Assembly (NCBI GenBank): GCA_015521325.1
Contig: WAOK01000001.1
Coordinates: forward strand, 9,782-73,781
Length of the DNA: 64,000 nucleotides
Direction of reading: 5' to 3'
Source: Desulfurococcales archaeon
Lineage (GTDB): Archaea; Thermoproteota; Thermoprotei_A; Sulfolobales; NBVN01
Shown: one piece after another, positions 1-64,000 of the stretch
Position numbering within the stretch: the first letter of the stretch is position 1
Layout: every line of letters begins with the position of its first letter
Notes under the pieces: model-generated
The model's database searches: none
What the model was told of the DNA's origin: nothing
The model's input: only the letters and a program-made list of their open reading frames with translations
Position numbers and translations under genes: made by a program

Positions 1-861
1 ATACCTGCTGCACACCTCGCACTCACAGGGGAGGTAGTCAAGATCCTCTATCCTGTAAGTGCCGTGCTCGGTCATGTACCTCCCTTCCCTGGCGTAGAGT
101 ATGTATGAGGCAGAGTCAAAGGAGTCTATCCCCAGAGCCACCATGATCGGTATGATCATCGGGTGCCCTCCCCCGAATAAGTGGACGGGCTTATCGAGCG
201 GCAGGATCGTTTTGGCTGTCGCAACCATCTCGGCAACCTTCCACATCTCGTATTTCTCCATCACCGTCACAGGCGACCCTATCGCGTACATGGAGTAGTT
301 GCGGAACTTCCAAGCTGCCTCAGCACTCCGCCTAACGAGGTCATAGTAAACGCCGCCCTGTATCGGGAGCACCCACACCCTCTCATCTCCCTCAATGAGT
401 TTGTCGGTGAACTCGGCCCTCTTTATGGTTTCCTCAACGCTCATCAAAGCCTCCTCATATGGGGCAGTGTCCTTAGTCGGTATGTCCGCTATTACCGCTA
501 TGTCGGAGCCGAGCCTCTTCTGGTATTCCACGATCTCCATTGGGTCTATCCTTATGCGGCCACCGCCGTAGATGAGGAGCTGGTACGCGCCGGAGTCAGT
601 CATCACGACGTTGTCGAAGCCAACGATCCCGTGCACCCCGCCGGGCGGGATGCGGTCGCCGAGCCTCTGCTTTATGATGAAGGAGTTCGTTATTACCTGC
701 TCGAACCCTATCTCCTTTATTTTCTGGATTATCCTCTCGTGGCCCTTCTTGAAGGGATTGACTACTGGGAAAAACGCGGGTGTTTCGATGGTTTTCCCGT
801 TTACGCTCAGCTTCCCTATCCTGGCGGCGAGGTCCTTGTCCTTTATCTCGAATGTGGGCAT
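1..861 (-). CDS. tgtA: tRNA-guanine(15) transglycosylase (archaeosine TGT), N-terminal ~287 aa; 3' end lies beyond window start
   Basis: Own translation of minus strand from ATG (CAT at 859-861): MPTFEIKDKDLAARIGKLSVNGKTIETPAFFPVVNP...DKPVHLFGGGHPMIIPIMVALGIDSFDSASY...DYLPCECEVCSRY. This colinear pattern matches what I remember of Pyrococcus ArcTGT. Absent from the ORF track because no stop falls inside the window. Confidence 0.85.
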   Translation of the reverse strand, partial: MPTFEIKDKDLAARIGKLSVNGKTIETPAFFPVVNPFKKGHERIIQKIKEIGFEQVITNSFIIKQRLGDRIPPGGVHGIVGFDNVVMTDSGAYQLLIYGGGRIRIDPMEIVEYQKRLGSDIAVIADIPTKDTAPYEEALMSVEETIKRAEFTDKLIEGDERVWVLPIQGGVYYDLVRRSAEAAWKFRNYSMYAIGSPVTVMEKYEMWKVAEMVATAKTILPLDKPVHLFGGGHPMIIPIMVALGIDSFDSASYILYAREGRYMTEHGTYRIEDLDYLPCECEVCSRY

Positions 862-862
862 A

Positions 863-1351
863 TCACTTTGTCCCAACTAGTTCCTTCTTCTTGTTCATAT
901 ACTCTACCCACAGGCTGTGTACTTGGTTCGCCAGCATTCCGGAGCCTTCGACACCGTCCTCGCTGACGATGATCCTTCCGCCAGCTATGGCTACCTTACC
1001 TATGTCGGCCAGCACGCGGACCTGCGTGGGCGGCAGCCTCATCCTCTGGATCACAAGCTCAGCGAACTCGTCCGGGTCAAAGAGCGGTATCTCCTCGAGT
1101 ACGACCTCTGTTATGTAGCGCCCGTTCACGAACACCAGCGGGAACACGTTTTCGCCTGACCTAGCCCCCTCAATTATCAGATGCGGGAATCCCTCCTCGA
1201 GGGAGAGCCCCACGAGCTTCCCGACGTACTCGTTCCCATTAACGAGCCTCACCCGGACCTTCTGCTCAACCATCGATGCGAACTTCACGTGAAGCCTCCT
1301 CTTCGCCTCGGCCATGCCCACGCTGCGCCTGCCAGAAATACCGTGGGACAT
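863..1351 (-). CDS. Sm-like (LSm) domain protein with C-terminal extension (SmAP3-like)
   Basis: ORF 863..1411. Sm-like core VRVRLVNGNEYVGKLVGLSLEE...HLIIEG...VFVNGRYI. Start uncertain (Met at 1411, 1351 or 1315); an AT-rich TATA-like element at ~1387-1400 favours an internal start. Stop abuts the tgtA start. Confidence 0.55.
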   Translation of the reverse strand: MSHGISGRRSVGMAEAKRRLHVKFASMVEQKVRVRLVNGNEYVGKLVGLSLEEGFPHLIIEGARSGENVFPLVFVNGRYITEVVLEEIPLFDPDEFAELVIQRMRLPPTQVRVLADIGKVAIAGGRIIVSEDGVEGSGMLANQVHSLWVEYMNKKKELVGTK

Positions 1352-1414
1352 CCTTGTGTGCACCCGCTTAATCTCTAGCAGAGTATCAAAAATTAATGTA
1401 TGTGTTCGCACAGC

Positions 1415-1876
1415 TCAGGCCTTAGTTACCCTGAAATAGACCTTCTCCATCACGGGAAACACTGTTAATATGTCCTCATCCGTGGTAACGGCCTCGAACA
1501 TGAACCCCCAGAAGGATGCGATCAGCTTAAAGAGCCTCGATCCCTTCTCTACCTCCTCAAGGTCACCCTCCACGAACTTCTCCTCGTTACTGGTCTCGGT
1601 CTGCTTAATGGTGGATTTCTTGAACACGACGTACCCCCACATCACGAGGTCCTCTCCCTCCTTAAAGCTCGGGCGCTCCTTGGTCAGCGTGACTCTGACT
1701 TTCTCTCCTTCCTTAAAGGGTAGGAGCTCGTCCTTTACGTCGAAGTAGACGGCGATCGGGTGGCCCTTAGGCGTCTTGCCCTTAACCCTCGCTATTACTA
1801 TTGTTGGGATCCTCGACGCCTTAACCTCGAGCTTCCCCGTGACCTCGAGTTTTCCCGCACTTATTTCTGCAGTCAT
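1415..1876 (-). CDS. rpo8: DNA-directed RNA polymerase subunit Rpo8 (RpoG), tentative
   Basis: 153 aa. Segments FDVKDELLPFKEGEKVRVTLTKERPSF..VMWGYVV and C-terminal LIASFWGFMFEAV...MEKVYFRVTKA resemble the Sulfolobus Rpo8 pattern as I recall it (..GHGYIV.., ..HVYFCVKK end). TATA TTTTTATATA sits 29-38 nt upstream. Confidence 0.55.
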   Translation of the reverse strand: MTAEISAGKLEVTGKLEVKASRIPTIVIARVKGKTPKGHPIAVYFDVKDELLPFKEGEKVRVTLTKERPSFKEGEDLVMWGYVVFKKSTIKQTETSNEEKFVEGDLEEVEKGSRLFKLIASFWGFMFEAVTTDEDILTVFPVMEKVYFRVTKA

Positions 1877-1904
1877 TCCAGCCCCCGTTACGGTGTCAAG
1901 GCCC

Positions 1905-1914
1905 TTTTTATATA
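1905..1914. promoter_or_regulatory. Symmetric TATA element in divergent intergenic region (rpo8 leftward, 1970/2197 ORFs rightward)
   Basis: TTTTTATATA at 1905-1914, 29-38 nt from the rpo8 ATG (1876). Confidence 0.4.
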
Positions 1915-1969
1915 CGTGAGCACTCAGTGGGGAACCCTGCTAGGACTAGGTGAGAAAAAGAGAGTATGC

Positions 1970-2212
1970 TTGTCCATTGTCTCAGAAGAGCATCAGGAAA
2001 TCATAGATATCAGCGATGTCTTGAGGGCATGGCTTAAGGCATGCGATGGTGGTGAAGTAACTATCATATACACGGTCTCTAGGCGAAGAAGAGCGAACAC
2101 GATAATGATGACGTATAATGGGAGTGTCGACTGTGCAGCGATCATGGAGGGCCTCCTGAAATCGTTCATTGACGGTGTGTCCGTGAGGAGGGTGAGGTGC
2201 CCTTTAGGATAA
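1970..2212 (+). CDS. hypothetical small ORF (about 80 codons from TTG 1970) overlapping the start of the HerA-like ATPase gene
   Basis: In-frame TTG inside track ORF 1760..2212; stop 2210-2212 overlaps GTG 2197 of the next ORF by 16 nt. No recognisable motif. Could be a partner protein or the displaced N-terminus of the ATPase. Confidence 0.25.
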   Translation: MSIVSEEHQEIIDISDVLRAWLKACDGGEVTIIYTVSRRRRANTIMMTYNGSVDCAAIMEGLLKSFIDGVSVRRVRCPLG

Positions 2213-3315
2213 AGCATGGGCTGCGCTGGAGCTCACCCGATATAAAGGCAGTGATTCCGGCACAGAGTATGCGGGGAGCTGGTGAATGCGTACCTCTAGG
2301 GACGCCTGTAGATCCCCTCCACCGCGTGCCGTGTCCCACACCGGAAGACTTCATGCGGCACGCGGTGGTTCTCGGCTCCACTGGTTCCGGCAAATCGAAC
2401 ACGGCGTCATATCTGGCGAGGGAGCTGAGCAGGTATGCTTCCGTGGTGATAATAGACTGGTATGGAGAGCACGTCGATGAGGGTGACGTAATAATAGATC
2501 CCGCAGCTGGTGACCCCGTGCCAATGCCTGCCGATAAGGTGTCGATACTTGAACTCTTAGAGGAGGTACTAGATCTTTCTCCTCCCCAGTCCTACGTGCT
2601 GATGAAGGTGCTAAGGGACGGTATAGGGCTAGAGCAACTAGTGAAGGAGGTCGAGTACCTCACCCCCGAGGGTAGGTGGGAGAATGAGTCGAGACTCGCA
2701 CTAATTCGGAGGCTCTCACCGCTCGCGTACTCCAATATAAGAAGCGTTACGGGTGACTGGGCTAACACAGCCCTAGGTAACGGGCTTGTGTCAGTGCTCG
2801 ACCTATCCCGAATTCACCCTCTATCCTCTAGAAGACTTGTCGCCCTCTCCATGCTGAGGTACCTTGAGACCGCGGCGTCTCCAAGAAGAAAGGTGTTTGT
2901 GATAGTTGAGGAGGCTCAGAACCTCGTTAAGGCTAACGGCCTCATCGCTAGACAGGTCGCTGAGGTGAGGAAGAAGGGCTTGGGCATAGTGCTGGTTACT
3001 CAATCACCGTCTAAACTGGGCGAGGACATACTCTTAAACATCAACGTGAGGATAATGCACTCACTCAGGTCCTGGGCAGATATAGAGGTAATGGCTAGGT
3101 CATCGGCGCTGGGTAGTGAGGCTTACAGGGTGCTCCCTAAGCTGAGGGTGGGGGAGGCCCTCGTCGAGTACCATACGCTCCCGCACCCCCTACTCGTCAG
3201 GTTCCCCAGGGTTCTCAAGCTTGGCGAGGGAGGAGAGCACGGACTCGACGACACTAGGATCAGAGAGCCAGTCGATGCCAAGGAGGCATTCCCTCTCCCC
3301 GGCAAGCATCATTAA
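2197..3315 (+). CDS. HerA/FtsK-like P-loop ATPase (DUF87-type)
   Basis: Walker A AVVLGSTGSGKSNT and Walker B-like KVFVIVEEAQNL, then GLGIVLVTQSPSKL, typical of HerA/DUF87 ATPases. Only ~55 aa precede the P-loop. Confidence 0.7.
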   Translation: MPFRIKHGLRWSSPDIKAVIPAQSMRGAGECVPLGTPVDPLHRVPCPTPEDFMRHAVVLGSTGSGKSNTASYLARELSRYASVVIIDWYGEHVDEGDVIIDPAAGDPVPMPADKVSILELLEEVLDLSPPQSYVLMKVLRDGIGLEQLVKEVEYLTPEGRWENESRLALIRRLSPLAYSNIRSVTGDWANTALGNGLVSVLDLSRIHPLSSRRLVALSMLRYLETAASPRRKVFVIVEEAQNLVKANGLIARQVAEVRKKGLGIVLVTQSPSKLGEDILLNINVRIMHSLRSWADIEVMARSSALGSEAYRVLPKLRVGEALVEYHTLPHPLLVRFPRVLKLGEGGEHGLDDTRIREPVDAKEAFPLPGKHH

Positions 3316-3831
3316 TATTTCCTCAGCAACCTTATCAGGGGTCTTCCCGGTCGTGTCGACCTCGCAGACCTTCTCCCTAGGGTGTTCATCTAGAGCGTTG
3401 GCAGTGCATACACCGAGGAGTTCGGCCTCGACATTCTCCGCCACCTTACGGGGATGCCATCCCCTCTTAAGGAGCCTCTCAAGAAGGATGTCGGGACGAA
3501 GACGGAGAACGAACAGTTTCAAGAGTATGTCATCATCAATGATCTCACCATAATGACTGTCCACTATCAGAGGTCCTTCCGATGCCTTCCTACGCACCCA
3601 GGCGCGCACGGCGTCCTCGTCTATGACGTAGGTGCCCCTTTCCCTATCCTCTTCAAGAACAAGGCCGTGCTTTAGTGCCTCCTCGCTAAGGTCTACTTTC
3701 TCCCACCCAAGCATCTCGGAGAGTCTAGCGGCGATGGTGCTCTTCCCGGTGCCGGGTACCCCGCTGACAACGACTACGCAGCCTCTTCTGCAGAGTTTTT
3801 TCAAGCGTTGCGCTACCCCGTCAACGCGCAA
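3190..3831 (-). CDS. fap7: adenylate kinase isoenzyme 6 / Fap7-type NTPase (ribosome biogenesis)
   Basis: P-loop VVVSGVPGTGKSTIA near the N-terminus, small-kinase size, ...VDSHYGEII..., LRLRPDILLERLLKRGW. Matches the archaeal Fap7/AK6 pattern. Confidence 0.7.
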   Translation of the reverse strand: MRVDGVAQRLKKLCRRGCVVVVSGVPGTGKSTIAARLSEMLGWEKVDLSEEALKHGLVLEEDRERGTYVIDEDAVRAWVRRKASEGPLIVDSHYGEIIDDDILLKLFVLRLRPDILLERLLKRGWHPRKVAENVEAELLGVCTANALDEHPREKVCEVDTTGKTPDKVAEEILMMLAGERECLLGIDWLSDPSVVESVLSSLAKLENPGEPDE

Positions 3832-3901
3832 CTCCGCGACCTAAGGTTAGGTTGGAGTGAAGCAGGAAATAAGGGCTGGTATCTCGTGTTGGCCTAAAAA
3901 C

Positions 3902-5551
3902 TTACTCCTCCTCTTCGGAGGTGCCCTTCTTGCCCTTCTCCTCCTCTTCCTCCTTGGTTCTGCTGGCGGCGATGACGTCGTCGATCCTCAGTATCAGTGT
4001 GGCTGCCTCGGTGCCAGCCTTGAGAGCGTTCTTCTTAACGGCTAACGGCTCGATGACGCCCAGCTCCTCCATGTTAGCGATCTCGCCAGTGAACACGTTC
4101 ACGCCAAACTTGTGGCCGTCGGGCTGGTTGTGGGCCTTCCTCAGCTCAGAGAGCTTCTCGACTGGGTCGAGGCCGGCGTTCTCGATCAGCGCAGATATTA
4201 CGCCCTCCAGCGCCTTAGCAAAGGCCTCCACGGCTAGCTGCTCCTTGCCGCCGACACTCGGGGCGAACTCCCTCAACCTCTTAGCGATCTCGGCCTCGAA
4301 AGCGCCGCCACCGTACACGATCTTCGGCAGCTTGATCACGTCGGCGACCACGCTGAGGGCGTCCCTCAGGGACCTCTCGGCCTCGTCGACAACCCTCTCC
4401 AGGCCGCCTCTCACCAGTATCGAGACGGCCTTCGGGTTCTTGGTGCCCTCGATGAACACCATCTTGTCGCCGCCGACTTTCCTCTCCTCGACTAGCTCTG
4501 CGTAGCCTAGGTCGTTCTCAGTTAGGTCCTCGATGTTAGTCACGATCTTCCCTCCGGTTGCTCTCTCTAGTTTCTCCATGTCTGATCTCTTTACTCTCCT
4601 TACTGCTAGTATGCCCTTCTTTGCTAGGAAGTGCTGAGCAACATCATCAATACCCTTCTGACAAATCACAACATTAGCACCAACAGAAGCAATCTTCTCG
4701 ACGAGGTCCCTCAGTATGTTCTCCTTCTCCTCGATGAACCTCCTCATTAGGGTCGGGTCACTGATTCTTATCTCGGCATCAATCTCGGTCTTCTCGACCT
4801 CGAGAGGTGCGTCGATGAGGGCTATCTTAGCGTCCTTGACAGACCTCGGCATGCTCGGGTGCACGACCTCCTTGTCGAGGACGATGCCATAGATCAGCTT
4901 AGTGTCGGCCAGGGAGCCGCCGTGCTTCTTGATTATCTGTATGTTATCCAGGTCGACGAAGATCTCGCCGTTCTCCTCCCTCACGATCTGCTTGACGGCC
5001 TTGACGGCGATCTCGGCCAGGTGTTCCCTGACGCCGTGTACTGCCTTGCTGGTGAGGGCTGTGGAGGCGATCTTCTTCATAGTCTCGATGTCCTCGGTGT
5101 CGATGTCCTTCGCTATCTCATCAGCGAACTTGAGCGCCTGCTCGAGCGCGATCTTGTAGCCGTTGATTATGACTGTCGGATGCACATCCTTCTCTAGAAG
5201 CTCGCTCGCCGCCTTGAGGAGCTCGCCAGCAAAGATCACAGAGGTCTTGGTGCCGTCACCGACCTCGTCGTCCTGGCCCTTAGCTATCTGGACGAGCATC
5301 TTCGCGGCAGGGTGCTGCACCTCCATCTTGTCGAGGATCGTGGCACCGTCGTTGGTGATCGTTACCTCGCCCAAGACATCGACGAGCATCTTGTCCATGC
5401 CCTTCGGGCCGTAGGTCGTCCTAAGCATCTCCGCGAGCGCTATGGCGGCGGTCATGTTGGACCTGAGGGCCTCAGAACCGTAGGTTCTCGAGGAACCCTC
5501 CTTGAGTATCAGCACAGGTATCCCTGCAGTGGGTGGGACTGCTTTGCTCAT
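3902..5551 (-). CDS. ths: thermosome subunit (group II chaperonin)
   Basis: 549 aa with [33 protein letters not shown] and an acidic EEEE tail. Unmistakable CCT/thermosome family. Confidence 0.95.
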
Positions 5552-5564
5552 AGCCCTATCCCTT

Positions 5565-5599
5565 GATGACTAGGTCATCGTCTTCTATATAAGCTTTTC
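5565..5599 (-). promoter_or_regulatory. thermosome promoter: BRE/TATA (GAAAAGC-TTATATA on minus strand, 5586-5599) followed by perfect palindrome GATGAC-nnn-GTCATC (5565-5579) over the expected transcription start
   Basis: Read directly. TATA centre lies ~38 nt upstream of ATG 5551. The palindrome lies between the TATA and the ATG. Confidence 0.45.
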
Positions 5600-5664
5600 A
5601 CGCCGCCGCCCCAGGCAAATCCTATAAATAACCCACACCCCCAATCAAGGTGGTGCAGGGAAGC

Positions 5665-5892
5665 ATGGGCAAGGTAAGGATAGCGCTGGTCAAGAGAACC
5701 GCGAGGAAGCTCCTCGAGCTCTACCCCCACGAAGTCAGTACAGACTTCGAGAAAAATAAGGAACTCGTGAATAAGTACGTGTACCTGAAGTCCAAGAAGC
5801 TCAGGAACCAGATAGCCGGGTACCTCACACACCTTGCTAAGCTGAGGGCCAGGGAGCTCCAGAGAGAGGCAGGTACTGAGGCAGAGGCTTGA
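5665..5892 (+). CDS. rps17e: 30S ribosomal protein S17e
   Basis: MGKVRIALVKRTARKLLELYPHEVSTDFEKNKELV...KKLRNQIAGYLTHL is the eS17 signature. TATAAATA at 5623-5630 and GGTGGTG (SD-like) lie upstream. Confidence 0.85.
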   Translation: MGKVRIALVKRTARKLLELYPHEVSTDFEKNKELVNKYVYLKSKKLRNQIAGYLTHLAKLRARELQREAGTEAEA

Positions 5893-6176
5893 GAACCATA
5901 AAGGTCAAGGTCAAGCTTCTCGGTCATCTAGCAACCGAGTACGGCTCGAGCGAGCTTGTCCTCGAGCTCCCCGAGGGCTCGACCCTAAGGCAGCTGTTGA
6001 TCAGGCTTAGGGAGCTCTCACAGGTCTTCCGCGACGTCGTAACGGAAGAAGGTGAGACAACTGTCTCGTACCTAGTCTTCATCAACGGTGTAGACGCTGA
6101 ACTTCTAGAGGGGTACGACACGGTCTTAAACGACGGCTCGGAGATACTGCTCCTCCCGGTCGCACACGGGGGCTAG
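5889..6176 (+). CDS. ThiS/MoaD-fold ubiquitin-like small protein ending in Gly-Gly (SAMP/Urm1-like)
   Basis: 95 aa, MRTIKVKVKLLGHL...INGVDAE...DGSEILLLPVAHGG-stop. TTG start overlaps the S17e stop. Confidence 0.7.
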   Translation: MRTIKVKVKLLGHLATEYGSSELVLELPEGSTLRQLLIRLRELSQVFRDVVTEEGETTVSYLVFINGVDAELLEGYDTVLNDGSEILLLPVAHGG

Positions 6177-6180
6177 GCAA

Positions 6181-6651
6181 ATGGCGGTAGATAAGGCTGT
6201 GAGGGAGGTCCTTCGTGTGGTTGAAGAAGTCGAGAACATAGATGACCTACTATGCAGGCTCAAAGCACCCAATACAAAGGTGGTTCTAGAGAGGCTCGAT
6301 TTACCGGAGAGGTGCATCGCTGTCCTTGTGCCAGCGAGACTCTTCACTGGCCCAAGGCACCTCAGACTCACCGCCTACCTCACAGAAGTCGCGTGGTCCG
6401 AGGGCAGTGCCATAGCTAGGAAAAAGGAGGTCGAGTTCATGCTCACGTACCTTGCCACTAGGCAAATAAGGGAGGCCTTGAATGTGTTCAGGCCCGAGGG
6501 CGTTGATGCTGTTCTATATATATGGTGTGTCGGCGACGTTGCCGACGTCTCTGAAATCAGCTGGTGCCTTCCTCCGCCGGAGCCCGATCATGAAGCCGAG
6601 CTTGAGGCGATTGAGAGAACGGCTCTCTTCTGGGCAGAGCAGCACAGATGA
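6181..6651 (+). CDS. cgi121: KEOPS complex subunit Cgi121 (tentative)
   Basis: 156 aa. ARKKEVEFMLTYLATRQIREALNVF resembles the Cgi121 motif (..MEILvrasGqrQI.eAi..). Size fits. Confidence 0.5.
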   Translation: MAVDKAVREVLRVVEEVENIDDLLCRLKAPNTKVVLERLDLPERCIAVLVPARLFTGPRHLRLTAYLTEVAWSEGSAIARKKEVEFMLTYLATRQIREALNVFRPEGVDAVLYIWCVGDVADVSEISWCLPPPEPDHEAELEAIERTALFWAEQHR

Positions 6652-6714
6652 GTCTCACGTACCACACTCCTTAAATCCCTGTTTCGAGAACTCGTTAATG
6701 GCGGGGGACGCGCC

Positions 6715-6813
6715 ATGTCGTTCGAAGAGGAAGAGTGGTGGGAGGAGGAAGAAGAGGAAGAAGAGTGGTGGGAAGAGGAGGAGTGGTGGGAAGAAGAGGA
6801 AGAAGAATGGTGA
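6715..6813 (+). CDS. candidate micro-ORF, 32 aa Glu/Trp peptide MSFEEEEWWEEEEEEEEWWEEEEWWEEEEEEW (alternative reading: 57-aa Lys/Arg-rich ORF 6698..6871)
   Basis: Own translation. The ATG and TGA bracket the repeat exactly. TTAAAT at 6671-6676 lies upstream. Coding status and frame are unresolved. Confidence 0.3.
   Translation: MSFEEEEWWEEEEEEEEWWEEEEWWEEEEEEW
6721..6813. repeat. purine-rich GAR triplet tract punctuated by GAGTGGTGGGA (x3) and terminal GAATGGTGA
   Basis: Read directly from sequence lines 6721-6813. Confidence 0.8.
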
Positions 6814-7048
6814 CACCTCTCCGAAACCAGCACTATGTTTTTACTTTACTAATTATTTACCAGCTACCTAACCCAAACAGATGGTAGGGGGGACACGTCC
6901 TCAACCCCAATATTTAAGGGTCAGGGAGATGTTTCTCTTCATCGCTGACGCTCTAAGCCGTCACCACTCATCATTCACTACCGTGCTCGATACGTAGGTA
7001 ATGAACGTTATTATGGCTGACCACCTCATCAACTCCTAGGGTTGGGGA

Positions 7049-8896
7049 ATGGTGAGGGTAGCGGTAGTCGATCACGACCTCTGCAAGCCCCATAGATGCG
7101 CTAAGGAGTGCGTGAGGTTCTGCCCAGTGAACAGGGCAAAGAGGAACAGGGCCATGGGCCTGTACGCCATATACCTCTCGGAGGAGCACGGTGGTAAGGC
7201 AATAATCAATGAGTCCCTCTGCGTCGGCTGCGGCATCTGTGTTAAGAAATGCCCCTTCAACGCCATATACGTCGTTAATCTTCCGGACGAACTCGAGAAG
7301 ATGGTCGTGCACAGATACGGGGTCAACGCCTTCAAGCTCTACGGTCTTCCCCTACCCGGCCGTGACTACGTCCTCGGCATAATAGGGAAGAACGGTACCG
7401 GAAAGACCACCTCAGTCAGGATACTGGCGGGCGAGATAGTCCCTAACCTGGGCAGGGTCGGTGAGAAGGTTACGTGGGATGATGTGCTCAGGCACTTCAG
7501 GGGGACGGAGTTCTATAACTACTTCAAGGGAATAGTGGACAAGAAGTACAGAGTCGTTCACAAGATACAGAACATCGACATAATACGGAGGAGGGTTAAG
7601 GGGACTGTCGATCAGGTACTCCAGAGGATCGATGAAAGGGGTATGCTGAACGAGGTTAGGAAGTACGTGGACCTCGACAGCGCGTGGGGCAAGAAGATCT
7701 CTCACCTCAGCGGCGGCGAGCTACAGAAGCTCGCCATAGCCGCGGCCCTGCTCAGGCAGGCGGACATATACTTCTTCGACGAGCCCTCAAGCTATCTCGA
7801 TGTGAGGGAGAGGCTCGCCATAGCTAGGGCAATAAGGGAGCTCCCGCCGAAGAACGCGTATGTCGTCGTCGTGGAGCATGACCTCGCTATGCTTGACTAC
7901 ACATCCGATAAGGTGGCGATCGTCTACGGTGAGCCGGGCGTGTACGGCATATTTTCTAAGCCGTACGCGGTTGGGGCCGGGATAAACCACTACCTCCTAG
8001 GGTACCTACCTGCCGAGAACATGGTGATTAGGAAGGAGAAGATAGTGTTCCGAGTCCATGCGGAGGCGCCGGAGAGGGAGCTGGAGACAAAGATCATCTA
8101 CCTTACATGGAGTGACTTAAGAAAGAGGCTCAATGGCTTCGAGCTTAGCGTGGAAGGAGGTGAGGTCTACCAGGGCGAAGTAATAGGTATCCTGGGCCCC
8201 AACGCCATAGGTAAGACAACGTTCATACGCATGCTCGCAGGCGAGCTCAAGCCCGATGAGGGGGAGGTACCGACCGAGGCCTACAGAATAAGCTACAAGC
8301 CACAGTACATATCCCCCAAGAACTACCCCTGGACCACTGTCGAGGAAGCGCTCAACGAGATCACGAAGGAGGGCATAGCGGCGACAGACTGGTTCAGGGT
8401 GGACGTGATAAGGAGACTGCGGCTCCATAAGCTGGGCGACAGGGAGATCGCCCAGCTGAGTGGTGGAGAGCTACAGAAGTTCGCCATAGCTGTGGCCCTC
8501 GCCGCTGACGCGGACATATACCTCCTCGACGAGCCCTCCGCCTACATAGACGTGGAGGACAGGTTCACCGTGATGAGGGCGATAAAGAGGGTTGCGACGG
8601 TGAGGAAGGTGGCTATGTTCGTCGTTGACCACGACCTAAACGTCATCGACTACGTAGCGAACAGGGTAATGGTGTTTAGGGGCGTCCCTGGGAGGGAAGG
8701 GCACGCCTTGGCACCCACTGACCTAAGGACAGGCATGAACACCTTCCTCAAGGACGTGGGGGTCACGTTCCGCAGGGACCTCAAGACAGGGAGGCCCAGA
8801 GTTAATCGTCCGGGCTCCTACCTCGACAGGAAGCAGAAAGCGATCGGGGAGTACTACTACGTCCCGAGGGCTGAGGAAGTTGCTGAGGAGGAGTGA
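7049..8896 (+). CDS. abce1: ABCE1 / RNase L inhibitor-type ribosome recycling ATPase
   Basis: N-terminal double 4Fe-4S motifs (CKPHRCAKECVRFCP, CVGCGICVKKCP) followed by two ABC cassettes (GKNGTGKTT..LSGGELQ; GPNAIGKTT..LSGGELQ). Confidence 0.95.
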   Translation: MVRVAVVDHDLCKPHRCAKECVRFCPVNRAKRNRAMGLYAIYLSEEHGGKAIINESLCVGCGICVKKCPFNAIYVVNLPDELEKMVVHRYGVNAFKLYGLPLPGRDYVLGIIGKNGTGKTTSVRILAGEIVPNLGRVGEKVTWDDVLRHFRGTEFYNYFKGIVDKKYRVVHKIQNIDIIRRRVKGTVDQVLQRIDERGMLNEVRKYVDLDSAWGKKISHLSGGELQKLAIAAALLRQADIYFFDEPSSYLDVRERLAIARAIRELPPKNAYVVVVEHDLAMLDYTSDKVAIVYGEPGVYGIFSKPYAVGAGINHYLLGYLPAENMVIRKEKIVFRVHAEAPERELETKIIYLTWSDLRKRLNGFELSVEGGEVYQGEVIGILGPNAIGKTTFIRMLAGELKPDEGEVPTEAYRISYKPQYISPKNYPWTTVEEALNEITKEGIAATDWFRVDVIRRLRLHKLGDREIAQLSGGELQKFAIAVALAADADIYLLDEPSAYIDVEDRFTVMRAIKRVATVRKVAMFVVDHDLNVIDYVANRVMVFRGVPGREGHALAPTDLRTGMNTFLKDVGVTFRRDLKTGRPRVNRPGSYLDRKQKAIGEYYYVPRAEEVAEEE

Positions 8897-8941
8897 GCCC
8901 GCGCCCGGTTAACTAATTAATGTCCCTAGACCTACCACTAC

Positions 8942-10123
8942 ATGGTGATTCTGATGGCGGAAGGCAAGCTCATAACATTGTCCGTGATAAAGGCTGATAT
9001 CGGGTCGCTGGCGGGCCACCACATAGTTCATCCGGACACAATAGCGGCCGCAACCAAGGTGCTGGCTGAGGCGAAGAGGAAGGGCCTAATAATAGACTTC
9101 TACGTCACTAACGCAGGCGACGACCTAGAACTCATCATGACCCACACCAAGGGCGTCGACAGCCCCGATATCCACGGCCTCGCGTGGGACGCGTTCAAGG
9201 AGGCCGCTAAGGTGGCGAAGGAGCTCGGTCTCTACGCGGCTGGGCAGGACCTCCTAGTTGACGCCTTCTCCGGGAACGTAAGGGGGCTGGGCCCCGGGGT
9301 CGCCGAGATGGAATTCGTTGAGAGGCCCGCCGAGCCCGTCGCCATATTCATGGCTGACAAGACCGAGCCAGGAGCGTTCAACCTGCCGATGTACAAGATA
9401 TTCGCCGACCCGTTCAACACTGCCGGCCTAGTGATTGACCCGAGGATGCATGAAGGCTTCATCTTCGAGATATACGACGTCTTCGAGGGCAAGTACGTGA
9501 AGCTCTCGGCGCCAGAGGAGATCTACGACATACTAGCGATCATCGGCACACCAGGGCGCTTCATTGTGAGGAGGGTCTACAGAAAGGCCGACGGCGAGAT
9601 AGGCGCGGTCGTGAGCGTAGAGAGGCTGAACCTCATAGCAGGGAAGTACGTCGGTAAGGATGACCCAGTAGCCATTGTGAGGGCGCAGTCAGGGTTCCCA
9701 GCAATGGGTGAGATACTCGAGGCATTCGCGTTCCCGCACCTCGTGGCCGGCTGGATGAGGGGCTCTCACCACGGCCCACTAATGCCTGTCCCGCTAAGGT
9801 ACTCCAAGTGCACCAGGTTCGACGGCCCCCCCAGAGTAATAGGCCTGGGCTTCAACATCAAGAACGGTCGCCTAGTAGGACCCTCTGACCTGTTCGACGA
9901 CGTCGCCTTTGATGAGACCAGGAGGCTGGCGCAGACGGTGGCGGAGTATATGAGGAGGCACGGCCCGTTCATGCCTCACCGCCTGGGCCCGGAGGAGATG
10001 GAGTACACCACCCTCCCGCAGGTTCTGGAGAAGCTCAAGGACAGGTTTAAGATCGAGGAGAAGGCGGTCAAGGCGAAGAAGCCGCAAATCAGGTCGGAGC
10101 TCCTCGAGGAGACACACGACTGA
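8942..10123 (+). CDS. fbp: fructose-1,6-bisphosphate aldolase/phosphatase (class V FBPase)
   Basis: KLITLSVIKADIGSLAGHH N-terminus, ~390 aa, ...GWMRGSHHGPLMPV... Typical archaeal bifunctional FBPA/P. Start may be 8954. Confidence 0.9.
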   Translation: MVILMAEGKLITLSVIKADIGSLAGHHIVHPDTIAAATKVLAEAKRKGLIIDFYVTNAGDDLELIMTHTKGVDSPDIHGLAWDAFKEAAKVAKELGLYAAGQDLLVDAFSGNVRGLGPGVAEMEFVERPAEPVAIFMADKTEPGAFNLPMYKIFADPFNTAGLVIDPRMHEGFIFEIYDVFEGKYVKLSAPEEIYDILAIIGTPGRFIVRRVYRKADGEIGAVVSVERLNLIAGKYVGKDDPVAIVRAQSGFPAMGEILEAFAFPHLVAGWMRGSHHGPLMPVPLRYSKCTRFDGPPRVIGLGFNIKNGRLVGPSDLFDDVAFDETRRLAQTVAEYMRRHGPFMPHRLGPEEMEYTTLPQVLEKLKDRFKIEEKAVKAKKPQIRSELLEETHD

Positions 10124-10130
10124 GTTTTTA
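10124..10130 (+). terminator. oligo-T tract directly after fbp stop (TGAGTTTTTAC)
   Basis: T5 at 10125-10129. Archaeal terminators are oligo-T runs. Confidence 0.4.
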
Positions 10131-10195
10131 CTCGTAACAAAAATCGGCGGGCCTTTCTCAGGCCACGTTATTACTCCTCCAGCTAGACCTAATCG

Positions 10196-10894
10196 GTGAG
10201 CCTGATGAAGGCATATATAGTCATAAATTTCAAGGCGTACCCAACCTCCTACGGCGTTAAGGCCTTAGAGATAGCCGAGGCCACCGAGGAAGTAGCCAAG
10301 AAGTACGGGGACGTAAGGATAATCCTGGCGGTTCCCGCAACAGAGCTCAGGTCACTGGCATCAACTTTTAAGGTAGATATATTCGCACAGCATGCTGACC
10401 CAGTACCTCTGGGAGCGAGGACGGGGCACACACCCCCGGAGATAATAGCGGATACAGGGGCCAGGGGCTACCTGATAAACCACAGCGAGAAGAGGTTGAG
10501 GCTAGACCAGATAAACTATCTAGTAAGGAGGGGAAGAGAGCTCGGCCTAGAGACCATAGTCTGTGCAGACACCCCAGAGACGTCAGCAGCGGCAGCTGCT
10601 CTAAGGCCCGACGCCATAGCGGTCGAGCCACCGGAGCTCATAGGCACAGGGATAGCGGTCTCGAAAGCTAAGCCTGAGATCATTACCGGGACCGTGGAGG
10701 CCGTGAGGAAGGTTAACAGAGACGTGGTCATATTGACGGGTGCGGGGATAAGTAACCCAGAGGACGTAGAGGCGGCCATAAGGCTCGGCACGGCAGGGGT
10801 ACTCGTGGCATCCGCTGTGATGAAGGCAGAGAATCCGAAGGCTAAGATAGAGGGGATGGCGCAGGCAGCCGTGAGGGCTCTGAAAGCAAGCTAA
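10196..10894 (+). CDS. tpiA: triosephosphate isomerase (archaeal short type)
   Basis: VINFKAY, LINHSEKR, AVEPPELIGTG, GAGIS motifs. ~225 aa. Confidence 0.9.
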   Translation: MSLMKAYIVINFKAYPTSYGVKALEIAEATEEVAKKYGDVRIILAVPATELRSLASTFKVDIFAQHADPVPLGARTGHTPPEIIADTGARGYLINHSEKRLRLDQINYLVRRGRELGLETIVCADTPETSAAAAALRPDAIAVEPPELIGTGIAVSKAKPEIITGTVEAVRKVNRDVVILTGAGISNPEDVEAAIRLGTAGVLVASAVMKAENPKAKIEGMAQAAVRALKAS

Positions 10895-10924
10895 AAACCC
10901 GCACTAGACCATAACATCGAGGGC

Positions 10925-11002
10925 GGGCCCGTGGCCTAGCCAGGATAAGGCGCCGGCCTGCGGAGCCGGAGATCCCGGGTTCAAATCCCGGCGGGCCCGC
11001 CA
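10925..11002 (+). tRNA. tRNA-Arg (anticodon GCG), CCA encoded
   Basis: Hand-folded: acceptor GGGCCCG/CGGGCCC, D stem GCCT/AGGC, anticodon stem CCGGC/GCCGG, loop CTGCGGA (GCG at 10960-10962), T arm CCGGG-TTCAAAT-CCCGG. Confidence 0.9.
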
Positions 11003-11026
11003 CAACGTATCTGCCCTACCTACGGG

Positions 11027-11750
11027 CTAAGGCAAAACTAACCGCTTTTGATACACGGACTTGGGAGGCCGCTCGTTCAGGTGACCCTTGTATCCTGTAT
11101 CACGTTTTTCGGTGAAGTACCGTAGTCCAAGCGTATTACTTATTGAGTGAACAATGATAGGTAGCGAGAGAGTTCGTAACAGCCCTAAAGTAACCAGCAA
11201 CCAAATCCTAGGGCAAATAAGGAACAGAGTATAAACGCCAGACAATTCTTTGACGAATCCTTATACGGTACGGCATGTATCAGGGAGAATAATACCGCTG
11301 GTACAATCACAGAAGCGGTCATACCGACACCATTAATCAATAGGTAACCCTCCACAAGCCCTCTAAAGAGTATCTCCTCACCGATAGGACCAGCTAGGAA
11401 CGCTAGGACAACGAATTCTAACGTACTCCCAAGCTGTAGCGGGGGATTACACCGTCTGATAGCTTGGTACTGATCAGGTAGAAAGCGCCGCAAGTAGCAT
11501 AGCGAATGCTAGAGCCTTCGCTAAGTTGAGGCAGCGGAACGACAGCGTGCCTATGAGGGTCAAGTCTCTAACAACTACTAGGGCGAGGACAAGGGTTACG
11601 GCAATAATCGTTACCTGCGTAGACAGGGCCAGAACCACCTCTGACCTTATTTCTTAACTGCCTCGCTGGTGCGTTGGTCACTATGCTTGAGATTATCAAT
11701 ACTAGAAATGATAAACCAGTAGTTATAGCTACAGCAGCCACTATTTCCAC
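11027..11750 (-). pseudogene. CPBP (CAAX/Abi-type) intramembrane glutamic protease, apparently disrupted into three frames
   Basis: ORF 11185..11493 carries motif 1 GEEILFRG and motif 2 FSLIH. Motif 3 (HSISN, HxxxN) lies in a different frame in ORF 11027..11245. An N-terminal TM piece is in ORF 11568..11750. Hand-counted GC of single 60-nt lines is 40-45% here. Confidence 0.5.
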
Positions 11751-11923
11751 CTAGTGAGCTCGAAGCCTCTTAGCGTTATCTCGAATTAAAAAGTATGTCC
11801 CAGGCCCAATCTAATGTGTGGTGTACAAGCTATAGCTTTTTAATCTACGTGAGACTCGCGGCATCGATAGCGTCATTGCCATAACATTAATAGCAGTAGT
11901 TCTCAATAGAACACTATTGAAGT

Positions 11924-12355
11924 ATGTGGGTGGGTTCGTTGCCATCTAAGAGATTAGTTATCGTTGACCCCAACAAGTGTGTTGGTTGCCAGCTCTGTGT
12001 GCTCGCCTGCAGCCAGAGGTTCGGTGTGGCAGGCTTCAACAAGTCTGCCATAGCGGTGAGGTCCGCGGGCGGAATAGAGAGAGGCTTCGTGGTGATCGTG
12101 TGCAGGGCATGCGAGGACCCGCCGTGCGCTAGGGCATGCCCTGTGGATGCCCTTATCAAGCGGAGGGGCGGCGGCGTGATACTGAACCCGAGTAAGTGTA
12201 TCGGGTGCGGGATGTGTGTCGAGGCCTGCGATATAGGGGCGGTGCTATGGGATAATGAGTGGATGAAGCCGACGATATGCACTCACTGCGGTTACTGCGT
12301 AGAGCACTGCCCGCACGGAGTACTCGCTCTGGAGGAGGTGGGTAACGATGGCTGA
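11924..12355 (+). CDS. 4Fe-4S polyferredoxin-type electron-transfer subunit of the AOR operon
   Basis: CVGCQLCVLAC, CRACEDPPCARACP, CIGCGMCVEAC, CTHCGYCVEHCP cluster motifs. 8-nt overlap with the aor start. Confidence 0.8.
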   Translation: MWVGSLPSKRLVIVDPNKCVGCQLCVLACSQRFGVAGFNKSAIAVRSAGGIERGFVVIVCRACEDPPCARACPVDALIKRRGGGVILNPSKCIGCGMCVEACDIGAVLWDNEWMKPTICTHCGYCVEHCPHGVLALEEVGNDG

Positions 12356-14138
12356 GCCGGACACGAGTTATTGGGTCTCAACCCTCTCAAGGGTGCTCTA
12401 CATCGACTTGACGAAGAAGATATTCTGGGTTGAGAACAGGGAGGATCTTTTCAGCAAGTGGCTAGGCGGCATCGGTGTGGCGACGCAGCTATACAAGGAA
12501 GAGGTGCCTAAGGATGCCGATCCCTTGAGCCCCCAGAACGTAGTCATATTCGCCATAGGACCGTTTACGGCGACGTTCCCATTCGGTTCAAAGACCGTGG
12601 CGGTGTTCAAGTCCCCGCTCAACGGGTACTTCGCCGAGTCCCACGCTGGCGGTAGGAGCGCCGCAGCCATGAGGGCGGCTGGGTACGGTGCGATAGTGAT
12701 TAGGGGTGCGTCAGACAGGCCGATATACCTGGTCATTGACGAGGAGAAGGTGAGATTCAGGGATGCGGCGATCCTGTGGGGCATGAGGTCGATAGTCACG
12801 GTCGGAAGGATCCTGAGGGAAGTGACCCCGAACCCCGGTAGGAGGGCTATCATGAGGATAGGCAGGGCGGGAGAGCAGTTGGTAAGGTACGCGAACGTCA
12901 CGACCGAGACCTTCAGGCACTTCGGCAGAATGGGCCTCGGCGCAGTATTCGGCTCAAAGAAGCTGAAGGCCGTCGTCATAACCGGGAATAAGGGTTACAA
13001 GGTACCCCATATAGCGGAGTACCGTAAGGTCTACAGGGAGATCCTTGACCTAGCCACTAAGTCGGAGCTGATGAAGAAGTACCACGACCTCGGCACACCA
13101 GCCAATATAATACCTCTTAATAAGATAGGTGCTCTCCCAACGAAGAACTTCAGTTCCGGAAGCTTTGAGCAGGCAGAGGAGATCAGTGGCGAGAAGATAG
13201 CCGAGACAATGCTCGCTAGGAGGGTGGCTTGTGCGGCATGCCCGACGGCGTGCATACATATAGCGGCTCTCAGGGAGGAGTACGAGGACGAGAAGTACTT
13301 CTATAAGATAGACTTCCTCTCATACGACTACGAACTCATATACGCCCTAGGCACGAACCTCGGCATAGGTGATAGGGAGGGCCTCCTGAAGCTGATAAGG
13401 GCGGTGGAGGTCGAGGGTCTCGACGCAATATCCACGGGAGTAGTGCTGGCGTGGGCGACCGAGGCCTACGAGAAGGGCCTCGTGAGTAAGGAGGATACGA
13501 TAGTGGAGCTGAGGTGGGGTGACTGGGAGTCCTACATAAAGGCAGTCCACTATATCGTGAGCCAGCCGAACGAGTTCTACAAGCACTTAGCGATGGGTGT
13601 TGAGGAGGCGGCCAGGAAGTACGGCGGCGAGGACTTCGCCATAGCGTTCAACAAGGTCGAGCCAGCGGGTTATCACACAGGCCCCCTATACGTCATAGGG
13701 CTCATAACCGGTTCGAGGCACTCGCACCTCGATGCCGGAGGTTACTCGATGGATCAGAAGATCCTTAAGGCAGGGAAGGAGATCCCGCCGCCTGAGAAAG
13801 CCATGGAGATGGTCGCCGAGGAGGAGGCGTGGAGGCAGATCTTGGCCTCGCTCGTGATATGTTACTTCGCTAGGGGCATATACAAGCCTCCGCTGGTCGC
13901 GAAGGCCCTCAGGAGCCTCGGCTACGGAATGACCGAGGAGGACATAGTGAAGCTAGGGAAGAGAATATACTGCGAGAAACAGGCCATAAAGATAAGGGAA
14001 GGTTACGATCCGAGCAAGGTGCGCATACCCAAGAGGATAACCGAGACACCGACGCCGCTCGGCAAGATCGATGAGGAATACGTGCGTAAGGCGGTCTCAA
14101 GGGTTCGTGACGTAATAATAAAGTTCTTGGGAGAGTGA
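12348..14138 (+). CDS. aor: aldehyde:ferredoxin oxidoreductase family tungstopterin enzyme
   Basis: 596 aa. N-terminal YIDLT...GGIGVATQLY, ...ESHAGG..., ...CAACPTAC..., EPAGYHTG pattern of the AOR family. Confidence 0.9.
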   Translation: MAEPDTSYWVSTLSRVLYIDLTKKIFWVENREDLFSKWLGGIGVATQLYKEEVPKDADPLSPQNVVIFAIGPFTATFPFGSKTVAVFKSPLNGYFAESHAGGRSAAAMRAAGYGAIVIRGASDRPIYLVIDEEKVRFRDAAILWGMRSIVTVGRILREVTPNPGRRAIMRIGRAGEQLVRYANVTTETFRHFGRMGLGAVFGSKKLKAVVITGNKGYKVPHIAEYRKVYREILDLATKSELMKKYHDLGTPANIIPLNKIGALPTKNFSSGSFEQAEEISGEKIAETMLARRVACAACPTACIHIAALREEYEDEKYFYKIDFLSYDYELIYALGTNLGIGDREGLLKLIRAVEVEGLDAISTGVVLAWATEAYEKGLVSKEDTIVELRWGDWESYIKAVHYIVSQPNEFYKHLAMGVEEAARKYGGEDFAIAFNKVEPAGYHTGPLYVIGLITGSRHSHLDAGGYSMDQKILKAGKEIPPPEKAMEMVAEEEAWRQILASLVICYFARGIYKPPLVAKALRSLGYGMTEEDIVKLGKRIYCEKQAIKIREGYDPSKVRIPKRITETPTPLGKIDEEYVRKAVSRVRDVIIKFLGE

Positions 14139-14145
14139 GTTTTTA
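14139..14145 (+). terminator. oligo-T tract directly after aor stop (TGAGTTTTTAC)
   Basis: T5 at 14140-14144. Confidence 0.35.
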
Positions 14146-14207
14146 CCCTTAAACAGGGTTAAAGGTTATCATGCCCTAACACCACAGCATTAATAGGTGG
14201 ACAATGT

Positions 14208-14477
14208 TTGCGAGTCCGCGTAATGTTCCTGGCCAGAGCAGGCGATATCGTCGGACCGGGTAAGAGAGTAGTCGAGCTAGAGCTACCGGAAAACGCCACC
14301 TTAAGGGATCTCCTCTTGACTATTAGGGAGAGGGTGAGCAGAAGGCTCGGCGAGGGAGTACTCAGCGGGCGCCTGATATTCACCATATCTGTTAACGGGG
14401 TTGAAGTAGCTGATCTGAACCACAGGCTAAGCGACGGCGACCACGTAGTCTTCACTACTCCCGAGATGGGTGGCTGA
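14208..14477 (+). CDS. MoaD/ThiS-family small protein ending in Gly-Gly, downstream of aor
   Basis: 89 aa, MRVRVMFLARAGDIVG...VNGVEVA...DGDHVVFTTPEMGG-stop. T6 run at 14482-14487 follows. Confidence 0.7.
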   Translation: MRVRVMFLARAGDIVGPGKRVVELELPENATLRDLLLTIRERVSRRLGEGVLSGRLIFTISVNGVEVADLNHRLSDGDHVVFTTPEMGG

Positions 14478-14518
14478 CCAGTTTTTTCCCTTGTCCCGGA
14501 ACCGTAATAGGGTAGGTA

Positions 14519-15688
14519 GTGGCGGTCGGCGAGCTCTGGTGGATGGTTGAGATAGCGACGCTGATAGCGCTAGCCAGGATGGCTGAGGTGATCTTCTCTA
14601 AGGTCGGGCTACCGAAGGTAATGGGTTACATCTTAGTAGGGATGGCGATACCCCTTATGAACTACGAGCTCACCGAGATAACATCGTCGCTCGCTGTCCT
14701 CGGCATAGTGGTCTACCTCTTCTACCTAGGGCTTGAGGGCTCACTGAGGGGCTTCATCAGGGGTTTGAGGGATGCTGGCCTAATAGCGCTCGGAGGAGTA
14801 GCAGGATCCGTTGCGCTGCCCATAATGGCCCTCATACCCCTCGGAGTAGGCCTAAAGGAGGCATTCGCCTTGGGCGTGGCCCTCTCCGCAACCTCGGTGA
14901 CGCTCACCTTGAAGACCTTGGGGGACATGGGATACGAAGGCAGCAGAGTCGGACAAGCGATAACTGGCGCGGCCGTGGTTGACGATGTTCTCGGCCTCGC
15001 CCTACTAAGCACTGTGTACTCACTTGAGGCAAGAGAGTTTCCCGCGATGACACTAATAGAGATCGTTGCCGGTGCGTTCGGGTTTTGGCTAGCAGTCTCC
15101 TATTCTCTCGAGAGGCTCGGGAAGTCGATGATAAAGCTCGCCTTAAAGACGCCTATGGAGGAGCCCCTACTATCGGTCATCTTCGTAGTCCTCCTCGTCC
15201 TGTCGTACATAGCCGCTCAGCTCCAGTTCAGCGCCATCCTTCTGGCCTATGCGGTGGGCCTCGGTTTCTCGAGGTACAGGTATGAGGCTAGGTACGTGAG
15301 CAACAGAATGCTCACACTCATAGCTCTCTTTACTCCACTGTTCTTCATAAAGGCCGGCTCCCTCGTCGATATACGAATAATCCTCAACGCCTTCACCCCA
15401 TCCCTACTTACTGTTCTTGTGACAGTTGTTACAATAGGCATACTCTCAAAGATCGTTGGATGCACCTTAACAGCGCTGGTTCTCGGCTTCTCTAGAGCTG
15501 AGGCACTCCTCGTCGGTATTGGGATGACTCCCAGGGCCGAGGTGATGCTTACAGCAGCGCTGGCCGGGAGGGAGCTCGGCTTACTGAGTGACGAGATATA
15601 TCTCGGCCTTCTGCTACTGGTTCCCATTACCTCGATAATCGTGCCCCCACTTATGAGCGCAATACTCGGGAGAGTGAGGCTTCGCTGA
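14519..15688 (+). CDS. cation:proton antiporter (CPA2 / Na+/H+ exchanger family)
   Basis: 389 aa polytopic membrane protein. N-terminal ...LIALARMAEVIFSKVGLPKVMGYILVGMAI is typical of the Na_H_exchanger family. Confidence 0.7.
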   Translation: MAVGELWWMVEIATLIALARMAEVIFSKVGLPKVMGYILVGMAIPLMNYELTEITSSLAVLGIVVYLFYLGLEGSLRGFIRGLRDAGLIALGGVAGSVALPIMALIPLGVGLKEAFALGVALSATSVTLTLKTLGDMGYEGSRVGQAITGAAVVDDVLGLALLSTVYSLEAREFPAMTLIEIVAGAFGFWLAVSYSLERLGKSMIKLALKTPMEEPLLSVIFVVLLVLSYIAAQLQFSAILLAYAVGLGFSRYRYEARYVSNRMLTLIALFTPLFFIKAGSLVDIRIILNAFTPSLLTVLVTVVTIGILSKIVGCTLTALVLGFSRAEALLVGIGMTPRAEVMLTAALAGRELGLLSDEIYLGLLLLVPITSIIVPPLMSAILGRVRLR

Positions 15689-15743
15689 GGATGTGCCTAA
15701 CTCCGTTTAAATATGTGGTTAGTTCTCACACAGACTGGGAAGG

Positions 15744-17000
15744 GTGTTGACGGCCTCGAAGACTGTCGAAGATGGGTTACGGCTGGAAAATAAGCACTCC
15801 GTGGCGAGGGAGCGGGTCATACACTGGTTAACGAAGGTGCTGAGTGATAAAGGGTTCCAGGTTATGAGAAACTACCTTATCACTGTAGGTGACGTGACCC
15901 ACAGGATAGACGTAGTCGCAGTGATCAACCCCATAGGAGACATACGAATTACTACTGGCTTTATAGTTGTTGAGGGTAAGGTGACCCCCGAGCTCATAGA
16001 GATGTTCTCCACATGGAAGATAGAGGGTAAGTTCGACAAGCTCGTGATAGTAGCCCTCGACGACATCGACGTGAATGCTTACGAGCTGGCCCTCAAGTTG
16101 GGTTTAGCGGTCGTCAAGGTGCCTCAGATCGTGACGGAGGGTACGGAGGAGGTTATGAAGAAGATAACGGGTGTTTACGAGGTCATCCACTACCACCCCA
16201 AGCTGAGCATGGAGGATGTCATGGGCGTTCTTGCTTCCCTAGCAAAGAAGGGGCTCTTCTCGAGGAAGCATAAAGAGGTGGAGTCAGTTGCCCTCATCTA
16301 CCTCCCCTTCTACGTCATCTCCGCCGACATCGGCATAGCCGAGCCTGAAGAGGAGGAGGTGAAGAGGGAGGAAATAACGATAACCTTTGACGGCGTGAAG
16401 GGGTATGTAGTCGTTGAGGAGAACGACGAGATAAAGGTCGTTAGGGAGCACGGCTCTCTAGCGGATCTGAGTGAGGACGCCCTCGCAATACTGAAGCAGG
16501 TGACGAGCGCCGGTTATATGACGATAGACGAGGTGATGGCAGCGCTCAACATAGGTGAGGAGAAGGTCAAGGCTCTTGCTGGCTCCCTCATGAACAAATC
16601 ACTCGTAGACATATATGCGGACGTCATAGAAGCGAGGAAGAGTATACTGAAGAGGGGCTTCGATATAAGGGAGCACGCTAAGTCATATGGCGCTGAGCCG
16701 CACTCGGGCCTGCCCCATGACGAGAATGCCTATGTTCTCTACCCGAGGATATCGCTCGATAGGCTAGTGAGTCTAATAGAGTCACTTTCTGGAAGGATAA
16801 AGGAGATGTCTCAGGTATACCTTCCATTCTACGCAGGCCTCATAGTGGAGAAAAGCAACGGAAAAGAGACGAGGATGATAGAGCTCGTTGATGCCCTAAG
16901 CGGTAGGCATACGACGGGGCTAGCGCCAATTCTTAGGACGATAGAACAGAACCTCGAGAGGTTTATCCTCACTCACGGTGGGAAGAAGCGGGGAAAGTGA
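15744..17000 (+). CDS. uncharacterised protein: N-terminal Mrr/YraN-like PD-(D/E)xK nuclease fold, duplicated YLPFY module, central winged-helix-like segment
   Basis: GFQVMRNYLITVGDVTHRIDVVAV...GFIVVEGKV fits D...(D/E)xK. ALIYLPFYVISADIG and QVYLPFYAGLIVEK repeat. LAILKQVTSAGYMTIDEVMAALNIGEEKVKALAGSLMNKSLV is wHTH-like. Confidence 0.4.
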   Translation: MLTASKTVEDGLRLENKHSVARERVIHWLTKVLSDKGFQVMRNYLITVGDVTHRIDVVAVINPIGDIRITTGFIVVEGKVTPELIEMFSTWKIEGKFDKLVIVALDDIDVNAYELALKLGLAVVKVPQIVTEGTEEVMKKITGVYEVIHYHPKLSMEDVMGVLASLAKKGLFSRKHKEVESVALIYLPFYVISADIGIAEPEEEEVKREEITITFDGVKGYVVVEENDEIKVVREHGSLADLSEDALAILKQVTSAGYMTIDEVMAALNIGEEKVKALAGSLMNKSLVDIYADVIEARKSILKRGFDIREHAKSYGAEPHSGLPHDENAYVLYPRISLDRLVSLIESLSGRIKEMSQVYLPFYAGLIVEKSNGKETRMIELVDALSGRHTTGLAPILRTIEQNLERFILTHGGKKRGK

Positions 17001-17457
17001 GTGTGGGAGGGGTAATTATCTCTGCGAATCCGCCTACGGAAAAGCCGATAGCCTCACGTATTTTGAGCGCCACAACCGCTCCGGGCCAGACTACCACACC
17101 CTCCGGTGACGCTATCGGGTTCTTTACCTCAGCAAGCACTGCATCACCGTCGACCGTACCCCCAACTATAGCTGAGTAGAGCCTGGAGTACGCACTCACG
17201 ACGGAGTTCAGCACCGTAGCGTCAAAGGATTCTTGGTCGATCCTTTCCTTCACAGCCTTTTCCAGCCTCACTATGGGTAGCGAGGAGGCGATATCGGCTA
17301 ATATTCTGGTCCATTGTCTGCAGGCACTTTCGTAGAAGCGCTCAAGACACCATGTTAAGTTCTCTATACTTTCCCTGCCTATTTCGGCGATCTCGTCATC
17401 ATCTATCCTAGAGGGGGCCAGACTAGTTACTTCTTTCTCTATTATTCTGCGAAGCAT
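16969..17457 (-). CDS. gins15: GINS subunit (Gins15/Gins51-type), tentative
   Basis: 162 aa. Helical N-terminal half plus beta-rich C-terminal half (GDAVLAEVKNPIASPEGVVVWPGAVVALKIREAIGFSVGGFAEII). Lies immediately downstream of priS, as reported for Sulfolobus gins15. Confidence 0.45.
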   Translation of the reverse strand: MLRRIIEKEVTSLAPSRIDDDEIAEIGRESIENLTWCLERFYESACRQWTRILADIASSLPIVRLEKAVKERIDQESFDATVLNSVVSAYSRLYSAIVGGTVDGDAVLAEVKNPIASPEGVVVWPGAVVALKIREAIGFSVGGFAEIITPPTLTFPASSHRE

Positions 17458-17510
17458 GTGCAGTACTCCGTAACGAGGATCTGCGGAGAAGTATATTTAA
17501 TCATCTATCT

Positions 17511-18575
17511 CTAGATTAGCCTATCGATTTTTACAAGCCTATTGAGTGCCATGAAAACAGCTACGTAGCACGAAACCCTCATTCTTAGCCCAGGAAAGAG
17601 GGAATATTTTTCATTCATGATCTCGAGCTTAACCCTCTCATCGACTTGGGACGAGACTATTGCATCACATCTAAAAGGGCTGAGATGGGGACCGTATTCA
17701 AACTTATCGAGGTCACCCGGTAGTGTAAGCTTAATCGCTGGTAGCCCAGATTTACCGTTTATGGAGCCGGGTATCCTTACCAGTCTCGAGACATCCTGTG
17801 TAACCATCTCATCAATGTGAACGCCAGCAATGTTAATCACGCGCTGCGGGTCGCTAAGGAGATCCTCATATGTTAACCCTAATCGGGCAAGTCTTCCCCT
17901 CCACCCACCTATTTCCTTCGTGGGAGGTAACGGCCTGGCCCTCTTAGGGATCCTCGGAACAATTGTTTCTGGTTCTAGTCCTTTTCCTGTCACGTAGTCA
18001 ACAATCTCCTTCCGTAAATGTGAAGGCAGGGTTCGCCACTCTGGGTCCTTGGTCATCACTACGACGTGGAAGCCTCTGTTACCGCTGAAGTACACCAAAA
18101 TATCTGATCTACTAAAACCGAGGTCATCAGTTATCACGTCCATTAGTTTAATGACTTCTCTCTTAGCCTTCAGCATGCATTCCCTTCTCACGATAGGTAT
18201 TTTCCTTCCATTCACTGTGATGCTTCCCTCTCCACACCCGGGGAGGTGGTCTGAGTCAATATCAAACATCAGCTCGCTACCTAGCCAGCCCTTATCCTCC
18301 ATATTATCTGCGGCCGGGTCACGGTAGAGTGCTGCGGAGAAGTAGGCCTGTCGCGGTGTTTCATTTGTGAGATACTCCCTTAATGCGCCGGCGCTCTGGA
18401 ACGCCATGTGCCTGACGTACACTTCGCTCTCGTAGGTCTGGAAAGCGAATTCTCTCATAGGGTAATCGTTCGGGAGCCAGAGCTCGGCCCCTGTGTAGTA
18501 CTCCCTAAGGAGCTGCCTGAGCAAGTCCTTACTCTTCAACCCTCGGCGCGACATAGTAGACAATCCTTGCACCAA
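17511..18575 (-). CDS. priS: DNA primase small (catalytic) subunit PriS
   Basis: ELMFDIDSDH (DxD), YFSGNRGFHV, RIPGSINGKSG motifs of archaeo-eukaryotic primase. Start may be Met8 (18554). Confidence 0.9.
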   Translation of the reverse strand: MVQGLSTMSRRGLKSKDLLRQLLREYYTGAELWLPNDYPMREFAFQTYESEVYVRHMAFQSAGALREYLTNETPRQAYFSAALYRDPAADNMEDKGWLGSELMFDIDSDHLPGCGEGSITVNGRKIPIVRRECMLKAKREVIKLMDVITDDLGFSRSDILVYFSGNRGFHVVVMTKDPEWRTLPSHLRKEIVDYVTGKGLEPETIVPRIPKRARPLPPTKEIGGWRGRLARLGLTYEDLLSDPQRVINIAGVHIDEMVTQDVSRLVRIPGSINGKSGLPAIKLTLPGDLDKFEYGPHLSPFRCDAIVSSQVDERVKLEIMNEKYSLFPGLRMRVSCYVAVFMALNRLVKIDRLI

Positions 18576-19287
18576 CGCTGTACTCGAGGGTCAACCTACA
18601 GGGTAGGCCCTCGTCCACCTCTAGTATTGAGCGATCGGCCATTTTCATCGGGGACTTGAGGTAGCTGAAGTACTCCATCGAGTACAGCGCCCTGAACCCT
18701 GGGTTCTCGACCTGTGCTTCCTCTAACCCACCTCTCTCGGTGTCCAGAGTTATCTCGGCGGTGGCTATGTCTCCCTCGGCCGTGAGCACGAGCTTCTGTT
18801 CATCACCGCTCACAGCGAGGACCTCGCTCACGTCCTCGAGGGAGTTGATGGCGTCATATAGTCCGGCGGCGTATATTACGTACTTGTTCGGTATCTCGAG
18901 CTCAAGCTCGGGTATTTCCTCGATCGCTGACTCTGCGTAGAGAGGTATTGTGAATGAGCGCGGTACCCCCCTCCTTTCGAAGACAAATGTTATGCTCTCA
19001 CTACTCCACTCTATCGACAGCACGTCGTCCTTCTCAGCTGTCCTCAGTATCTTTGCCGTGTCCTCTATGCTTAGGGGTAGCTTATGCTCGCCCTCCACGT
19101 CGAACTCCATGAACCCCTCCTTAGGTATCTCGAAGATAATTAGAGCGGTCTTGGAGGGGTCCATCGCCTTGAAGGTAAGGCCGTTCTCGTTTATGAGTAT
19201 GTAGCCGGTATCAATAAATTTTCCAACGGAGGCCATCACATACCTCCAGAGCCTGGCATTCGAGAATGTAATCCTCAAGCCAGCCAC
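18529..19287 (-). CDS. pcn: DNA polymerase sliding clamp PCNA
   Basis: 252 aa. N-terminal ...FSNARLWRYVMASVGKFIDTGYILINENGLTFKAMDPSKTALIIFEIP is the typical PCNA pattern. Confidence 0.9.
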   Translation of the reverse strand: MAGLRITFSNARLWRYVMASVGKFIDTGYILINENGLTFKAMDPSKTALIIFEIPKEGFMEFDVEGEHKLPLSIEDTAKILRTAEKDDVLSIEWSSESITFVFERRGVPRSFTIPLYAESAIEEIPELELEIPNKYVIYAAGLYDAINSLEDVSEVLAVSGDEQKLVLTAEGDIATAEITLDTERGGLEEAQVENPGFRALYSMEYFSYLKSPMKMADRSILEVDEGLPCRLTLEYSVGARIVYYVAPRVEE

Positions 19288-19324
19288 CCTAAGAAACGTA
19301 TCGGTGGAGCAGAAATAAGATTAC

Positions 19325-19690
19325 TCAGCTACTCTCCCTCCACTTGTACCCGCACTTAGCGCAGACATAGAAGCGTGTCATGGGCTCATCGGCTGCCCTG
19401 GTCTGGGCCATTTGGTAGTATACCTCCTCAGACCCGCACCTCGGGCACCTGACACCGACAGCTTTCGACATTCCCATGTACCTGTACTTATCCGAGAAGA
19501 CGTCGCTCTTGGGTACTCTCCTTTTCCTCCGCTTTGTAGTGTTAATCATAGCCTTCCTTACTGCCTCTGCCTGGTCTGGCGGAAGTTCCTCTCTATAACC
19601 GCAGGTCGGGCACACAAGGTATACCTTGCTACCCTCTAGGGACACCACCATCATAGATCCGCACTTCGGGCAGAACTTCACCACAGTCAC
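19325..19690 (-). CDS. tfs: transcription factor S (TFS, TFIIS/Rpb9-like cleavage factor)
   Basis: N-ribbon FCPKCGSMM...LVCPTCGY. C-ribbon CPRCGSEEVYYQMAQTRAADEPMTRFYVCAKCGYKW with the acidic DE hairpin. Confidence 0.85.
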   Translation of the reverse strand: MTVVKFCPKCGSMMVVSLEGSKVYLVCPTCGYREELPPDQAEAVRKAMINTTKRRKRRVPKSDVFSDKYRYMGMSKAVGVRCPRCGSEEVYYQMAQTRAADEPMTRFYVCAKCGYKWRESS

Positions 19691-19696
19691 TCTCAG

Positions 19697-19981
19697 TCAC
19701 CTAGCTCGATACACCCCCTCGCGGCATATTAGCTTATCTAACTCATCCTTAAGTGATGCAGTGAATGCGGCGTACTCTCTAGAAGCGCGTTCTAGTGGAA
19801 CAATAGCCCTGATCTCCTCCAAGAGCATCCTCCTTAGGAGGATGTTCTCAGGATCCTCACCGGTTCTTTCCGACACGATTACGTGCTCGATTCCAGCATT
19901 CCCTCTAAACACCACGACCAGTAAGTGTCCCGAGCACAGAACGGCATGCACAGCTATTCGTCTTTCCCGTTTGGTTCTCAA
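19697..19981 (-). CDS. hypothetical 94-aa protein embedded between rpo11 and tfs
   Basis: 4-nt overlap with the rpo11 stop and 6-nt gap to the tfs start argue for real translation. No motif recognised. Confidence 0.45.
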   Translation of the reverse strand: MRTKRERRIAVHAVLCSGHLLVVVFRGNAGIEHVIVSERTGEDPENILLRRMLLEEIRAIVPLERASREYAAFTASLKDELDKLICREGVYRAR

Positions 19982-20286
19982 GAACTGCGACGGACCTCCG
20001 GTAGTACTTTCTTCTCAATCTCCTGGATCACAGCGTCGACGTAGTCTATTGCCTCTCTGAGCACTTCCTTCAGCACTTCTAAGGCTTCTCTATTGCCGTC
20101 GGTAACGATCCTTATTACAGGGCTACCTTCTAGGGGGTGTTCTATCTGGTAGGCAGCCATAGTTACGTTGGGGTGACGGAGGGCGAGCTTAGCAACAAGG
20201 TTACCGAGCGTATGGTCTTCGCCGTGAAGCTTAAGCACGATCTCCTTATCCGTTAGCTTCTTTACTTCGACGCGCATTCTCATCAT
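19978..20286 (-). CDS. rpo11: DNA-directed RNA polymerase subunit Rpo11 (RpoL)
   Basis: KLHGEDHTLGNLVAKLALRHPNVTMAAYQIEHPL is the RpoL signature. ORF extends to 20325, but Met at 20286/20283/20277 fits family length. Confidence 0.85.
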   Translation of the reverse strand: MMRMRVEVKKLTDKEIVLKLHGEDHTLGNLVAKLALRHPNVTMAAYQIEHPLEGSPVIRIVTDGNREALEVLKEVLREAIDYVDAVIQEIEKKVLPEVRRSS

Positions 20287-20288
20287 CA

Positions 20289-20897
20289 CTAGGGTGGGGA
20301 ATACTTCCTTAATAAAGCACGCCACTCCCCCCTAGGCACTACCCTGTGTCCCTCAACAATGATCGCGCCTCTCTCCTCTAGCTCACTCATTGCCTGGAGA
20401 GCGCCCACACCGGTTAAGAAGGCATAAGCCGTTATGAGTGCCTTAGCTGTTCGAGAGGCCTTCGGTTTGAATACGTTGAGTTCCCTCAGTTTCTCCGCCA
20501 GACCGGTAGCTACTTCCTCAACAAGCGAGGGCGGGGCGTCCGTCACTAGCTCATCACCGACGATATCGGCTCTGTAGCCGAGGATCTTGAGCATCTCAGC
20601 GAGTGCGTCGGAAATAAAGGGCTTGCCCACACGCTTTGTCAGGAGGCCTAAGGGGATCCTTCCCGCGCCTCTCTCCCAGGCCTTGGCGGTTCTCCACTCA
20701 GTGAACGCTTTCCTCACGATGCTCTTGACTCTGGCTACCTCCACTCCCGGGCCGTAGACTCTTACTATTATGGATCTACCCCTAACCTCGTAACTAACAT
20801 GTGCTGTAGCAACACCCCTCTGTGACGTTATATACTCTACAAGCTCGATGCACTCCTCAGGTCTTCTGCAATGAAGGACTATACGTGCTTCTGTCAA
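20289..20897 (-). CDS. conserved-looking archaeal protein of unknown function between csl4 and rpo11
   Basis: 202 aa. ATGA-type 4-nt overlap with the csl4 stop. No catalytic motif recognised. Confidence 0.5.
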   Translation of the reverse strand: MTEARIVLHCRRPEECIELVEYITSQRGVATAHVSYEVRGRSIIVRVYGPGVEVARVKSIVRKAFTEWRTAKAWERGAGRIPLGLLTKRVGKPFISDALAEMLKILGYRADIVGDELVTDAPPSLVEEVATGLAEKLRELNVFKPKASRTAKALITAYAFLTGVGALQAMSELEERGAIIVEGHRVVPRGEWRALLRKYSPP

Positions 20898-21478
20898 ATT
20901 AACCCCTTCAGAACACCGTACTCAGCGCTTACACTTCTTTTTTCCACGTTTCCGCATTCCGGGCAGACCAGCTTACCTCCCCTGTATCTCAAAAGGGCCC
21001 CGCACCTGCTACAGAAAGCTACGACTACTCCCGTGCGGGGTTCCCTTATGCTGAGGTTGACGGGTATCCTTGTTGTGAGAGCGCGTGCCTTCACTATGTC
21101 TCCTTCTCTCACGGCGTCGAAGAGTGAGCGTACGAATTTGTCGGATGCCTGTGATATGTGGATTATGCCTGTATAGTAATCCCGGAATCTTCTCCCGGTC
21201 GCGCTGGAGAGTATCCTAACTACTGCGTACTCATCCTTGACATGAACCACCACGCCATAGACGTACTCTCCTTTCCTTGGGAGTTCAGGAACTCTTACAT
21301 ATGGCTTCACGGCCACAGTTCTGGCTAGTATGTCGGCGACGGTCACGCCGATGTACGCTGACCTAACCCAGCCTCTTTCGTCCTCGTACGTACCGGGGCC
21401 CGCCATGAACTCCTCGATCACGCATATCTCGTCACCGGGCGTCACCTTTTTGTCAACGATCTCATCTAGTCTCCCCAA
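20894..21478 (-). CDS. csl4: exosome complex RNA-binding subunit Csl4
   Basis: N-terminal PGDEICVIEEFMAGPGTY, central S1-like GEYVYGVVVHVKDEYAVVRI, C-terminal zinc ribbon CSRCGALL...CPECG. Confidence 0.8.
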   Translation of the reverse strand: MGRLDEIVDKKVTPGDEICVIEEFMAGPGTYEDERGWVRSAYIGVTVADILARTVAVKPYVRVPELPRKGEYVYGVVVHVKDEYAVVRILSSATGRRFRDYYTGIIHISQASDKFVRSLFDAVREGDIVKARALTTRIPVNLSIREPRTGVVVAFCSRCGALLRYRGGKLVCPECGNVEKRSVSAEYGVLKGLI

Positions 21479-21602
21479 CGGTTACCCCTCCACGTACATG
21501 TAGTCATATCGGCGGAGCTAATATTCTCTCGGAGCCTGTCTGGGCAGGAAATAGTTAAATACTTGGATACTGGTAAAGCCCCACAGGTGTTTGGCGGTGT
21601 CT

Positions 21603-21890
21603 ATGAGGTTCTGCCCCAAGGATGGCGCGATGATGGAGCTCACTAGAAAGGATGACAAGTACGTGCTTGTTTGCCCTGTCTGTGGGTACGAGGAAGAGAT
21701 AAGTGAGGAAGAGGCAGCAGTAATCCTTGGTGTCACCGGAACTACAGTGAATAAACACAAGAAGGTGAAGACAACCTCACTAGTCAGTGAAGGAAAGGCT
21801 CTCAAAAGGTCTAAGGAGGAGCTCCAGCAAGAGAGGGAGGAGACATACGAGATATTTCTTGATCAGTTCGGCGGCGAGGAATCATCATAG
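21603..21890 (+). CDS. TFS/Rpb9 N-terminal zinc-ribbon-only paralog with Lys-rich linker and acidic tail
   Basis: MRFCPKDGAMMELTRKDDKYVLVCPVCGYEEE aligns with the TFS N-ribbon (FCPKCGSMM...YLVCPTCGYREE), but the second Cys is Asp and there is no C-terminal ribbon. Track ORF starts at TTG 21591. Confidence 0.5.
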   Translation: MRFCPKDGAMMELTRKDDKYVLVCPVCGYEEEISEEEAAVILGVTGTTVNKHKKVKTTSLVSEGKALKRSKEELQQEREETYEIFLDQFGGEESS

Positions 21891-21903
21891 TCATCCAGGA
21901 AAA

Positions 21904-21909
21904 CTTTTT
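21904..21909 (+). terminator. oligo-T tract after the TFS-like ORF
   Basis: CTTTTTAC, T5 at 21905-21909. Confidence 0.3.
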
Positions 21910-21937
21910 ACGTCTTCCACTCCCCACAAATATCGGC

Positions 21938-22041
21938 GCGGGGGTGCCCGAGCCAGGTCAAAGGGGTCGGGCTCAGGACCGAGCCGGTGGGAACCCCGAT
22001 GGCGTAGGCCTGCGTGGGTTCGAATCCCACCCCCCGCACCA
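21938..22041 (+). tRNA. tRNA-Leu (anticodon CAG) with 16-nt intron (21978-21993), CCA encoded
   Basis: Acceptor GCGGGGG/CCCCCGC, long variable arm TGGCGTAGGCCTGC, T arm GTGGG-TTCGAAT-CCCAC. Anticodon stem TCGGG/CCCGA is interrupted. The intron folds as a canonical BHB (details in findings). Confidence 0.85.
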
Positions 22042-22047
22042 CTCGTT

Positions 22048-22446
22048 TCATTGCTCCTCTTTACCTACCTCCTTCCTTTGAGGCGCCTGTCCGATACTGC
22101 CTACTGAGCGTATCCTCCTGCACCTCTCTATGATGTCCAACCATTTCACCATGAGTCCCAGAACCGCTTCCTCACTCTCCCCCCTCAAGGTCTCCCTCAT
22201 GAGGGCACTCAGTCGGGTCGCGGCCAGCTCCTCAAGTTCCTCTATTACTGCGTCAACCCTTACGCGCCTCGCCTCCTCCTCAGAGGACACTACATGGACC
22301 TTTCCGTGAATGGGGCAGATGATCTCGCCTGACTTAAGCCTGAAGAGGGGAAGCCCGCATATCGGGCATGTAAGGTCTAACATTACTGCACCTGTTCTCA
22401 AGAGTTCGGTCATTCTACGGAGTGCTTCACCCCTGTCATGCACCAT
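22048..22446 (-). CDS. UPF0148 / autoantigen p27-family zinc-ribbon protein
   Basis: LLRTGAVMLDLTCPICGLPLFRLKSGEIICPIHG matches the UPF0148 N-terminal pattern. Confidence 0.65.
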   Translation of the reverse strand: MVHDRGEALRRMTELLRTGAVMLDLTCPICGLPLFRLKSGEIICPIHGKVHVVSSEEEARRVRVDAVIEELEELAATRLSALMRETLRGESEEAVLGLMVKWLDIIERCRRIRSVGSIGQAPQRKEVGKEEQ

Positions 22447-22504
22447 CTGTCAAGCACCGGGGAATTTATAGCCGGGCCCCTTAATGCGTATTGGGTGCGG
22501 AATG

Positions 22505-22789
22505 ATGGCAATGTGGACCAGCGATAAGGGTAAGGAGAACGAGGCAAAGATCGGACACGCCATCCAGCTTCTCAACAGAATAATCAGTGACCCAGGTGTC
22601 CCAAGGAATATTAGGAGAGCGGCCATAATGGCTCTCAGGAGGCTCCAAGACACTAGCTTGTCTCCAGGAGTTAGGGCGGCCAACGCCGTCAGCATTCTGG
22701 ATGAGATAGCGCAGGACCCTAACATGCCGATACATACGAGGATAACCATTTGGAACATAATAGCGGTGCTGTCGACGGTTAAGGACTGA
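22505..22789 (+). CDS. UPF0147 family protein
   Basis: [25 protein letters not shown]...[30 protein letters not shown] matches the UPF0147 pattern. Commonly divergent from UPF0148. Confidence 0.7.
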
Positions 22790-22803
22790 CGCCATCCACG
22801 GTA

Positions 22804-24288
22804 TTGCGAGGTGTGCGACTAGTGGTAATAAGGGCACGTGTTAGGGGCATATACTCGACAGCATTATCAAAGATACTGTCCGAGAACGGCATCGAGCTAG
22901 TTGATGTAAGCGACGTCATAGCCGAGCGCCTCGGTATACCCCAGAGGCGGGGATACCCAGCGGACGTAACGGTAAAGTCAGACGAAGGGGATCCCTCAGA
23001 GATCCTCGTGCTCGGCTTCCCCAGGGAGGTCGAAGAAATAGTCGAGATAATAAGAAACGAAGTACCGGCGACAATGCTGTACACTTCCAGGCTAGGGCTC
23101 TACTCAGCACTCAAGGTACGTGTCCTTGGGAGGAGGGGCAGGGAGTGCTTGGCGGAGACGCCTATCGGGACTGCCGCGCTCGTCGATCTCCCGGATTGTC
23201 GTGAGGGTGACGAGGTGCCTGCGACAGTCATTAAGCTCGCACTGAAACCAGGTGAGAGACTAGTCCTCTCTGCTAGGGTTAGGGTTGTGGGCAAGTACGC
23301 CCTTCTGGGAAGGGGTTCCAGGGTCTCGTTCAGCTCCTTCATCAGGAACAAGGAGAGAATCGCCGAGCTGCTGGCACTGTTCTCTGAGTACCTCAATAAG
23401 GGCTACAGCGTCAAGTGGAGAAGCAACGCTGATGAGGCACCGATCGAGTCGATCAAGGAGGAGATACCCCAGCTAATAGAACTGCTTGAGGACGTCATGA
23501 AGAGGCTTGAGCGAGCTCAGCCGTTCGAGGTGGTCTATGAGGGGGAGAAAATAGCTCTCATAAGGCTTACTGGCGTCTCAAGGAGATACCTCGATGAGGT
23601 AAGGAGGGAGGTCGCTCCCACGACCCCGTACCATCACATGCTGAGAGCGGAGGCGAACAGCTCGTCCGGTATAGTGGAGCTCCTCGACATAATAGCATCC
23701 CACACGAGGCCGGAGGATCTGGAGCAGTGGGTTAGGGAGTGGTTAGTTGATAGGGTACTCAACAGCAAGGAGGTCAGGCTGGAGCACGTGAGGATAGGGC
23801 AGCGCCCAGTAGTCTTGGGCCCTGGAAAGGCTGAGGAGGCAGCGATCGGGAACGACGGGATCGCCGTAATTATCAAGAGGAAGATCAGGTCGCAGGGGAC
23901 ATACGACGGATTAGGCGTGCTGAGGGAGCCAGGGGACACAGTGATTACCAGGGTGTGGGAGAAGAGGTGGTACGTGATCCACGAATACTACGGCAGGGAC
24001 GGCGCGCTTAAGGGAGTCTACGTAAACATGAACAGCCCGCCCGAGATAATGCCCAGCGGCACAATATCCTACCTAGACCTCGGCGTGGACATAGTCAAGA
24101 GACCGGGAGGGCCTTGCGAGATCATAGATGTGGAGGAATTCCGCGAAGCATACGGGCCAGGGGGCCTCTCCCCCGATGTAGTGACGTGGCTCGCGGAGTG
24201 GCTCTATAGGGCGATCGATGAGGTATGCAGCGGATCAGTCGACGAGAACAAGAAGATCGCCGACAATGCAGGCCCTACGACCGGATAA
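22804..24288 (+). CDS. fau-1: FAU-1 / RNase E/G-like RNA-binding ribonuclease (DUF402-containing)
   Basis: N-terminus RARVRGIYSTALSKILSENGIELVDVSDVIAERLGIP closely parallels the Pyrococcus FAU-1 start (vRIRGIYATALTKLfLDnGFeIVq). ~490 aa. Confidence 0.75.
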   Translation: MRGVRLVVIRARVRGIYSTALSKILSENGIELVDVSDVIAERLGIPQRRGYPADVTVKSDEGDPSEILVLGFPREVEEIVEIIRNEVPATMLYTSRLGLYSALKVRVLGRRGRECLAETPIGTAALVDLPDCREGDEVPATVIKLALKPGERLVLSARVRVVGKYALLGRGSRVSFSSFIRNKERIAELLALFSEYLNKGYSVKWRSNADEAPIESIKEEIPQLIELLEDVMKRLERAQPFEVVYEGEKIALIRLTGVSRRYLDEVRREVAPTTPYHHMLRAEANSSSGIVELLDIIASHTRPEDLEQWVREWLVDRVLNSKEVRLEHVRIGQRPVVLGPGKAEEAAIGNDGIAVIIKRKIRSQGTYDGLGVLREPGDTVITRVWEKRWYVIHEYYGRDGALKGVYVNMNSPPEIMPSGTISYLDLGVDIVKRPGGPCEIIDVEEFREAYGPGGLSPDVVTWLAEWLYRAIDEVCSGSVDENKKIADNAGPTTG

Positions 24289-24645
24289 CCCCCTAAGATC
24301 AGGTAGCTCGATCGGCTCCTCTATTTCGTACAGCGGTATACCACCCAGTACACAGCCAATTAGTGTCACGGGATCGACCTTTCCCGTAACGAGTGCTGCT
24401 GGTGCTTTCCCATAGTAGCTGAACCCATATATCTTGTAGGATGACACAGTTGACCCTATGGCGGCAGGGTATACAACAATCCTCCCGGCAACATCGCCCA
24501 GACCCCTTATGAAACCCTTCTCAGGCACAGCATCCCCGAGGAACGATATCGGTTCGTCAGCAACCACGAGCTCTCCACACACATTGTCTCCGCCCCCAAC
24601 GACGCGCTTTAGCCTGGCCACCGCTTTACTCATGGACTCACTCAC
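24235..24645 (-). CDS. aconitase X swivel-domain protein (DUF126) = phosphomevalonate dehydratase small subunit
   Basis: 136 aa. GELVVADEPISFLGDAVPEKG...GRIVVYPAAIGSTVSSY pattern of AcnX-S. 8-nt overlap with the AcnX-L gene. Confidence 0.7.
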   Translation of the reverse strand: MSESMSKAVARLKRVVGGGDNVCGELVVADEPISFLGDAVPEKGFIRGLGDVAGRIVVYPAAIGSTVSSYKIYGFSYYGKAPAALVTGKVDPVTLIGCVLGGIPLYEIEEPIELPDLRGLSGRRACIVGDLLVLVD

Positions 24646-25804
24646 CCCTCGCCCACCTCAGTATGCGTTCCCTGCTAATCAGGTGAGCCCTCACACCCGC
24701 TAGCTTGGGGAGATAGTGAAGAGCCTTACCCGAGTCTGTGATGACGCTCTCAATCCCCAGTAACGATAGTTGTGTAACCACCGGGCACTGACTCACAAGA
24801 ACTCTCACGCCCTTCTTACGAAGGGCCTCAATAACGTCCGCCCCCACATGGGCTCCGGTGAAGACCCACAGCTCTCTCTTAACGCCGTCGCCCAACCTCT
24901 CGAGTATCCTCAAGGCTTCTTCCCTGGATAGATGAGGGCATCCGATTAGCCCGACGTCAGCGTCGGCCACGACCTCCTCAACATACTGCTTGATATCGTC
25001 CTTACCGACGGCTAACTTGTCCTGAAAATTCCCCTTGGCTAGCAATTCCATGTAGTCAGGCGTGATCCCTTCGATAACCGCCATCGGGGATGAGCCGGAA
25101 GCGCCGAACGCTGCTAGGAATAACCTGACGTACTCCTCCCGCCTAGGTAATCCCACCACATAGGGCACGGCGTCGGGTGAGTGAAGGTACTTACCCATGA
25201 TGTAACCAGCTGCAGCGGCCGAGGCTCCATTACTCACGTTCTCTAAGGTTACGAGGTAATTCGGGACCCTGTTCTCGGGCAGGTGAGGCCCGGCCAATGG
25301 GGCGCGCCCGACTATGGCCTCCATCAACGCCATCGGCCCTCCCTCCCTCAAGGTCATGGCGCCGGCGACGCTGTTCGCGTAGAGGACGGCGTTGCTCTCC
25401 GCCCACGCCAGGTGTTCGCCCTTCTTGGGCATTCTTATGTGGTACGGTGCGCACGTGAAGGCCTTGCCCCCCATACGGGTTAACGCATTAACTACCCTCA
25501 TCTGCTTGTTGATAATGTCCTTGCTGAGTCTCTTGCCTGAAAACTCAGCGTCAACGGCAGCATAGGGGTTCACTGTAGTGAATACAGAGAACTTCGTCCC
25601 TGCACCCGCCATCTCCTCTATCAGGTGCAGGCCCGGCTCACCTATGTTAAAGATCGAGACACCCGAGACGTGGGCGTGCACCACCTCAACAAGCCTTTCG
25701 GCCCCCAGCATCTCACCTACTTTGACGACGACCTCCATAGCCTTCCTCACGTATTCACCGTATTCGCCGCTAAGCATCCGCTCCTCTTCCTTAGTTAGGT
25801 ACAT
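24638..25804 (-). CDS. aconitase X catalytic-domain protein (DUF521) = phosphomevalonate dehydratase large subunit
   Basis: MYLTKEEERMLSGEYGEYVRKAMEVVVKVGEMLGAERLVEVVHAHVSG is the typical DUF521 N-terminus. Track ORF extends to 25846. Confidence 0.8.
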   Translation of the reverse strand: MYLTKEEERMLSGEYGEYVRKAMEVVVKVGEMLGAERLVEVVHAHVSGVSIFNIGEPGLHLIEEMAGAGTKFSVFTTVNPYAAVDAEFSGKRLSKDIINKQMRVVNALTRMGGKAFTCAPYHIRMPKKGEHLAWAESNAVLYANSVAGAMTLREGGPMALMEAIVGRAPLAGPHLPENRVPNYLVTLENVSNGASAAAAGYIMGKYLHSPDAVPYVVGLPRREEYVRLFLAAFGASGSSPMAVIEGITPDYMELLAKGNFQDKLAVGKDDIKQYVEEVVADADVGLIGCPHLSREEALRILERLGDGVKRELWVFTGAHVGADVIEALRKKGVRVLVSQCPVVTQLSLLGIESVITDSGKALHYLPKLAGVRAHLISRERILRWARGE

Positions 25805-25808
25805 GCCG

Positions 25809-27089
25809 TTACCCACCCTCCGGCTCCGGTGCGATGTACTTTTCACGATCCTTTATGGGTACTGTGGCGTCCACCCCAACCTTGTAGGTAAGGCCATCCT
25901 CCGAGCTAGGATCGAGGGTCGATCCCCTAGCAGCAGGAATTATCACGAGCCCGCGGCCCGCCTGGAACCTTGTCGCTATGGCCCACTCGACCTGCCCAGG
26001 GATGTCGGGGTCTATGTCGTGATCGACTACGATGACGTGCTTGAGGCTTGGGTGAGCAGCGAATGCCGCAGCTATCGCTGTCTTCGCGTCCCCATCATGC
26101 ACCTTCTCTATCGATATAACTGCGTGGAGCCAGTTCCCGGAAGCATCTGTTAGCCTTACCTTGACTACCTTTGCCACAGCCCTCCTCACAGCATCCCATA
26201 TAGCGGCCTCCCTCGGGAACCCCATCAGCACCTTATGTTCTCTTCCTCCGGGCAGGATCACGTGGAAGAGGCCGCCAGCCTTGTTTACGTAGATTCTCTT
26301 AGGGATGAAGAGTGGTTGCTTCCGCACTCTGTCATAAAGCCAGAGGAGGTCTACGAAGGGACCCTCGTCAACAAGTTCCCTCGTTAAAATGCCTTCCATA
26401 ACGGTGTACGCCGTCGCTGGGATGGGTAGATCGTAGAGCGGCGTTCTCGCAACCCGGAGCGGCTCTCCCGTAATTGACTGTGCTAGAGAGAGTTCGAAGA
26501 CTCCATAAGGTGGGGATGAGTAAGCAGCGAGCAACAGCGATACCGGGTCGGCACCTATTACGACAGCTACTGGGAGGTCTTCACCCCTACTAATGCTCTC
26601 CTCGTAAGAGCGGTAGAGGTGCCTCTGCACGACCCTTACCGCGAAACCTCTTCCTTCGATGAGCATCATCCTGTGTATGGAGGCGTTATAGCCGTCGCCG
26701 GCCCTGGTAATGATTATTGACGAAGTCAGGTACCTCCCCCCATCCCGTTTGAAGAACTTTATGGCCGGAAGCTCTTCGGGTCTCACATCAGTTTCTGAGA
26801 AATGCTCCTCGAACCCCTCCTCGATGACCTTCCCCGGGGATGCACTCAGGAGTTTCCGATAAGCGTCTTCCTCATTCCGTGCTCCCATGGCGAAGAAGAG
26901 TTTCTTCCTGGTGTTGAGTACGCCACTTACTGACGGTATCTCCCTCCTCCCGTATGTAAAGACTAGGGTAGCTCCCTCATTGTCGGCTTTAATGATCTCT
27001 TTTACGATTGTCCTTGGTTCTGCCTTCCCTATGTCCCGGACGGCGAAAACGCCCGGGTACTCCCTAATTAGAGTGGCTAGATCACGCAT
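25809..27089 (-). CDS. UbiD-family decarboxylase (probable anhydromevalonate-phosphate decarboxylase)
   Basis: 426 aa. UbiD-like pattern. Contiguous with the AcnX pair. Confidence 0.7.
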   Translation of the reverse strand: MRDLATLIREYPGVFAVRDIGKAEPRTIVKEIIKADNEGATLVFTYGRREIPSVSGVLNTRKKLFFAMGARNEEDAYRKLLSASPGKVIEEGFEEHFSETDVRPEELPAIKFFKRDGGRYLTSSIIITRAGDGYNASIHRMMLIEGRGFAVRVVQRHLYRSYEESISRGEDLPVAVVIGADPVSLLLAAYSSPPYGVFELSLAQSITGEPLRVARTPLYDLPIPATAYTVMEGILTRELVDEGPFVDLLWLYDRVRKQPLFIPKRIYVNKAGGLFHVILPGGREHKVLMGFPREAAIWDAVRRAVAKVVKVRLTDASGNWLHAVISIEKVHDGDAKTAIAAAFAAHPSLKHVIVVDHDIDPDIPGQVEWAIATRFQAGRGLVIIPAARGSTLDPSSEDGLTYKVGVDATVPIKDREKYIAPEPEGG

Positions 27090-28339
27090 TTCGTAACCCT
27101 CCCGTAGTCCTCGAATTTCTCATTAACCTTAATCCTCCCAGCTATAAAGTAAGGGCTCGGACGCTGGCTCCTCGGGATCACCACAGAGAGTTTCCTTCCT
27201 CTAAGGTCGAGTTTCTTTAGTATGGCGATTCCCACGTCATCCAGTTCCTCATTGATTACCCCCAGAAGCATCCCCTCCCATTCACCATCACGTACTGCGA
27301 CATACCTCCTCGGCAGGTCCATGGCCCTAGTGCCTCGGCGAAGGACCACGTACCGTGTTCCCAGGTACTCAGACGCGTAGATTATCTCGGAGCTATCGAC
27401 ACCGATCTCGTCGGCTACGGCCTCGGGATTTAGCTCTCGGCCTGCCAAAATGCAGGAGCCTATGATCTTTACCTCGTCTAGCCTGAAGGTGACCACCCTA
27501 TTATCGGAGAAGTACTTCTTGTACGCCATTGTCCTCAAGTAGCGCCTATCGCTCCTGTTCCTGGTGGCGGCGACCTTAGGTGATGGGGCCATCAGCACGT
27601 TGATACTGGGTGGTAGCGACAACCTGAATACGTTGGCAAGAACAGGGTCCAGGACTATCACATGAGTCGGTCGACTTATGCGTATCAGCTCTAGCTTGTA
27701 ATTTATGGCCCGCTGCTCATTCACCCACCCATCCGTATTCACTATGACTACGCTGGACTGCTGCTCTGCCTCCTTCACGAGGGAAGCTATGGCCGAGACT
27801 ATCCTGGAGATACACCCGTGAGGTGAAAGGCATCCAACGAACCTTATTCTGTCGGCCCTTAGTTGCCTCTGCCAGACAATCGGTTCCCTAAGATATGCGA
27901 GACTAACCGTTCCAGGAACACCTATGTCTTCCTGCCCCACGTCCCCCTCTATGAGGGCAGGCATCACACCCCTCGCGAGGGCTCTGTTAGCTATGAAGGC
28001 TGAGAGCGTGGTCTTCCCTGACTCCACAGGCCCTATAACTACAACCCTCACTGTTCCGTGATCATTCAAGGCATCTATGATACCCTCAGAAATCTCTAGC
28101 CACTTATCCACCACTTCCTCTTTGGGGTCAACGAGCTCTATCGACGCTTCGCTGCCAAGGCTGACCTCGAGCGCCGTGTCCTCGAGCGCCTTAATACCGT
28201 AGCTCCTTAGCGCGTGAATAATGATCGATGAGCCCTCACCGTACTCAGCCCCAACAATCATTATTTTCCCGCGGATCACGCTGACTCTGGCCGGTCCCTT
28301 AACCCTTACCACAGCCCCTTTAGCAACCTCCATCGTCAT
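27077..28339 (-). CDS. polynucleotide 5'-hydroxyl kinase Clp1/Grc3 family
   Basis: P-loop VVIGPVESGKTTLSAFIAN, then EGDVGQEDIG, NTDGW. ORF extends to 28471, but MTMEVAKG (28339) avoids overlap with divergent ksgA. Confidence 0.7.
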   Translation of the reverse strand: MTMEVAKGAVVRVKGPARVSVIRGKIMIVGAEYGEGSSIIIHALRSYGIKALEDTALEVSLGSEASIELVDPKEEVVDKWLEISEGIIDALNDHGTVRVVVIGPVESGKTTLSAFIANRALARGVMPALIEGDVGQEDIGVPGTVSLAYLREPIVWQRQLRADRIRFVGCLSPHGCISRIVSAIASLVKEAEQQSSVVIVNTDGWVNEQRAINYKLELIRISRPTHVIVLDPVLANVFRLSLPPSINVLMAPSPKVAATRNRSDRRYLRTMAYKKYFSDNRVVTFRLDEVKIIGSCILAGRELNPEAVADEIGVDSSEIIYASEYLGTRYVVLRRGTRAMDLPRRYVAVRDGEWEGMLLGVINEELDDVGIAILKKLDLRGRKLSVVIPRSQRPSPYFIAGRIKVNEKFEDYGRVTKCVI

Positions 28340-28363
28340 CTGCCTATTTAGTTGTGGATTAAT

Positions 28364-28381
28364 AGAACCATTAATGGTTCT
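28364..28381. promoter_or_regulatory. perfect 18-bp palindrome AGAACCATTAATGGTTCT in the 48-bp clp1/ksgA divergent region
   Basis: Read directly. Flanked by a second ATTAAT at 28358-28363. Confidence 0.35.
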
Positions 28382-28387
28382 TACACG

Positions 28388-29185
28388 ATGGCTGATGACC
28401 CGTGTGGGGAGCTGAGGAGGCTGCTGCGACTCAGCAGGGGATTGAGGCTGAGGAAGCGGCTGGGTCAGCACATCATGAGGGAGTGCAGGATAGGAACGGA
28501 TTTTATGAGGGTAATTAGGGGACTCGGCCCGAGGGCCGTGGTCGAGGTCGGGGCGGGTCCTGGGGCACTCACACTATTTCTTGTGAGATCCTGTGGGAGG
28601 GTCTTGTCAATAGAGATAGACAGTTCCTTCGTTCCTTACCTAGCGCCGTTAGTCGAGAAGTACTTACTAGAGGTGGTGTTGGGAGACGCCATCGATTTAG
28701 TCCCGTCGATTCGGGGTGTGGACGTGCTTGCTTCCAACACCCCATACAACATCTCCTCGCAGCTCCTTGTAGCGTTCGTGAAGAACCCCTCCCTAAGAGC
28801 TGCCGTGATGACTCTGCAGAAGGACTTGGTTGACAGGCTGCTCGCCCCTCCAGGCTCAAAGCGCTACGGGAGGATCGCTGCTTTCGTAAGGAGTTTCGCC
28901 TTCATCGAGAGGGTGGCTGACTACCCGCCCAGTTACTTCATACCCGAGCCCGAGGTCTGGTCCAGCCTTGTGGTTCTGAAGAAGGTTGTTGATTGGGGTG
29001 AGGGATGGGCGCGCTATGAGGACATGCTCAGGTGTCTCTTCAATCAGAGAAGGAGGATGCTGAGGACTGTGGCGAGGAGGTGTGGATTGATTGTGCCGAC
29101 CGATTTGCTGAATAAAAGGGTTTATGAGCTCGGGCCCGAGGAGTTCGTGAGGATCTACAGGCTTAATTACTCAGGCGGCCCGTAA
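28388..29185 (+). CDS. rsmA: 16S rRNA (adenine-N6,N6)-dimethyltransferase KsgA/Dim1
   Basis: LGQHIM, VVEVGAGPGALT (SAM site), SNTPYNISSQLL motifs. Confidence 0.85.
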   Translation: MADDPCGELRRLLRLSRGLRLRKRLGQHIMRECRIGTDFMRVIRGLGPRAVVEVGAGPGALTLFLVRSCGRVLSIEIDSSFVPYLAPLVEKYLLEVVLGDAIDLVPSIRGVDVLASNTPYNISSQLLVAFVKNPSLRAAVMTLQKDLVDRLLAPPGSKRYGRIAAFVRSFAFIERVADYPPSYFIPEPEVWSSLVVLKKVVDWGEGWARYEDMLRCLFNQRRRMLRTVARRCGLIVPTDLLNKRVYELGPEEFVRIYRLNYSGGP

Positions 29186-29433
29186 CTCCTCTGCCTTCTT
29201 ATCATCTCCTTAAGTTCCTCTATCCGCTTGCTCACGCTCTCCAGTTCCTCCTTAAGCTCCTCCAGCTCTGCCTCCAGCTCCTTCCTGTACTCCTCCAACA
29301 TCCTCAGCTCATCCTCTGGGCTATACCCCCACGGCGGAGGGTACTGAGGCGGCGGGTACCATCCCCAGTAATACGGCGGCGGATATGGGTAGAAAACGCC
29401 CCTCCTTCTCCACCTATACCCCCACCAACTCAT
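29167..29433 (-). CDS. DUF5320-like small protein: W/Y/P/R-rich N-terminus plus E/K/L coiled-coil C-terminus
   Basis: 88 aa from Met24 of ORF 29167..29502: MSWWGYRWRRRGVFYPYPPPYYWGWYPPPQYPPPWGYSPEDELRMLEEYRKELEAELEELKEELESVSKRIEELKEMI. The ATG lies 2 nt after the upstream stop. Confidence 0.6.
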   Translation of the reverse strand: MSWWGYRWRRRGVFYPYPPPYYWGWYPPPQYPPPWGYSPEDELRMLEEYRKELEAELEELKEELESVSKRIEELKEMIRRQRSYGPPE

Positions 29434-29435
29434 GG

Positions 29436-29714
29436 TCACCACCCGTACCATGGCGTGGGGTACCAGGTACCTGAGTAGTAGGGGGCGTAGTAGCTGTACC
29501 ACCTACCCCAGTACGTCGGCCACCAGTACCTGCCCCACACTACCCATCCAGGGGCACCAAAGACCCTCCAGCACGCTCCGCGCCCTCCAAAGTACCAGCC
29601 AGGCCTCTCCCACGGCGGTAGGAACGACCAGGGCCCGTTCCCTGGCCACGGACCTCTCCATCCTCTTCTCCATCCCCAGCCGAGTCCCCACCACGGCGGC
29701 ATGGGTATCCCCAA
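29436..29714 (-). CDS. extreme Trp-rich small protein (19 W of 92 aa; W/G/R/P/Y low complexity)
   Basis: MGIPMPPWWGLGWGWRRGWRGPWPGNGPW...TWYPTPWYGW. Composition continues into the next ORF. The competing same-strand frame 29503..29724 is not excluded. Confidence 0.5.
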   Translation of the reverse strand: MGIPMPPWWGLGWGWRRGWRGPWPGNGPWSFLPPWERPGWYFGGRGACWRVFGAPGWVVWGRYWWPTYWGRWYSYYAPYYSGTWYPTPWYGW

Positions 29715-29750
29715 TTATGTGCAATAGCTCAAAAGCTAATAAACAGTTAC

Positions 29751-30092
29751 TCAGCTCTCCACAGAGCCTGTGACGTATATGGGCCTTCTGTTAACTATGG
29801 CGTCAACGAGTTTACGCCTCCCACTCTCAAGAAGCCTCCAGAGAGTCCCTCTCGAGATACGCATTAGCTCAGCTGCCTCGCCCTGCCGCTTCCCCTCCAG
29901 GTAAACCAGCCTGAGGGCCTCGACCTCGTCCGGGGTTAAGACTACGGAGTCCGGGGGTACCTCTCCATCTTCATCGAGAGGAAACGGCATGAACACCGTT
30001 GGTGTGTGAGACCATGATAGCCAGCGGGGCTTCGGTGGCCTGCCCTTACCTCTCCATCTTCGCCGCCAGGGCCTCCAATGCACCAGAGTCAC
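29751..30092 (-). CDS. DUF134 (UPF0251) family HTH protein with R/W-rich N-terminal tail
   Basis: GRPPKPRWLSWSHTPTVFMPFP...VVLTPDEVEALRLVYLEGKRQGEAAELMRISRGTLWRLLESGRRKLVDAIV matches the DUF134 pattern (RPRKPR..F.P...L..dE.EAlRL.d.egl.qeeAAe.MgvSR.T..r.l..AR.Kva.AL). Confidence 0.75.
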   Translation of the reverse strand: MTLVHWRPWRRRWRGKGRPPKPRWLSWSHTPTVFMPFPLDEDGEVPPDSVVLTPDEVEALRLVYLEGKRQGEAAELMRISRGTLWRLLESGRRKLVDAIVNRRPIYVTGSVES

Positions 30093-30727
30093 CTAAGAGC
30101 TAAGTTAATAGCAGCCCTAATGTCGCTATCCTTTACTTTCTCTGTACCGATGAGGGGCGGCGGACGCTCACTACTGCTCCTGAACTCCTCCGTAAGCCTA
30201 ACTTCGCACCCGAGTTCAAAGAGGACCTCCGATACCTCATACGCAACCTCCCTTAACTCGGGAGATGCCGGTACACCCACCCTGGCATGGCATGCAGTTC
30301 TCTCCGTACCTGTTAGGGCCCTCTCTATGGCCTGCCGAAACTCACTAACCTTTCCCACCTTGCCATACCCAACGATGACGTTCCCCCGTATGATAACGTA
30401 CGCTATCCTGGCCCCGACGTCAACACCTATTAGCACGCTCTTCCCCTCAACGCCGAGAACCTTCCGTATAAGATTCTCAATATCTTTCGCATCTTCTACA
30501 ACAATTGCGTTCTCCGCCCTCGGTTCGCCGAACACTTGAAGGAACTCCTTATCAACGATGGCGATGTCTCTCAGCGCCTCCGGCGAGTCAGGCACCTCGA
30601 AGCTGACGCCGGAGTTCCTCAGCACTTCGATTACACGTCGAAATACTCGGGGGTTGAGCACGAATACCTGGATATGCTTTCTCTTGCTGCTCACGTCGCA
30701 GACCAGAATAATCCGTGTGATGAGCAT
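30089..30727 (-). CDS. RNase H-fold (YqgF/RuvX/RuvC-like) putative nuclease with ~95-aa N-terminal domain
   Basis: SVLIGVDVGARIAYVII...RVGVPASPELREVAYEVSEVLFELGCEVRLTEEFRSS...DSDIRAAINLALR parallels YqgF (GlDvG.kriGvA...vvGlP....a..f...L...v...DErlTT) and the DUF460 core at 48025..50064. Confidence 0.45.
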   Translation of the reverse strand: MLITRIILVCDVSSKRKHIQVFVLNPRVFRRVIEVLRNSGVSFEVPDSPEALRDIAIVDKEFLQVFGEPRAENAIVVEDAKDIENLIRKVLGVEGKSVLIGVDVGARIAYVIIRGNVIVGYGKVGKVSEFRQAIERALTGTERTACHARVGVPASPELREVAYEVSEVLFELGCEVRLTEEFRSSSERPPPLIGTEKVKDSDIRAAINLALR

Positions 30728-30744
30728 ATTATTCGGCGGGGAGC

Positions 30745-31443
30745 TTGAGTGCCGTACACCGCCTCTTGGACACCGTCAATAAAGCCTGGTCAAAGGCCCC
30801 GATACTGCTGTTCGGGCCTCCAGCGGCTGGTAAAACGAATACGGCGCTGTGGCTGGCGGCGCAGTACCTAAGGGGTGGTGGACGCGTACACTACATCAGC
30901 ACAGAGGGAAGGCTTCCCGTTGAGGTAGTGGAGCGGTATGACCTACTGAGCTCAGACTTCCTTGTAGCTATCGCCGTGGATAGCCAGCACCTCCTTAGCC
31001 TGGTGGCCAGGGCTGTAGCCCGCGGTCCTGGGTCTCTCTTGGTTATTGATTCCGTTAATTCGTTCTACAGGGCAGAAGCTCATGAGGCGGTGGCAGGGCG
31101 CAGACTAACGACGCTCATGGCGCTCCTTGCTCACTCTGCCTCCAAGGGTGTGAGGTCCCTCGTTACGGCACAGATAATGGAAAGACCCGATCCCGTGGCG
31201 GTTAGAGAGTACGAGGTCAGTGGTTACTGGGGAATAAGGCCCTTCATCTCTGCAGAGATCGAGATACGGCGGCTGCCTTCGGGCGAGAGAGTTCTTTTAT
31301 TTTCGGCGCGCCCCTCACAAATCGATCAGTGCTATAAGGCGGTGATGAGTTATGGAGGCATCGCCATTGATTACTGCGGTAGTGAAGACGACGAGGGCCT
31401 ACGCACTGGCGATGGTGGCGAACGCGGCGCCAGTGATGGTTAA
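30745..31443 (+). CDS. RecA-superfamily ATPase, RadA paralog (RadB/aRadC-like)
   Basis: Walker A ILLFGPPAAGKTNTAL, ISTEG, Walker B LLVIDSVNSFYRAE. TTG start lies 17 nt from the divergent 30727 start. Confidence 0.6.
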   Translation: MSAVHRLLDTVNKAWSKAPILLFGPPAAGKTNTALWLAAQYLRGGGRVHYISTEGRLPVEVVERYDLLSSDFLVAIAVDSQHLLSLVARAVARGPGSLLVIDSVNSFYRAEAHEAVAGRRLTTLMALLAHSASKGVRSLVTAQIMERPDPVAVREYEVSGYWGIRPFISAEIEIRRLPSGERVLLFSARPSQIDQCYKAVMSYGGIAIDYCGSEDDEGLRTGDGGERGASDG

Positions 31444-31900
31444 GCCCATTATCGACAGGGTCGGCAGGCACAGGGTCGACTTCGGGAGAAAGGCGTGGGA
31501 CGGTCGCGATGTCTTCGGTAAGAACAAGTCGTGGGAGGGCATAGCCGCCGCCATAATCATATCGGTGCTTGCGTCAACGATCTTCGTGTACCTTGAGAAG
31601 AATCCGTGGTGGGTTACGTATGGCTTCGTGTCCGCCGTTGGGACGATGTGCGGTGACCTCCTTAACTCCTTCATAAAGCGGAGGCTCTCGCTAGGACCGG
31701 GGGAGTGTTTCATACCCTGCGACCAACTATCCTTTCTGTTAGTGGCGCACGCATTCATCTACTTAACCGGCGTATACGCGCTCGTCGGGGTCGAGTTAAG
31801 TGCTAGGGTGCTTGCCTTCGGTATTGTGGCCTCGCTATTTCTTCATCTGTTAACAAACCTGATAGCGTATGTTGTGGGCCTTAAGGACGTTCCTTGCTGA
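31352..31900 (+). CDS. carS: CDP-archaeol synthase (CarS, DUF46 family)
   Basis: GKNKSWEGIAAA, GDLLNSFIKRRL, IPCDQLSF motifs and multiple TM segments. True start possibly 31412. Confidence 0.75.
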   Translation: MEASPLITAVVKTTRAYALAMVANAAPVMVKPIIDRVGRHRVDFGRKAWDGRDVFGKNKSWEGIAAAIIISVLASTIFVYLEKNPWWVTYGFVSAVGTMCGDLLNSFIKRRLSLGPGECFIPCDQLSFLLVAHAFIYLTGVYALVGVELSARVLAFGIVASLFLHLLTNLIAYVVGLKDVPC

Positions 31901-32051
31901 GTCTCTTCATAAGTACCCTGTACTTCACGTACTTGTCTAGAGGAGAAAATCTCGGCGGGTGGGCGACGCGGGTGGGTGTCCCACACACGGGACACGTATT
32001 CTTGAGTGTGTACCTACCGCATTTAGGGCATCTCCGTATGAGGAACCTCAT
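31881..32051 (-). CDS. nop10: H/ACA RNP protein Nop10
   Basis: Own translation (56 aa): MRFLIRRCPKCGRYTLKNTCPVCGTPTRVAHPPRFSPLDKYVKYRVLMKRLSKERP. Zinc ribbon plus the PPRFSP motif. ATG overlaps the aIF2-alpha stop. Below the ORF-track length cutoff. Confidence 0.85.
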   Translation of the reverse strand: MRFLIRRCPKCGRYTLKNTCPVCGTPTRVAHPPRFSPLDKYVKYRVLMKRLSKERP

Positions 32052-32848
32052 CTCTGGCGCTCCCTCTCGAAGCTGTACACCAGCCCGAGCTTCTTTGCGA
32101 GGGACTCAACACCCCTAAGGTATTCTCGCATGACCTTCTCCGCGGTCTTGTAGTCCGACGCCGTCACCTCGACCCTGTAACGCGGCGTGCCCACTGTGTA
32201 CACCCTGAGCTCTGTGCCGTCGAGCTTCAGCCTCTCCAAGGGCTTAATGAGGGTTTCCTTTATCCTGTCGACCCCGTCTGGCGCGGTTGATGTTAGGGTA
32301 ATTATCCCCCTTATCCTCACTTTCTTCGGCCTGATGTTCTTTCTTACCTGCTCAAGCAGGGGCTGGATCCACTCATCGGGGACGCCAGCCTCCCTTAGAG
32401 CCTCCTCGCCGCGAAATGCTGCTTCTTCGAGTCCTGCAAATATCTCTCCATAGTAGTCCTCCAGCTTCCACCCAACTTCCCTATACGCGTCGTCGAGAGT
32501 CTTGCCTATTCTCTTAGCCACTATCTCAAGGATCTTCTCGGCCCTGACAGCCCTCCTCCACTCAAGTATCTTCCTCCTCTGCTCCCCAGGGTTGACCTTC
32601 TTAAGAGAAACGTCGACATACCCCTTCCTCCTATCAACCCTGATTACCTTGACAACGACCCTCTGACCCTCCCTAACGAAGTCCCTAATGTCCCTCACCC
32701 ACCTCGTGCTTATCTCCGACCAAGGAAGGAACGCTTCATGACCCCCGTACTCGTCGAGGCTGAGGTAGGCGCCATAGTCCATTACCTCCTTGACAGTGCC
32801 CACAACGACCTCACCCACTCTCGGTAGTGGCTTCCTCTTCCGTACCAT
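32048..32848 (-). CDS. eif2a: translation initiation factor 2 subunit alpha (aIF2-alpha)
   Basis: N-terminal S1 domain LPRVGEVVVGTVKEVMDYGAYLSLDEYGGHEAFLPWSEIS. 266 aa. Conserved aIF2a-nop10 pairing. Confidence 0.9.
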   Translation of the reverse strand: MVRKRKPLPRVGEVVVGTVKEVMDYGAYLSLDEYGGHEAFLPWSEISTRWVRDIRDFVREGQRVVVKVIRVDRRKGYVDVSLKKVNPGEQRRKILEWRRAVRAEKILEIVAKRIGKTLDDAYREVGWKLEDYYGEIFAGLEEAAFRGEEALREAGVPDEWIQPLLEQVRKNIRPKKVRIRGIITLTSTAPDGVDRIKETLIKPLERLKLDGTELRVYTVGTPRYRVEVTASDYKTAEKVMREYLRGVESLAKKLGLVYSFERERQR

Positions 32849-32912
32849 ACCCTAACGCCTCCTATGTACTGTTTGCTGAGGTCTTAAGAAGTAGTGTGGT
32901 TTTGCTCGGGGG

Positions 32913-33113
32913 TTACCCGAAAATCTTCACTATCTCCCCGAGTATTTTTGCCTTACCGCCCGTCGGCTGCACTAACACGGTGCCGCAGGCCAGGCACCTC
33001 ACGGGGAACGTAGCGTGGTCGAATATTACCTGCTCGTGCCCGCAGGACGGGCACCTGACCTTAACGAACTTGGACTTCGGCATAGGTATTAGCTGCTTCC
33101 TCTTCTTGACCAT
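32913..33113 (-). CDS. rps27e: 30S ribosomal protein S27e
   Basis: 66 aa. [19 protein letters not shown]...[18 protein letters not shown]. Confidence 0.9.
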
Positions 33114-33116
33114 AGC

Positions 33117-33407
33117 TCACACCTCCACCAGCTCGGCCTTCTTCAGCCTTATACCCTCACGATGAATTATGTATCCGCACTGAGTGCACTTAAGCTTAAG
33201 CACGACCTTCTTCGTCACCTTAGCGAACCTCTTCTGCTCAGGCTTCCTCTTACTGCCGTATCCCTTCTGCTTCGCCCTATACCTCCTCTCGCCCTGGGAC
33301 ATCGACCTTCTCTTTCCATGCTTATAAATCACTACAGTGTGCACTGTGTGCGTCTTACACCGAGGGCAATAGGTCCGTATGCGCTTAGGGATCCTCACCG
33401 CGACCAC
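33117..33407 (-). CDS. rpl44e: 50S ribosomal protein L44e
   Basis: 96 aa. YCPRCKTHTVHTV...GERRYRAKQKGYGSKRKP...KCTQCGY. Confidence 0.9.
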   Translation of the reverse strand: MVAVRIPKRIRTYCPRCKTHTVHTVVIYKHGKRRSMSQGERRYRAKQKGYGSKRKPEQKRFAKVTKKVVLKLKCTQCGYIIHREGIRLKKAELVEV

Positions 33408-33452
33408 CCAGGCTTCTATACCCCTTCAGCGGCAACCCCTATATATACTTCT

Positions 33453-33743
33453 TCAGTAGTACCTACTCAGCCTTCTCTTCCTCTCCTCCTCAGACCTCAC
33501 CTTAACAATCCCTAGGAAGACGGCGCAGCTGACACAGTAGCACTTCCTCACAGGATATCTAGCTATTATGGCGCCTTTCTTCTCCAGTTCCCTAGCTAGT
33601 TGAGGATCGACTGGCGAGTACCACCTCGTGACACATATAGCCTTATCGGCTGGGACCAACCTACCGCACTGGTCACACTGTATTGTCCTCACGGAGCCCT
33701 TACCGCCCTTATGGCGCCCTCTGTTCTCCCTCTTCTTAGGCAT
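33453..33743 (-). CDS. rps26e: 30S ribosomal protein S26e
   Basis: MPKKRENRGRHKGGKGSVRTIQCDQCGRLVPADKAI...CYCVSCAV. Confidence 0.85.
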   Translation of the reverse strand: MPKKRENRGRHKGGKGSVRTIQCDQCGRLVPADKAICVTRWYSPVDPQLARELEKKGAIIARYPVRKCYCVSCAVFLGIVKVRSEEERKRRLSRYY

Positions 33744-33847
33744 ACCGTTACCCCAGCCCTACGTAAGCACCGGATTAATTAATGGTTCGGTCAAGGGTGC
33801 TAGCTAAATGCTTAAATACCGGGCTAAGAGCAAATCACTCTGGCGGC

Positions 33848-33950
33848 GCCCCGGTAGTATAGCCCGGCCTAGTATGCGGGCCTGTCGAGGCCATGCGGGG
33901 CTTGCCGCAGGCAGCCCGTGACCCGGGTTCAAATCCCGGCCGGGGCGCCA
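33848..33950 (+). tRNA. tRNA-Asp (anticodon GTC) with 25-nt intron (33888-33912), CCA encoded
   Basis: Acceptor GCCCCGG/CCGGGGC, anticodon stem CGGGC/GCCCG, loop CTGTCG^intron^A, T arm CCGGG-TTCAAAT-CCCGG. The intron forms a canonical BHB. Confidence 0.85.
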
Positions 33951-34000
33951 CAACACCCCCTTATTTAAGGGTCAACAGGAGTAATTGGCTGGTGATAATC

Positions 34001-34408
34001 ATGAGCACCATGTACGCTGAACTCGGAGAACTGAAAGTAGGCAGTTTCATAGTTATTGATGGAGAGCCCTGCAGAATCGTCGAGATAACTAAGGCAAAAA
34101 CAGGGAAGCATGGAAGCGCCAAGGCGCACGTGGTCGCAATAGGCATATTCAGCGGCTCAAAAAAGACCCTCGTGGCCCCTGTGAGTCAGAGGGTTGAGGT
34201 ACCGATCATCGACAAGCGCACTGCCCAAGTCTTGGCGGTAATGGGTGACACGGTGCAGCTGATGGATATGGAGACGTATGAGACCTTCGAGGTAGAAATG
34301 CCAGAAGAGGAAGAGATCAGGAGCAAGCTTCAGCCAGGCGCCGAGGTCGAGTACTGGGAGGCAATGGGCAGAAGGAAGATTATGAGGGTACTTAAGGGAG
34401 CAGAATGA
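34001..34408 (+). CDS. eif5a: translation initiation factor 5A (aIF5A)
   Basis: [40 protein letters not shown] contains the hypusine-site loop TGKHG. Track ORF 33893.. runs through the tRNA, so ATG 34001 is used. Confidence 0.9.
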
Positions 34409-35751
34409 AGGGCCTCGAAAAGCTTAGGGCAGCAGTATCCAAGTTTTTGGGTGGTAGCGGCCCCTACGAGAGGGCTGTCCAGGAATTTATTAAGGAGCTA
34501 CAGAAGACCCTCATAAAAGCCGACGTTAACGTCCGCGTAGTCCTCGACCTAACTAAGAAGATAAAGGAAAGGGCCCTCAAGAGCGAGCCACCCCCCGGGA
34601 TGCTGAGGAGGGAGTGGTTCATCAAGATCGTGTATGATTCTCTCGTGGAACTCTTCGGCGGTGAGGAGAGACCCTCCGTAACGCCCCCGAAGCAGCCCTG
34701 GAAGATAATGCTTGTCGGCATCCAGGGCTCTGGAAAGACGACTACAGCCGGTAAGCTCGCATACTTCTACAAGAGGCTCGGTTACAGACCTTGCCTCATG
34801 ACCACCGACACATATAGACCAGCCGCCTACGACCAGCTGAGACAGTTGGCAGAGAAGATAGGGGTGCCATTCTTCGGCGACCCTAATAGCAAGGACGCAG
34901 TTGACATCGCCCGGAGGGGGCTGGAGTACTTCCGGGGCAAGGGATGCAACATACTCATCGTCGATACCGCAGGCCGGCACGGCTACGGTGAGGAGGAGGC
35001 GCTCCTTAAGGAAATGGAGGATCTCGCCGATGTAATCAGGCCGGACGAGGTCATCATGGTCATAGATGCCTACATGGGCCAGAAGGCATACGACCTCGCC
35101 AAGAAGTTCCATGAGAGGACGCCCATAGGCTCCATAATAATAACGAAGCTTGACGGCACGGCAAAGGGCGGCGGCGCCATATCGGCGGTTGCGGCCACAG
35201 GCGCCAGGATAAAGTTCGTTGGTGAGGGAGAGAAGCTCGACGAGCTAGAGCCGTTCGACGCTAGGAAATTCGTCTCTAGGTTGCTCGGCCTAGGGGACCT
35301 GGAGACTCTTCTGGAGAAGTTCAAGGCGCTTGAAGAGAGCAAGGAGCTCGAGAAGCGGATGGCCAGGGCAATAACCACCGGCCAGCTCACCCTTAGGGAC
35401 GTGTACGCGCAGATAGTATCCTTGAAAAAGATGGGGCCTCTGAGGAAGGTACTCCAGATGATCCCCGGACTTTCCTGGCTTACCCTCGACGATGAGCAGC
35501 TGCGCGTATCCGAGGAGAGGATGGACAAGTGGCTGCATATAATGGACTCAATGACATATGAGGAGCTGGACCGCCCCTCCATAATCAATAGGTCGAGGAT
35601 GAGGAGGATAGCGCTCGGTTCTGGGACGAGTGTGGAGGACGTTAAGGAACTCCTCAAGTATTATGAGAACATGAAGAGAATGATGAAGCAGTTAAAGAGG
35701 AGGCGCGGCATACTAAGGAAGTTTGGGATCGGGAGTGAGGGACTCGCCTAA
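34405..35751 (+). CDS. srp54: signal recognition particle protein SRP54
   Basis: [33 protein letters not shown] GTPase motifs plus a Met-rich M domain. Confidence 0.95.
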
Positions 35752-37036
35752 GACCTCGGTGTTTTCTGGCGAGGTGTTGGCGAACGCCGAGCGGGTGCTG
35801 CGGAGGTTCCCGCTCTGCGATAGGTGCCTGGGCAGGTTATTCGCTAGGTACGGCTACGCAATGAGTAACTTAAGCAGGGGGAGAGCGATAAAGACGGCCC
35901 TCGCCATGGCTTACCACCCCCTAGTGGAGAGGGGGGAGGAGGGAGCGAGGGATGCCCTGGCAGAGCTCGCGAGAAATGCTGGCTACCCCCTAACTGAATT
36001 GGCGAGGTACTACGGCATAGGTGTAGAGAAAAGACCTTGCTACATATGCGGCAACAGGATAGAGTTCATAATCCCTGACCTTGTGAAGAAGGCTGCAGAG
36101 AGGTTAAAGGGCATCGAGTTCTCCTCGCTCGTCGTCGGTGTCAAGCAGGGCTCGTTGATTGAGATGAGGGAGAGGGAGGTGATCGAGTATCTCAACACCG
36201 ACTCGTGGGAGGAGGTTAGGAGGGAGGTAAGGAGGGAGGTTGGGAAGGCGCTTCAGAGACTCACCGGGGTACCGGCTGAGTTCCGCGAGCCCGACGTGGT
36301 GGTGCTTCTTGACCTAGACAAGCAGGATGTCGAGGTCCTGCCTCAGCCCGTGTATGTGAGGGGCAGGTATGTTAAAGGAGGCAGGATGATATCCCAGCTC
36401 CCATGGATCACGAGGGAGGGCTTGCTCAAGTACAGCAGGAACATAACGGATGCGGTGAGGAAGGTGCTGATGCCGTTGTTCTACGGCGATGACGTAGTCC
36501 TTCATGCCGCTGGCAGGGAGGATGCCGACGCCAGAATGCTGGGGTGGGGTCGACCATTCATAGCGGAGATCACTAGTCCCCGGAGACGGAGGCCCGCCCT
36601 CCCTGAGAGGGCTGGTGAGTACCCGTGGATAGTGCTCTCCTTTGAGGGATTAGCTAGGCACTCGGACGTCACTCGCGTGAAGACGTCTAGGCCTATGAAG
36701 GCGTACAGGGTCATTGCACTGGTTCACGGCGGTGTATCTGAGGAGGACGTGAAGGAGGTTGAGGAGAGGTTAAAGGGTACAGTTGTGAAGCAGCTTACTC
36801 CCAAGAGGGTTCTCAGAAGGAAGAAGGAGTACCTGCGTGAGAGGAGGGTTGTTAACATTAGGGGGAGGGTGCTGGGAGGTTACGTAGCCGAGTTCTTCTT
36901 GGTTGTCGAGAGCGGGCTCTATGTCAAGGAGCTGTTCCACGGTGACGAGGGGCGCACGGAGCCGTCTGTTGCGTCGATTCTTGGGAGAGAGGTTGAGGTA
37001 CTGTTCCTCGATGTGCTTGAGGTTCTTGGTGAGTAG
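35723..37036 (+). CDS. pus10: tRNA pseudouridine(54/55) synthase Pus10
   Basis: N-terminal zinc module LCDRCLGRLFA...CYICGN, THUMP-like middle, C-terminal catalytic region (..HAAGREDADARMLG..). ~430 aa. Confidence 0.8.
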   Translation: MGSGVRDSPKTSVFSGEVLANAERVLRRFPLCDRCLGRLFARYGYAMSNLSRGRAIKTALAMAYHPLVERGEEGARDALAELARNAGYPLTELARYYGIGVEKRPCYICGNRIEFIIPDLVKKAAERLKGIEFSSLVVGVKQGSLIEMREREVIEYLNTDSWEEVRREVRREVGKALQRLTGVPAEFREPDVVVLLDLDKQDVEVLPQPVYVRGRYVKGGRMISQLPWITREGLLKYSRNITDAVRKVLMPLFYGDDVVLHAAGREDADARMLGWGRPFIAEITSPRRRRPALPERAGEYPWIVLSFEGLARHSDVTRVKTSRPMKAYRVIALVHGGVSEEDVKEVEERLKGTVVKQLTPKRVLRRKKEYLRERRVVNIRGRVLGGYVAEFFLVVESGLYVKELFHGDEGRTEPSVASILGREVEVLFLDVLEVLGE

Positions 37037-37087
37037 GGGCAATAGTATTTATAGCGGGACGTTAACGAATACGGCTAGGTGCGGAAG

Positions 37088-37387
37088 ATGGTGAAGGCCC
37101 CGAGAGGCTATAGGAACAGGACGAGGAAGGTGCTGAGGAAGCATATCCGTGAGAGGGGCGCTATCCCGCCGCTAAGCCTGATAATGATTGAGTACAAGCC
37201 GGGGGATAAGGTCTACATAAAGCCGAACCCCGCAATACACGAGGGTATGCCCCACAGGCGCTACGTAGGGAAGGTGGGCACTGTCATAGGTAAGAGGGGC
37301 AGGGCATATATCGTGGAGGTTTACCTCGGCAGAAAGAGGAAGGAGTTGATCGTGCTGCCCGAGCACCTGCGGCCAGCTAAGACATAA
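37088..37387 (+). CDS. rpl21e: 50S ribosomal protein L21e
   Basis: MVKAPRGYRNRTRKVLRKH...GDKVYIKPNPAIHEGMPHRRYVGKVGTV. Confidence 0.9.
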   Translation: MVKAPRGYRNRTRKVLRKHIRERGAIPPLSLIMIEYKPGDKVYIKPNPAIHEGMPHRRYVGKVGTVIGKRGRAYIVEVYLGRKRKELIVLPEHLRPAKT

Positions 37388-37423
37388 CATCCCGTAATAG
37401 AGAATTTTATTTGGTGAGAGGAG

Positions 37424-37759
37424 GTGACTGAGGTTCTCAGCTCCAAGGACGTAACATACGCTGAGGTTCTCCGGATAATCGAGGCGATCGAGAAAGAGTA
37501 TGGCGAGCTCGACAGAATAACACTGCAGGTGCGTGAGTATCTGAAGAACTTCACCAAATGCGATAAGGCCGACGAGTTAGCCGAGAGGCTCATAACCGAG
37601 ACGGGGCTCTCTAGACCCACAGCAGTTGTGGTGGCTAACATACTCCCGACGGACAAGACGGAGCTTAGAGTAATTCTTACACTAGAGAAAGGGAAAACCT
37701 TCAAAGAGGACGACCTCGATAAGATACTTGGTATAGTCTCGGAAGTCTGCCCCCAGTAA
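37424..37759 (+). CDS. rpo4: DNA-directed RNA polymerase subunit Rpo4 (RpoF)
   Basis: 111 aa. Conserved L21e-RpoF-DUF655 gene order. Helical pattern ..YAEVLRII....LQVREYLKNF...A..L......LSRPTAVVVANILP. Confidence 0.75.
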   Translation: MTEVLSSKDVTYAEVLRIIEAIEKEYGELDRITLQVREYLKNFTKCDKADELAERLITETGLSRPTAVVVANILPTDKTELRVILTLEKGKTFKEDDLDKILGIVSEVCPQ

Positions 37760-37789
37760 CCACAGTGTTAAGGATGAGGTAAAGGCGCC

Positions 37790-38458
37790 ATGTCCGCATC
37801 CTACGACGACCTGAGGAGACGTTACTTTAGACTACTTCGTAGGGAGGACTATGCCATAGTTCTTGATTACAAGCCGCAGGGCAACCCCTTCGACAGGCAC
37901 CGCAGGCACAGGAACAGACCGATAGCGCAGGCGATAGGGACGAGGTACTTTACCTTAATGGAGTTTTATCCCGTCCCTGGCGTCGACCTCAGGCCCCTCG
38001 AAAAGGTGTACATGGGCTTCAGGCTCAAGGAACTGAGGGACAAGGTCGAGTACGTATGCGACGACCCAGTGACATATAAGGACTTAACAGACTACGCTAA
38101 GGGCATACTACCGGAGGCAGTCAAGAAGATCGTCACCGAGAACGAACGTGTTTTCGTCGAGTTCTTTAACATCGCTCAGCCCATTAGCGTAAGGCTCCAC
38201 ACCCTCGAGCTCCTTCCCGGGATAGGGAAGAAGAAGCTGTGGAAAATTCTCGAGGAGAGGGAGAAAGAGCCCTTCAAATCGTTTGAGGACATAAAGAACA
38301 GGACTCACATAGACCCTGTCAAGCTCCTCGTTGAGAGAATAGTTAAGGAGATAGAGGGCGAGGAGAGGTACTACCTCTTCATAATCCCCTTAACACCTCC
38401 CTTGAGCGCCAGAATACTGAACTATCTCGACATAATCTATAAGAGGCTCGGCTACTGA
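37790..38458 (+). CDS. DUF655 family putative nucleic-acid-binding protein
   Basis: YAIVLDYKPQGNP..., ERVFVEFFNIAQPISVRLHTLELLPGIGKK (HhH-like). Conserved position after rpoF. Confidence 0.7.
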   Translation: MSASYDDLRRRYFRLLRREDYAIVLDYKPQGNPFDRHRRHRNRPIAQAIGTRYFTLMEFYPVPGVDLRPLEKVYMGFRLKELRDKVEYVCDDPVTYKDLTDYAKGILPEAVKKIVTENERVFVEFFNIAQPISVRLHTLELLPGIGKKKLWKILEEREKEPFKSFEDIKNRTHIDPVKLLVERIVKEIEGEERYYLFIIPLTPPLSARILNYLDIIYKRLGY

Positions 38459-38461
38459 CCG

Positions 38462-39181
38462 GTGAGGGAATTGCTAAAGATTAGGCTAGTGTTAGTCGGC
38501 ATTGAAGGAAAAATTAACATGGGCTTTATCGTCCGGCTGGCAGAGAACTTCGGTGTCGAGGACATCTGCGTTGTCTCTCCCGAGTTCAGTATCGATGACC
38601 CCGAGGTGAGGGAGTTTGCTGCTGGGGGAGCGAAGGCATTGAGCAGGGTCAGGGTTGAGGACTCGCTAAGCAATTGCCTGAGCGGAGCGAGCCTAAGCAT
38701 ATGCACGACCGCTAAGACGTCTGGCGAGGATGTGCTAAGGATCTCCGTCCCATCGGATATGGTGAAGTATATACTCCCGGAAAGCGGCATCGTGGCACTG
38801 GTCTTCGGGAGGGAGTCAGTTGGCCTGACGCGTGAAGAACTCAGCAAATGCGACGTAGTTTCGACCATTGATACGGGTACAGAGTACCCGACAATGAACC
38901 TCAGCCACGCCGTCGGGATTTACCTCTACGAAGTAGCCAGGGCAGACCACCGGAGGCTCACCATAGGCGATTACTGCCCCAGGAACGTGATGGACGCAAT
39001 GTATAGGGAGATCAACTCATTCTGTGCGGACTTAGCTGATGAGAGAGCGTGTATCGCCCTAAAGCGGGCGCTGGCCAGGGCCAGGCCCAGCAAAAGTGAG
39101 TGTGGTGCTCTCTACAAGCTCTTCAAGAAGGTTAGGCACAGGCTAAGCGAATGCTCCCAAATAATGTTCGTCGACGACTAG
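38462..39181 (+). CDS. SpoU/TrmH-family RNA 2'-O-methyltransferase (TrmJ-like)
   Basis: LVLVGIEGKINMGFIVRLAENFG, ALVFGRESVGLTREEL, TMNLSHAVGIYLYE trefoil-knot motifs. Confidence 0.7.
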   Translation: MRELLKIRLVLVGIEGKINMGFIVRLAENFGVEDICVVSPEFSIDDPEVREFAAGGAKALSRVRVEDSLSNCLSGASLSICTTAKTSGEDVLRISVPSDMVKYILPESGIVALVFGRESVGLTREELSKCDVVSTIDTGTEYPTMNLSHAVGIYLYEVARADHRRLTIGDYCPRNVMDAMYREINSFCADLADERACIALKRALARARPSKSECGALYKLFKKVRHRLSECSQIMFVDD

Positions 39182-39237
39182 CTGGTGCGGCAACCCTTAA
39201 ATAACGGGAGTGTTACCATAGACCAGGTGCGGAGAGT

Positions 39238-39744
39238 ATGCCCCTGAGGCCTGCCAGGTGCTACAAGGAGCTGAAGAAGCCGCCCTATACGAGGAAGGAG
39301 TACATCAAGGGTGTCCCGGGGCCCAAGATCGTTAAGTTCGTGATGGGCGAGCCCAACAACGTGTATGAGGTCTCGGTACAGCTCATAGCCCTGGAGAACG
39401 CCCAGATCAGGCACAACGCCCTCGAGGCCGGGAGGGTTCAGACACACAAGTACCTGGCAAACACCGTAGGCGAGCAGCGCTACGTCTTCATAATCAGGCA
39501 GTACCCCCACCATGTGCTGAGGGAGAACAAGATGATGGCCTTCGCCGGGGCCGACAGGCTGCAGGACGGGATGAGACAGGCATTCGGCAAGCCCGTAGGC
39601 AGGGCTGCTAGGGTCCGGATGGGTAAGGTTATCGCTGAGGTGAGGACGTACAGAGACGCTATAGAGCATGCTAAGGAAGCGCTCAGGCGCTTCGCCTCCA
39701 AGCTCGGCATGGAGACCAGGATAGTTGTTAAGGAGTTAAAGTGA
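39238..39744 (+). CDS. rpl10e: 50S ribosomal protein L10e (uL16)
   Basis: [31 protein letters not shown]..., ...[15 protein letters not shown]. Confidence 0.9.
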
Positions 39745-39751
39745 TCAAGTT

Positions 39752-40762
39752 TTGCCGGAGAGCATAGAAGAATTCTACGTAATTGACTGGGACACTATAA
39801 AGAGAGCCCTGTCCAGGACCGAGAGGGCCAAGGTCCTCGTCCAGGTTCCCGAAGGCCTTAAGCCTTACGCACCCGAGATCGCTGAGAGGATCAGCACGTT
39901 CGCCCCCGACGCAGAGGTGGTAATCGACCTGAACCCTGTCTATGGTTCCTGCATGATAATGCCGGAATACTTCCGGGACTATGAAGTAATAGTGCACCTT
40001 GGGCACGACCCCTACCCCTTATGGAGCAGCCCTAGAAACGTCGTCTACGTTGGCCTGAGGAGCAGGTTCATGATCAGCGAGGATGTTGTAAGGGAACTAG
40101 GCAATATAGTTAGGAGTGAGTACGGGCCAAGGGTGGCCATCTACACCACGCACCAACACTTCCACGACGTAGAAAGGGTGGCGTCATTACTCAGGAGGGC
40201 GGGTGTTACGGTGGTTAACGACCTCAGGTACTCAGTCATCACGGGGTGCTGGTTCAGCGACCTCGACAGAGCGGTGAGTGAAGGCGTTGACGCCCTCATA
40301 GCGTACGCGGGTGGTCGATTCCATGCCCTCGGCATGGGCCTGAGAACAGGTGGCAAGGTACCTGTTCTCAGGCTCGATCCCTACAGGAACAGGGCCGAGG
40401 ACTTCACCCCGGAAGTGCTTAAGGTACTTAAGCTCAGGTACGGGAAGATACGCACAACTCTAGACGCCGAAATATTCATGATAATCGACGGTGTCTCGGG
40501 CCAGCATCGCCCTAACCTAGTTGCGCTGGTGACGAGTTCACTCAAGGAAATAGGTGCGAGCGTATTCACTGGGAGAGCATTCATTCTTAATATTGAGACC
40601 CTCCGGAATCTCGACTCCTCGAAGATCGACGCATACGTAATCACCTCATGCCCTAGGCTAGCAATCGAGGACCTGGCGAATTTCCACAAGCCCGTCCTTA
40701 CCCCTGGAGAAGCGCTCATGGTCGCCAGGAGATTCCTCGGGAGGTATGTCTTCCCGTGGTGA
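39752..40762 (+). CDS. dph2: diphthamide synthesis radical-SAM enzyme Dph2 (2-(3-amino-3-carboxypropyl)histidine synthase)
   Basis: ~335 aa. VLVQVPEGLK...NPVYGSC...HLGHD pattern of archaeal Dph2. Confidence 0.75.
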   Translation: MPESIEEFYVIDWDTIKRALSRTERAKVLVQVPEGLKPYAPEIAERISTFAPDAEVVIDLNPVYGSCMIMPEYFRDYEVIVHLGHDPYPLWSSPRNVVYVGLRSRFMISEDVVRELGNIVRSEYGPRVAIYTTHQHFHDVERVASLLRRAGVTVVNDLRYSVITGCWFSDLDRAVSEGVDALIAYAGGRFHALGMGLRTGGKVPVLRLDPYRNRAEDFTPEVLKVLKLRYGKIRTTLDAEIFMIIDGVSGQHRPNLVALVTSSLKEIGASVFTGRAFILNIETLRNLDSSKIDAYVITSCPRLAIEDLANFHKPVLTPGEALMVARRFLGRYVFPW

Positions 40763-41382
40763 GCAGGAAGAAGTGGCTCTCCGCGAGGCTCTCAGCGGTA
40801 CCGGAGATACCTAATCCGAGCGAGTACTTGGAGCAGTACACGACCCCACCCGAAATAGCCGCTGATTTCGTCTGGGAGGCCTTCATGAGGGGGGATATCG
40901 AGGGCAGACACACTGTTGACCTGGGGTGTGGGACAGGGCGTCTTACGGCGGCATCACTCATCCTCGGGGCTTCGAGGGCCACATGCGTCGACGTAGACAG
41001 GGAGGCTGTGAGGGTGGCCAGGGAATGGCTCACCGAGAACGTCAGCGGCATCACTGAGTTCCTGGTGAGTGACGTCGTTGAGGCCCTCCCCCTTAGGTTC
41101 ATCGGCGACTGCACGGTCATAATGAACCCGCCTTTCGGTGTGTGGCGAGGGGGCGCGGATGCAGCGTTCCTAAGGGCTGCGGCATCTATCTGCGACACCA
41201 TCTACTCAATGCATAAGTACGTCCCCGAGAGCGTGGCATATCTCTCAAGGCTGATGAGGGATCGGGGGTTTGGGTGTGAGATTGTGAAGGTAATTAATTT
41301 CCCTATAAGGTGGTTCCTAGAAAGGCATCGAAGCAAGGTGAGGTACGTGAAAGTCGCTTACTTCAGGTGCCTTAGTCGCTAG
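40756..41382 (+). CDS. METTL5-like N6-adenine methyltransferase (NPPF motif)
   Basis: LEQYTTPPEIAA, VDLGCGTGRL (SAM), VIMNPPFG catalytic motif. Confidence 0.65.
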   Translation: MVSRKKWLSARLSAVPEIPNPSEYLEQYTTPPEIAADFVWEAFMRGDIEGRHTVDLGCGTGRLTAASLILGASRATCVDVDREAVRVAREWLTENVSGITEFLVSDVVEALPLRFIGDCTVIMNPPFGVWRGGADAAFLRAAASICDTIYSMHKYVPESVAYLSRLMRDRGFGCEIVKVINFPIRWFLERHRSKVRYVKVAYFRCLSR

Positions 41383-41762
41383 CTTATTAATGAGATCGCT
41401 TGAGCAAGGAGCTCTTTCCGAAGCTTCTCGTCGCTTACGTTCTGTGCTAGGAGCACGGTGACGAGTGCCCTTATCATGTTCGTCATGTTATCTAGTTTCT
41501 CGTTCAGGTTTCTTACCTCCATGTTGAGTGAGTTTATGTCTGCCTGTATGTGGGTCATGGAGTGAGCTATGGCGTTGAGTATGAGGGCGGTGAAGTCCTC
41601 CCCGCTCTCGTATTCGACGTGCTCGTGCTCATGCTCGTGTACATGCTCATGTTCGTGGGCTATCTCTGGCTCGTGTTCGTGTATCTCCCTCTCGACCTCG
41701 GCGTAGTCCTCCTCTTTCTTGGGCAAAGTAGAGAGTCTCCTTATGGGCATTCCTTCCACCAC
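41379..41762 (-). CDS. hypothetical protein with (His-Glu)n repeat and C-terminal coiled-coil-like region
   Basis: 127 aa. EREIHEHEPEIAHEHEHVHEHEHEHVEYESGED followed by a heptad-like NSLNMEVRNLNEKLDNMTNMIRAL. Confidence 0.5.
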   Translation of the reverse strand: MVEGMPIRRLSTLPKKEEDYAEVEREIHEHEPEIAHEHEHVHEHEHEHVEYESGEDFTALILNAIAHSMTHIQADINSLNMEVRNLNEKLDNMTNMIRALVTVLLAQNVSDEKLRKELLAQAISLIS

Positions 41763-41818
41763 CTCTCATTAGTTTTGGCCGGTTCTTAAATGGAAGGGAT
41801 CAGCGTCTGGTGTTTATC

Positions 41819-42154
41819 TCATCCCTCGGCGTGGTCGAGGTCGTAGGTAATGCCACTCATCATCTCTTCTGTACCTATCACTAGGGTCTTGCCCCACTTA
41901 CTATAAGCGTTCAGCACCAGAAGTATCCTGCTCACCCTCGGATACTCCATGCACTCTGTCTCGACGACGCGCCCATCCTCAAGCTTTGCAACGATTTTCG
42001 ACTTCCTCATTGTTTTTGTTCTCTCGCAGTCCACCACCCTAAACTCCTTTACGAACCCGTTGAGCGCCAGCCCCTCAAGGTCGAGGCCGGAGATCCTTTC
42101 AGGCTCTTGCGACATACTTCTCCGCCAGTGATCAACATTAAACGAGTCAAACAT
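41819..42154 (-). CDS. hypothetical protein (111 aa)
   Basis: Only long ORF in this gap. Co-directional with 41379..41762. No motif recognised. Confidence 0.4.
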   Translation of the reverse strand: MFDSFNVDHWRRSMSQEPERISGLDLEGLALNGFVKEFRVVDCERTKTMRKSKIVAKLEDGRVVETECMEYPRVSRILLVLNAYSKWGKTLVIGTEEMMSGITYDLDHAEG

Positions 42155-42166
42155 TAATGTATTGCC

Positions 42167-43735
42167 GTGGTGAGTGCTGTGAAACTATTGCTAGTGACCA
42201 GCAGGGCGGCGGCCGACATGCTTGAGGAAGTGGTAAGAGACCTAAGAAGAAGATTTGGAGAGAAGGTCGAGTTCAAAGTGTTCGTGTCATCGATTCCGGT
42301 TGCTTCGCTGGCGAGCACCGAGTTTATCGGTAAGGAACTGATGAATTTCTTGAAGGGAAGAAAGGATTTCGATCTCATAGTCATTCCTGGGTTAGTGCAT
42401 GGTAGCGCGAGGATCGTGGAGGAGCTCACGGGAATAAAGTCCGTTAAGGGGCCTAGGTATGTCGGCGACCTCCCAGACTTCGTTGACATGCTCCTCGCGG
42501 GTTTCGAGTTCAGTCCGGACGTGCCAGCTGATGATCTACTAAGGGAGTTCATAGTTTCCGGCCTGGATGAGAAGGTCTCGAAACTCTCTGCTAAAAGCAA
42601 GGCATCTTTCTATGTAAGGGACATCAAGGTTCCGGTCAGACCCCCACCGCTCCTTTTGATCTATGAGACATCGGCTGACTCCGAGAAGGCGGTTGCTGAC
42701 GCAGTCTACGTAAAGGAGCTGGGCTTTGAGGGCGTTGTTATTGGGTGTGAGAGTTGGGGATGCCCTAAGAGCATGGTTAGGGAGACGATTAGGTGTGTTA
42801 GGAAGGTGTGGCCCAACGCTCTATTGGGGCTCGACGCAAGGGACTACTCCGACCTCACAGACATTATCGCCCTTAGCGATGTGGACGTGATCATGAATCT
42901 CACACACAAGGAGGTGAGGGAAATAGGCGGTGTGTTGCGGGGTAAAGTAGCGATTATTATTCCTGAGGCCGGTGCATCGGATCCTATTGACTCCGTTAGG
43001 AAGGGAGTGGAAGCAGCGGAATCGGTCGGAGCTAAGCCGATTATAGACCCAATGCTTCTGCCGCCACTTAATGGGCTTGCCAGCAGCCTCTTAACATTCT
43101 TTAGATCTCTTCATACCTTCAAAGAGTACCCGCACCTGATGGGTGCCCCAAATGTCTACGAATTAATAGATGCTGACTCACCCGGTATTGCGGCGATACT
43201 CACGTCTTTAGCTGTTGAGGCAGGTGCTTCGCTGATACTCGTAACCGAATCTAGTAATAAGGCGAGAGGTGTTGCCCAAGAGTTCGGTATTGCCCGCAGA
43301 ATGGTGCTACGGGCACTTGCCCGGAGATCCCCTCCCAAGGACGTGGGAGCATCACTGCTTATTCTCAAAGAGAAAAGAGATAGAAGTGTTAGGCCTCCAA
43401 AACTCAGTGTTCGTGAGGTTGTCGTTGACAGGTATGTGCCCCCGAGGCTCGATAGAGAGTACTTTGTCAAGATATACGTTGACAATGAAGAGGAGAGGAT
43501 TCTTGCCGACGTCTATACCGCCAAAGGAGATGTTGTGGTGCGTGTGTCGGGCAGGGACGCCCTTAGTATTGTCCGTGTCCTGCTTTCTGAGGTGCCCGGC
43601 ATAAGTAGAGAGCACGCCGCCTATCTGGGCTATGAGTTAGGTAAGGCGGAGATAGCGCTCAGGTTAATGAGATCGTACGTCCAGGACTTACCCCTCTTTG
43701 ATTTCTCTTACAGTCGGCGGTTCGCCAAGCCTTAA
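42167..43735 (+). CDS. large uncharacterised protein, tentatively dihydropteroate-synthase-like (pterin-binding) family
   Basis: 522 aa. N-terminal KLLLVTSRAAADML...FDLIVIPGLVHGSARIVEELTGIKSVKGP resembles my memory of archaeal DHPS-like proteins (MJ0107 type). Not verified. Confidence 0.35.
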   Translation: MVSAVKLLLVTSRAAADMLEEVVRDLRRRFGEKVEFKVFVSSIPVASLASTEFIGKELMNFLKGRKDFDLIVIPGLVHGSARIVEELTGIKSVKGPRYVGDLPDFVDMLLAGFEFSPDVPADDLLREFIVSGLDEKVSKLSAKSKASFYVRDIKVPVRPPPLLLIYETSADSEKAVADAVYVKELGFEGVVIGCESWGCPKSMVRETIRCVRKVWPNALLGLDARDYSDLTDIIALSDVDVIMNLTHKEVREIGGVLRGKVAIIIPEAGASDPIDSVRKGVEAAESVGAKPIIDPMLLPPLNGLASSLLTFFRSLHTFKEYPHLMGAPNVYELIDADSPGIAAILTSLAVEAGASLILVTESSNKARGVAQEFGIARRMVLRALARRSPPKDVGASLLILKEKRDRSVRPPKLSVREVVVDRYVPPRLDREYFVKIYVDNEEERILADVYTAKGDVVVRVSGRDALSIVRVLLSEVPGISREHAAYLGYELGKAEIALRLMRSYVQDLPLFDFSYSRRFAKP

Positions 43736-43771
43736 TAGCTTTCAAACTCCCACCTTCTTGGTAGAGAGAAG

Positions 43772-43996
43772 ATGGTGGTAGTAAGGAGGCTTGCTGTCGC
43801 AAGGAAGATAATCGGGAGAAAGAAGGTTAAGGACAAGGTCTACACCTACGAGTACTATACTCTACCGCTGAACCTGTACCTGCCTAAGTCAATGGTTGAG
43901 AAATGGGGCACAGAATTCATTGTGGAGCGCGATGATGAGAAAGGTATCATCACTATAAAGCCAAAGAAACTCGAGGAAAGTAAGGGCGGGTCATGA
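43772..43996 (+). CDS. small basic protein, possibly AbrB/SpoVT-like swapped-hairpin DNA binder
   Basis: 74 aa. YYTLPLNLYLPKSMVEKWGTEFIVERDDEKGIITIKP resembles the AbrB-type pattern (v.iPk.i...g...G..v.v....g.I.i.P). ATGA overlap with ogt. Confidence 0.35.
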   Translation: MVVVRRLAVARKIIGRKKVKDKVYTYEYYTLPLNLYLPKSMVEKWGTEFIVERDDEKGIITIKPKKLEESKGGS

Positions 43997-44397
43997 AGAG
44001 GGCAGTGGTTCTTGTAGAGAGTGAAGGGCGTCTCAAGCCCCCTGGGCCGGGCGAGTACCTTGACGCGTTGGGAGAAGCGGTATATGCCTTAATTCAGCTT
44101 GTTCCGCCGGGCTGTGTCGTATCGTACTCAGATATCGCTAAGGCCCTAGGTCTGTCGCCGAGACTCGTGGCGCTCATCATGAAGAGGAACAGGCACCCAA
44201 TAGTGATACCGTGCCATAGGGTCGTCATGAAGAACGGCTCCCTCGGGGGCTACACGTTTAGGGGTAGGCCGAACCCCTCGCTCAAGAGGGCATTACTCGC
44301 GCTTGAGGGTGTCGTTTTTCGGGATAATGGAAGAGTGGATTATGAGGCACTGGAGTGCGGTAAGCGGGTGCTGAGGTCCCTTATCCGGAGGTGGTGA
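43993..44397 (+). CDS. ogt: methylated-DNA--protein-cysteine methyltransferase (Ogt/MGMT, short form)
   Basis: Active-site IPCHRVV plus the upstream HTH YSDIAKALG..PR.V. Confidence 0.75.
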   Translation: MKRAVVLVESEGRLKPPGPGEYLDALGEAVYALIQLVPPGCVVSYSDIAKALGLSPRLVALIMKRNRHPIVIPCHRVVMKNGSLGGYTFRGRPNPSLKRALLALEGVVFRDNGRVDYEALECGKRVLRSLIRRW

Positions 44398-44400
44398 GGG

Positions 44401-45534
44401 ATGAGGGAGGACTGGTACCTAGTGAGGCCGGACGCTATTTATGTGTGGTCATCCGAGACCGTGAAGAGGAAGCTGTCCTGGTACATGAGGGTCATGCTCG
44501 GTAGGGAGCCGCCTAAGTTCATGATCGCTAGATCATACGGTACGGGCGTGGAGAAGCGTTCGTTTAGTGAGATGAGCCTTACTGAGTTACTTCGCGTGCA
44601 TGAGTCTGTCTCTAGGGAGTTCCGAGAGCTCATGAAGCAGATCATGAGATCGGGCGGTGGCTGGGAACACGTGAAGGAGGAACTGAGTGAGGCTTCTCTG
44701 CTGGATCTGAAGATCGAGATCATGCACAGATTGGTCAAGGAATGCTCACTCTGCGAGCACAGATGCGGTGTGGATAGGAGAGAAAGGAAAGGTGTATGCA
44801 GAGTAGGGTACTACCCACGTGTCTCTTCGTACTTCCTCCACTTGGGCGAGGAAGCTCCGCTGGTTCCGAGTGGCACGATATTCTATACTGGCTGTAACTT
44901 CAGGTGCGTGTTTTGCCAAAACTATGACATATCACAAGTAGATATAGAGTCCGGTATCGAGGTCGATGCTAGGGAACTCGCCAGGATACAGGAGGAACTT
45001 GCGGAGTCAGGTGCAAGAAACATAAACCATGTAGGAGGGGAGCCAACGCCTAACATGCATGTGATAGTGGAGTCGATGAAGTACCTTGGGAAGCCAGTGC
45101 CGCAGCTATGGAACAGTAACATGTACATGACCAGCATGGCCCTTGATGTGCTCCGAGACCTGATAGACATATGGTTACCTGACTTCAAGTACGGCAATAA
45201 TGAGTGTGCGCTCAGATTATCCGCTGCCAAGAACTACTTTGATGTAGTCACGCGCAACCTGTCCGTTGTCTGCGGTTCCGGCGATCCAATAATAATCAGG
45301 CACCTAGTTCTCCCAAACCATCTAGATTGCTGTACCGAGCCCGTGCTCAAGTGGGTGGCGAGTCACTGCAGGAACGCCCTTGTCAACATAATGGATCAGT
45401 ATAGGCCGATGTTCTGGGTACTCCGCTCGAGCAGGAGGTATAGAGACATAGCAAGGAGGCCGTATAGGTCGGAGATAATGAGAGCCTATAATATAGCTGA
45501 TGAACTTGGGCTTGATTACAAAGAGATTAGTTAA
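44401..45534 (+). CDS. radical SAM protein (PflX-like, pyruvate formate-lyase activase homolog)
   Basis: CNFRCVFCQN (CxxxCxxC) preceded by the extra Cys cluster CSLCEHRCGVDRRERKGVC. Confidence 0.7.
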   Translation: MREDWYLVRPDAIYVWSSETVKRKLSWYMRVMLGREPPKFMIARSYGTGVEKRSFSEMSLTELLRVHESVSREFRELMKQIMRSGGGWEHVKEELSEASLLDLKIEIMHRLVKECSLCEHRCGVDRRERKGVCRVGYYPRVSSYFLHLGEEAPLVPSGTIFYTGCNFRCVFCQNYDISQVDIESGIEVDARELARIQEELAESGARNINHVGGEPTPNMHVIVESMKYLGKPVPQLWNSNMYMTSMALDVLRDLIDIWLPDFKYGNNECALRLSAAKNYFDVVTRNLSVVCGSGDPIIIRHLVLPNHLDCCTEPVLKWVASHCRNALVNIMDQYRPMFWVLRSSRRYRDIARRPYRSEIMRAYNIADELGLDYKEIS

Positions 45535-45535
45535 G

Positions 45536-45594
45536 GGTTTCAGCGCAGCTCAGCGTCATCACAGCCTCAGGCCGCCTCCATTCATCATGTCCGC
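45536..45594 (-). ncRNA. C/D box sRNA (2'-O-methylation guide)
   Basis: Minus strand reads ggac-AUGAUGA-auggaggcggc-CUGA-ggcu-GUGAUGA-cgcugagcugcg-CUGA-aaccc. C 45582-45588, D' 45567-45570, C' 45556-45562, D 45540-45543. Spacers are 11 and 12 nt. Lies in an intergenic gap. Confidence 0.8.
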
Positions 45595-45653
45595 GACCTG
45601 TGTGCTCTGGCCTACTTAATACTGACGGTGTCAATAGGGCTTAGGAGGACGTC

Positions 45654-46061
45654 ATGAGGTTGAGGGATAACATAATTGATTCCAGGCTTGTTGGAAGAAT
45701 GATAAGGGTCTACACCCTCTGCGGCAAGGTGATTGAGGGGATACTGGATGAGGTGACTCGTTACGAGCTCGGGATAAGGACGTCTACGAGTGCTGTCGTC
45801 GTTATGAGGCACTCCATAGTGAAGGTCGCTGTCTCTGAGAGTGACATACATGGGGGCGGTAGCGTGGAGGTGGACACAGTCATAACGAGTGACTTCATCG
45901 GCGAGGACGTAACTATACTCCTAAACAGTTGCGAGGAGATCAGTGGAAAGCTCATGAAGCTCTCGAAGTACGAGATAGGTGTAGTGACGGGTGAGGAGAC
46001 ATACATAGTGCCTAAGTCGGCGATCGTTTATGTCGTGCTGGCGGAGTTCGAGGAGGAGTGA
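45654..46061 (+). CDS. tandem Sm-fold (LSm/Hfq-like) protein, internal duplication
   Basis: Two ~53-aa repeats: SRLVGRMIRVYTLCGKVIEGILDEVTRYELGIRTSTSAVVVMRHSIVKVAVSE / SDFIGEDVTILLNSCEEISGKLMKLSKYEIGVVTGEETYIVPKSAIVYVVLAE. Confidence 0.5.
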   Translation: MRLRDNIIDSRLVGRMIRVYTLCGKVIEGILDEVTRYELGIRTSTSAVVVMRHSIVKVAVSESDIHGGGSVEVDTVITSDFIGEDVTILLNSCEEISGKLMKLSKYEIGVVTGEETYIVPKSAIVYVVLAEFEEE

Positions 46062-46390
46062 TCGCTTTCCCTCCCCAGGAGCTTGAAGCGAATGACCTTT
46101 ACCCTTGTGTCGTCGCCGATTTTCTTACCGTATATTTTCTTAAGGGCCTTCACCAGTTCCTCACGTGTCTCAAAACCGTCTCTCCTTGCGTCCTCATCAG
46201 TGAGCTGTGAGACGGTTTTTTCCTCAACAGACTCTACCCTAGCAGTGCCTATCTTAACCATCCCCGCGACTATGTCGACGACGTCGCCCTTCTTTAGGCT
46301 AGTGTTCAGTCTAACAGTGCTTTCCTTCCTTCCATCGAGTATGTCGGCAGCGTAGGCAGCCCTGAACGTTATTCTTTTTCTCCTTGCCAT
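46028..46390 (-). CDS. ASCH (PUA-like) domain protein
   Basis: From MARRKRITF (CAT 46388-46390): FRAAYAADILDGRKESTVR...GDVVDIV...TDEDARRDGFETREELVKALKKIY is the typical ASCH pattern. Confidence 0.6.
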   Translation of the reverse strand: MARRKRITFRAAYAADILDGRKESTVRLNTSLKKGDVVDIVAGMVKIGTARVESVEEKTVSQLTDEDARRDGFETREELVKALKKIYGKKIGDDTRVKVIRFKLLGRESDHSSSNSASTT

Positions 46391-46446
46391 AGCCCCTCCT
46401 TTTAATAGTTGCGGCAACAGAAGTTTAATAATAGAGGGTGATGTGA

Positions 46447-47124
46447 ATGAGAATTCTAAGGAGGCTGCTCTCCTCGGGCGAGGAAAAGATCTTTGGGATG
46501 CTGTCCCAGCACGCTGACCTCTCAGTGAGGTCGCTGAGGACAATAATGGACGTCCTTAGCAAGGATGAGGTGACACCGCTGACTCTAGAGCGAATGATGT
46601 TCGAGGTATCAGCTAACGAGAGCAGGGGCGACGGGATGATTCGGGAGCTGTCGGCCTCAATCTCTAAGGGTGCTGTCCCTGTGGCGCTCATAGGCGACTT
46701 CGAAATGCTCATGGACAGGCTGGATGACGTGCTCGACCTGGTTAACTTCGTTGCTAAGGAACTCAGCAGGGGGTTTCGGGTAGGTCTCCACAGGAAGGAG
46801 GAAGTTAAGAAGGTTTATACAGAGATTAAGAAGATGATTGATCACGCGCTCAGGGCTACCGAGAGCCTCTCGGCACTCCTAGCAGCTGCCCTCCGGGATT
46901 TCAAGGAGATCCAGAAGTATGATGAGCTAATAGACAAGATTGAGGACAGGGTCGACGATATCAAGAACAACGCAATAGACCTCATATACAGCATGGGCAA
47001 CAACATAGACGCCATAACGTTTAACCACTTAATGGAGCTTGTTCGCACGCTTGACTCAGTGGTTGATGCGTGCGAGGATGTCTCACACATGGTGCTGAAG
47101 ATAGTGAGTAGCTTCTTTTACTGA
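46447..47124 (+). CDS. PhoU-like phosphate-transport regulator (DUF47 family)
   Basis: 225 aa helical protein. Classic pairing directly upstream of a PiT-type transporter. Confidence 0.65.
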   Translation: MRILRRLLSSGEEKIFGMLSQHADLSVRSLRTIMDVLSKDEVTPLTLERMMFEVSANESRGDGMIRELSASISKGAVPVALIGDFEMLMDRLDDVLDLVNFVAKELSRGFRVGLHRKEEVKKVYTEIKKMIDHALRATESLSALLAAALRDFKEIQKYDELIDKIEDRVDDIKNNAIDLIYSMGNNIDAITFNHLMELVRTLDSVVDACEDVSHMVLKIVSSFFY

Positions 47125-47150
47125 TCAAGAAATGAATCGGTGCTCTAGCC

Positions 47151-48077
47151 ATGGTGGTAGAGGAGCTGGCCCTGTTCGGTTCAGCACTCCTGTTTGCTGT
47201 GATGACCGTATCCGTAGCGAACAATATGGGCGTGATTATCGGCCCAGGCTCGAGCACGAGGATACTCAGGCCGAACACCTTGAGACTGTTCTCAATAATC
47301 GGGCTGGCACTAGGCTATGTCGTTGAAGGCTGGAAGGTTAGGGCGGACGTAGGCCTTAGTGTAGATGGTGAGATCGCTGCCTCGCTCACCGTGCTCATCT
47401 TCCTCGGCGTCCTCACACTCTTCGGCAGAGCGACATCCATAACCCAGCTAATGTTCGCATTCGTTGTCGGGGTCTCGGTGGCCCGCGGAGACCAGTCGTC
47501 GCTCGGTTTCGTCACTGAAGTTCTGACCTATTGGTTAGTCGCTATTGTACTATCCGTTCTTGCCTCCATGCTCATTACCTCGTTTATGAAGGGAAAGGGC
47601 CCGTTCTCTGTTCTTGGCTCAATAACTGTATTAAAGGGTGTCACTCTCATAATGATATTCCTAACAGCGTACGTTCTGGGGGCTAACACCCTGGGCTTCG
47701 TCGCCTCATTCGTACCCTCTCCTGACGGACCCGCCTCCCTGCTAGCGGCGCTGTCAGGGATAGTTGTGGGGGCATACATTACCGACGTTAGGGGAAGCGT
47801 GTACTCCACAGGGCTCGTCGGGTTAAGGTACGTGAGTAGCTTGACACCCTATGTTAGCGCTATGCTGCTTACTGAGGTAGGTACCCAGTTGGGTGTGCCG
47901 TTACCCCTCTCTATGAGCGTATTCTTCGGTCTCATAGGGTCAGCCCTTGCTATGAGGCTCCGCATCATACCTTACAGAAAGGTAATTCATTACTTCGTGA
48001 CGGCGTGGCTAGCACCATTCCTGTTCATGGTGTTTGTTTCGTGGCTTCTTTATCGTCTCCTGCCTCTTCAGCTATGA
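47151..48077 (+). CDS. inorganic phosphate transporter, PiT family (divergent)
   Basis: 308 aa polytopic. VSVANNMGVIIGPGSSTRIL...FSIIGLALGYVVEGWKV parallels the PiT motif GaNDvAN.iG..vgs..l. Partnered with DUF47. Confidence 0.55.
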   Translation: MVVEELALFGSALLFAVMTVSVANNMGVIIGPGSSTRILRPNTLRLFSIIGLALGYVVEGWKVRADVGLSVDGEIAASLTVLIFLGVLTLFGRATSITQLMFAFVVGVSVARGDQSSLGFVTEVLTYWLVAIVLSVLASMLITSFMKGKGPFSVLGSITVLKGVTLIMIFLTAYVLGANTLGFVASFVPSPDGPASLLAALSGIVVGAYITDVRGSVYSTGLVGLRYVSSLTPYVSAMLLTEVGTQLGVPLPLSMSVFFGLIGSALAMRLRIIPYRKVIHYFVTAWLAPFLFMVFVSWLLYRLLPLQL

Positions 48078-50064
48078 CCTCCCTGGATGACCTGTATGCG
48101 TTGATCAAGGCCTCGAGCTTCTCAACAGTTAGCTCCTTCTTTCTTTTCTCCTCAAGCAGTAGCTTATTCAGAGCGGCCCGGGCACTGCTGACGGCAAGCA
48201 TAACACTGCTCGGTAACACCGAGACCCATCCCACGCTGATCAACGGCTCGTCATACACGGTCGCCACAGGCAACCTATACTTCCTCATCAGTTTCGCATC
48301 CCCTCCCCTCCTGACGAGCATGACAGCGGATCTCCTGGAGAGGTAGTCAGCCACACGCGGGGAGGGCTCGTCCACGAGGACGTACTCGCCCTCACGGACC
48401 CTGCCAAGCACCTTCTCGCTCTTTTTCAGGTCATCGAGATCCTTGACATGTCGCACCAGGAGGGAGTACCCGCGGAATATGCTGTATATTACCGGCTCAA
48501 AGGACTCCACATTGCTTCGGAGGGAATCAACCTCCCGCCTCAACTCGTCAACGTATCTCGTCAAGGACTCAACCCTGCTCTGGAGCTCGCGTATCTTCCT
48601 GTCCCGAAGGATGTGGATGCGCGACTCAGATCTTTGTTCCTCCAGCCTCCTCTCTAGCTCCCGCACCCTCGCCTCCATGTTCTCGAGTTGTTTCCTCAGT
48701 TTATCATTCTCTGCCTGCAGCACCTCGTTCTCCCTTATTAATTCATTAATTCTCTCAGTCAGCTCACTCTCACGGCGCTCCTTGACGCTGGCGCTGTGTC
48801 CTCCGGACGTGAGTTTTACGTTGCCTAAGTAGTCGTTTATAGCTGTCTCGACTATCTCAACGAGTGGCACGTCCTTGACGACGAGGTGAGCGTACCTGTG
48901 GATGTTTGGTGAGAGGAGGCCCATCCTCTCTAGCTCTCTCCTCAGCTTCTCGAGCTTGGACGCTATAGATCTGTAGGCGAGCACTGCGGCAGCGAGAGCA
49001 TCCCTCTCGTGTGTGGTTCTCACGTTTATGTTCCTCGGCGCAGCGAATTCCCTCACTATCTCCTCCTTCTCGGAGGTGCTCAGTGTGCGGGGCGGGTAAT
49101 AGAGTTGGGCACCTAGCATTGCAGCGACTTTCTTGACCATCTCGGGCGGCGGGTTCGTGTCCGCCGACACGATGAGGGGGACACCGGCTGATGAGACGAC
49201 CGAGACTATGTCTCCCTTGCCGAACTCTTTCGCTGAGTGGAGTGCTACGAGCTTGCCCTCGACGTCAAGTATTGCCAGACCGCTCTCTATTCCTGGGTCT
49301 ATCCCGATTATCAGGTATCTCTTTCTCTCGCCCTCGGTGACCGTGGCGATCTTTTTGATTGTTGCTGGTTTAATGATTACTCTCACGTTCCTGCTCCTGA
49401 TGTTGCTGATCACTCCCTTGAGATCGTCTCTTGAGGCGTACACTATGAATACGGCCCTCTCTATCCCGCCAACGCTTCGCCTCACATAGAGTTCGTAGGT
49501 CAGGCCCATGGAATCGAGCTTTTCTCGGATCCTCTTCATCATCCTGGCGACAGCCGCCCTCATCCTCCTCTGGAACTTCTCCGATCTTGAGCCGCCAGCG
49601 TACCCTCCTCTGCCCTTCGTGACTATGATGCGGACCCTCCGCTCGATGACATCCAGCCTCTTTCCTATGCCCCTGGCTGCCAATAGGGCGTTGATTATGG
49701 CGGTCTTCTCCGCGGAAGGGTGGCCCTTACCTATGCTCAGGCCCGCTAACCTTGCTGCCTCCCTCAGGCTCATGTGTCCTTTCTCCGTGAGGGTCACCTG
49801 AACTATTCTTGTGTCGGGTGGCATCAGCCCGATAACTCGATCCAGGGCCTCCGAGGTTCCTCCTAGTTCATATATGTTGTCCACCGCCAAAACGGATGGT
49901 CTGTTCTCCCACAACGTCCTTATGATTCTTCCTATGCCCCCCTCCTCAATCCTCTCGACCTTCCCATCCCTGACTACAGCTATTGCATACCTGAAGTCGG
50001 CTAGCCTTGAACCAACCCTGACGACGTCGATCCCCACGTAAGTGGGGCTCTCCTCAGATCTCAT
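48025..50064 (-). CDS. DUF460-type archaeal protein (RNase H-fold modules plus long coiled coil)
   Basis: YVGIDVV... and YLIIGIDPGIESGLAILDVEGK...THERDALAAAVLAYR RNase H/RuvC-like modules, followed by ~100 aa of heptad-rich sequence. Confidence 0.6.
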   Translation of the reverse strand: MRSEESPTYVGIDVVRVGSRLADFRYAIAVVRDGKVERIEEGGIGRIIRTLWENRPSVLAVDNIYELGGTSEALDRVIGLMPPDTRIVQVTLTEKGHMSLREAARLAGLSIGKGHPSAEKTAIINALLAARGIGKRLDVIERRVRIIVTKGRGGYAGGSRSEKFQRRMRAAVARMMKRIREKLDSMGLTYELYVRRSVGGIERAVFIVYASRDDLKGVISNIRSRNVRVIIKPATIKKIATVTEGERKRYLIIGIDPGIESGLAILDVEGKLVALHSAKEFGKGDIVSVVSSAGVPLIVSADTNPPPEMVKKVAAMLGAQLYYPPRTLSTSEKEEIVREFAAPRNINVRTTHERDALAAAVLAYRSIASKLEKLRRELERMGLLSPNIHRYAHLVVKDVPLVEIVETAINDYLGNVKLTSGGHSASVKERRESELTERINELIRENEVLQAENDKLRKQLENMEARVRELERRLEEQRSESRIHILRDRKIRELQSRVESLTRYVDELRREVDSLRSNVESFEPVIYSIFRGYSLLVRHVKDLDDLKKSEKVLGRVREGEYVLVDEPSPRVADYLSRRSAVMLVRRGGDAKLMRKYRLPVATVYDEPLISVGWVSVLPSSVMLAVSSARAALNKLLLEEKRKKELTVEKLEALINAYRSSREVIAEEAGDDKEATKQTP

Positions 50065-50947
50065 CAGTTTCCCCCTTCACATAGCGAAGGGCTTGATCTA
50101 CGTCCAACTCGACACCGTAACGGCGTTTAAAGAACTTGATCACGTAGAGGGTGTCACGCCTGAGGAGCTCCTGCGCCCTAGGGTCGTCCCTGTACACGTA
50201 CTGTGGCCAGTCTATTATGTAGGGTATTTCGCCTGCCTCAACATCAACAATTACGTTGTACTCGCTGAGGTCGCCGTGTACTATGCCGACATCGTTGTAG
50301 GCTACCCTAATGACCTCGAGGATTTTCCGGAGTATGCTTAGAGGGTCATTAGCCTCGCGATACCTATAGAGCTCAACGCCGTTGATGAACTCTGTGACCA
50401 CGGCGTGCCTGTTCCAGCCGAACGCCTCGGGGACGTATTTCGTGTACTTCCTCAGGTCAAGCAGTGCCTTGTACTCCCTCTCGGCGGCTACCTTCGACCT
50501 GATCAGCCAGTTAACCTCGTCTGTGAGGTAATCCCTAACTCTCACAACCTTCTGGAAACTCACTCTACCTATCTTGTATAGCTTAAGCGCCACTACCTTG
50601 TCTTCAGCGTTTTTTGCTAAATAGATCTCGCTCTCCTTCCCCATACCTATCTGGGGCCCCAGATGAGTTATCACGTTCCTGTCGACTAGCGTTCTTATGG
50701 CGAGGCAGTCAAGGCCTAGATACGTCAGCCTATATCCTAGTCTTGGAGCAGGGCTTCTAGCTATCACTTTAAGCTTGTGCATCTTATCTAATCTCTTAGC
50801 GAGCGCCTTCGATGGTATCTTGGTTCTTCTTTCAATGATCTCCGCTGGCACGTATTCGTATTGTGTGAGGAGCCTGTCAAGGAGCCTCAGTATGCGGTAG
50901 TCAACCTTGTCCAGAGACCTACACGTATCCGCTAGCAGCGTCGTCAA
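50054..50947 (-). CDS. rio2: RIO-type serine/threonine kinase Rio2
   Basis: N-terminal wHTH (DYRILRLLDRLLTQYEYVP), then GKESEIYLA, LKLYK, IVHGDLSEYNVIV RIO motifs. Confidence 0.85.
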   Translation of the reverse strand: MTTLLADTCRSLDKVDYRILRLLDRLLTQYEYVPAEIIERRTKIPSKALAKRLDKMHKLKVIARSPAPRLGYRLTYLGLDCLAIRTLVDRNVITHLGPQIGMGKESEIYLAKNAEDKVVALKLYKIGRVSFQKVVRVRDYLTDEVNWLIRSKVAAEREYKALLDLRKYTKYVPEAFGWNRHAVVTEFINGVELYRYREANDPLSILRKILEVIRVAYNDVGIVHGDLSEYNVIVDVEAGEIPYIIDWPQYVYRDDPRAQELLRRDTLYVIKFFKRRYGVELDVDQALRYVKGETDEI

Positions 50948-51020
50948 TCTAGCACCTGATTATTTTGGGAAGGCGCCCCTTAACCTTAGCGGGTCACTAA
51001 TGGAGTAGGGAAAAATGGTG

Positions 51021-52247
51021 CTAGAATAAGGTTATCTCTTCACGGAGTATTAGATCGGTTAATTTAGTTATGTTGCTTAGCTCCTCATCAATTATTGCTT
51101 CGACCTCGCTCTTAATACCTGCGAACGAGACACCCTTCTCCGGAAGTATCTTAGCGCTCGCTATTAGTGGTCTATCTATTGGGTGACCTATCTGTGAGAG
51201 AAGTTCTACATATACTTCCCTAACGCCGTTAACTTCCTTGATTATTCTTCCGGCGATTCTGTTCGCAAGGGCGTTATAGAGTTTGCCGACGTGGCTAACG
51301 GGGTTCTTGCCAGCGGTGGCCTCTAAGCTCATAGGTCTTAGCGGGGTTATGAGACCATTTGCTCTGTTACCTCTTCCCGTCATTCCGTCGTCTCCGTGTT
51401 CTGCGGAGGTTCCTGTTACAGTAATGTATACTATGCCTTTTTCGGGTCTGTCAGCGGCGTTAAGGGTTATCTCTATCTCGTGCTCTGGAGCGATCTTAAC
51501 TGCCATGTCGTGGACAGCGTTGAGAACCTGCTCCTTTACGCTTATGTAATGGTCAACATCGTCTATTAAACCGGAGATCATTGCTGCGGCAATCGTTAGC
51601 TTAATTTTCTTACCTGTTCTTAGACCCATTACTTTAATATCCTCCCCAACCTCCGGGATCCTCGATTTGAGATCCTTGGAGTTAAGGAATCTTTCAGTCT
51701 CGTATACAAGTCTCTCGAGGGTTGTCAACGGGGCAAATCCAACGCCAAAGCTAGTATCATTCGCCAGAGGTATAGATCCCTTGCCTTGTTCGTAAACGGC
51801 AACAAGGTCTGAGCTACCGCTCCGGATCATATAATCTATGACAACGTGTCGCTCCGGATCTAGGAACCTGAAGTTCTTCTTAATCCATTCCTTAACAGCG
51901 TTGATCACAAGAGTGCCCACAGGGATTCTCTCTATGCTGCCGTCCCGTCTCAGCACAAACTCTGTTGCCCTGCCTGAAATAATAATATATATGGGGTGCA
52001 GCACTTCACCTCCGCCGAACTCAGGGTTAGCCTGGCCGCCAACGAGGAGCACCTTGTCGACGTTGTGATGCAGAATGTAGCCATACTTTCTCAGATAATA
52101 CCGTGATAGTGCCAAGCTCGAGGTCTCTGAGGCGGCGTCAGCGATGAAGTCGGGGTGACCGGTCCCCTTCCTCTCAACGAGTTCTATCTCCTGTTCCTCT
52201 ATTGGTGTGTGAAGAACCTCCTCTACTCTTATTGCCCTACTGTTCAT
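51021..52247 (-). CDS. mat: S-adenosylmethionine synthetase, archaeal type
   Basis: [35 protein letters not shown] motifs. 408 aa. Confidence 0.95.
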
Positions 52248-52307
52248 GGCACTAACCTAAGCTATGAAGGGAGGAGTCAAAACTTAAAGTTTCCCCTCCT
52301 CTACGCC

Positions 52308-52565
52308 TCAGTGTAGTCCCTGTCCTTTGACCACGACATACAGTATTTGACTACCCCTCAAGAGAACTGTGCCATACTTGGCTATCTCTTGCCCGTTCTC
52401 CGGATTTATCTCTCTGCAGTCGCGCATCACGACGTTCATGGTGGAGTCCGTCATTATCAGCCTGCCGGCATAGGCGAGTCCGTCCTTGGTGTGAACGACT
52501 ACCTCCTTATTTATGGCACTTTTGAGCATCCTCAGCGGCTTTACCAGTGCCTCCCTCGAAGCCAA
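52308..52565 (-). CDS. Sm-like archaeal protein (SmAP/LSm)
   Basis: 85 aa. KPLRMLKSAINKEVVVHTKDGLAYAGRLIMTDSTMNVVMRDC...VLLRGSQILYV carries Sm1/Sm2 motifs. Confidence 0.8.
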   Translation of the reverse strand: MASREALVKPLRMLKSAINKEVVVHTKDGLAYAGRLIMTDSTMNVVMRDCREINPENGQEIAKYGTVLLRGSQILYVVVKGQGLH

Positions 52566-52667
52566 CTTACCGCCCTCACCTTATCCCTAGGTAGCCTCCT
52601 TTAAACGTTAAGTGGTGAGTGACTCATTATTTACTCAGCACTGATTATGTGTGGAGGTGGTGCAGTG

Positions 52668-52931
52668 ATGGAGCTGATTGGGAGGATATCGGTTGGTAAT
52701 GGTCACGCGGCCGACTACGCCTTCGACGTGATCGTAATGTTTAACAAGGGGTACAAGAGGGTCGTCGTTAAGGGTAAGGGAGATAGAATCTCAAAGGCCG
52801 TTGTCGTCACTAACTTAGTCAGGGATAGGATGGGGAGTGCCGTGAGGATAGCCGACATAAGGATAGGTAGTGAAGACAGGAAGGGAAGACTAGTTTCCTT
52901 TATAGAGATAGAACTCGAAAGAACGGTGTAG
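52668..52931 (+). CDS. albA: DNA/RNA-binding protein Alba
   Basis: ..NKGYKRVVVKGKGDRISKAVVVTNLVRDRMG...IADIRIGSE... is the Alba pattern. Met at 52668 fits family length. Confidence 0.7.
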   Translation: MELIGRISVGNGHAADYAFDVIVMFNKGYKRVVVKGKGDRISKAVVVTNLVRDRMGSAVRIADIRIGSEDRKGRLVSFIEIELERTV

Positions 52932-52939
52932 GGGTCTAG

Positions 52940-55900
52940 CTAAAAGCTTCTCTCTTCCTCTCCATGCACAGCCTTGGCGACCTCGACCGAGAACCTCAGT
53001 CTAGCGGCGTCCATGAGTAAGTAGGTTAGCGCCTTCTCCCTGCTCATCCTTCCCGCCCTGACAATGTCCGTGAGTAGCTCGAGTGCCCTCGTCGCGTCCT
53101 CACTGGCCAGCTCTGGGACCGTGCTCTTCACGAACTCAATAATGTTCATGCCGAGCTTCGTCGGGATCAGGTATGTTCTGTACTTGCTTATTATGATGTA
53201 GCCGTGCCTCACGTTGTTCTCGATGGCCTTAGCGTAGGTGCTCGGTCTACCTATCCTGCGCTCCTTCATCATCCTGACCACGTCCGACGCCGTCAGTAAC
53301 CTCTCCAAAGAACCCCTCACGACCTTGACCTCCTCGGCGCCCACAACCCCCTCCGTTACCTCATAGGTCCTCAGCTTCAGCATCTTCGTAAATCCGTGCT
53401 CGATTATCTCCGTGGGGACCTCCATCTCTAACCTATGCGCCCCTACCGTGAGAGTAATCTTCGCGTACCTCACCTTAGCAGGCCTCATCTGGCTCGCGAT
53501 AAAGCGGTTGAATATCATGGAGTACAGGCGCTTATGTTCGTAACTCAGGCCGCTGGCGTATATGTCATCCATTAGGTCGAGGGAGGGGACTGCCTTCGTC
53601 GGCCTTATGCACTCGTGTGTGCCTTCGCCGCCCCAGGACCTCAGATGTATGTACTCCTCTCCCAGGGCCTGCCTCAGGTACTCCTTGGCTATGCCCATAC
53701 CCGCTGCTGAGACGTGTGTCGAGTCTGTTCTGTGATATGTTATGTAGCCCATCTCGAAGAGTTCCTGTGCCAGCCTCATGACCTTGTTCGGCGGCAGCCT
53801 CAGGTACCTCATAGCGTCAGCTAGGAGCGAGTCAGTCGTGTAGGGGGGTGGCGGATTAACGACTTTTTCCTCCACCGACACTACCTTAAGCAGCACACCC
53901 TCCTTAGCGCGCTCAGCGAGCTTCTTCGCCTCCTCTTTCTCTTTTATGAAGAATCTTGCGACGATCCCATTGCTTAACTTAGCAATGACCCAGTAGCCCC
54001 TAGCCTCAAGGTACTTCTTGTAGTTCTCGGTCACCCAAGCAAGCACGGGGGTCTGAACCCTCCCTCCTCCTAGCCAGTGCTTTCCGAAGTGCTCCTTCAG
54101 TATGTTGCTTATCTCGAAACCGACTATCCTGTCGTCCGCTCTCCTCACTATCTGCGCGTCCACGCGCCTCATATCAATCTCTCTCGGGTTGGCGAGGGCT
54201 TTGTCAATGCCCTGCTTGGTGACCTCGTGGAACTCTATCCTTACAAACCTGTTAGTGTACGGCCTTAGGAGGAGGTAGACGTCGTATGCTATCTTCTCCC
54301 CTTCTTCGTCCGGGTCAGTCGCAAGTATGACGAGGTCCGCCTCCTGAGCAAGCTTCCTAAGCGCCTCTATCACTGTCCTGCTGTCCCTCACATTTATTGA
54401 GCCGCACCTCGGGCAAGTGCGGGTCTCGTCTGTGAATTGATAACCGCAGTCTCTGCACCTCTTTATCGTGGTGTAAACAGGGATTGGGGACCCCCTATCA
54501 TAAATAATTCCGTGGAGCCCCTCACCTATGCTCAGGTCAAGTATGTGCCCCATCGTTGGGGCGATCGTTGTCACATAGATGGTGTCACCGATCGGTATGA
54601 CCGTCTCATACACTGTGTACGAACCTATGTACCTCCTGCCCGGGCGCCCAAAGAACCTAGCTATGGTTTTTGCCTTTGTCGGGGACTCGACAACCATTAG
54701 GGCCGCCTTTATGTGCTCGACGTCTTTACCGCCCCTGCCCGCTCTCCTGCTCATTCTCTGCTCTCGTATGACCTTCCTCAGATCGATCTCGTTGAAGGGC
54801 ACCATCTCGAAGTTGCTAATGTACCTCCTCACCTTATTGATCAGCATGTTGAGCAGGTCCTCGTCATCGTAGAATAGGATGACCAGGCCGAGGGTCATGC
54901 GTCCCTTCAGGAGCCTGCTTGAGCGACCGCTGGCCTGAATAAAGGTCATGACGTCAGGCATCATCACCGTGTACGTGCCCTTCCTCTTCACGACGATAAA
55001 GCCGTTCCCGACGAACTTGCCCTTCTCCTCGACGATACCCGCTATCACCTCCACTACCTCATCGCGGAGCTTGATGAGTTCAGAAGCGATCTCAGAGAGG
55101 GGTGGGTGGAGCTCTTCTATGATACCCCTCATGAACGCCTCTATCACCTTCAGCTTCCCAGGGCTCAATCTAGCGACACGGCGGAGGAGACCCATCCAGT
55201 CCGCAGATACCCTGCCCTCCCTAGCAAGCTGTGAGGACACCGAGACTATTCTTCTCGGGTTATTCATGAAGGACTCGAGCGGCATGGTGAACTTGGGGAC
55301 ACCCACGAAGACAACGTTGTATACTCTCTCCGGCTCGTCAATGCCCCTCGTCAGTATGCCGTAGTATGTGGCCGTACCCACCAGAACATTCACTTCCCCG
55401 GAGCGGAGGAGGTCCAGCGCCTTCCTTGACTCAGCCACCTTCGATGGTATGCCGGAGGCGGAGAGGAACGACGCTATTTTCCTCGCCTCCTCCCTACCCA
55501 GGTCACTGCTAACGAAGACCAGTGTCCCGGGATGGAGCTTCTTCAGCAGGGTCGCTAGTTGATCATAGCTCTCGAACCTGAGGTACGTGTTCACGGTCTT
55601 CCTCAGATAATCTATTATCGATCCGACCTCAAAGCCCAGGAGTTCCCTCAGTACCTTTATCCTGAGGGAACTCCCCCTCCCTGTAGCTGAGGCGATGAGG
55701 AGCTGCCCGATATCCCTGTACCCCAGCTTCGTAGCCAGCTCTTCCTCAACCTCATATAATCTGTTAACCACCTCGGAGTACTTCTCATCATTTCCCATAT
55801 ACTTGTAGAAGGCCGCCTCCTGCTTCAGCTTAACTACCTCTGTGGCGAGTTCTATCACCTCCTCCTCTATGCCCAGTGTCCCCAGGATTAAGTTAAGGAG

Positions 55901-56524
55901 CCCGGAGGACTTCAGCAGAGCGTCGAAGTCGTCGACTAGTACGACGTCGAATCTCTTCCCAGCTAACGTCTCCTTATTCCTGAACAGGAAGGCGTGCGTG
56001 CTTACCAATACACACCTCTTCCCGCACTCGATCCCCGACTTCTTGAGGTCTTGAGTACTGATAACCGAAACGCCCGGGGCCTTCTCCGCAACGATCCTCA
56101 GCCTCCTCACTACCTGATTCATTAATTCCCTCGTGGGCACGATGTACAGCACCTTATCGCCTCTACTCGCCCTATAAACGGCGTAGGTGATGAGAAGAGT
56201 CGTCTTACCCACACCCGTCGGTGCTATCAGCGCGAATGACTCCCCAGCAAGCATTCTTCTTGCCCACGCCCTCTGGATCGACCAGAGACCCCTTGCCCCC
56301 GTTGCTTCAGAGAAGAACCTCTCGAACTCTACGACCTCATCCTCCAGCAGGAATAACTTATCGAGGGCACCGCGCCTCAGCTTCCTATGACCCTTAAGGT
56401 CCCTCACGGAGGATACGTTAACCGAAACAAGGGGGAGACACCTGGCGCAGGGCAGGCCAGATCTTAGCCTCTCCTCGGAAATGTCGCCCCCGCAGTTAGG
56501 GCACGCTCTCTTTATCAGCATCAT
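52940..56524 (-). CDS. rgy: reverse gyrase
   Basis: N-terminal zinc finger CPNCGG...CARC, SF2 helicase motifs (APTGVGKTT, VLVDDFD), second zinc finger CRDCGY...CPRCG, topoisomerase IA domain with YITYHRTDS. ORF open to 56560. Confidence 0.95.
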   Translation of the reverse strand: MMLIKRACPNCGGDISEERLRSGLPCARCLPLVSVNVSSVRDLKGHRKLRRGALDKLFLLEDEVVEFERFFSEATGARGLWSIQRAWARRMLAGESFALIAPTGVGKTTLLITYAVYRASRGDKVLYIVPTRELMNQVVRRLRIVAEKAPGVSVISTQDLKKSGIECGKRCVLVSTHAFLFRNKETLAGKRFDVVLVDDFDALLKSSGLLNLILGTLGIEEEVIELATEVVKLKQEAAFYKYMGNDEKYSEVVNRLYEVEEELATKLGYRDIGQLLIASATGRGSSLRIKVLRELLGFEVGSIIDYLRKTVNTYLRFESYDQLATLLKKLHPGTLVFVSSDLGREEARKIASFLSASGIPSKVAESRKALDLLRSGEVNVLVGTATYYGILTRGIDEPERVYNVVFVGVPKFTMPLESFMNNPRRIVSVSSQLAREGRVSADWMGLLRRVARLSPGKLKVIEAFMRGIIEELHPPLSEIASELIKLRDEVVEVIAGIVEEKGKFVGNGFIVVKRKGTYTVMMPDVMTFIQASGRSSRLLKGRMTLGLVILFYDDEDLLNMLINKVRRYISNFEMVPFNEIDLRKVIREQRMSRRAGRGGKDVEHIKAALMVVESPTKAKTIARFFGRPGRRYIGSYTVYETVIPIGDTIYVTTIAPTMGHILDLSIGEGLHGIIYDRGSPIPVYTTIKRCRDCGYQFTDETRTCPRCGSINVRDSRTVIEALRKLAQEADLVILATDPDEEGEKIAYDVYLLLRPYTNRFVRIEFHEVTKQGIDKALANPREIDMRRVDAQIVRRADDRIVGFEISNILKEHFGKHWLGGGRVQTPVLAWVTENYKKYLEARGYWVIAKLSNGIVARFFIKEKEEAKKLAERAKEGVLLKVVSVEEKVVNPPPPYTTDSLLADAMRYLRLPPNKVMRLAQELFEMGYITYHRTDSTHVSAAGMGIAKEYLRQALGEEYIHLRSWGGEGTHECIRPTKAVPSLDLMDDIYASGLSYEHKRLYSMIFNRFIASQMRPAKVRYAKITLTVGAHRLEMEVPTEIIEHGFTKMLKLRTYEVTEGVVGAEEVKVVRGSLERLLTASDVVRMMKERRIGRPSTYAKAIENNVRHGYIIISKYRTYLIPTKLGMNIIEFVKSTVPELASEDATRALELLTDIVRAGRMSREKALTYLLMDAARLRFSVEVAKAVHGEEERSF

Positions 56525-56598
56525 CGCCCAACCGTTCACTTTCAAGCGCCCTACGGACATGTTTTAAGGCCTGGGCCTCATTGACTAGTGGGCACTTG

Positions 56599-58116
56599 AT
56601 GCACGTAGGCGGGATAAGTGTTGCCGAGATGAGGGTAGCTGAAATCAATTCTGAATTCCTGGGCGTACCAACGATCCGCCTCATGGAAGCCGCCGGGGCC
56701 TCCGTCGCTTCGGAAATAAGGAAACGCGTCTCCCCAGGGGCCAGGGTCGCCGTACTGGCTGGAGGCGGTGGGAAAGCAGGGGACGGGTTTGTTGCGGCGA
56801 GGCACCTGGACTCCATGGGCTTCAGCGTCACTGTCTACCTAGTAGCCAGCAGGGTCAGGCACCCGGACGCCGCACAGAATTTCGAGGTGCTTAAGTCAGC
56901 TACCGGCGTCGAGATAAAGCCCTTCGAGGGCGGAGTCGATGGTTTCGACGTCGTCATAGACGCACTCCTCGGGACAGGTGTGAAAGGAGCCCCTAGAGGG
57001 AGGTATGCCGAAGCCATCGAGGTGATAAACAGCAGTGGTGCAGGACTGAAAGTAGCGATAGACCTGCCCTCGGGTGTGATACCTGATACCGGGGAGGTTC
57101 CGGGGGTAGCCGTTAAGGCTGATCTCACAGTGACAATGCATGTTCCCAAGAAGGGGCTCTTAGTTGAGCCAGCACGGAGCTACGTAGGTGAGCTAGTAGT
57201 CGCGAACATAGGGATACCTAGGGCCGCTATTACAAGGGTAGGGCCTGGGGACGTCAAGGTATGGTTCACCCCGAAGCCTGCCACAGCAAAGAAGGGCGAT
57301 GGTGGTAAGGTACTCGTCGTAGCGGGCTCTGCCGAATACGTTGGTGCCCCATGGCTTACGGCCATCGGTGCATGGAGCGCTGGCGCCGACCTAGTGTATC
57401 TCCTAGCCCCCGAGAACGTCGTGAGCAGGAGGTTCAGCCCAGAGATAATAGCGCATCCGTTGCGGGGCGAGAAACTTGTACCCGACCACATCGATACCAT
57501 AAGAACGTATATTCACCGCGCCGACGTGGTGGCGGTGGGCCCCGGCCTAGGAACAGACCCCGCAACGTTTGAGGCGGTTCATAAGCTTGTGGAGGACGTC
57601 GTAGCGGAGGGGAAGCACCTCGTAATCGACGCCGACGCGCTGAAGGCTCTCTCGGCCAAGAACATTGGCCTCAGCCGCCGCGCTGTTATGACGCCCCACT
57701 TAGGGGAAGCCTCCAAGCTCTTGGGACGTCCTCTAGAGAATAGCCGCGAGAGCCGGGTGGGGGCGGCGAAGGAGATCGCTAGGAAGTATGATGCGGTGGT
57801 GCTGCTTAAAGGCTTCATCGATGTTGTGGCCGAGCCCGACGGCGGGTTCAGGGTGAGGGAGGGCATAGGCTCGAGCGATATGAGTGCTGGAGGAACGGGC
57901 GATATACTGACCGGTGTCGTAGCGGAGATACTGGCGAGATCCGGGAATCCCTTCGGTGCTGCAAGGGCAGCGTCCTTCATAATGGCTGTCGCAGGTGTTC
58001 TCTCCTACTATGAACGCGGTCGCTCAACACCCATGAACCTCGTTGAGTACATCCCACTAATAATCAAGGACCCGGTCAGCACAGCTAGTAAGGCACTTCA
58101 GTATCTGAGGACGTAG
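56599..58116 (+). CDS. nnr: bifunctional NAD(P)H-hydrate repair enzyme Nnr (YjeF_N epimerase + YjeF_C ADP-dependent dehydratase)
   Basis: LMEAAGASVA...VLAGGGGKAGDG (N domain). KGDGGKVLVVAGS...GPGLG...GGTGDILTG (C domain). Track ORF starts at TTG 56581. Confidence 0.85.
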   Translation: MHVGGISVAEMRVAEINSEFLGVPTIRLMEAAGASVASEIRKRVSPGARVAVLAGGGGKAGDGFVAARHLDSMGFSVTVYLVASRVRHPDAAQNFEVLKSATGVEIKPFEGGVDGFDVVIDALLGTGVKGAPRGRYAEAIEVINSSGAGLKVAIDLPSGVIPDTGEVPGVAVKADLTVTMHVPKKGLLVEPARSYVGELVVANIGIPRAAITRVGPGDVKVWFTPKPATAKKGDGGKVLVVAGSAEYVGAPWLTAIGAWSAGADLVYLLAPENVVSRRFSPEIIAHPLRGEKLVPDHIDTIRTYIHRADVVAVGPGLGTDPATFEAVHKLVEDVVAEGKHLVIDADALKALSAKNIGLSRRAVMTPHLGEASKLLGRPLENSRESRVGAAKEIARKYDAVVLLKGFIDVVAEPDGGFRVREGIGSSDMSAGGTGDILTGVVAEILARSGNPFGAARAASFIMAVAGVLSYYERGRSTPMNLVEYIPLIIKDPVSTASKALQYLRT

Positions 58117-58131
58117 CCACGGGTGACGAGC

Positions 58132-59733
58132 ATGAGAAAGTACGTCATAGTGACCGGTGGCGTGCTTTCAGGCTTAGGGAAGGGCGTAACAACCGCTTCG
58201 CTGGGCCTCCTCCTAAAGGCTTCTGGGTACTCAGTCACGGCGATCAAGATAGACCCATACGTGAACGTCGATGCAGGCACGATGAACCCCTACATGCATG
58301 GAGAGGTCTTCGTCACTGATGATGGCGGGGAGACCGACCTCGACATAGGTCACTATGAGAGGTTTCTTGGGATGAGCCTCAGCAAGAAGAACAACATAAC
58401 GACGGGCAAGGTCTACCTTGAGGTCATACAGAGGGAGAGACGGGGCGACTACCTGGGCCAGACCGTCCAGATAATTCCTCACGTCACCGACATGATCAAG
58501 CAAATGATTGGTGAGGTGGCAGAGGAGCAGGGCGCTGACATAGCACTTGTCGAGATCGGTGGTACAGTAGGGGACATAGAGAGCCTCCCGTTCCTCGAGG
58601 CCGTGAGGCAGCTTGCCCTCGAACTCGGGCCGAGGAATGTTGCGTTCGTGCATGTTGTTCTTGTCCCCCTGCTCTGGACAACTGGCGAGCTGAAGACAAA
58701 GCCTGCTCAACACAGCGTGCAGGAGCTTAGGAGAATAGGTATTCAGCCGGATATAATAGTGGCTCGTTCCAGGGTGCCTCTAACGGAGGAGGCGAGGAGG
58801 AAGATCTCGCTCTACAGTAATGTGCCTTTGGAGGCGGTGATAGGCAACCCCGATGTCGAAGTCGTTTATGAGGTACCCCTGGTTCTTCATGGGCAGGGCA
58901 TCCTTAGGGTGCTCTCCAAGAAACTGGGGTTGGCACCGGCTGAGCCCGAACTTTCTCAGTGGAGAGAATTCGTTAGGCGAGTGAAGGAAGCGGGTAAGGA
59001 AGTGAGTATAGCGATGGTTGGTAAATACACGAGGCTGAGGGATAGCTACCTAAGTATCGTCGAAGCGCTGAGGCACGCGGCCGCACCCCTCGGCATCAAG
59101 CCTGTGCTGAAGTGGGTGGAGGCAACCGATATAGAGAGGGGTGCGATTGATGTTTCAGCGGTCTTTGAGGGTATTAAGGGCGCCGTAATTCTTCCGGGCT
59201 TCGGGAGGAGGGGTGTGGAGGGCAAGATAAGGGCTCTTAAGGAGCTGAGGGAGAGGGGCATACCAACCCTCGGCATATGCTTCGGGCTTCAGATGATGGT
59301 TGTCGAGTTCGCGAGGAATGTTCTCGGGCTCAAGGGTGCGCACAGCACAGAAGTGGATCCTTCCACACCGTACCCTGTGGTGGATCTCCTCAAGGGGCAG
59401 GAGAAGCTGAAGTACCTTGGGGGGACGATGAGGCTCGGATCCCTGCCGATAAAGCTTGTGCCTGGGACTAAGGCATGGAAGATCTACGGGGGCAAGGAGG
59501 TCGTTTATGAGAGGCACAGACACAGGTACCACATAAACCCGAGGTACCTCGACGCCTTCGAGGCAGCTGGATTCATAGTGAGCGGGGTTGGTGAGGAGGG
59601 GCTTCCTGAGATAATGGAGCTTAAGGGCAACAAGTTCTACATAGGGACACAGGCGCATCCGGAGTTCAAGAGCAGGCCCTTGAACCCGGCAAAAATGTTT
59701 TACGCGTTCCTCCGTGCGACGGTGGGTGTTTGA
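58132..59733 (+). CDS. pyrG: CTP synthase
   Basis: [45 protein letters not shown] motifs. Confidence 0.95.
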
Positions 59734-59748
59734 TGTTCAACAGCTAAA

Positions 59749-61680
59749 ATGCCTCTCGCAAAGGATCAACGGTCGAGCCGAATGAGATTTCGCGGCGACC
59801 TGAATAAACTTGAGGGAAAAACCGTTCTCATGCTAGGTAATGAGGCAGTCGCGTGGGGGGCGCTGGAGGGAGGTATAGGGGTAGCCACGGCCTACCCCGG
59901 CACACCGTCTTCAGAGATAGTTGAGTCACTCGTTGATGCGGCAAGAGAACTAGGTTTCTGGAGTGAGTGGGCGGTCAACGAGAAGGTGGCGTTCGAGATA
60001 GCTTACTCGGCCGCGATCTCGGGCATTAACGCCCTAGTGGCGATGAAGCACGTCGGCATGAACGTGGCAGCTGACCCACTCATGAGCAGCGCCTACACTG
60101 GCGTAAGGGGGTCGCTCGTTATTGTGACAGCGGACGATCCCTCCATGTGGAGCAGCCAGAACGAGCAGGATAACAGGTACTACGGCCTCCACGCGTACAT
60201 ACCTGTCTTCGAGCCTCACTCACCTAGCGAAGCTAAGGAGCTAACGAAGTACCTCTTCGACTTAAGCAGGAGGATCGGTCACCCAGTCATTCTCCGAATG
60301 ACAACAAGGATAAGCCACACGAGAGGGCCCGTCAAACTCGGAAAGATAAACGTGATGGAGCCCAAGGGCAAGTTCATTAAGGAGGACAGGTTCGTGCTGA
60401 TCCCTGCGAACGCCCGGAGGAACAGGCTCGAGATGCTCAGGAGGTGGGAGAAGATCAAGGAGGAGATAGAGCACATACCATTCAATAAGGTAGAGGGTGA
60501 GGGCGACGCACTGATAGTGGCGCCGGGCATAGCGTACGCGTACGTCAAGGAGGTGGTCAGGGAGCTAGGGCTTGAGGGCAGGGTAAGGGTTCTCAAGCTG
60601 TCATCGGTCGTGCCGGTACCCCGCGGGCTCCTTCTGAGGGCCTTGGATGGTGTGAAGAGGGTGCTGGTCGTTGAGGAGCTCGAGGACATAGTGGAGAAGG
60701 AAGTGAAGGCGGTGGTGGCCGAGGAAAGCCTTGGTGTGGAGGTCAAGGGTAAAGAGATCGTTGGCTACCCGTACGAGCTGACCCTTGCGAGGGTTAGGAA
60801 GTCGATCCAGGCCTTCCTAGGGCATGTCCCGGCTGAGGAGGTGAGTAAGGGAGGCACGGTCACAGGATTACCGGTCAGGCCCCCGGTGCTGTGTCCGGGG
60901 TGTCCCTACAGGCCCCTCTTCACAGAGGTCAGACGCCTCATTAACCAGGAGAGGCTCTCCGTCGTTGCCGCGGGGGACATAGGGTGCTACTCCCTCGGTT
61001 ACAATAAGCCGTACAGGCTCCAGGACATAATCATCGAGATGGGCGGCAGCATAGGTACCGGTATAGGGCTAGCGAACTTCACCGACGACGTCGTGATATC
61101 AATAATTGGTGACTCAACGTTCTTCCATGCGGGCCTACCGCCGCTGGCGAACGCTGTCTACATGAAGTCCCCTCTGGTGGTCATAGTGCTCGATAACATG
61201 GTAACCGCCATGACAGGGCATCAGCCCTCTCCCTCGACGAAGGGGGTGCCTGGCAGGAGGTACATACCGATCGAGGAGGCGGCAAAGGGTCTGGGCGTGC
61301 GCTTCGTTAAGGTCATAGACCCGTTCGACATGAAGGAGGTGCGCAAGACAGTTCTCGAGGCGATAAAGTTCGCAAGGGAGAACAGTGAGCCCGCGGTGAT
61401 TGTCGCCAGGAGACGCTGTGCCTTAGAGGTCGTGAGGGATCTCAGGAGAGCCGGTGTAAAGGTTCCGCCATATATCGTGCTGGAAGATAAGTGCATAGCG
61501 TGCCGCCTATGCTACGACTTCTTCGCCTGTCCAGCAATCTTCGCCAAGGATGATGGGAAGGCCTACATCGATCCGGAGCTGTGCGTCGGTTGCGGTGCAT
61601 GCGCCCAAGTCTGCCCGACTAAGGCGATCGTTCCCGCAGAGAAGTACGACAAAGATAAGGTTGAGTCTTTCTGGAGGTGA
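59749..61680 (+). CDS. iorA: indolepyruvate:ferredoxin oxidoreductase subunit alpha
   Basis: 643 aa. TPP-binding GDIGCY...GDSTFFH, C-terminal 2x[4Fe-4S] CIACRLCYDFFACP / CVGCGACAQVCP. Confidence 0.9.
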   Translation: MPLAKDQRSSRMRFRGDLNKLEGKTVLMLGNEAVAWGALEGGIGVATAYPGTPSSEIVESLVDAARELGFWSEWAVNEKVAFEIAYSAAISGINALVAMKHVGMNVAADPLMSSAYTGVRGSLVIVTADDPSMWSSQNEQDNRYYGLHAYIPVFEPHSPSEAKELTKYLFDLSRRIGHPVILRMTTRISHTRGPVKLGKINVMEPKGKFIKEDRFVLIPANARRNRLEMLRRWEKIKEEIEHIPFNKVEGEGDALIVAPGIAYAYVKEVVRELGLEGRVRVLKLSSVVPVPRGLLLRALDGVKRVLVVEELEDIVEKEVKAVVAEESLGVEVKGKEIVGYPYELTLARVRKSIQAFLGHVPAEEVSKGGTVTGLPVRPPVLCPGCPYRPLFTEVRRLINQERLSVVAAGDIGCYSLGYNKPYRLQDIIIEMGGSIGTGIGLANFTDDVVISIIGDSTFFHAGLPPLANAVYMKSPLVVIVLDNMVTAMTGHQPSPSTKGVPGRRYIPIEEAAKGLGVRFVKVIDPFDMKEVRKTVLEAIKFARENSEPAVIVARRRCALEVVRDLRRAGVKVPPYIVLEDKCIACRLCYDFFACPAIFAKDDGKAYIDPELCVGCGACAQVCPTKAIVPAEKYDKDKVESFWR

Positions 61681-61686
61681 TGGTGT

Positions 61687-62319
61687 GTGGTGCTAAACAT
61701 AGTCGTGGTTGGTGTCGGTGGCCAGGGCATACTCTCGCTCTCCAGGATGATCGGTGAAGCGGCCCTTGCCCATGGGTGGGACGTGAGAGTGGCTGAGACG
61801 CACGGCCTTAGCCAGAGAGGCGGCTCCGTCATAGTACACGTCAGGATCGGGAAGGAGGTAATGGCGCCCACTATAAGTGAGGGTGAAGCTGACCTCATGC
61901 TCGCGCTGGAGCTCATAGAAGCAGCGAGGTATTCCTACTACCTCAGGCACGGGTCCTTCGCGATAGTGAATGATAAGGCAATAAAGCCCTCTCTGCCGGG
62001 AACCAAGGTTCCCCAGCCGGAGGAGCTGAAGAAGACTGTAGAGGGAGTAGCTAAGGTCAGGTACCTTAGCGCGTCGGAGACGGCCATAGCCCTCGGAAAC
62101 CCTGTCGGTGCAAACATGGTGATCTTCGGCTACTTCTCAAGAATAGCGGAGGAGGCCGGGATTTACTCCATTGAGGAAGCGAGAAAGATGGCTGCAGGCG
62201 TAGGAGGCAAACGCTACGGGCCGATCAACGAGAGACTATTCATGAAGGGAGCGGAGTATGCACTAAGGGACGGGGTAGGCGATATAGCGGTGTTCGTAAA
62301 AGAAAGGCTTAGCACTTAG
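61687..62319 (+). CDS. iorB: indolepyruvate:ferredoxin oxidoreductase subunit beta
   Basis: NIVVVGVGGQGILS...ETHGLSQRGGSV is the gamma-type OFOR domain. Follows iorA. Confidence 0.85.
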   Translation: MVLNIVVVGVGGQGILSLSRMIGEAALAHGWDVRVAETHGLSQRGGSVIVHVRIGKEVMAPTISEGEADLMLALELIEAARYSYYLRHGSFAIVNDKAIKPSLPGTKVPQPEELKKTVEGVAKVRYLSASETAIALGNPVGANMVIFGYFSRIAEEAGIYSIEEARKMAAGVGGKRYGPINERLFMKGAEYALRDGVGDIAVFVKERLST

Positions 62320-62338
62320 CACAAAAACTTGGTAAGCC

Positions 62339-62593
62339 TCACTTTTTAACACTCTCAACAACTATCATGGTTGTTGTCTCTTGAATCTCCTTGATACTTC
62401 GTATGTCCTTCATGACCGTCTCCCTGAGCTTCTCGTATGAGTCAGCGAAGATCTTAGCGACTATATCGTACATGCCGTATACTTCGTATGCCTCTACAAC
62501 ACCTTCAACATTCATGAGCTTCTTGAGTACATCCCTCTCTGTTCCAACGTCTGTTTTGATTAAAACTATTGCATAAGGCAAGATAATACCCAA
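62339..62593 (-). CDS. stand-alone Lrp/AsnC-type RAM (ligand-binding) domain protein
   Basis: 84 aa. AIVLIKTDVGTERDVLKKLMNVEGVVEAYEVYGMYDIVAKI. No HTH present. Confidence 0.7.
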   Translation of the reverse strand: MGIILPYAIVLIKTDVGTERDVLKKLMNVEGVVEAYEVYGMYDIVAKIFADSYEKLRETVMKDIRSIKEIQETTTMIVVESVKK

Positions 62594-62689
62594 TAATACT
62601 TCATTAGAGTAACTTAATTATTATTACTGACCGCCGATGAGGAGCCTAGTAAGGCGCGAGGAGATGAGCGGTAACCAGGCTACCGAGGC

Positions 62690-63391
62690 GTGGGGTGGAG
62701 GAACGTGAGGTTCGAGGCGGGATGGTTAGTTCACGTACCGGGGCATGACTTCCCGTCGAAGTTTGGTGATATACTCAACCTCGCCGGGGTTGGTGCCTAT
62801 CTGACCTTGAAACCCGCGGTGATACCCGCCAAGATTAGGGGTACCACTAAGTTCATCGGAATCCCCTCGGGCTCTATCGTGACACCGCCTGGAAACGAAT
62901 TAGGTAAGGGTTCCATGAGGAGCTATGTCTTAGCTGATGATGCCTGGTTGGAGGTCAAGCCAATTGGTTTGCCTGGAGCTGTTGAGGAGGGTTGCCCCCT
63001 CTCTGAACTTGTTGGTACGGCTTCTCTCACAAGCGGGGTGAGCAGGTGTGAGATAAGGTGTTATCGTAATATTGAGGACCTAGATGCCGGGCTTAACAAG
63101 AGGCAGGTTGCTCTTGTATCTTTTGGTGACGAATTCGGTGTGTCAGGTATCCTAACGTACTTGTGGAGCACCCACCCTGTACTCTCTGGCCTAGGCCGCC
63201 GTGAGGTGTCGTGTAAGTGCTGGGACCCGGGATATCTAGGGAGGCTTGGCTACGTGAGTAAACCCCTTGTCTTCGTAGGTGATGTTGTGGTTGCTGCTGA
63301 AATCACACACAACAGGTCCTTCATCTTCTTCTGTGATTGTGCCAAAGGCGCAAGAACTCTGTACTTGAGGGCAATGATGTACTCGTGCTAG
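62690..63391 (+). CDS. hypothetical Cys-containing protein; weak dUTPase/dCTP-deaminase-like motif
   Basis: 233 aa. CWDPGYLGRLGYVSKPLVFVGDVVVAAEI loosely resembles iDPGyrG.i.l.l.n....v..G.riaQl. Otherwise unrecognised. Confidence 0.3.
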   Translation: MGWRNVRFEAGWLVHVPGHDFPSKFGDILNLAGVGAYLTLKPAVIPAKIRGTTKFIGIPSGSIVTPPGNELGKGSMRSYVLADDAWLEVKPIGLPGAVEEGCPLSELVGTASLTSGVSRCEIRCYRNIEDLDAGLNKRQVALVSFGDEFGVSGILTYLWSTHPVLSGLGRREVSCKCWDPGYLGRLGYVSKPLVFVGDVVVAAEITHNRSFIFFCDCAKGARTLYLRAMMYSC

Positions 63392-63400
63392 TGGAGAGGC

Positions 63401-64000
63401 CTAGATCAGTTTGTTCTGCCTCCTTCTCCTCGACTGGTGTTCTTCGCTCGTGCCTTTCGAGATTATCTCGTAAAGCCTCGCAATTTTCCCCGGTGCTGGC
63501 CTGAGCAACCTACCTAGTCTCTGAATGAATTGTCTCCGAGATCCTGTGCCAGCTATTATTATTCCGACTGAGGCATCCGGTATATCGATTCCCTCATCGC
63601 CCACGGTCGTCACGACCAGTACCCCACTCCTGACCCTCTTGAAACTCTCCAGTATAACTTTCCTCCTACTGGGCTCGGTCGACCCCGTGAGTAGAAAACC
63701 GCCTACCTCAGAGGCTATTCTCTTTGCGAGGTCAACGTACTGGGCGAACACTATTATCTTGGACCCTTTCTCAAGTTCCTCATTAATTATTTCAATAGTT
63801 TTCCTAACCTTGGCCTCGGACTGTTGTGCTATCTTTATCATCTCCTGATGCACCTTCAACGCTTCCCTCGCTCTCCTATCCCCTCTCCTCACTGCCTCAA
63901 GAACCTCCTCGAATGTTGAGGATCCCACGAGGGCCCTGTATTTTTTCCTTAGCTCATTGTAGCGCTTCTTTTCCTGGGGTGTGAGTTCCACCTTGATCGT
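63401..64000 (-). CDS. xpb: SF2 helicase, XPB/Rad25-like, C-terminal part (N-terminus beyond window end)
   Basis: Reading frame is open to position 64000 (..TIKVELTPQEKKRYNEL). Helicase C-domain motifs IIVFAQYV, VLVVTTVGDEGIDIP, GTGSRRQFIQRLGRLLR. Confidence 0.7.
   Translation of the reverse strand, partial: TIKVELTPQEKKRYNELRKKYRALVGSSTFEEVLEAVRRGDRRAREALKVHQEMIKIAQQSEAKVRKTIEIINEELEKGSKIIVFAQYVDLAKRIASEVGGFLLTGSTEPSRRKVILESFKRVRSGVLVVTTVGDEGIDIPDASVGIIIAGTGSRRQFIQRLGRLLRPAPGKIARLYEIISKGTSEEHQSRRRRQNKLI

Follow-up and report, generated by a model that had tools for sequence, protein, structure and literature searches.

The intergenic region between cgi121, which encodes a KEOPS subunit, and abce1, which encodes the ribosome-recycling ATPase ABCE1 (RLI), contains a purine-rich repeat tract in the 64-kb window (the whole stretch of DNA that was analyzed). 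The stop codon of cgi121 is at 6649-6651 and the start of abce1 is at 7049. The features of the locus are the following:

6181 to 6651, plus strand: cgi121, the upstream neighbor, with a sub-threshold match to NCBIfam Cgi121 (E 4.5e-8, 33.3 bits, cutoff 40)
6671 to 6676, plus strand: TATA-like box TTAAAT, read from the sequence, a putative promoter element of the micro-protein gene
6702 to 6707, plus strand: Shine-Dalgarno-like GGGGGA, 8-13 nt before the ATG at 6715 and kept in close relatives
6715 to 6813, plus strand: putative Glu/Trp micro-protein gene, with start and stop kept in four DNA lineages and changes at codon position 3
6838 to 6842, plus strand: T5 run, 25 nt past the stop, a likely archaeal transcription terminator
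7049 to 8896, plus strand: abce1, the downstream neighbor, with Fer4_RLI and two ABC_tran domains in related loci

The identity of abce1 is also backed by named homologues and by matches to ABCE1 in the PDB. The open reading frame at 6715-6813, referred to here as frame (a), ends with a TGA at 6811-6813 and encodes a product of 32 amino acids, MSFEEEEWWEEEEEEEEWWEEEEWWEEEEEEW, that is made up of 22 Glu and 7 Trp residues behind an MSF N-terminus and has no tryptic sites. Within the tract GAGTGGTGGGA occurs three times (at 6733, 6763 and 6781) and GAATGGTGA is found at its end (6805-6813). The tract was reported as a repeat by Tandem Repeats Finder, and a WW-acidic...acidic-WW pattern is present twice in the tract versus 0 times in 100 shuffles; the repeat is not due to chance. 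No other open frame in the window is rich in Glu and aromatic residues, and frame (a) is present there as a single copy.

A sequence-only reading of this DNA had described the tract as open in three frames: frame (a), frame (b), which runs from an ATG at 6698 to 6871 and encodes a Lys/Arg-rich peptide of 57 amino acids, and frame (c), a Ser/His open reading frame on the minus strand that spans 6588-6833. The positions that it gave for the open reading frames, the start codons at 6698 and 6715, TTAAAT, the repeats and the flanking genes are all correct. The three named frames are indeed open, but the tract has no stop codon, counted from stop to stop, in any of the six frames, and the ATG at 6698 sits inside a longer open frame that spans 6482-6871. 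The openness of these frames is uninformative because a sequence composed only of GAR and TGG cannot hold a stop codon.

The reading had proposed that a comparison of related genomes would show which frame is coding. Four diverged DNA versions of the locus (the window, L001, L004 and L006) were compared, and the comparison decides in favor of frame (a). It is the only frame in which the start and stop, which bracket the repeat, are kept in all four versions. Each of the nine variable sites in this open reading frame is the third position of a GAA or GAG codon and is synonymous (9/9), and the sole change in length across the four lineages is one extra in-frame GAG. Among close relatives the Glu/Trp peptide is identical or one Glu longer; the neighbors in the same comparison are 70-77% (Cgi121), 90-94% (the ThiS-like protein) and 97-98.5% (ABCE1) identical. 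Additionally, 18 public contigs carry a called gene for exactly the peptide of the window.

More distant relatives were found with a pattern scan of metagenomes that matched at least 120 contigs. Tiny open reading frames of 18-42 amino acids account for 114 of the listed matches, and these encode at least 78 distinct peptides including that of the window. Among the matches listed, the peptides share a common build of Met, one to four bulky residues and runs of 3-8 Glu that are broken by W or WW; they have a composition of ~68% Glu and ~19% Trp over ~27 residues, and their net charge is -15 to -31 over 23-42 residues. The C-terminus is EEW in 63 of the 77 listed peptides analyzed (23-42 amino acids) and 65 of the 77 close with W or F, preceded by Glu at positions -1 and -2. 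Named relatives belong to Desulfurococcaceae, Ignisphaera and Hyperthermus, and the complete genome of the cultured species Hyperthermus butylicus carries an uncalled Glu/Trp copy at ~461.3 kb of CP000493.1 (L248, 2742-2852). The ABCE1 proteins of the family loci listed differ by up to 54%. As judged from these sequences, the family is kept across deep lineages of Desulfurococcales-type Thermoprotei. A Glu/Trp (EW) open reading frame was not found within 4 kb of abce1 in Saccharolobus shibatae or Ignicoccus islandicus. Viral contigs matched a loose DNA pattern; these matches are Trp/Glu-rich reads of other repeats, many of them interrupted by stops, and none is a bracketed EW open reading frame.

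The family extends the frame comparison. Among the matches listed, frame (a) begins with a start codon at all 101 loci compared (ATG at 90); each of the remaining five frames does so at 28-63 of them, and three of these five are interrupted by internal stops at 9-15 loci. The nearest family pairs of the same length among these matches differ in the ratio 13/22/157 for codon positions 1, 2 and 3. GAA and GAG are used about equally by the listed members (1078 versus 948 Glu codons) and therefore the RNA sequence itself is unconstrained. Taken from the sequence comparison, the pattern indicates purifying selection on the Glu/Trp peptide with free synonymous drift, and frame (a) is very probably a real protein-coding gene.

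Frame (b) would require a leaderless mRNA beginning at the ATG at 6698 and a Lys/Arg-rich product that resembles a very basic ribosomal peptide. The frame is open and TTAAAT lies ~25 nt upstream of this ATG, as expected for such a transcript. However, every substitution in the tract would be a K/R replacement in frame (b), a 1-nt deletion in L001 puts the ATG at 6698 out of frame and leaves the Lys/Arg frame with no start, L006 carries GTG in place of the ATG, and the tail past the tract is unconserved. Of the 101 loci compared among the matches listed, just 63 have a start codon for this +1 frame and 11 interrupt it with an internal stop. The peptide, considered as a very basic L41e-like ribosomal peptide, gave 0 matches in Pfam. 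There is next to no chance that frame (b) is the coding frame.

The third codon positions of frame (c) coincide with those of frame (a), and the substitutions are synonymous in both. It lacks a start upstream of the Ser/His run in L006, however, and its N- and C-terminal parts shift by indels in L001 and L004; in the listed matches the minus-strand frames have starts in just 28-37 of 101 loci. It is also conceivable that the tract, being a tandem repeat, is no gene but a neutral purine microsatellite, which the earlier reading had named as the outcome that would overturn its proposal, or an element that acts as RNA. A neutral tract is rejected because changes at positions 1 and 2 and out-of-frame variation in length would be expected, whereas the single indel is in frame and the G and A positions of GAR carry 0 of the 9 changes. 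If the tract acted as RNA, the choice between A and G would be constrained, but it drifts freely. A Ser/His protein from frame (c), or the lack of any gene, is highly improbable.

Signals for expression accompany frame (a). The block at 6660-6714, which holds TTAAAT, is nearly invariant in relatives whose Cgi121 proteins are just 70-77% identical. A leader of 17 nt, which the sequence-only reading had allowed for this frame, fits too; GGGGGA is found upstream of the ATG at 6715, and this signal is enriched throughout the family. Among the matches listed, 68 of 105 loci have a Shine-Dalgarno-like 4-mer between -16 and -4 compared with 11-14 of 105 for control windows, the frequency of G at -14 to -8 is 0.48-0.68, TATA-like hexamers occur only upstream of -37 from the start codon, and 93 of 105 loci carry a run of at least four T residues downstream of the stop, the median distance being 22 nt. 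In the window and its relatives the T5 run is the sole conserved element of the fast-diverging 3' flank; it is preceded by a hairpin (CCGAGG..CCTCGG) in L001 and L006 that is lost in the window lineage. Two further conserved elements lie between frame (a) and abce1 in the window: an antisense C/D sRNA-like gene, and a TATA-like TTATTAT ~40 nt before the abce1 ATG. An Rfam search of the intergenic region left the tract uncovered and its one hit, to SIB_RNA (E 0.34, 21 bits versus a gathering score of 56), is noise. We infer that the Glu/Trp gene has its own TATA box, a short Shine-Dalgarno leader and an oligo-T terminator, and that it is independently transcribed and translated.

The Glu/Trp family is previously undescribed. 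Searches of Pfam (0 families at E up to 10), NCBIfam and PDB sequences with the Glu/Trp peptides returned nothing, where the Pfam and phmmer results are limited by the heavy discount that HMMER applies to Glu/Trp composition (the self-match scores just 29 bits). A phmmer search of 1.84 billion representatives gave 0 matches and is uninformative, as these peptides are absent from the collection and HMMER misses their composition in databases of that size. A longer protein with an EW module was not found when a 42-residue member was used in a word-indexed search, which produced 6 word-sharing candidates and none that scored. Literature searches with strings and phrases found no description of such peptides.

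The gene is nearly always found next to abce1 within a block of housekeeping genes. Among the matches listed, 47 loci are well flanked, and in 43 of these an open reading frame of the ABCE1 cluster is found no more than 1 kb from the EW gene; one of the 43 (L159) is a different ABC ATPase. In these 43 loci the ABCE1-cluster frame is downstream on the same strand in 35 and divergent in 8, and the same-strand gap has a median of 165 nt, again for the matches listed. A Cgi121 homologue is found within 1 kb in 36 of the same 47 listed loci. The genes form a syntenic block of thermosome, S17e, ThiS/Urm1, Cgi121, EW, ABCE1 and FBPase, with a phosphoribosyltransferase and a Zn-ribbon protein as further recurrent neighbors. 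In one clade the EW gene alone is inverted inside the conserved block, and in L205/L141, L233, L226, L133 and L229 it is located away from abce1. Inheritance of the entire block as a syntenic unit can account for much of the adjacency to abce1.

The arrangement upstream of abce1 raises the possibility that the open reading frame is a sensor acting in cis, with translation of the N-terminal poly-Glu being the function and the peptide a by-product. It would report on ribosome stability, on the level of cations or polyamines or on the supply of charged tRNA, and whether translation is completed or aborted would affect how often transcription continues past the T-run into abce1. The open reading frame is directly upstream on the same strand in 35 of the 43 abce1-adjacent loci among the matches listed, and in L001 and L006 the hairpin and T5 begin ~8 nt past the stop, where a terminating ribosome would mask the hairpin. 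Only tRNA-Glu and tRNA-Trp are used in the repeat, the chain is extremely prone to intrinsic ribosome destabilization and the literature on acidic nascent chains makes the composition plausible for a sensor; codon identity would be conserved in such a model too. The placement is nevertheless not that of a TrpL/MgtL-type attenuator, as the gene is inverted and divergent from abce1 in 8 of the 43 loci (one clade) and a T-run follows the stop in 93 of 105, both among the matches listed. The gene is also far from abce1 in several lineages, the hairpin is missing in the window lineage, the antisense C/D sRNA-like gene and TTATTAT separate it from abce1 in the window, and archaeal attenuation of this type is not established. 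We regard a cis-acting sensor as unlikely. Action in trans is preferred over a cis element because the gene appears to have its own promoter and terminator, it is inverted alone in one clade, and its adjacency to abce1 occurs in both orientations.

In the favored model the peptide would function in trans and be a largely disordered polyanion. The spaced Trp residues and the free C-terminal Trp would dock into pockets of a basic, nucleic-acid-binding surface, and the peptide may mimic RNA/DNA or an acidic tail, or it may accompany a highly basic protein as an escort. The translation and ribosome-recycling apparatus is the most likely arena and ABCE1 would be the prime candidate partner because of the position of the gene. 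An amphipathic-helix model was dropped because the helical amphipathicity of the peptides is not above that of shuffled controls. AF2 gave a confident helix for the Glu/Trp peptide from a single sequence, which is typical of poly-Glu and neutral with regard to disorder.

Part of the residue pattern may relate to synthesis. In bacteria, nascent chains with D/E-rich N-termini abort translation within the first ~30 residues, and bulky residues near the peptidyl-transferase center counteract the destabilization of the ribosome by the acidic chain (PMC9718836; bioRxiv 10.1101/2021.02.02.429294). The bulky N-terminal residue and the Trp placed after every 3-8 Glu probably keep the poly-Glu chain translatable. 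We know of no archaeal study of this destabilization. Translatability could wholly explain the Trp/bulky-residue pattern, which would then say nothing definite about binding.

Two further explanations concern what the peptide itself might do. It could serve in bulk chemistry by buffering or carrying Mg2+, K+, Fe or polyamines at high capacity, or be a precursor that is processed or modified into a smaller Glu/Trp product. Hyperthermophiles are rich in polyamines. The extreme charge density (-15 to -31 over 23-42 residues) and the repetitive unit structure agree with such roles. Against them, the neighbors are housekeeping genes, and no modifying enzyme, protease, transporter or export gene is conserved beside EW among the recurrent neighbors annotated, as would be expected for a RiPP or cofactor precursor. 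The gene is also present as a single copy per locus (one in the window), and the strict termini (Met with a bulky residue, and ...EEW) would be needless for a buffer. These roles are considered quite unlikely. The other explanation was put forward as speculation in the earlier reading, in which the peptide is the charge mirror of Arg/Trp-rich proteins at 29.2-29.7 kb and might be their partner or antidote. Both sides are rich in Trp and opposite in charge, but the open reading frame at 29167-29502 matches DUF5320, adjoins a DUF134 gene and is 22 kb away, and no such neighbor occurs at the 114 EW loci among the annotated recurrent clusters of the matches listed. This link is very unlikely to hold.

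Most likely, the Glu/Trp peptide would bind a basic partner as a disordered polyanion, and this might take place in translation. For the explanation as a whole, that is a genuine gene of an undescribed family whose product binds in trans as a polyanion, we consider the chances of its being right or wrong to be about equal. If made, the peptide would be among the simplest conserved proteins known, with a two-letter alphabet (Glu and Trp) over ~27 residues, on which purifying selection appears to have been held across lineages whose ABCE1 proteins differ by half. The family points to a blind spot in annotation, since HMMER-based family databases miss it and it is too short for large protein collections. 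Its persistent adjacency to abce1 suggests that a small factor has so far been missed in the recycling of archaeal ribosomes or in the maturation of ABCE1. Additionally, the composition is a natural test of destabilization by acidic nascent chains, and of the rescue by bulky residues, in archaeal ribosomes. The peptide is easily synthesized, which makes the idea directly testable.

Several known systems combine acidic stretches with aromatic residues. DSS1/Sem1 is a small, disordered, acidic eukaryotic protein of the proteasome lid, BRCA2 and TREX-2 complexes; it has 70-90 amino acids of ordinary complexity, the Trp and Phe residues in its acidic stretches insert into basic pockets of its partners, and it has been reported to be a DNA mimic. 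Like the EW peptides it is small with acidic stretches that are studded with conserved aromatics, whereas the EW peptides are 18-42 amino acids long, two-letter and archaeal, and the likeness is one of build. A match to Pfam DSS1_SEM1 was not found for them (0 families at E up to 10, in a search where HMMER discounts the composition). The tails of single-stranded DNA-binding proteins (...DDDIPF in E. coli SSB and ...DDEDF in T7 gp2.5) compete with nucleic acid for a basic cleft and recruit partners. They share with the EW peptides a poly-acidic segment and a terminal aromatic residue, but they are parts of larger proteins and the EW "tail" would be a free-standing gene product.

The short D/E-rich open reading frames of the MgtL type are similar in placing an acidic nascent chain in the first ~30 codons, where bulky residues modulate whether translation continues (PMC9718836; bioRxiv 10.1101/2021.02.02.429294). 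In contrast, MgtL acts in cis as the leader of one particular operon. The EW gene has a putative terminator of its own, one clade carries it in inverted orientation, and its conservation is at the level of the peptide.

A C-terminal signal, [LIM]-[DES]-[WF]-COO-, targets proteins to cytosolic Fe-S assembly (CIA) in eukaryotes, and Lto1 is the adaptor needed for Fe-S insertion into Rli1/ABCE1 (PMC4523923; PMC10245660). The EW peptides resemble this signal in having a free C-terminal Trp after an acidic residue, and the pathway is functionally tied to ABCE1, the product of the gene next to EW. Position -2 is Glu in the EW peptides, not Leu, Ile or Met, and the tripeptide differs from the signal at this residue. 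Additionally, Lto1 and Yae1 are deca-GX3 proteins that are dissimilar to the EW peptides, and the CIA targeting complex (Cia1-Cia2-Met18) has been described for eukaryotes.

A bolder form of the proposal is that the peptide is a dedicated trans factor of archaeal ribosome recycling or ABCE1 biogenesis, an archaeal functional counterpart of Lto1 and eIF3j, the eukaryotic helpers of ABCE1 that are acidic and depend on Trp. Its free acidic tail with a C-terminal Trp would dock on ABCE1 or its Fe-S domain, or occupy the stalk/factor-binding site. Its own synthesis would read out ribosome stability because poly-Glu nascent chains destabilize ribosomes. We consider this version unlikely. The archaeal ribosomal stalk protein aP1 carries an acidic tail at its C-terminus and eIF3j/Hcr1 has an acidic motif with Trp, and both have been reported to contact ABCE1 or to assist recycling. 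Although there is no sequence similarity and aP1 tails end in GLxxLFG rather than EEW, these are, like the EW peptides, acidic and partly aromatic or hydrophobic peptides, and they act on the binding region of translation GTPases and ABCE1; the likeness is taken as a lead only.

The interval between cgi121 (end 6651), the upstream KEOPS subunit gene, and abce1 (start 7049), the downstream gene encoding the ribosome-recycling ATPase ABCE1 (RLI), contains a tract of GAR and TGG codons in which GAGTGGTGGGA occurs three times and GAATGGTGA is terminal. These coordinates and repeat units agree with a sequence-only reading of this DNA, which also described the tract as open in three frames. The tract is indeed open, but in all six frames, and this openness is a trivial and uninformative consequence of composition. 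The GAR/TGG repeat itself is not a chance feature, and the window has no other open frame that is rich in Glu and aromatic residues. The features of the interval are as follows.

6715-6813, plus strand: frame (a), the Glu/Trp (EW) ORF from ATG to TGA, reading MSFEEEEWWEEEEEEEEWWEEEEWWEEEEEEW
6698 (ATG), plus strand: frame (b), a Lys/Arg reading inside a longer open frame (6482-6871)
6833 (GTG start), minus strand: frame (c), a Ser/His reading
6671-6676, plus strand: TATA-like TTAAAT
6702-6707, plus strand: SD-like GGGGGA
6838-6842, plus strand: T5 run
6919-6978, minus strand: C/D box sRNA-like gene, antisense, between the EW gene and abce1

When one genome per species was scanned with Cgi121, a single relative emerged, a Desulfurococcales MAG (L001, Cgi121 77% identical). 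Exact matching of the 32-aa peptide gave 18 public contigs on which it is already called as a gene (L002-L007). Together these represent four distinct DNA versions of the locus, and the ATG and stop of frame (a) are kept in all four. L001 has one additional in-frame GAG, giving 33 aa, while L004 and L006, two of the look-up contigs, encode a peptide identical to that of the window despite 6 and 8 GAA/GAG switches, respectively; all nine variable sites among the 32-aa versions are located at codon position 3. The Lys/Arg frame has no start left in L001, where a 1-nt deletion shortly before ATG 6715 has turned G5 into G4, and its ATG is replaced by GTG in L006. Substitutions alone are insufficient to rule out frame (c) since its third positions are common to those of frame (a); it was rejected because no start precedes the Ser/His run in L006 and because indels in L001 and L004 displace both of its ends. 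The sequence-only reading had left all three frames standing and had looked to relatives for the frame that keeps its start and stop through synonymous changes, and for repeat-length variation. Only frame (a) behaves in this way, frames (b) and (c) fall as genes, and the length variation consists of the single GAG in L001.

Identities across these versions are 70-77% for Cgi121, 90-94% for the ThiS-like protein and 97-98.5% for ABCE1, which, set against a peptide that differs by one Glu at most, makes the EW micro-protein at least as constrained as ABCE1. Synonymous sites in the EW gene are near saturation. The 55 nt 5' of the ATG are almost invariant among the four versions, and the 3' flank diverges rapidly except for the T5 run.

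The EW peptide has a HMMER self-score of 29 bits after a bias (composition) correction of ~50 bits, and short products of this kind are missing from large protein collections, so such families are systematically invisible to standard homology tools. Metagenome contigs were therefore scanned for the DNA pattern GARx4-TGGTGG-GARx4, and at least 120 contigs matched. A tiny ORF of the same design is present on 114 of the 120 matches listed, giving at least 78 distinct peptides with the window's included. The design is Met, one to four bulky residues (mostly F/L/V/I/Y), and then Glu runs, mostly 3-8 long among the matches listed, that are split by W or WW and sometimes by L or F. For 77 distinct peptides of 23-42 aa among these matches, the composition is 68% Glu and 19% Trp, the net charge is -15 to -31, and the C-terminus is EEW in 63, EEE in 11 and EEF in 2. 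Frame (a) has a start in all 101 non-identical loci among the matches listed (ATG in 90), as against 28-63 loci for the other five frames, three of which have stops inside the tract in 9-15 loci. Between nearest same-length pairs among these matches, the differences at the first, second and third codon positions stand at 13/22/157, and GAA and GAG are used about equally, so selection is on the peptide and not on the RNA. A divergent subfamily (L133, L199, L222 and L230; e.g. L133 3278-3400, contig WYEB01000001.1) reads ...SFEEDEFWEEEEEWWEEEEEEEELWGEEEEEEEWWEEEE, ends in EEEE instead of W and lies away from abce1; its apparent start is TTG, or else lies farther 5' and adds a basic extension at the N-terminus (MSQKKGNNRGVRSL...).

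Expression signals were counted from the start codon in 105 non-identical loci among the matches listed. The G frequency is 0.48-0.68 at -14 to -8, 68 of the 105 loci have an SD-like 4-mer between -16 and -4 (11-14 in control windows), TATA-like hexamers are found only upstream of -37, and a run of at least four T follows the stop in 93 of the 105 at a median of 22 nt. The window EW gene is laid out like a monocistronic gene whose short leader contains an SD motif, from which we infer transcription and translation; the 17-nt leader previously suggested for frame (a) fits this family anatomy. Hairpins followed by T5 lie ~8 nt past the EW stop in L001 (2246-2277, CCGAGGT-N4-ACCTCGG) and L006 (CCGAGG-N6-CCTCGG). 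The hairpin is degraded in the window lineage, where the T5 run alone is left. The status of the EW tract as a real gene is strongly supported.

The antisense C/D box sRNA-like gene consists of a C box (ATGATGA), a 12-nt guide (GTGGTGACGGCT), D' (TAGA), C' (CGATGA), a second 12-nt guide (AGAAACATCTCC) and a D box (CTGA). It has only sub-threshold Rfam matches, to archaeal sR28/sR5/sR30/sR17, and hardly varies among L001-L005 and L007, but is missing from this position in L006.

Within the +/-3.5 kb examined, 91 of the 114 loci listed have an ABCE1-cluster gene and 80 have a Cgi121 gene. Among 47 well-flanked loci (at least 1.5 kb on both sides) from these matches, an ABCE1-cluster gene lies within 1 kb of the EW gene in 43 (35 downstream and co-oriented, 8 divergent; one, L159, is a different ABC ATPase) and Cgi121 in 36. 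The widely conserved block is thermosome (opposite strand), S17e, ThiS/Urm1, sometimes a phosphoribosyltransferase, Cgi121, EW, sometimes a Zn_ribbon_RPB9-like gene, ABCE1 and FBPase. In several clades (L130 1885-2169; equivalents in L172, L212, L132, L185 and others) a ~94-aa protein carrying a Zn_ribbon_RPB9 domain at its N-terminus (E 1.3e-13) and an acidic tail at its C-terminus is encoded between the EW gene and abce1. In one clade the EW gene alone is inverted inside the block, which argues for an independent unit, and in a few lineages it is located elsewhere.

Clustered at 75% identity, the ABCE1 proteins of the EW loci listed fall into 20 groups. Pairwise differences among them reach 54%, a divergence as large as that from Saccharolobus or Ignicoccus ABCE1. 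The named relatives are a Desulfurococcaceae MAG (identical to locus L139), Ignisphaera sp. (84-85%), and 'Sulfolobales archaeon' and 'Thermoprotei archaeon' MAGs. One member comes from a cultured organism with a complete genome, Hyperthermus butylicus DSM 5456.

L248 2742-2852 (CP000493.1, ~461.3 kb): EW family member, 36 aa, MKWILLEEEEEWWEEEEEEEWWEEEEEEEEWEEEEW

This ORF sits between a cgi121-like gene and abce1, has GGTGA 9-13 nt upstream of its ATG, and is not among the called genes. No EW ORF was found within 4 kb of abce1 in Saccharolobus shibatae or Ignicoccus islandicus. The S. shibatae block (CP077717.1) is rearranged to ABCE1, FBPase, S17e, Urm1, HerA-like and thermosome, without Cgi121 or the EW gene, and Fusellovirus (SSV)-type provirus genes (F-112, SSV1_D-63, F93 and VirArc_Nuclease; L249 369-3209) lie directly 5' of abce1.

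The sequence-only reading had also raised, as pure speculation, a role for the peptide as partner or antidote of Arg/Trp-rich proteins encoded elsewhere in the window.

29167-29502, minus strand: R/W-rich ORF, Pfam DUF5320 (E 5.8e-6)
29436-29714, minus strand: second R/W-rich ORF, 92 aa, W/G/R/Y-rich, no Pfam match, overlapping the DUF5320/DUF134 neighbourhood (29167-30092)
29751-30092, minus strand: neighbour of the DUF5320 ORF, Pfam DUF134 (E 1.4e-17)

This idea finds no support, and binding between them is improbable. The neighbourhood is 22 kb from the EW gene, and none of the EW loci among the matches listed has a DUF5320/DUF134-type neighbour among its annotated recurrent gene clusters.

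The EW peptide has no match in Pfam, NCBIfam or the PDB, a word-indexed homologue search found no longer protein carrying the module, and EW sequence strings or phrases were not found in searchable papers. The Glu/Trp micro-proteins are a conserved and apparently undescribed family.

In bacteria and eukaryotes, nascent chains that are rich in D/E at the N-terminus destabilise the ribosome over about the first 30 residues, an effect offset by bulky residues close to the peptidyl-transferase centre (PMC9718836; bioRxiv 10.1101/2021.02.02.429294). Among the matches listed, EW peptides have a bulky residue after Met, and Trp or another bulky residue recurs every 3-8 Glu, no spacer exceeding 11; in light of this literature, the pattern may be part of what makes the peptide translatable at all. 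The main rival explanation, in which translation of the EW ORF is a sensor controlling read-through into abce1, draws on the same destabilisation, and the post-stop hairpin and T5 run of L001 and L006 would fit it; as a general explanation it is opposed by the clade with an inverted EW gene, by the EW loci unlinked to abce1, and by the conserved elements between the EW ORF and abce1 in the window. The strict peptide-level constraint, the gene's own promoter and terminator, and its orientation independence suggest a peptide product that would act in trans.

We rate the EW micro-proteins as putative small disordered acidic/aromatic binding modules. Their composition points to a polyanion in which aromatic 'stickers' are set at intervals and the C-terminal Trp is free. 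EW peptides have no amphipathic periodicity beyond that of shuffles, and single-sequence AF2 gives one helix, as expected for poly-Glu. The peptide would dock onto a basic, often nucleic-acid-binding surface, like known acidic/aromatic elements. Such elements include DSS1/Sem1 and the aromatic-ended acidic tails of SSB and T7 gp2.5, as well as two that are linked to ABCE1, namely the acidic tail of aP1, a stalk protein, and an acidic Trp motif in eIF3j. In the eukaryotic Fe-S assembly machinery a C-terminal [LIM]-[DES]-[WF] tripeptide is a signal and the terminal Trp of Lto1 is needed for Rli1/ABCE1 maturation (PMC4523923; PMC10245660); EW peptides match two of the three positions and fail the third. 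EW peptides are not members of any of these groups, which are functional analogies, and the analogies single out ABCE1 and translation as first candidates for the arena in which the EW peptide would act.

Follow-up and report, generated by a model that had tools for sequence, protein, structure and literature searches.

Tryptophan-rich gene pair predicted to encode a split DUF5320-like protein, its DUF134 partner in archaea, and a possible link to metal-sulfide handling

Introduction

What does a small archaeal protein do when about a fifth of its residues are tryptophan, and with which genes does it work? The question is raised by four tightly packed minus-strand ORFs, here called g1 to g4 (Table 1), that span positions 29167 to 30727 of the window, as we term the whole 64-kb stretch of Desulfurococcales DNA analyzed, and that are surrounded there by housekeeping genes. 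The original prediction described them as a four-gene operon that could not be mapped to any described system. We examined which of the four genes form a conserved unit, to which families their products belong and what their relatives are associated with in other archaea.

Table 1. Coordinates of the genes and sequence features of the locus in the window
Feature	Positions	Strand	Description
g1	30089-30727	-	212 aa; predicted RuvX/RuvC-like fold protein; lineage-specific
g2	29751-30092	-	DUF134 (PF02001) helix-turn-helix protein
g2-g3 spacer	29703-29750	-	TATA-like TTTATTA and GGGGAT element
g3	29436-29702	-	Predicted N-terminal half of split DUF5320-like protein; 88 aa from ATG
g3 core	29568-29654	-	Residues 17-45, invariant: GPWPGNGPWSFLPPWERPGWYFGGRGACW
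g4	29167-29433	-	Predicted C-terminal half of split DUF5320-like protein; 88 aa
g4 coiled-coil segment	29185-29319	-	Residues 39-83: PEDELRMLEEYRKELEAELEELKEELESVSKRIEELKEMIRRQ

Gene junctions and the reality of the tryptophan-rich frame

The junctions match the earlier description. The tetranucleotide GTGA at 30089-30092 is a 4-nt overlap of the g1 stop and the g2 start, and the g3 stop codon TGA (29436-29438) is followed by the dinucleotide cc and then by the g4 ATG at 29433, leaving 2 nt between the two genes. The gap between g2 and g3 is 36 nt if g3 starts at a TTG (29714; 92 aa) and 48 nt if it starts at an ATG (29702; 88 aa), the ATG being the more likely start. In the spacer, TTTATTA lies at 29737-29743, ~38 nt upstream of this ATG, and GGGGAT stands directly before it. 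Between the window and the orthologous locus L009 the spacer has no substitutions and a single 1-nt indel beside the g2 stop, against a divergence of ~7% of sites in the flanking genes. These features suggest that the spacer may hold a putative internal promoter or ribosome-binding region for g3 and g4.

Our recount agrees with the 19 tryptophans reported for the 92-aa form of g3 (20.7%), and all 19 are retained in the 88-aa form; the protein also has 18 glycines, 14 prolines, 10 tyrosines and 8 arginines and a net charge of +7. Across all six frames of the window, the background averages 1.24 tryptophans per 90 aa, the only stretch with at least 10 per 90 aa is this locus, and the next most tryptophan-rich ORF has 5.4%. 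Hence, the tryptophan richness of the locus is not due to chance. The frame that specifies it had been set against alternative frames on the same strand, and the comparison favors it. Substitutions between the window and L009 fall at the first, second and third codon positions in a ratio of 3/3/13 in g3, where the sole indel is of 3 nt and in frame, and of 2/2/11 in g4. The two alternative same-strand frames are interrupted by stop codons in 37 and 53, respectively, of 55 split-type relatives. Because third-position substitutions dominate relative to the orthologous locus and the core of the protein is conserved (see below), the tryptophan-rich frame is the translated one, and the comparison indicates that g3 and g4 are real genes.

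Profile searches retrieved no Pfam or NCBIfam family for g3 (for Pfam, even at E ≤ 1), and its AlphaFold2 model has a mean pLDDT of 47 without a confident fold, suggesting that the protein is largely unstructured. Neither g3 nor g4 has a hydrophobic segment, the maximum Kyte-Doolittle averages over 19 residues being 0.47 and -0.65. This bears on the earlier idea that they are peptides of the indolicidin/tritrpticin type, rich in Trp, Arg and Pro and either secreted or active on membranes. Only the compositional resemblance favors that idea; neither a signal peptide nor a hydrophobic segment is present. The neighboring genes are housekeeping genes, with no linked transporter, protease or immunity gene among them, and the partners and fusions described below are cytoplasmic cofactor-handling and DNA-binding proteins. 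The genes are moreover conserved across phyla, as opposed to rapidly evolving antimicrobial peptides. We therefore regard a membrane-active role as extremely improbable.

A lineage-specific RuvX/RuvC-fold protein precedes the conserved unit

No Pfam or NCBIfam family, including RuvX/YqgF (PF03652) and RuvC, matched g1 at E ≤ 1. Its AlphaFold2 model (mean pLDDT, 75) combines an N-terminal α/β domain with a C-terminal domain (approximately residues 98 to 211) predicted to adopt a RuvX/RuvC-like RNase H fold. The best Foldseek match is RuvX (7ess_A; E = 3.3e-4); next come the IS621 RuvC-like domain, a poxvirus resolvase and RuvC, and the structures matched besides 7ess_A include 8wt6, 6p7b and 6s16. 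Among the invariant residues are a GxDxG motif (residues 101 to 105, including D103), E129, E180, E181 and D202. Together, the model and the residue conservation point to a resolvase-type RNase H-like fold in which acidic residues are conserved. Thus, g1 shares with RuvX/YqgF and RuvC the fold of its C-terminal domain, with GxDxG on the first strand and acidic residues, and differs from them in having no family profile match, an extra N-terminal α/β domain and a very narrow distribution. The part of the original prediction that assigned g1 to the RuvX/RuvC-type fold accordingly holds at the level of the model, whereas the likeness to the DUF460 core at 48 to 50 kb that it also proposed finds no backing in sequence: the ORF at 48025-50064 is indeed a DUF460 protein (PF04312; 141.5 bits), and no sequence relation between it and g1 was detected by BLASTP (E = 0.41) or hhalign (probability, 1%).

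A database of 5.8 billion clusters yielded only 9 close homologues of g1, to which 30%-identical copies in loci L010 and L011 are added. Among loci of the g3 family it occurs only in L009, L010 and L011, from the closest Desulfurococcales; the 4-nt overlap with g2 recurs in L009, and in L010 and L011 the two genes lie side by side. It also evolves faster than g2 to g4, with 24/18/44 substitutions by codon position relative to L009 (4/4/28 in g2). It is well supported that g1 was added in the Desulfurococcales lineage only, where it is translationally coupled to g2, and that it lies outside the widely conserved module. The packing and junctions of the proposed operon thus stand, but a conserved unit of four genes does not; the conserved unit, likewise well supported, is g2-g3-g4, a widespread archaeal three-gene module.

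These results also bear on the possibility of a four-gene nuclease system with g1 as the effector under the targeting or control of g2 to g4, perhaps serving DNA repair or defense. The g1-g2 overlap in the window and L009, the adjacency in L010 and L011, and the predicted resolvase fold with its conserved acidic residues are what such a system would display. However, g1 is missing from all other g3-family loci, has few close homologues and evolves faster than its supposed partners. PADLOC defense profiles gave no significant match; what they returned was coiled-coil noise (LmuB; E ≥ 1e-3), with one match at E = 0.009. We consider a nuclease system very unlikely.

The DUF134 protein carries a tail that tracks its partner

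The identification of g2 as a DUF134 protein is borne out by a match to PF02001 (E = 1.4e-17; 64.5 bits; cut-off, 27) that places residues 16 to 109 on profile positions 4 to 92 of 98. The protein also matches Sigma70_r4_2 (28.0 bits; cut-off, 25.7), with a sigma-70 region-4-like helix-turn-helix. It therefore shares with the DUF134/UPF0251 family (PF02001) a full-length Pfam match, this helix-turn-helix and a basic RPxKxR arm, and it departs from canonical copies, which begin at RPRKCRRV, in an extra W/R-rich N-terminal extension (HWRPWRRRWRGK). The R/W-rich tail noticed earlier is present in g2 as VTLVHWRPWRRRWRGK, ahead of the GRPPKPR family motif that is aligned in relatives, and it is conserved in the partner genes at other loci as ..PPWRWRWGRRGRGRPPKxR. 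The extension is specific to DUF134 copies paired with split W-rich genes: the tail type tracks the partner, being PPWRWRWGRRG beside such genes and the canonical RPRKCRRV elsewhere. In a neighborhood census of 69 species loci, a DUF134 gene lay within 6 kb at 44 and within 1 kb at 39, making it the most constant neighbor and confirming the DUF134/DUF5320 adjacency named in the original prediction.

A DUF5320-like protein proposed to be split between g3 and g4

Alignment of g3 with the 18 homologues found (A1; 19 sequences) revealed the invariant columns G17, P18, W19, P20, G21, G23, P24, L28, P29, P30, W31, R33, P34, G35, W36, G40, G42 and C44. All 18 are thus carried by g3, in a core of the form GPWPGxGPxxxLPPWxRPGW..GxGxC, and the identical invariant set is found in 26 single-chain relatives; C44 is the sole cysteine of g3. 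The core is flanked by a cationic R/G/W head and a W/Y/P tail. Across the family the tryptophan content ranges from 11 to 34%, and in the tails it is composition, not sequence, that is kept. Relatives with the core are encoded at at least 293 archaeal species loci, distributed over Thermoproteota, Korarchaeota, Hadesarchaea, Methanocellales, Thermococcus, Archaeoglobi and Asgard archaea.

The second small protein, g4, has 6 tryptophans, 13 prolines and 10 tyrosines; a W/Y/P/R-rich head (residues 1 to 38; net charge, +4) is followed by a coiled coil in its E/K/L-rich C-terminal half. The DUF5320 layout originally proposed for g4 is upheld by this coil and by a marginal match to PF17253 (27.3 bits; cut-off, 27) that covers only profile positions 37 to 98, corresponding to the linker and coil. 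Of the four products, g2 and g4 therefore match Pfam, and g1 and g3 do not. The coil signature EDELxxLExYKxxLE is found in g4, in P0004-P0018, in L001 and L004, and in the NifX-domain fusions P0153, L079, L042 and L018. Single-chain relatives, which score 18 to 32 bits on PF17253, run from the core through an aromatic linker into the coil, and two of them span profile positions 1 to 99 or 4 to 99, at only 21 to 23 bits. Split forms, with up to 34% tryptophan, make up 54 of the 69 loci, and at 35 of these 54 a g4-like gene follows the g3-like gene; the order relative to the DUF134 gene differs, from g3-g4-DUF134 in L001 to DUF134-g3-g4 in L004. These sequence relationships lend good support to the proposal that one DUF5320-like protein is divided between g3 and g4. 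The view of g3 as an orphan gives way to one in which it is the predicted N-terminal part of a protein from an archaeal DUF5320 branch, forming a split pair with g4.

The tie of g3 to DUF5320 runs only through the single-chain homologues matching PF17253. When archaeal single-chain relatives (A5) were compared with canonical DUF5320 proteins (A4) by hhalign, the coil was aligned (probability, 98%; E = 8.6e-14), but the N-terminal heads were not, so that the link to canonical DUF5320 is via the coil only. The canonical form is MPxGDxTGPxGxGPxTGRxAGYCxGY...GRGWGRGRG...Y/P-rich...coiled coil. At the position of the canonical head (MPxGDxTGPxGxGPxTGRxxGxC), which hhalign leaves unaligned, g3 has GPWPGNGP...GRGAC with one cysteine. 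In layout the two branches agree, each having a head that is rich in Gly, Pro and Arg and keeps one cysteine, an aromatic/Pro linker and a C-terminal coil of ~40 aa, and both adjoin DUF134 and NifX-domain genes. The g3 branch differs in its strictly conserved head, in being split into two genes in most members and in the growth of its linker into tryptophan-saturated tails (≤34% Trp).

Such a composition could also mean that stacking of Trp, Tyr and Pro, together with the coil, drives g3 and g4 to assemble jointly into a condensate, gel or fibre with a structural or protective, ligand-independent role at high temperature. The extreme aromatic content (11 to 34% Trp, plus Tyr and Pro), the retention of composition over sequence in the tails, the predicted disorder and the multimerizing coil are consistent with this. 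Yet the strict invariance of the 29-residue core, its conserved cysteine included, implies that the interaction is a specific one, and a self-assembling material would leave the tight linkage to DUF134, NifX and Mrp genes unexplained; we therefore judge it quite improbable.

Association with NifX-type and MinD/Mrp genes

The combination of genes can, contrary to the original prediction, be related to described systems, namely, those of NifX, IssA and the orange protein with their MinD/Mrp ATPases. In the census, a gene for a NifX-like domain was present within 6 kb at 29 of 69 loci and a MinD/Mrp ATPase within 6 kb at 28 of 69. A complete set is seen in L008, with a NifX-type single-domain protein, MinD/Mrp-type ATPases, a small DUF134 protein and DUF5320. 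PF02579 and PF17253 are fused in both domain orders (P0153, L079, L042 and L018), and a scan from a NifX-like query recovered 48 DUF5320 or g3-family ORFs among 80 loci (1.5-kb flank). Thermococcales show a further arrangement: an IssA-like gene and a second NifX gene, the latter with an RGG tail, enclose two g3-like genes. The 64-kb window itself has no gene for a NifX-type domain (PF02579/IPR003731) and no MinD/Mrp ATPase of the deviant Walker A type, for which the sole matches were ferredoxin-domain proteins. Its closest relatives also have the g2-g3-g4 trio alone (L009-L016, L019-L021, L024, L025 and L029). Adjacent NifX or Mrp genes can therefore not be essential for the trio to function.

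IssA (SipA; PF2025) of Pyrococcus furiosus is an iron-sulfur (thioferrate) storage protein with a C-terminal tail predicted to be disordered (PMC5524996). This tail is Pro-rich and then cationic, aromatic and Gly-rich, with conserved W, G and R and one Cys, and has been proposed to bind anionic thioferrate electrostatically (PMC5524996). Its chemistry is that of g3 and g4. Further likenesses are the g3-like genes directly downstream of the IssA-like gene in Thermococcales and the fusion of the IPR003731/PF02579 domain to DUF5320-type segments in other archaea. Unlike IssA, g3 and g4 lack a globular domain of the NifX type, which the window does not encode elsewhere either; the 11 prolines in 70 residues reported for the IssA tail, compared with the g3 core by description only, argue against a shared motif. 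In the orange-protein complex, in turn, a NifX-type protein with a non-covalently bound Mo-Cu-S cluster is joined by MinD/Mrp-type ATPases (PMC6345978). The gene content of the clusters encoding this complex in anaerobes (Desulfovibrio Orp3/4/5/8/9; PMC6345978, PMC8359166) resembles that of the clusters of g3 relatives in L008 and the census. The window differs in having the DUF134 and DUF5320 part only and in lacking a sigma-54 regulator at the locus, the latter because the host is an archaeon.

On the basis of the neighborhoods, the fusions and the compositional analogy, our main reading, to which we assign a probability of roughly 40%, is that anionic metal-sulfide species are bound or scaffolded by the cationic-aromatic g3 and g4, whose DNA-binding partner is DUF134. 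In a NifX/IssA/orange-protein-type neighborhood concerned with iron-sulfur or other metal-sulfide species, the trio would be the minimal core. Its disordered Arg/Gly/Trp/Tyr/Pro segments would bind or scaffold an anionic inorganic polymer or cluster, like the W/G/R-rich IssA tail, and the single conserved cysteine may help to ligate the cargo. The coiled coil of g4 would multimerize the complex and dock it to partners with the same coil. The DUF134 protein would act as the DNA-binding partner or regulator, and its tail of like composition may touch the same partner or ligand.

What speaks against a metal-sulfide role is the nature of the one constant partner: a DNA-binding protein fits a role with nucleic acids equally well. 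RGG-like cationic, aromatic, disordered segments are typical nucleic-acid binders, and g3 and g4 may act as polyanion or nucleic-acid "stickers." Along these lines, a transcription or chromatin module can be conceived in which DUF134 uses its region-4-like helix-turn-helix and its GRPPKPR arm to bind DNA; g3 and g4 would be an oligomerizing cofactor or antagonist, in the manner of an anti-sigma factor or corepressor, with their R/G/W segments touching DNA, RNA or the DUF134 tail, and the NifX and Mrp genes would be regulated targets elsewhere. Besides the binding propensity of such segments, this module would account for DUF134 being the most constant neighbor, kept where NifX and Mrp are absent, including in the window, and for the variation of the DUF134 tail with partner type. 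A motif scan of Methanosarcina mazei, in which one DUF134 and one DUF5320 protein were flagged with an RG-type quadruplex-binding motif (PMC7565180), also counts in its favor, although that report is a pattern match only. Against the module, the fusions join a NifX-type cofactor-binding domain and not DNA-binding domains, a pure regulator is not expected to be fused to the product domain of its target in both orders, and no DNA-binding fold is predicted for g3. We hold this module to be possible but doubtful.

Implications

The metal-sulfide reading can be carried further, into what is an unlikely but specific proposal by analogy with IssA: proteins of the g3/g4 type (11 to 34% Trp) would constitute an undescribed class of cationic-aromatic disordered proteins that do in trans what is proposed for the IssA tail. 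They would wrap anionic polymers of iron sulfide (thioferrate-like) or thiometallate, nucleate them or cap them, and DUF134 would link transcription to how far this store is loaded. The links to NifX and metal-sulfide genes offer a first testable role for this uncharacterized pair. If the extended proposal is true, it would provide the first functions for the DUF134 and DUF5320 families and would point to a general archaeal handling of mineral-like Fe-S species.

Organization of the four-gene array

The ORFs of the array and their junctions (see the table) were found as the original prediction had described them. They are embedded among housekeeping genes coding for a Clp1-type kinase, the rRNA dimethylase KsgA, an AAA/RadB-like ATPase, CDP-archaeol synthase, Nop10, and aIF2-alpha. 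Of the public loci, L009, from a Desulfurococcales MAG contig, is the closest; it has all four genes in identical order and codes for a g3 protein that is 91% identical to that of the window. For g3 itself, the ATG is the likelier start because homologues begin there.

Coordinates (window positions) and junctions of the genes in the array
Feature	Position	Strand	Details
Four tightly packed ORFs (g1-g4)	29167-30727	-	
g1, RuvX/RuvC-fold protein	30089-30727	-	212 aa
g2, DUF134 protein	29751-30092	-	113 aa; GTG start; GTGA overlap with g1 stop
g3, Trp-rich N-terminal half	29436-29714	-	from TTG; alternative ATG at 29702
g4, coiled-coil half (DUF5320)	29167-29433	-	ATG 2 nt past g3 TGA

The 48-nt spacer between g2 and g3 (29703-29750) shows no substitutions relative to L009 and a single 1-nt indel adjoining the g2 stop, against a divergence of ~7% of sites in the coding DNA on either side, and it contains a TATA-like TTTATTA ~38 nt upstream of the g3 ATG. 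This conservation, together with the TATA-like element, suggests that g3 and g4 may be served by a candidate promoter of their own.

Automated annotation of the pair is inconsistent, in that g3 is called in public annotation (P0001), and public calls for g4 (P0028, 111 aa; P0029, 118 aa) start at an upstream GTG (29502) and overlap g3 by ~67 nt. The last 19 nt of g4 (29167-29185) also belong to the convergent KsgA gene. The KsgA ORF as listed, with a TTG start at 28352, shares 120 nt (28352-28471) with the 5' end of the Clp1-like gene, so its true start is probably further downstream.

The Trp-rich reading frame and its translation

The composition of g3 is extreme, with 19 Trp, 18 Gly, 14 Pro, 10 Tyr, and 8 Arg per 92 residues; the first 38 residues of g4 likewise contain 6 Trp, 13 Pro, and 10 Tyr, with the remainder being rich in E/K/L. 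In the six frames of the window, 90-residue stretches average 1.24 Trp; at least 10 Trp per 90 residues are reached only at this locus, and no other ORF exceeds 5.4% Trp. The original prediction had called for checking this frame against an alternative tiling of the same strand (29503-29724 plus 29167-29502). Several lines of evidence favor the Trp-rich frame. Substitutions relative to L009 at first, second, and third codon positions number 3/3/13 in g3, 2/2/11 in g4, 4/4/28 in g2, and 24/18/44 in g1; the sole indel inside g3 is 3 nt long and in frame; and the other two same-strand frames contain stops in 37 of 55 and 53 of 55 split-type relatives, i.e., those in which the core and the coil are coded by two genes. 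The alternative tiling would place the L009 substitutions at first codon positions and uses frames that bear stops in most relatives; it was therefore rejected. Conservation of the g3 protein also reaches well past its close relatives. Hence, comparative sequence evidence indicates that the Trp-rich frame is the translated one, and both g3 and g4 are real genes.

Expression of the two halves as one frameshifted or read-through product was also considered. The gap between them is 2 nt in the window, 13 nt in L004, and 43 nt in L001, and the relative frames vary too, which rules out a programmed frameshift; as for read-through, the near-identical P0001 reads WWP and then terminates. The g4-like proteins at other loci have a Met start directly ahead of the W/Y-rich head.

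g3 and g4 as a split DUF5320-like protein

Pfam profiles identified g4 as a DUF5320 protein (27.3 bits against a cutoff of 27), in line with the suggestion made from its layout; neither Pfam nor NCBIfam gave a match for g1 or g3. Database searches with g3 recovered 18 proteins, all sharing the core GPWPGxGPxxxLPPWxRPGW..GxGxC, in whose alignment 18 columns are invariant, among them four Trp and the single Cys. The majority of the homologues are single chains (74-156 aa) in which an aromatic/Pro linker comes after the core and leads into an E/K/L coiled coil opening with (E/D)(E/D)ELxxLExYKxxLE, a signature that is identical in g4. The single-chain relatives score 18-32 bits on the DUF5320 profile (PF17253), with some spanning profile positions 1-99, and their coil aligns with that of canonical DUF5320 at an hhalign probability of 98%. 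The N-terminal heads of the archaeal branch and of canonical DUF5320 gave no hhalign alignment, which marks the GPWPG-core proteins as a distinct archaeal branch. Four homologues (P0001, P0002, P0003, and P0015) end, like g3, after a W/Y/P tail, and in their contigs a g4-like gene coding for a W/Y/P head and a coil comes next. These neighbors establish, at the level of sequence, that g3 and g4 are a DUF5320-like protein divided between two genes.

AlphaFold2 assigned g3 no confident fold (mean pLDDT 47), and PDB sequence searches returned 0 matches for DUF134 and only prefoldin coiled-coil noise for the DUF5320 branch. Two Hermodarchaeota loci (L058 63-380 and L086 4080-4565) code for a GPWPG core followed by a zinc-ribbon-like CxxC...CxxC tail (FCVHCG...FCSQCGE) in place of the coil or Trp-rich tail.

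Distribution and Trp content of the family

When one genome was scanned for each species, 293 loci coding for a relative were identified, and the best 80 were fetched. The groups represented are Desulfurococcales, Pyrodictiaceae, Acidilobaceae, Thermofilales, Thermoproteales, Bathyarchaeia, Methanomethylicota, Culexmicrobium, Nitrososphaeria, Korarchaeota, Hadesarchaea, Methanocellales, Thermococcus, Archaeoglobi, and Asgard archaea. Among the 69 loci satisfying a strict motif, 54 are split and 15 are single chain. The split-form proteins are 11-34% Trp, with prominent examples being those of L074 (25 Trp in 73 aa, 34%), L062 (23 in 73 aa, 31.5%), L051 (24 in 79 aa, 30%), and L017 (27 in 106 aa, 25%). 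The copy in the window is an ordinary family member. The family occupies little of sequence space: in a search of 1.84 billion cluster representatives, 135 matches were obtained at E <= 1e-3, including a few artifacts; the long repeat proteins P0037, P0095, and P0138, with several stretches on the g3 profile, look like low-complexity or wrong-frame artifacts and were set aside.

The DUF134 partner

The assignment of g2 to DUF134 was borne out by a Pfam score of 64.5 bits. A neighborhood census, likewise proposed in the original prediction, placed a DUF134 gene no more than 6 kb from a g3-family gene in 44 of 69 loci; in 39 of them, the distance was at most 1 kb. The two lie on the same strand or diverge, in variable gene order, which means that the linkage is functional rather than inherited synteny; g2, g3, and g4 form a conserved trio. 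DUF134 copies that accompany split W-rich genes share a conserved N-terminal extension (..PPWRWRWGRRGRGRPPKxR), represented in the window by HWRPWRRRWRGKGRPPKPR, so that the R/W-rich tail noticed in the single sequence proves to be conserved. Canonical-cluster copies begin directly at RPRKCRRV, and the extension is absent in L018, L067, and L058.

In L063 (5213-5569), L070 (3275-3625), and L004 (1178-1522), for example, the extension is near-identical, GPPWRWRWGRRGRGRPPK, and echoes the R/G/W head found in g3-family proteins. In a Pyrodictiaceae MAG (L004 4034-7844) and two metagenome contigs (L005 6339-10345 and L006 3875-7881), the reverse gyrase gene is preceded, within ~1-2 kb, by the DUF134 and DUF5320-like genes. 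A DUF364/DUF4213-type gene is found nearby in L004 and L087.

Linkage to NifX/IssA-type and MinD/Mrp-type proteins

A NifX/IssA-type domain (PF02579) is coded within 6 kb of the g3-family gene in 29 of 69 loci, and a MinD/Mrp ATPase with a deviant Walker A motif in 28 of 69; requiring this motif discarded ferredoxin domains in the window that had been caught by the iterated Mrp profile. The full set, in the order DUF5320, NifX domain, DUF134, NifX domain, and Mrp, is seen in L008. Further, the domains are fused in two orders, namely, a g4-like head and coil followed by PF02579 (P0153, L079, and L042) and PF02579 followed by an RGG linker and the DUF5320 coil (L018, L067, and L008); Pfam detected both domains in P0153, L079, L042, and L018 and, in L008, PF02579 alone. 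A reverse search from a Thermococcus NifX-like protein uncovered 48 DUF5320 or g3-family ORFs in 80 metagenome loci with 1.5-kb flanks. The relatives are therefore repeatedly linked, both physically and genomically, to NifX-domain and MinD/Mrp proteins.

In Thermococcales, two g3-like genes come after a gene whose product has an N terminus like the primer-encoded sequence published for IssA (MKIAIP..NGGG), and they precede a second NifX gene, whose product has an RGG tail. In a Thermococcales metagenome contig (L098 1486-3115; also L087 and L089-L101), the order is IssA-like NifX-domain gene, g3-like gene a, g3-like gene b, and NifX-domain gene. There, the IssA-like protein has a long, Pro-rich, Cys-containing tail, the last NifX-domain protein has a GRGRGMGGGRG tail, and gene a starts, in a different frame, before the IssA-like gene ends. 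The idea that SipB of T. onnurineus might be a g3-like protein found no support, as it is annotated as an ATPase C terminus.

IssA combines a PF02579-type domain with a disordered tail that is first Pro-rich and then cationic, aromatic, and Gly-rich, with conserved W, G, and R and the only Cys of the protein, and that has been proposed to bind anionic thioferrate electrostatically (PMC5524996). In the orange-protein (ORP) complex of Desulfovibrio, a NifX-type protein holding a Mo-Cu-S cluster noncovalently is joined by MinD-/Mrp-type ATPases (PMC6345978). In D. alaskensis G20 transcriptomes, expression of the orp region Dde_3197-3199 shifts with feoA and flavodoxin across conditions, a hint that ORP-type clusters respond to iron status (PMC10533852).

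The RuvX/RuvC-fold protein g1

Among g3-family loci, g1 is present only in L009, L010, and L011; it has only nine close homologues and, by the codon-position counts relative to L009, evolves faster than g2, g3, and g4. It is a lineage-specific addition translationally coupled to g2. In its model (pLDDT 75), an alpha/beta domain at the N terminus precedes a C-terminal domain for which structural comparison ranked RuvX, the RuvC-like domain of IS621, poxvirus resolvase, and RuvC highest. These matches, along with the acidic residues among its invariant positions (GxDxG, E129, E180, E181, and D202), show that the YqgF/RuvC-type fold guessed earlier is right. A resemblance to the DUF460 core at 48-50 kb could not be demonstrated in sequence, as g1 has no significant sequence relation to the protein coded at 48025-50064. 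PADLOC lent no support to a defense system.

The 48025-50064 product (minus strand, 679 aa) has a DUF460 domain at residues 222-360 (141.5 bits), downstream of which it is E/K/R/L-rich by eye. The g1 ATG lies just 17 nt from a divergent AAA/RadB-like ORF (30727-30745). Several homologues begin ~11 codons further in, and residues 1-15 are modeled at pLDDT <50, suggesting that the real start may be an internal GTG.

Functional implications

We know of no function assigned to DUF134 or DUF5320. Both are catalogued families widespread in anaerobes, and databases already reveal that they adjoin each other. The searchable literature mentions DUF5320 in just two papers, neither of which deals with its function, and we found no description of the GPWPG-core archaeal branch, its two-gene split, its extreme Trp content, or the evidence from IssA/ORP-type fusions.

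On the basis of the NifX/IssA and MinD/Mrp associations, we propose that the cationic-aromatic disordered segments of g3 and g4 might bind or scaffold anionic metal-sulfide species, much like an IssA tail working in trans, with the g4 coil multimerizing and docking the complex and DUF134 acting as a DNA-binding partner or regulator. A nucleic acid-related or transcriptional role for the module is a serious rival, given that its only constant partner, DUF134, is a DNA-binding protein and that neither NifX nor Mrp genes occur near the trio in the window or in its closest relatives. Such a role would also be compatible with the earlier idea that these sequences act as Arg/aromatic stickers condensing nucleic acids. 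The companion idea of a membrane-active peptide found no support; g3 has a net charge of +7 and no hydrophobic segment.

What emerges as new is an archaeal branch with an invariant GPWPG...LPPWxRPGW...C core, usually divided between two genes, whose linker has grown very Trp-rich, up to 34% in a 73-aa protein. Trp is the rarest amino acid and the most expensive to make, and its conserved heavy use here is of interest to protein chemistry and to work on disordered proteins. The family is a striking, widespread protein class with a concrete, testable functional hypothesis: its repeated fusion and adjacency to NifX/IssA-type and MinD/Mrp proteins turn an "unknown function" into an experiment, namely, whether its members bind thioferrate/Fe-S species or nucleic acids. 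The question bears on the storage and trafficking of iron and sulfide in anaerobic archaea.
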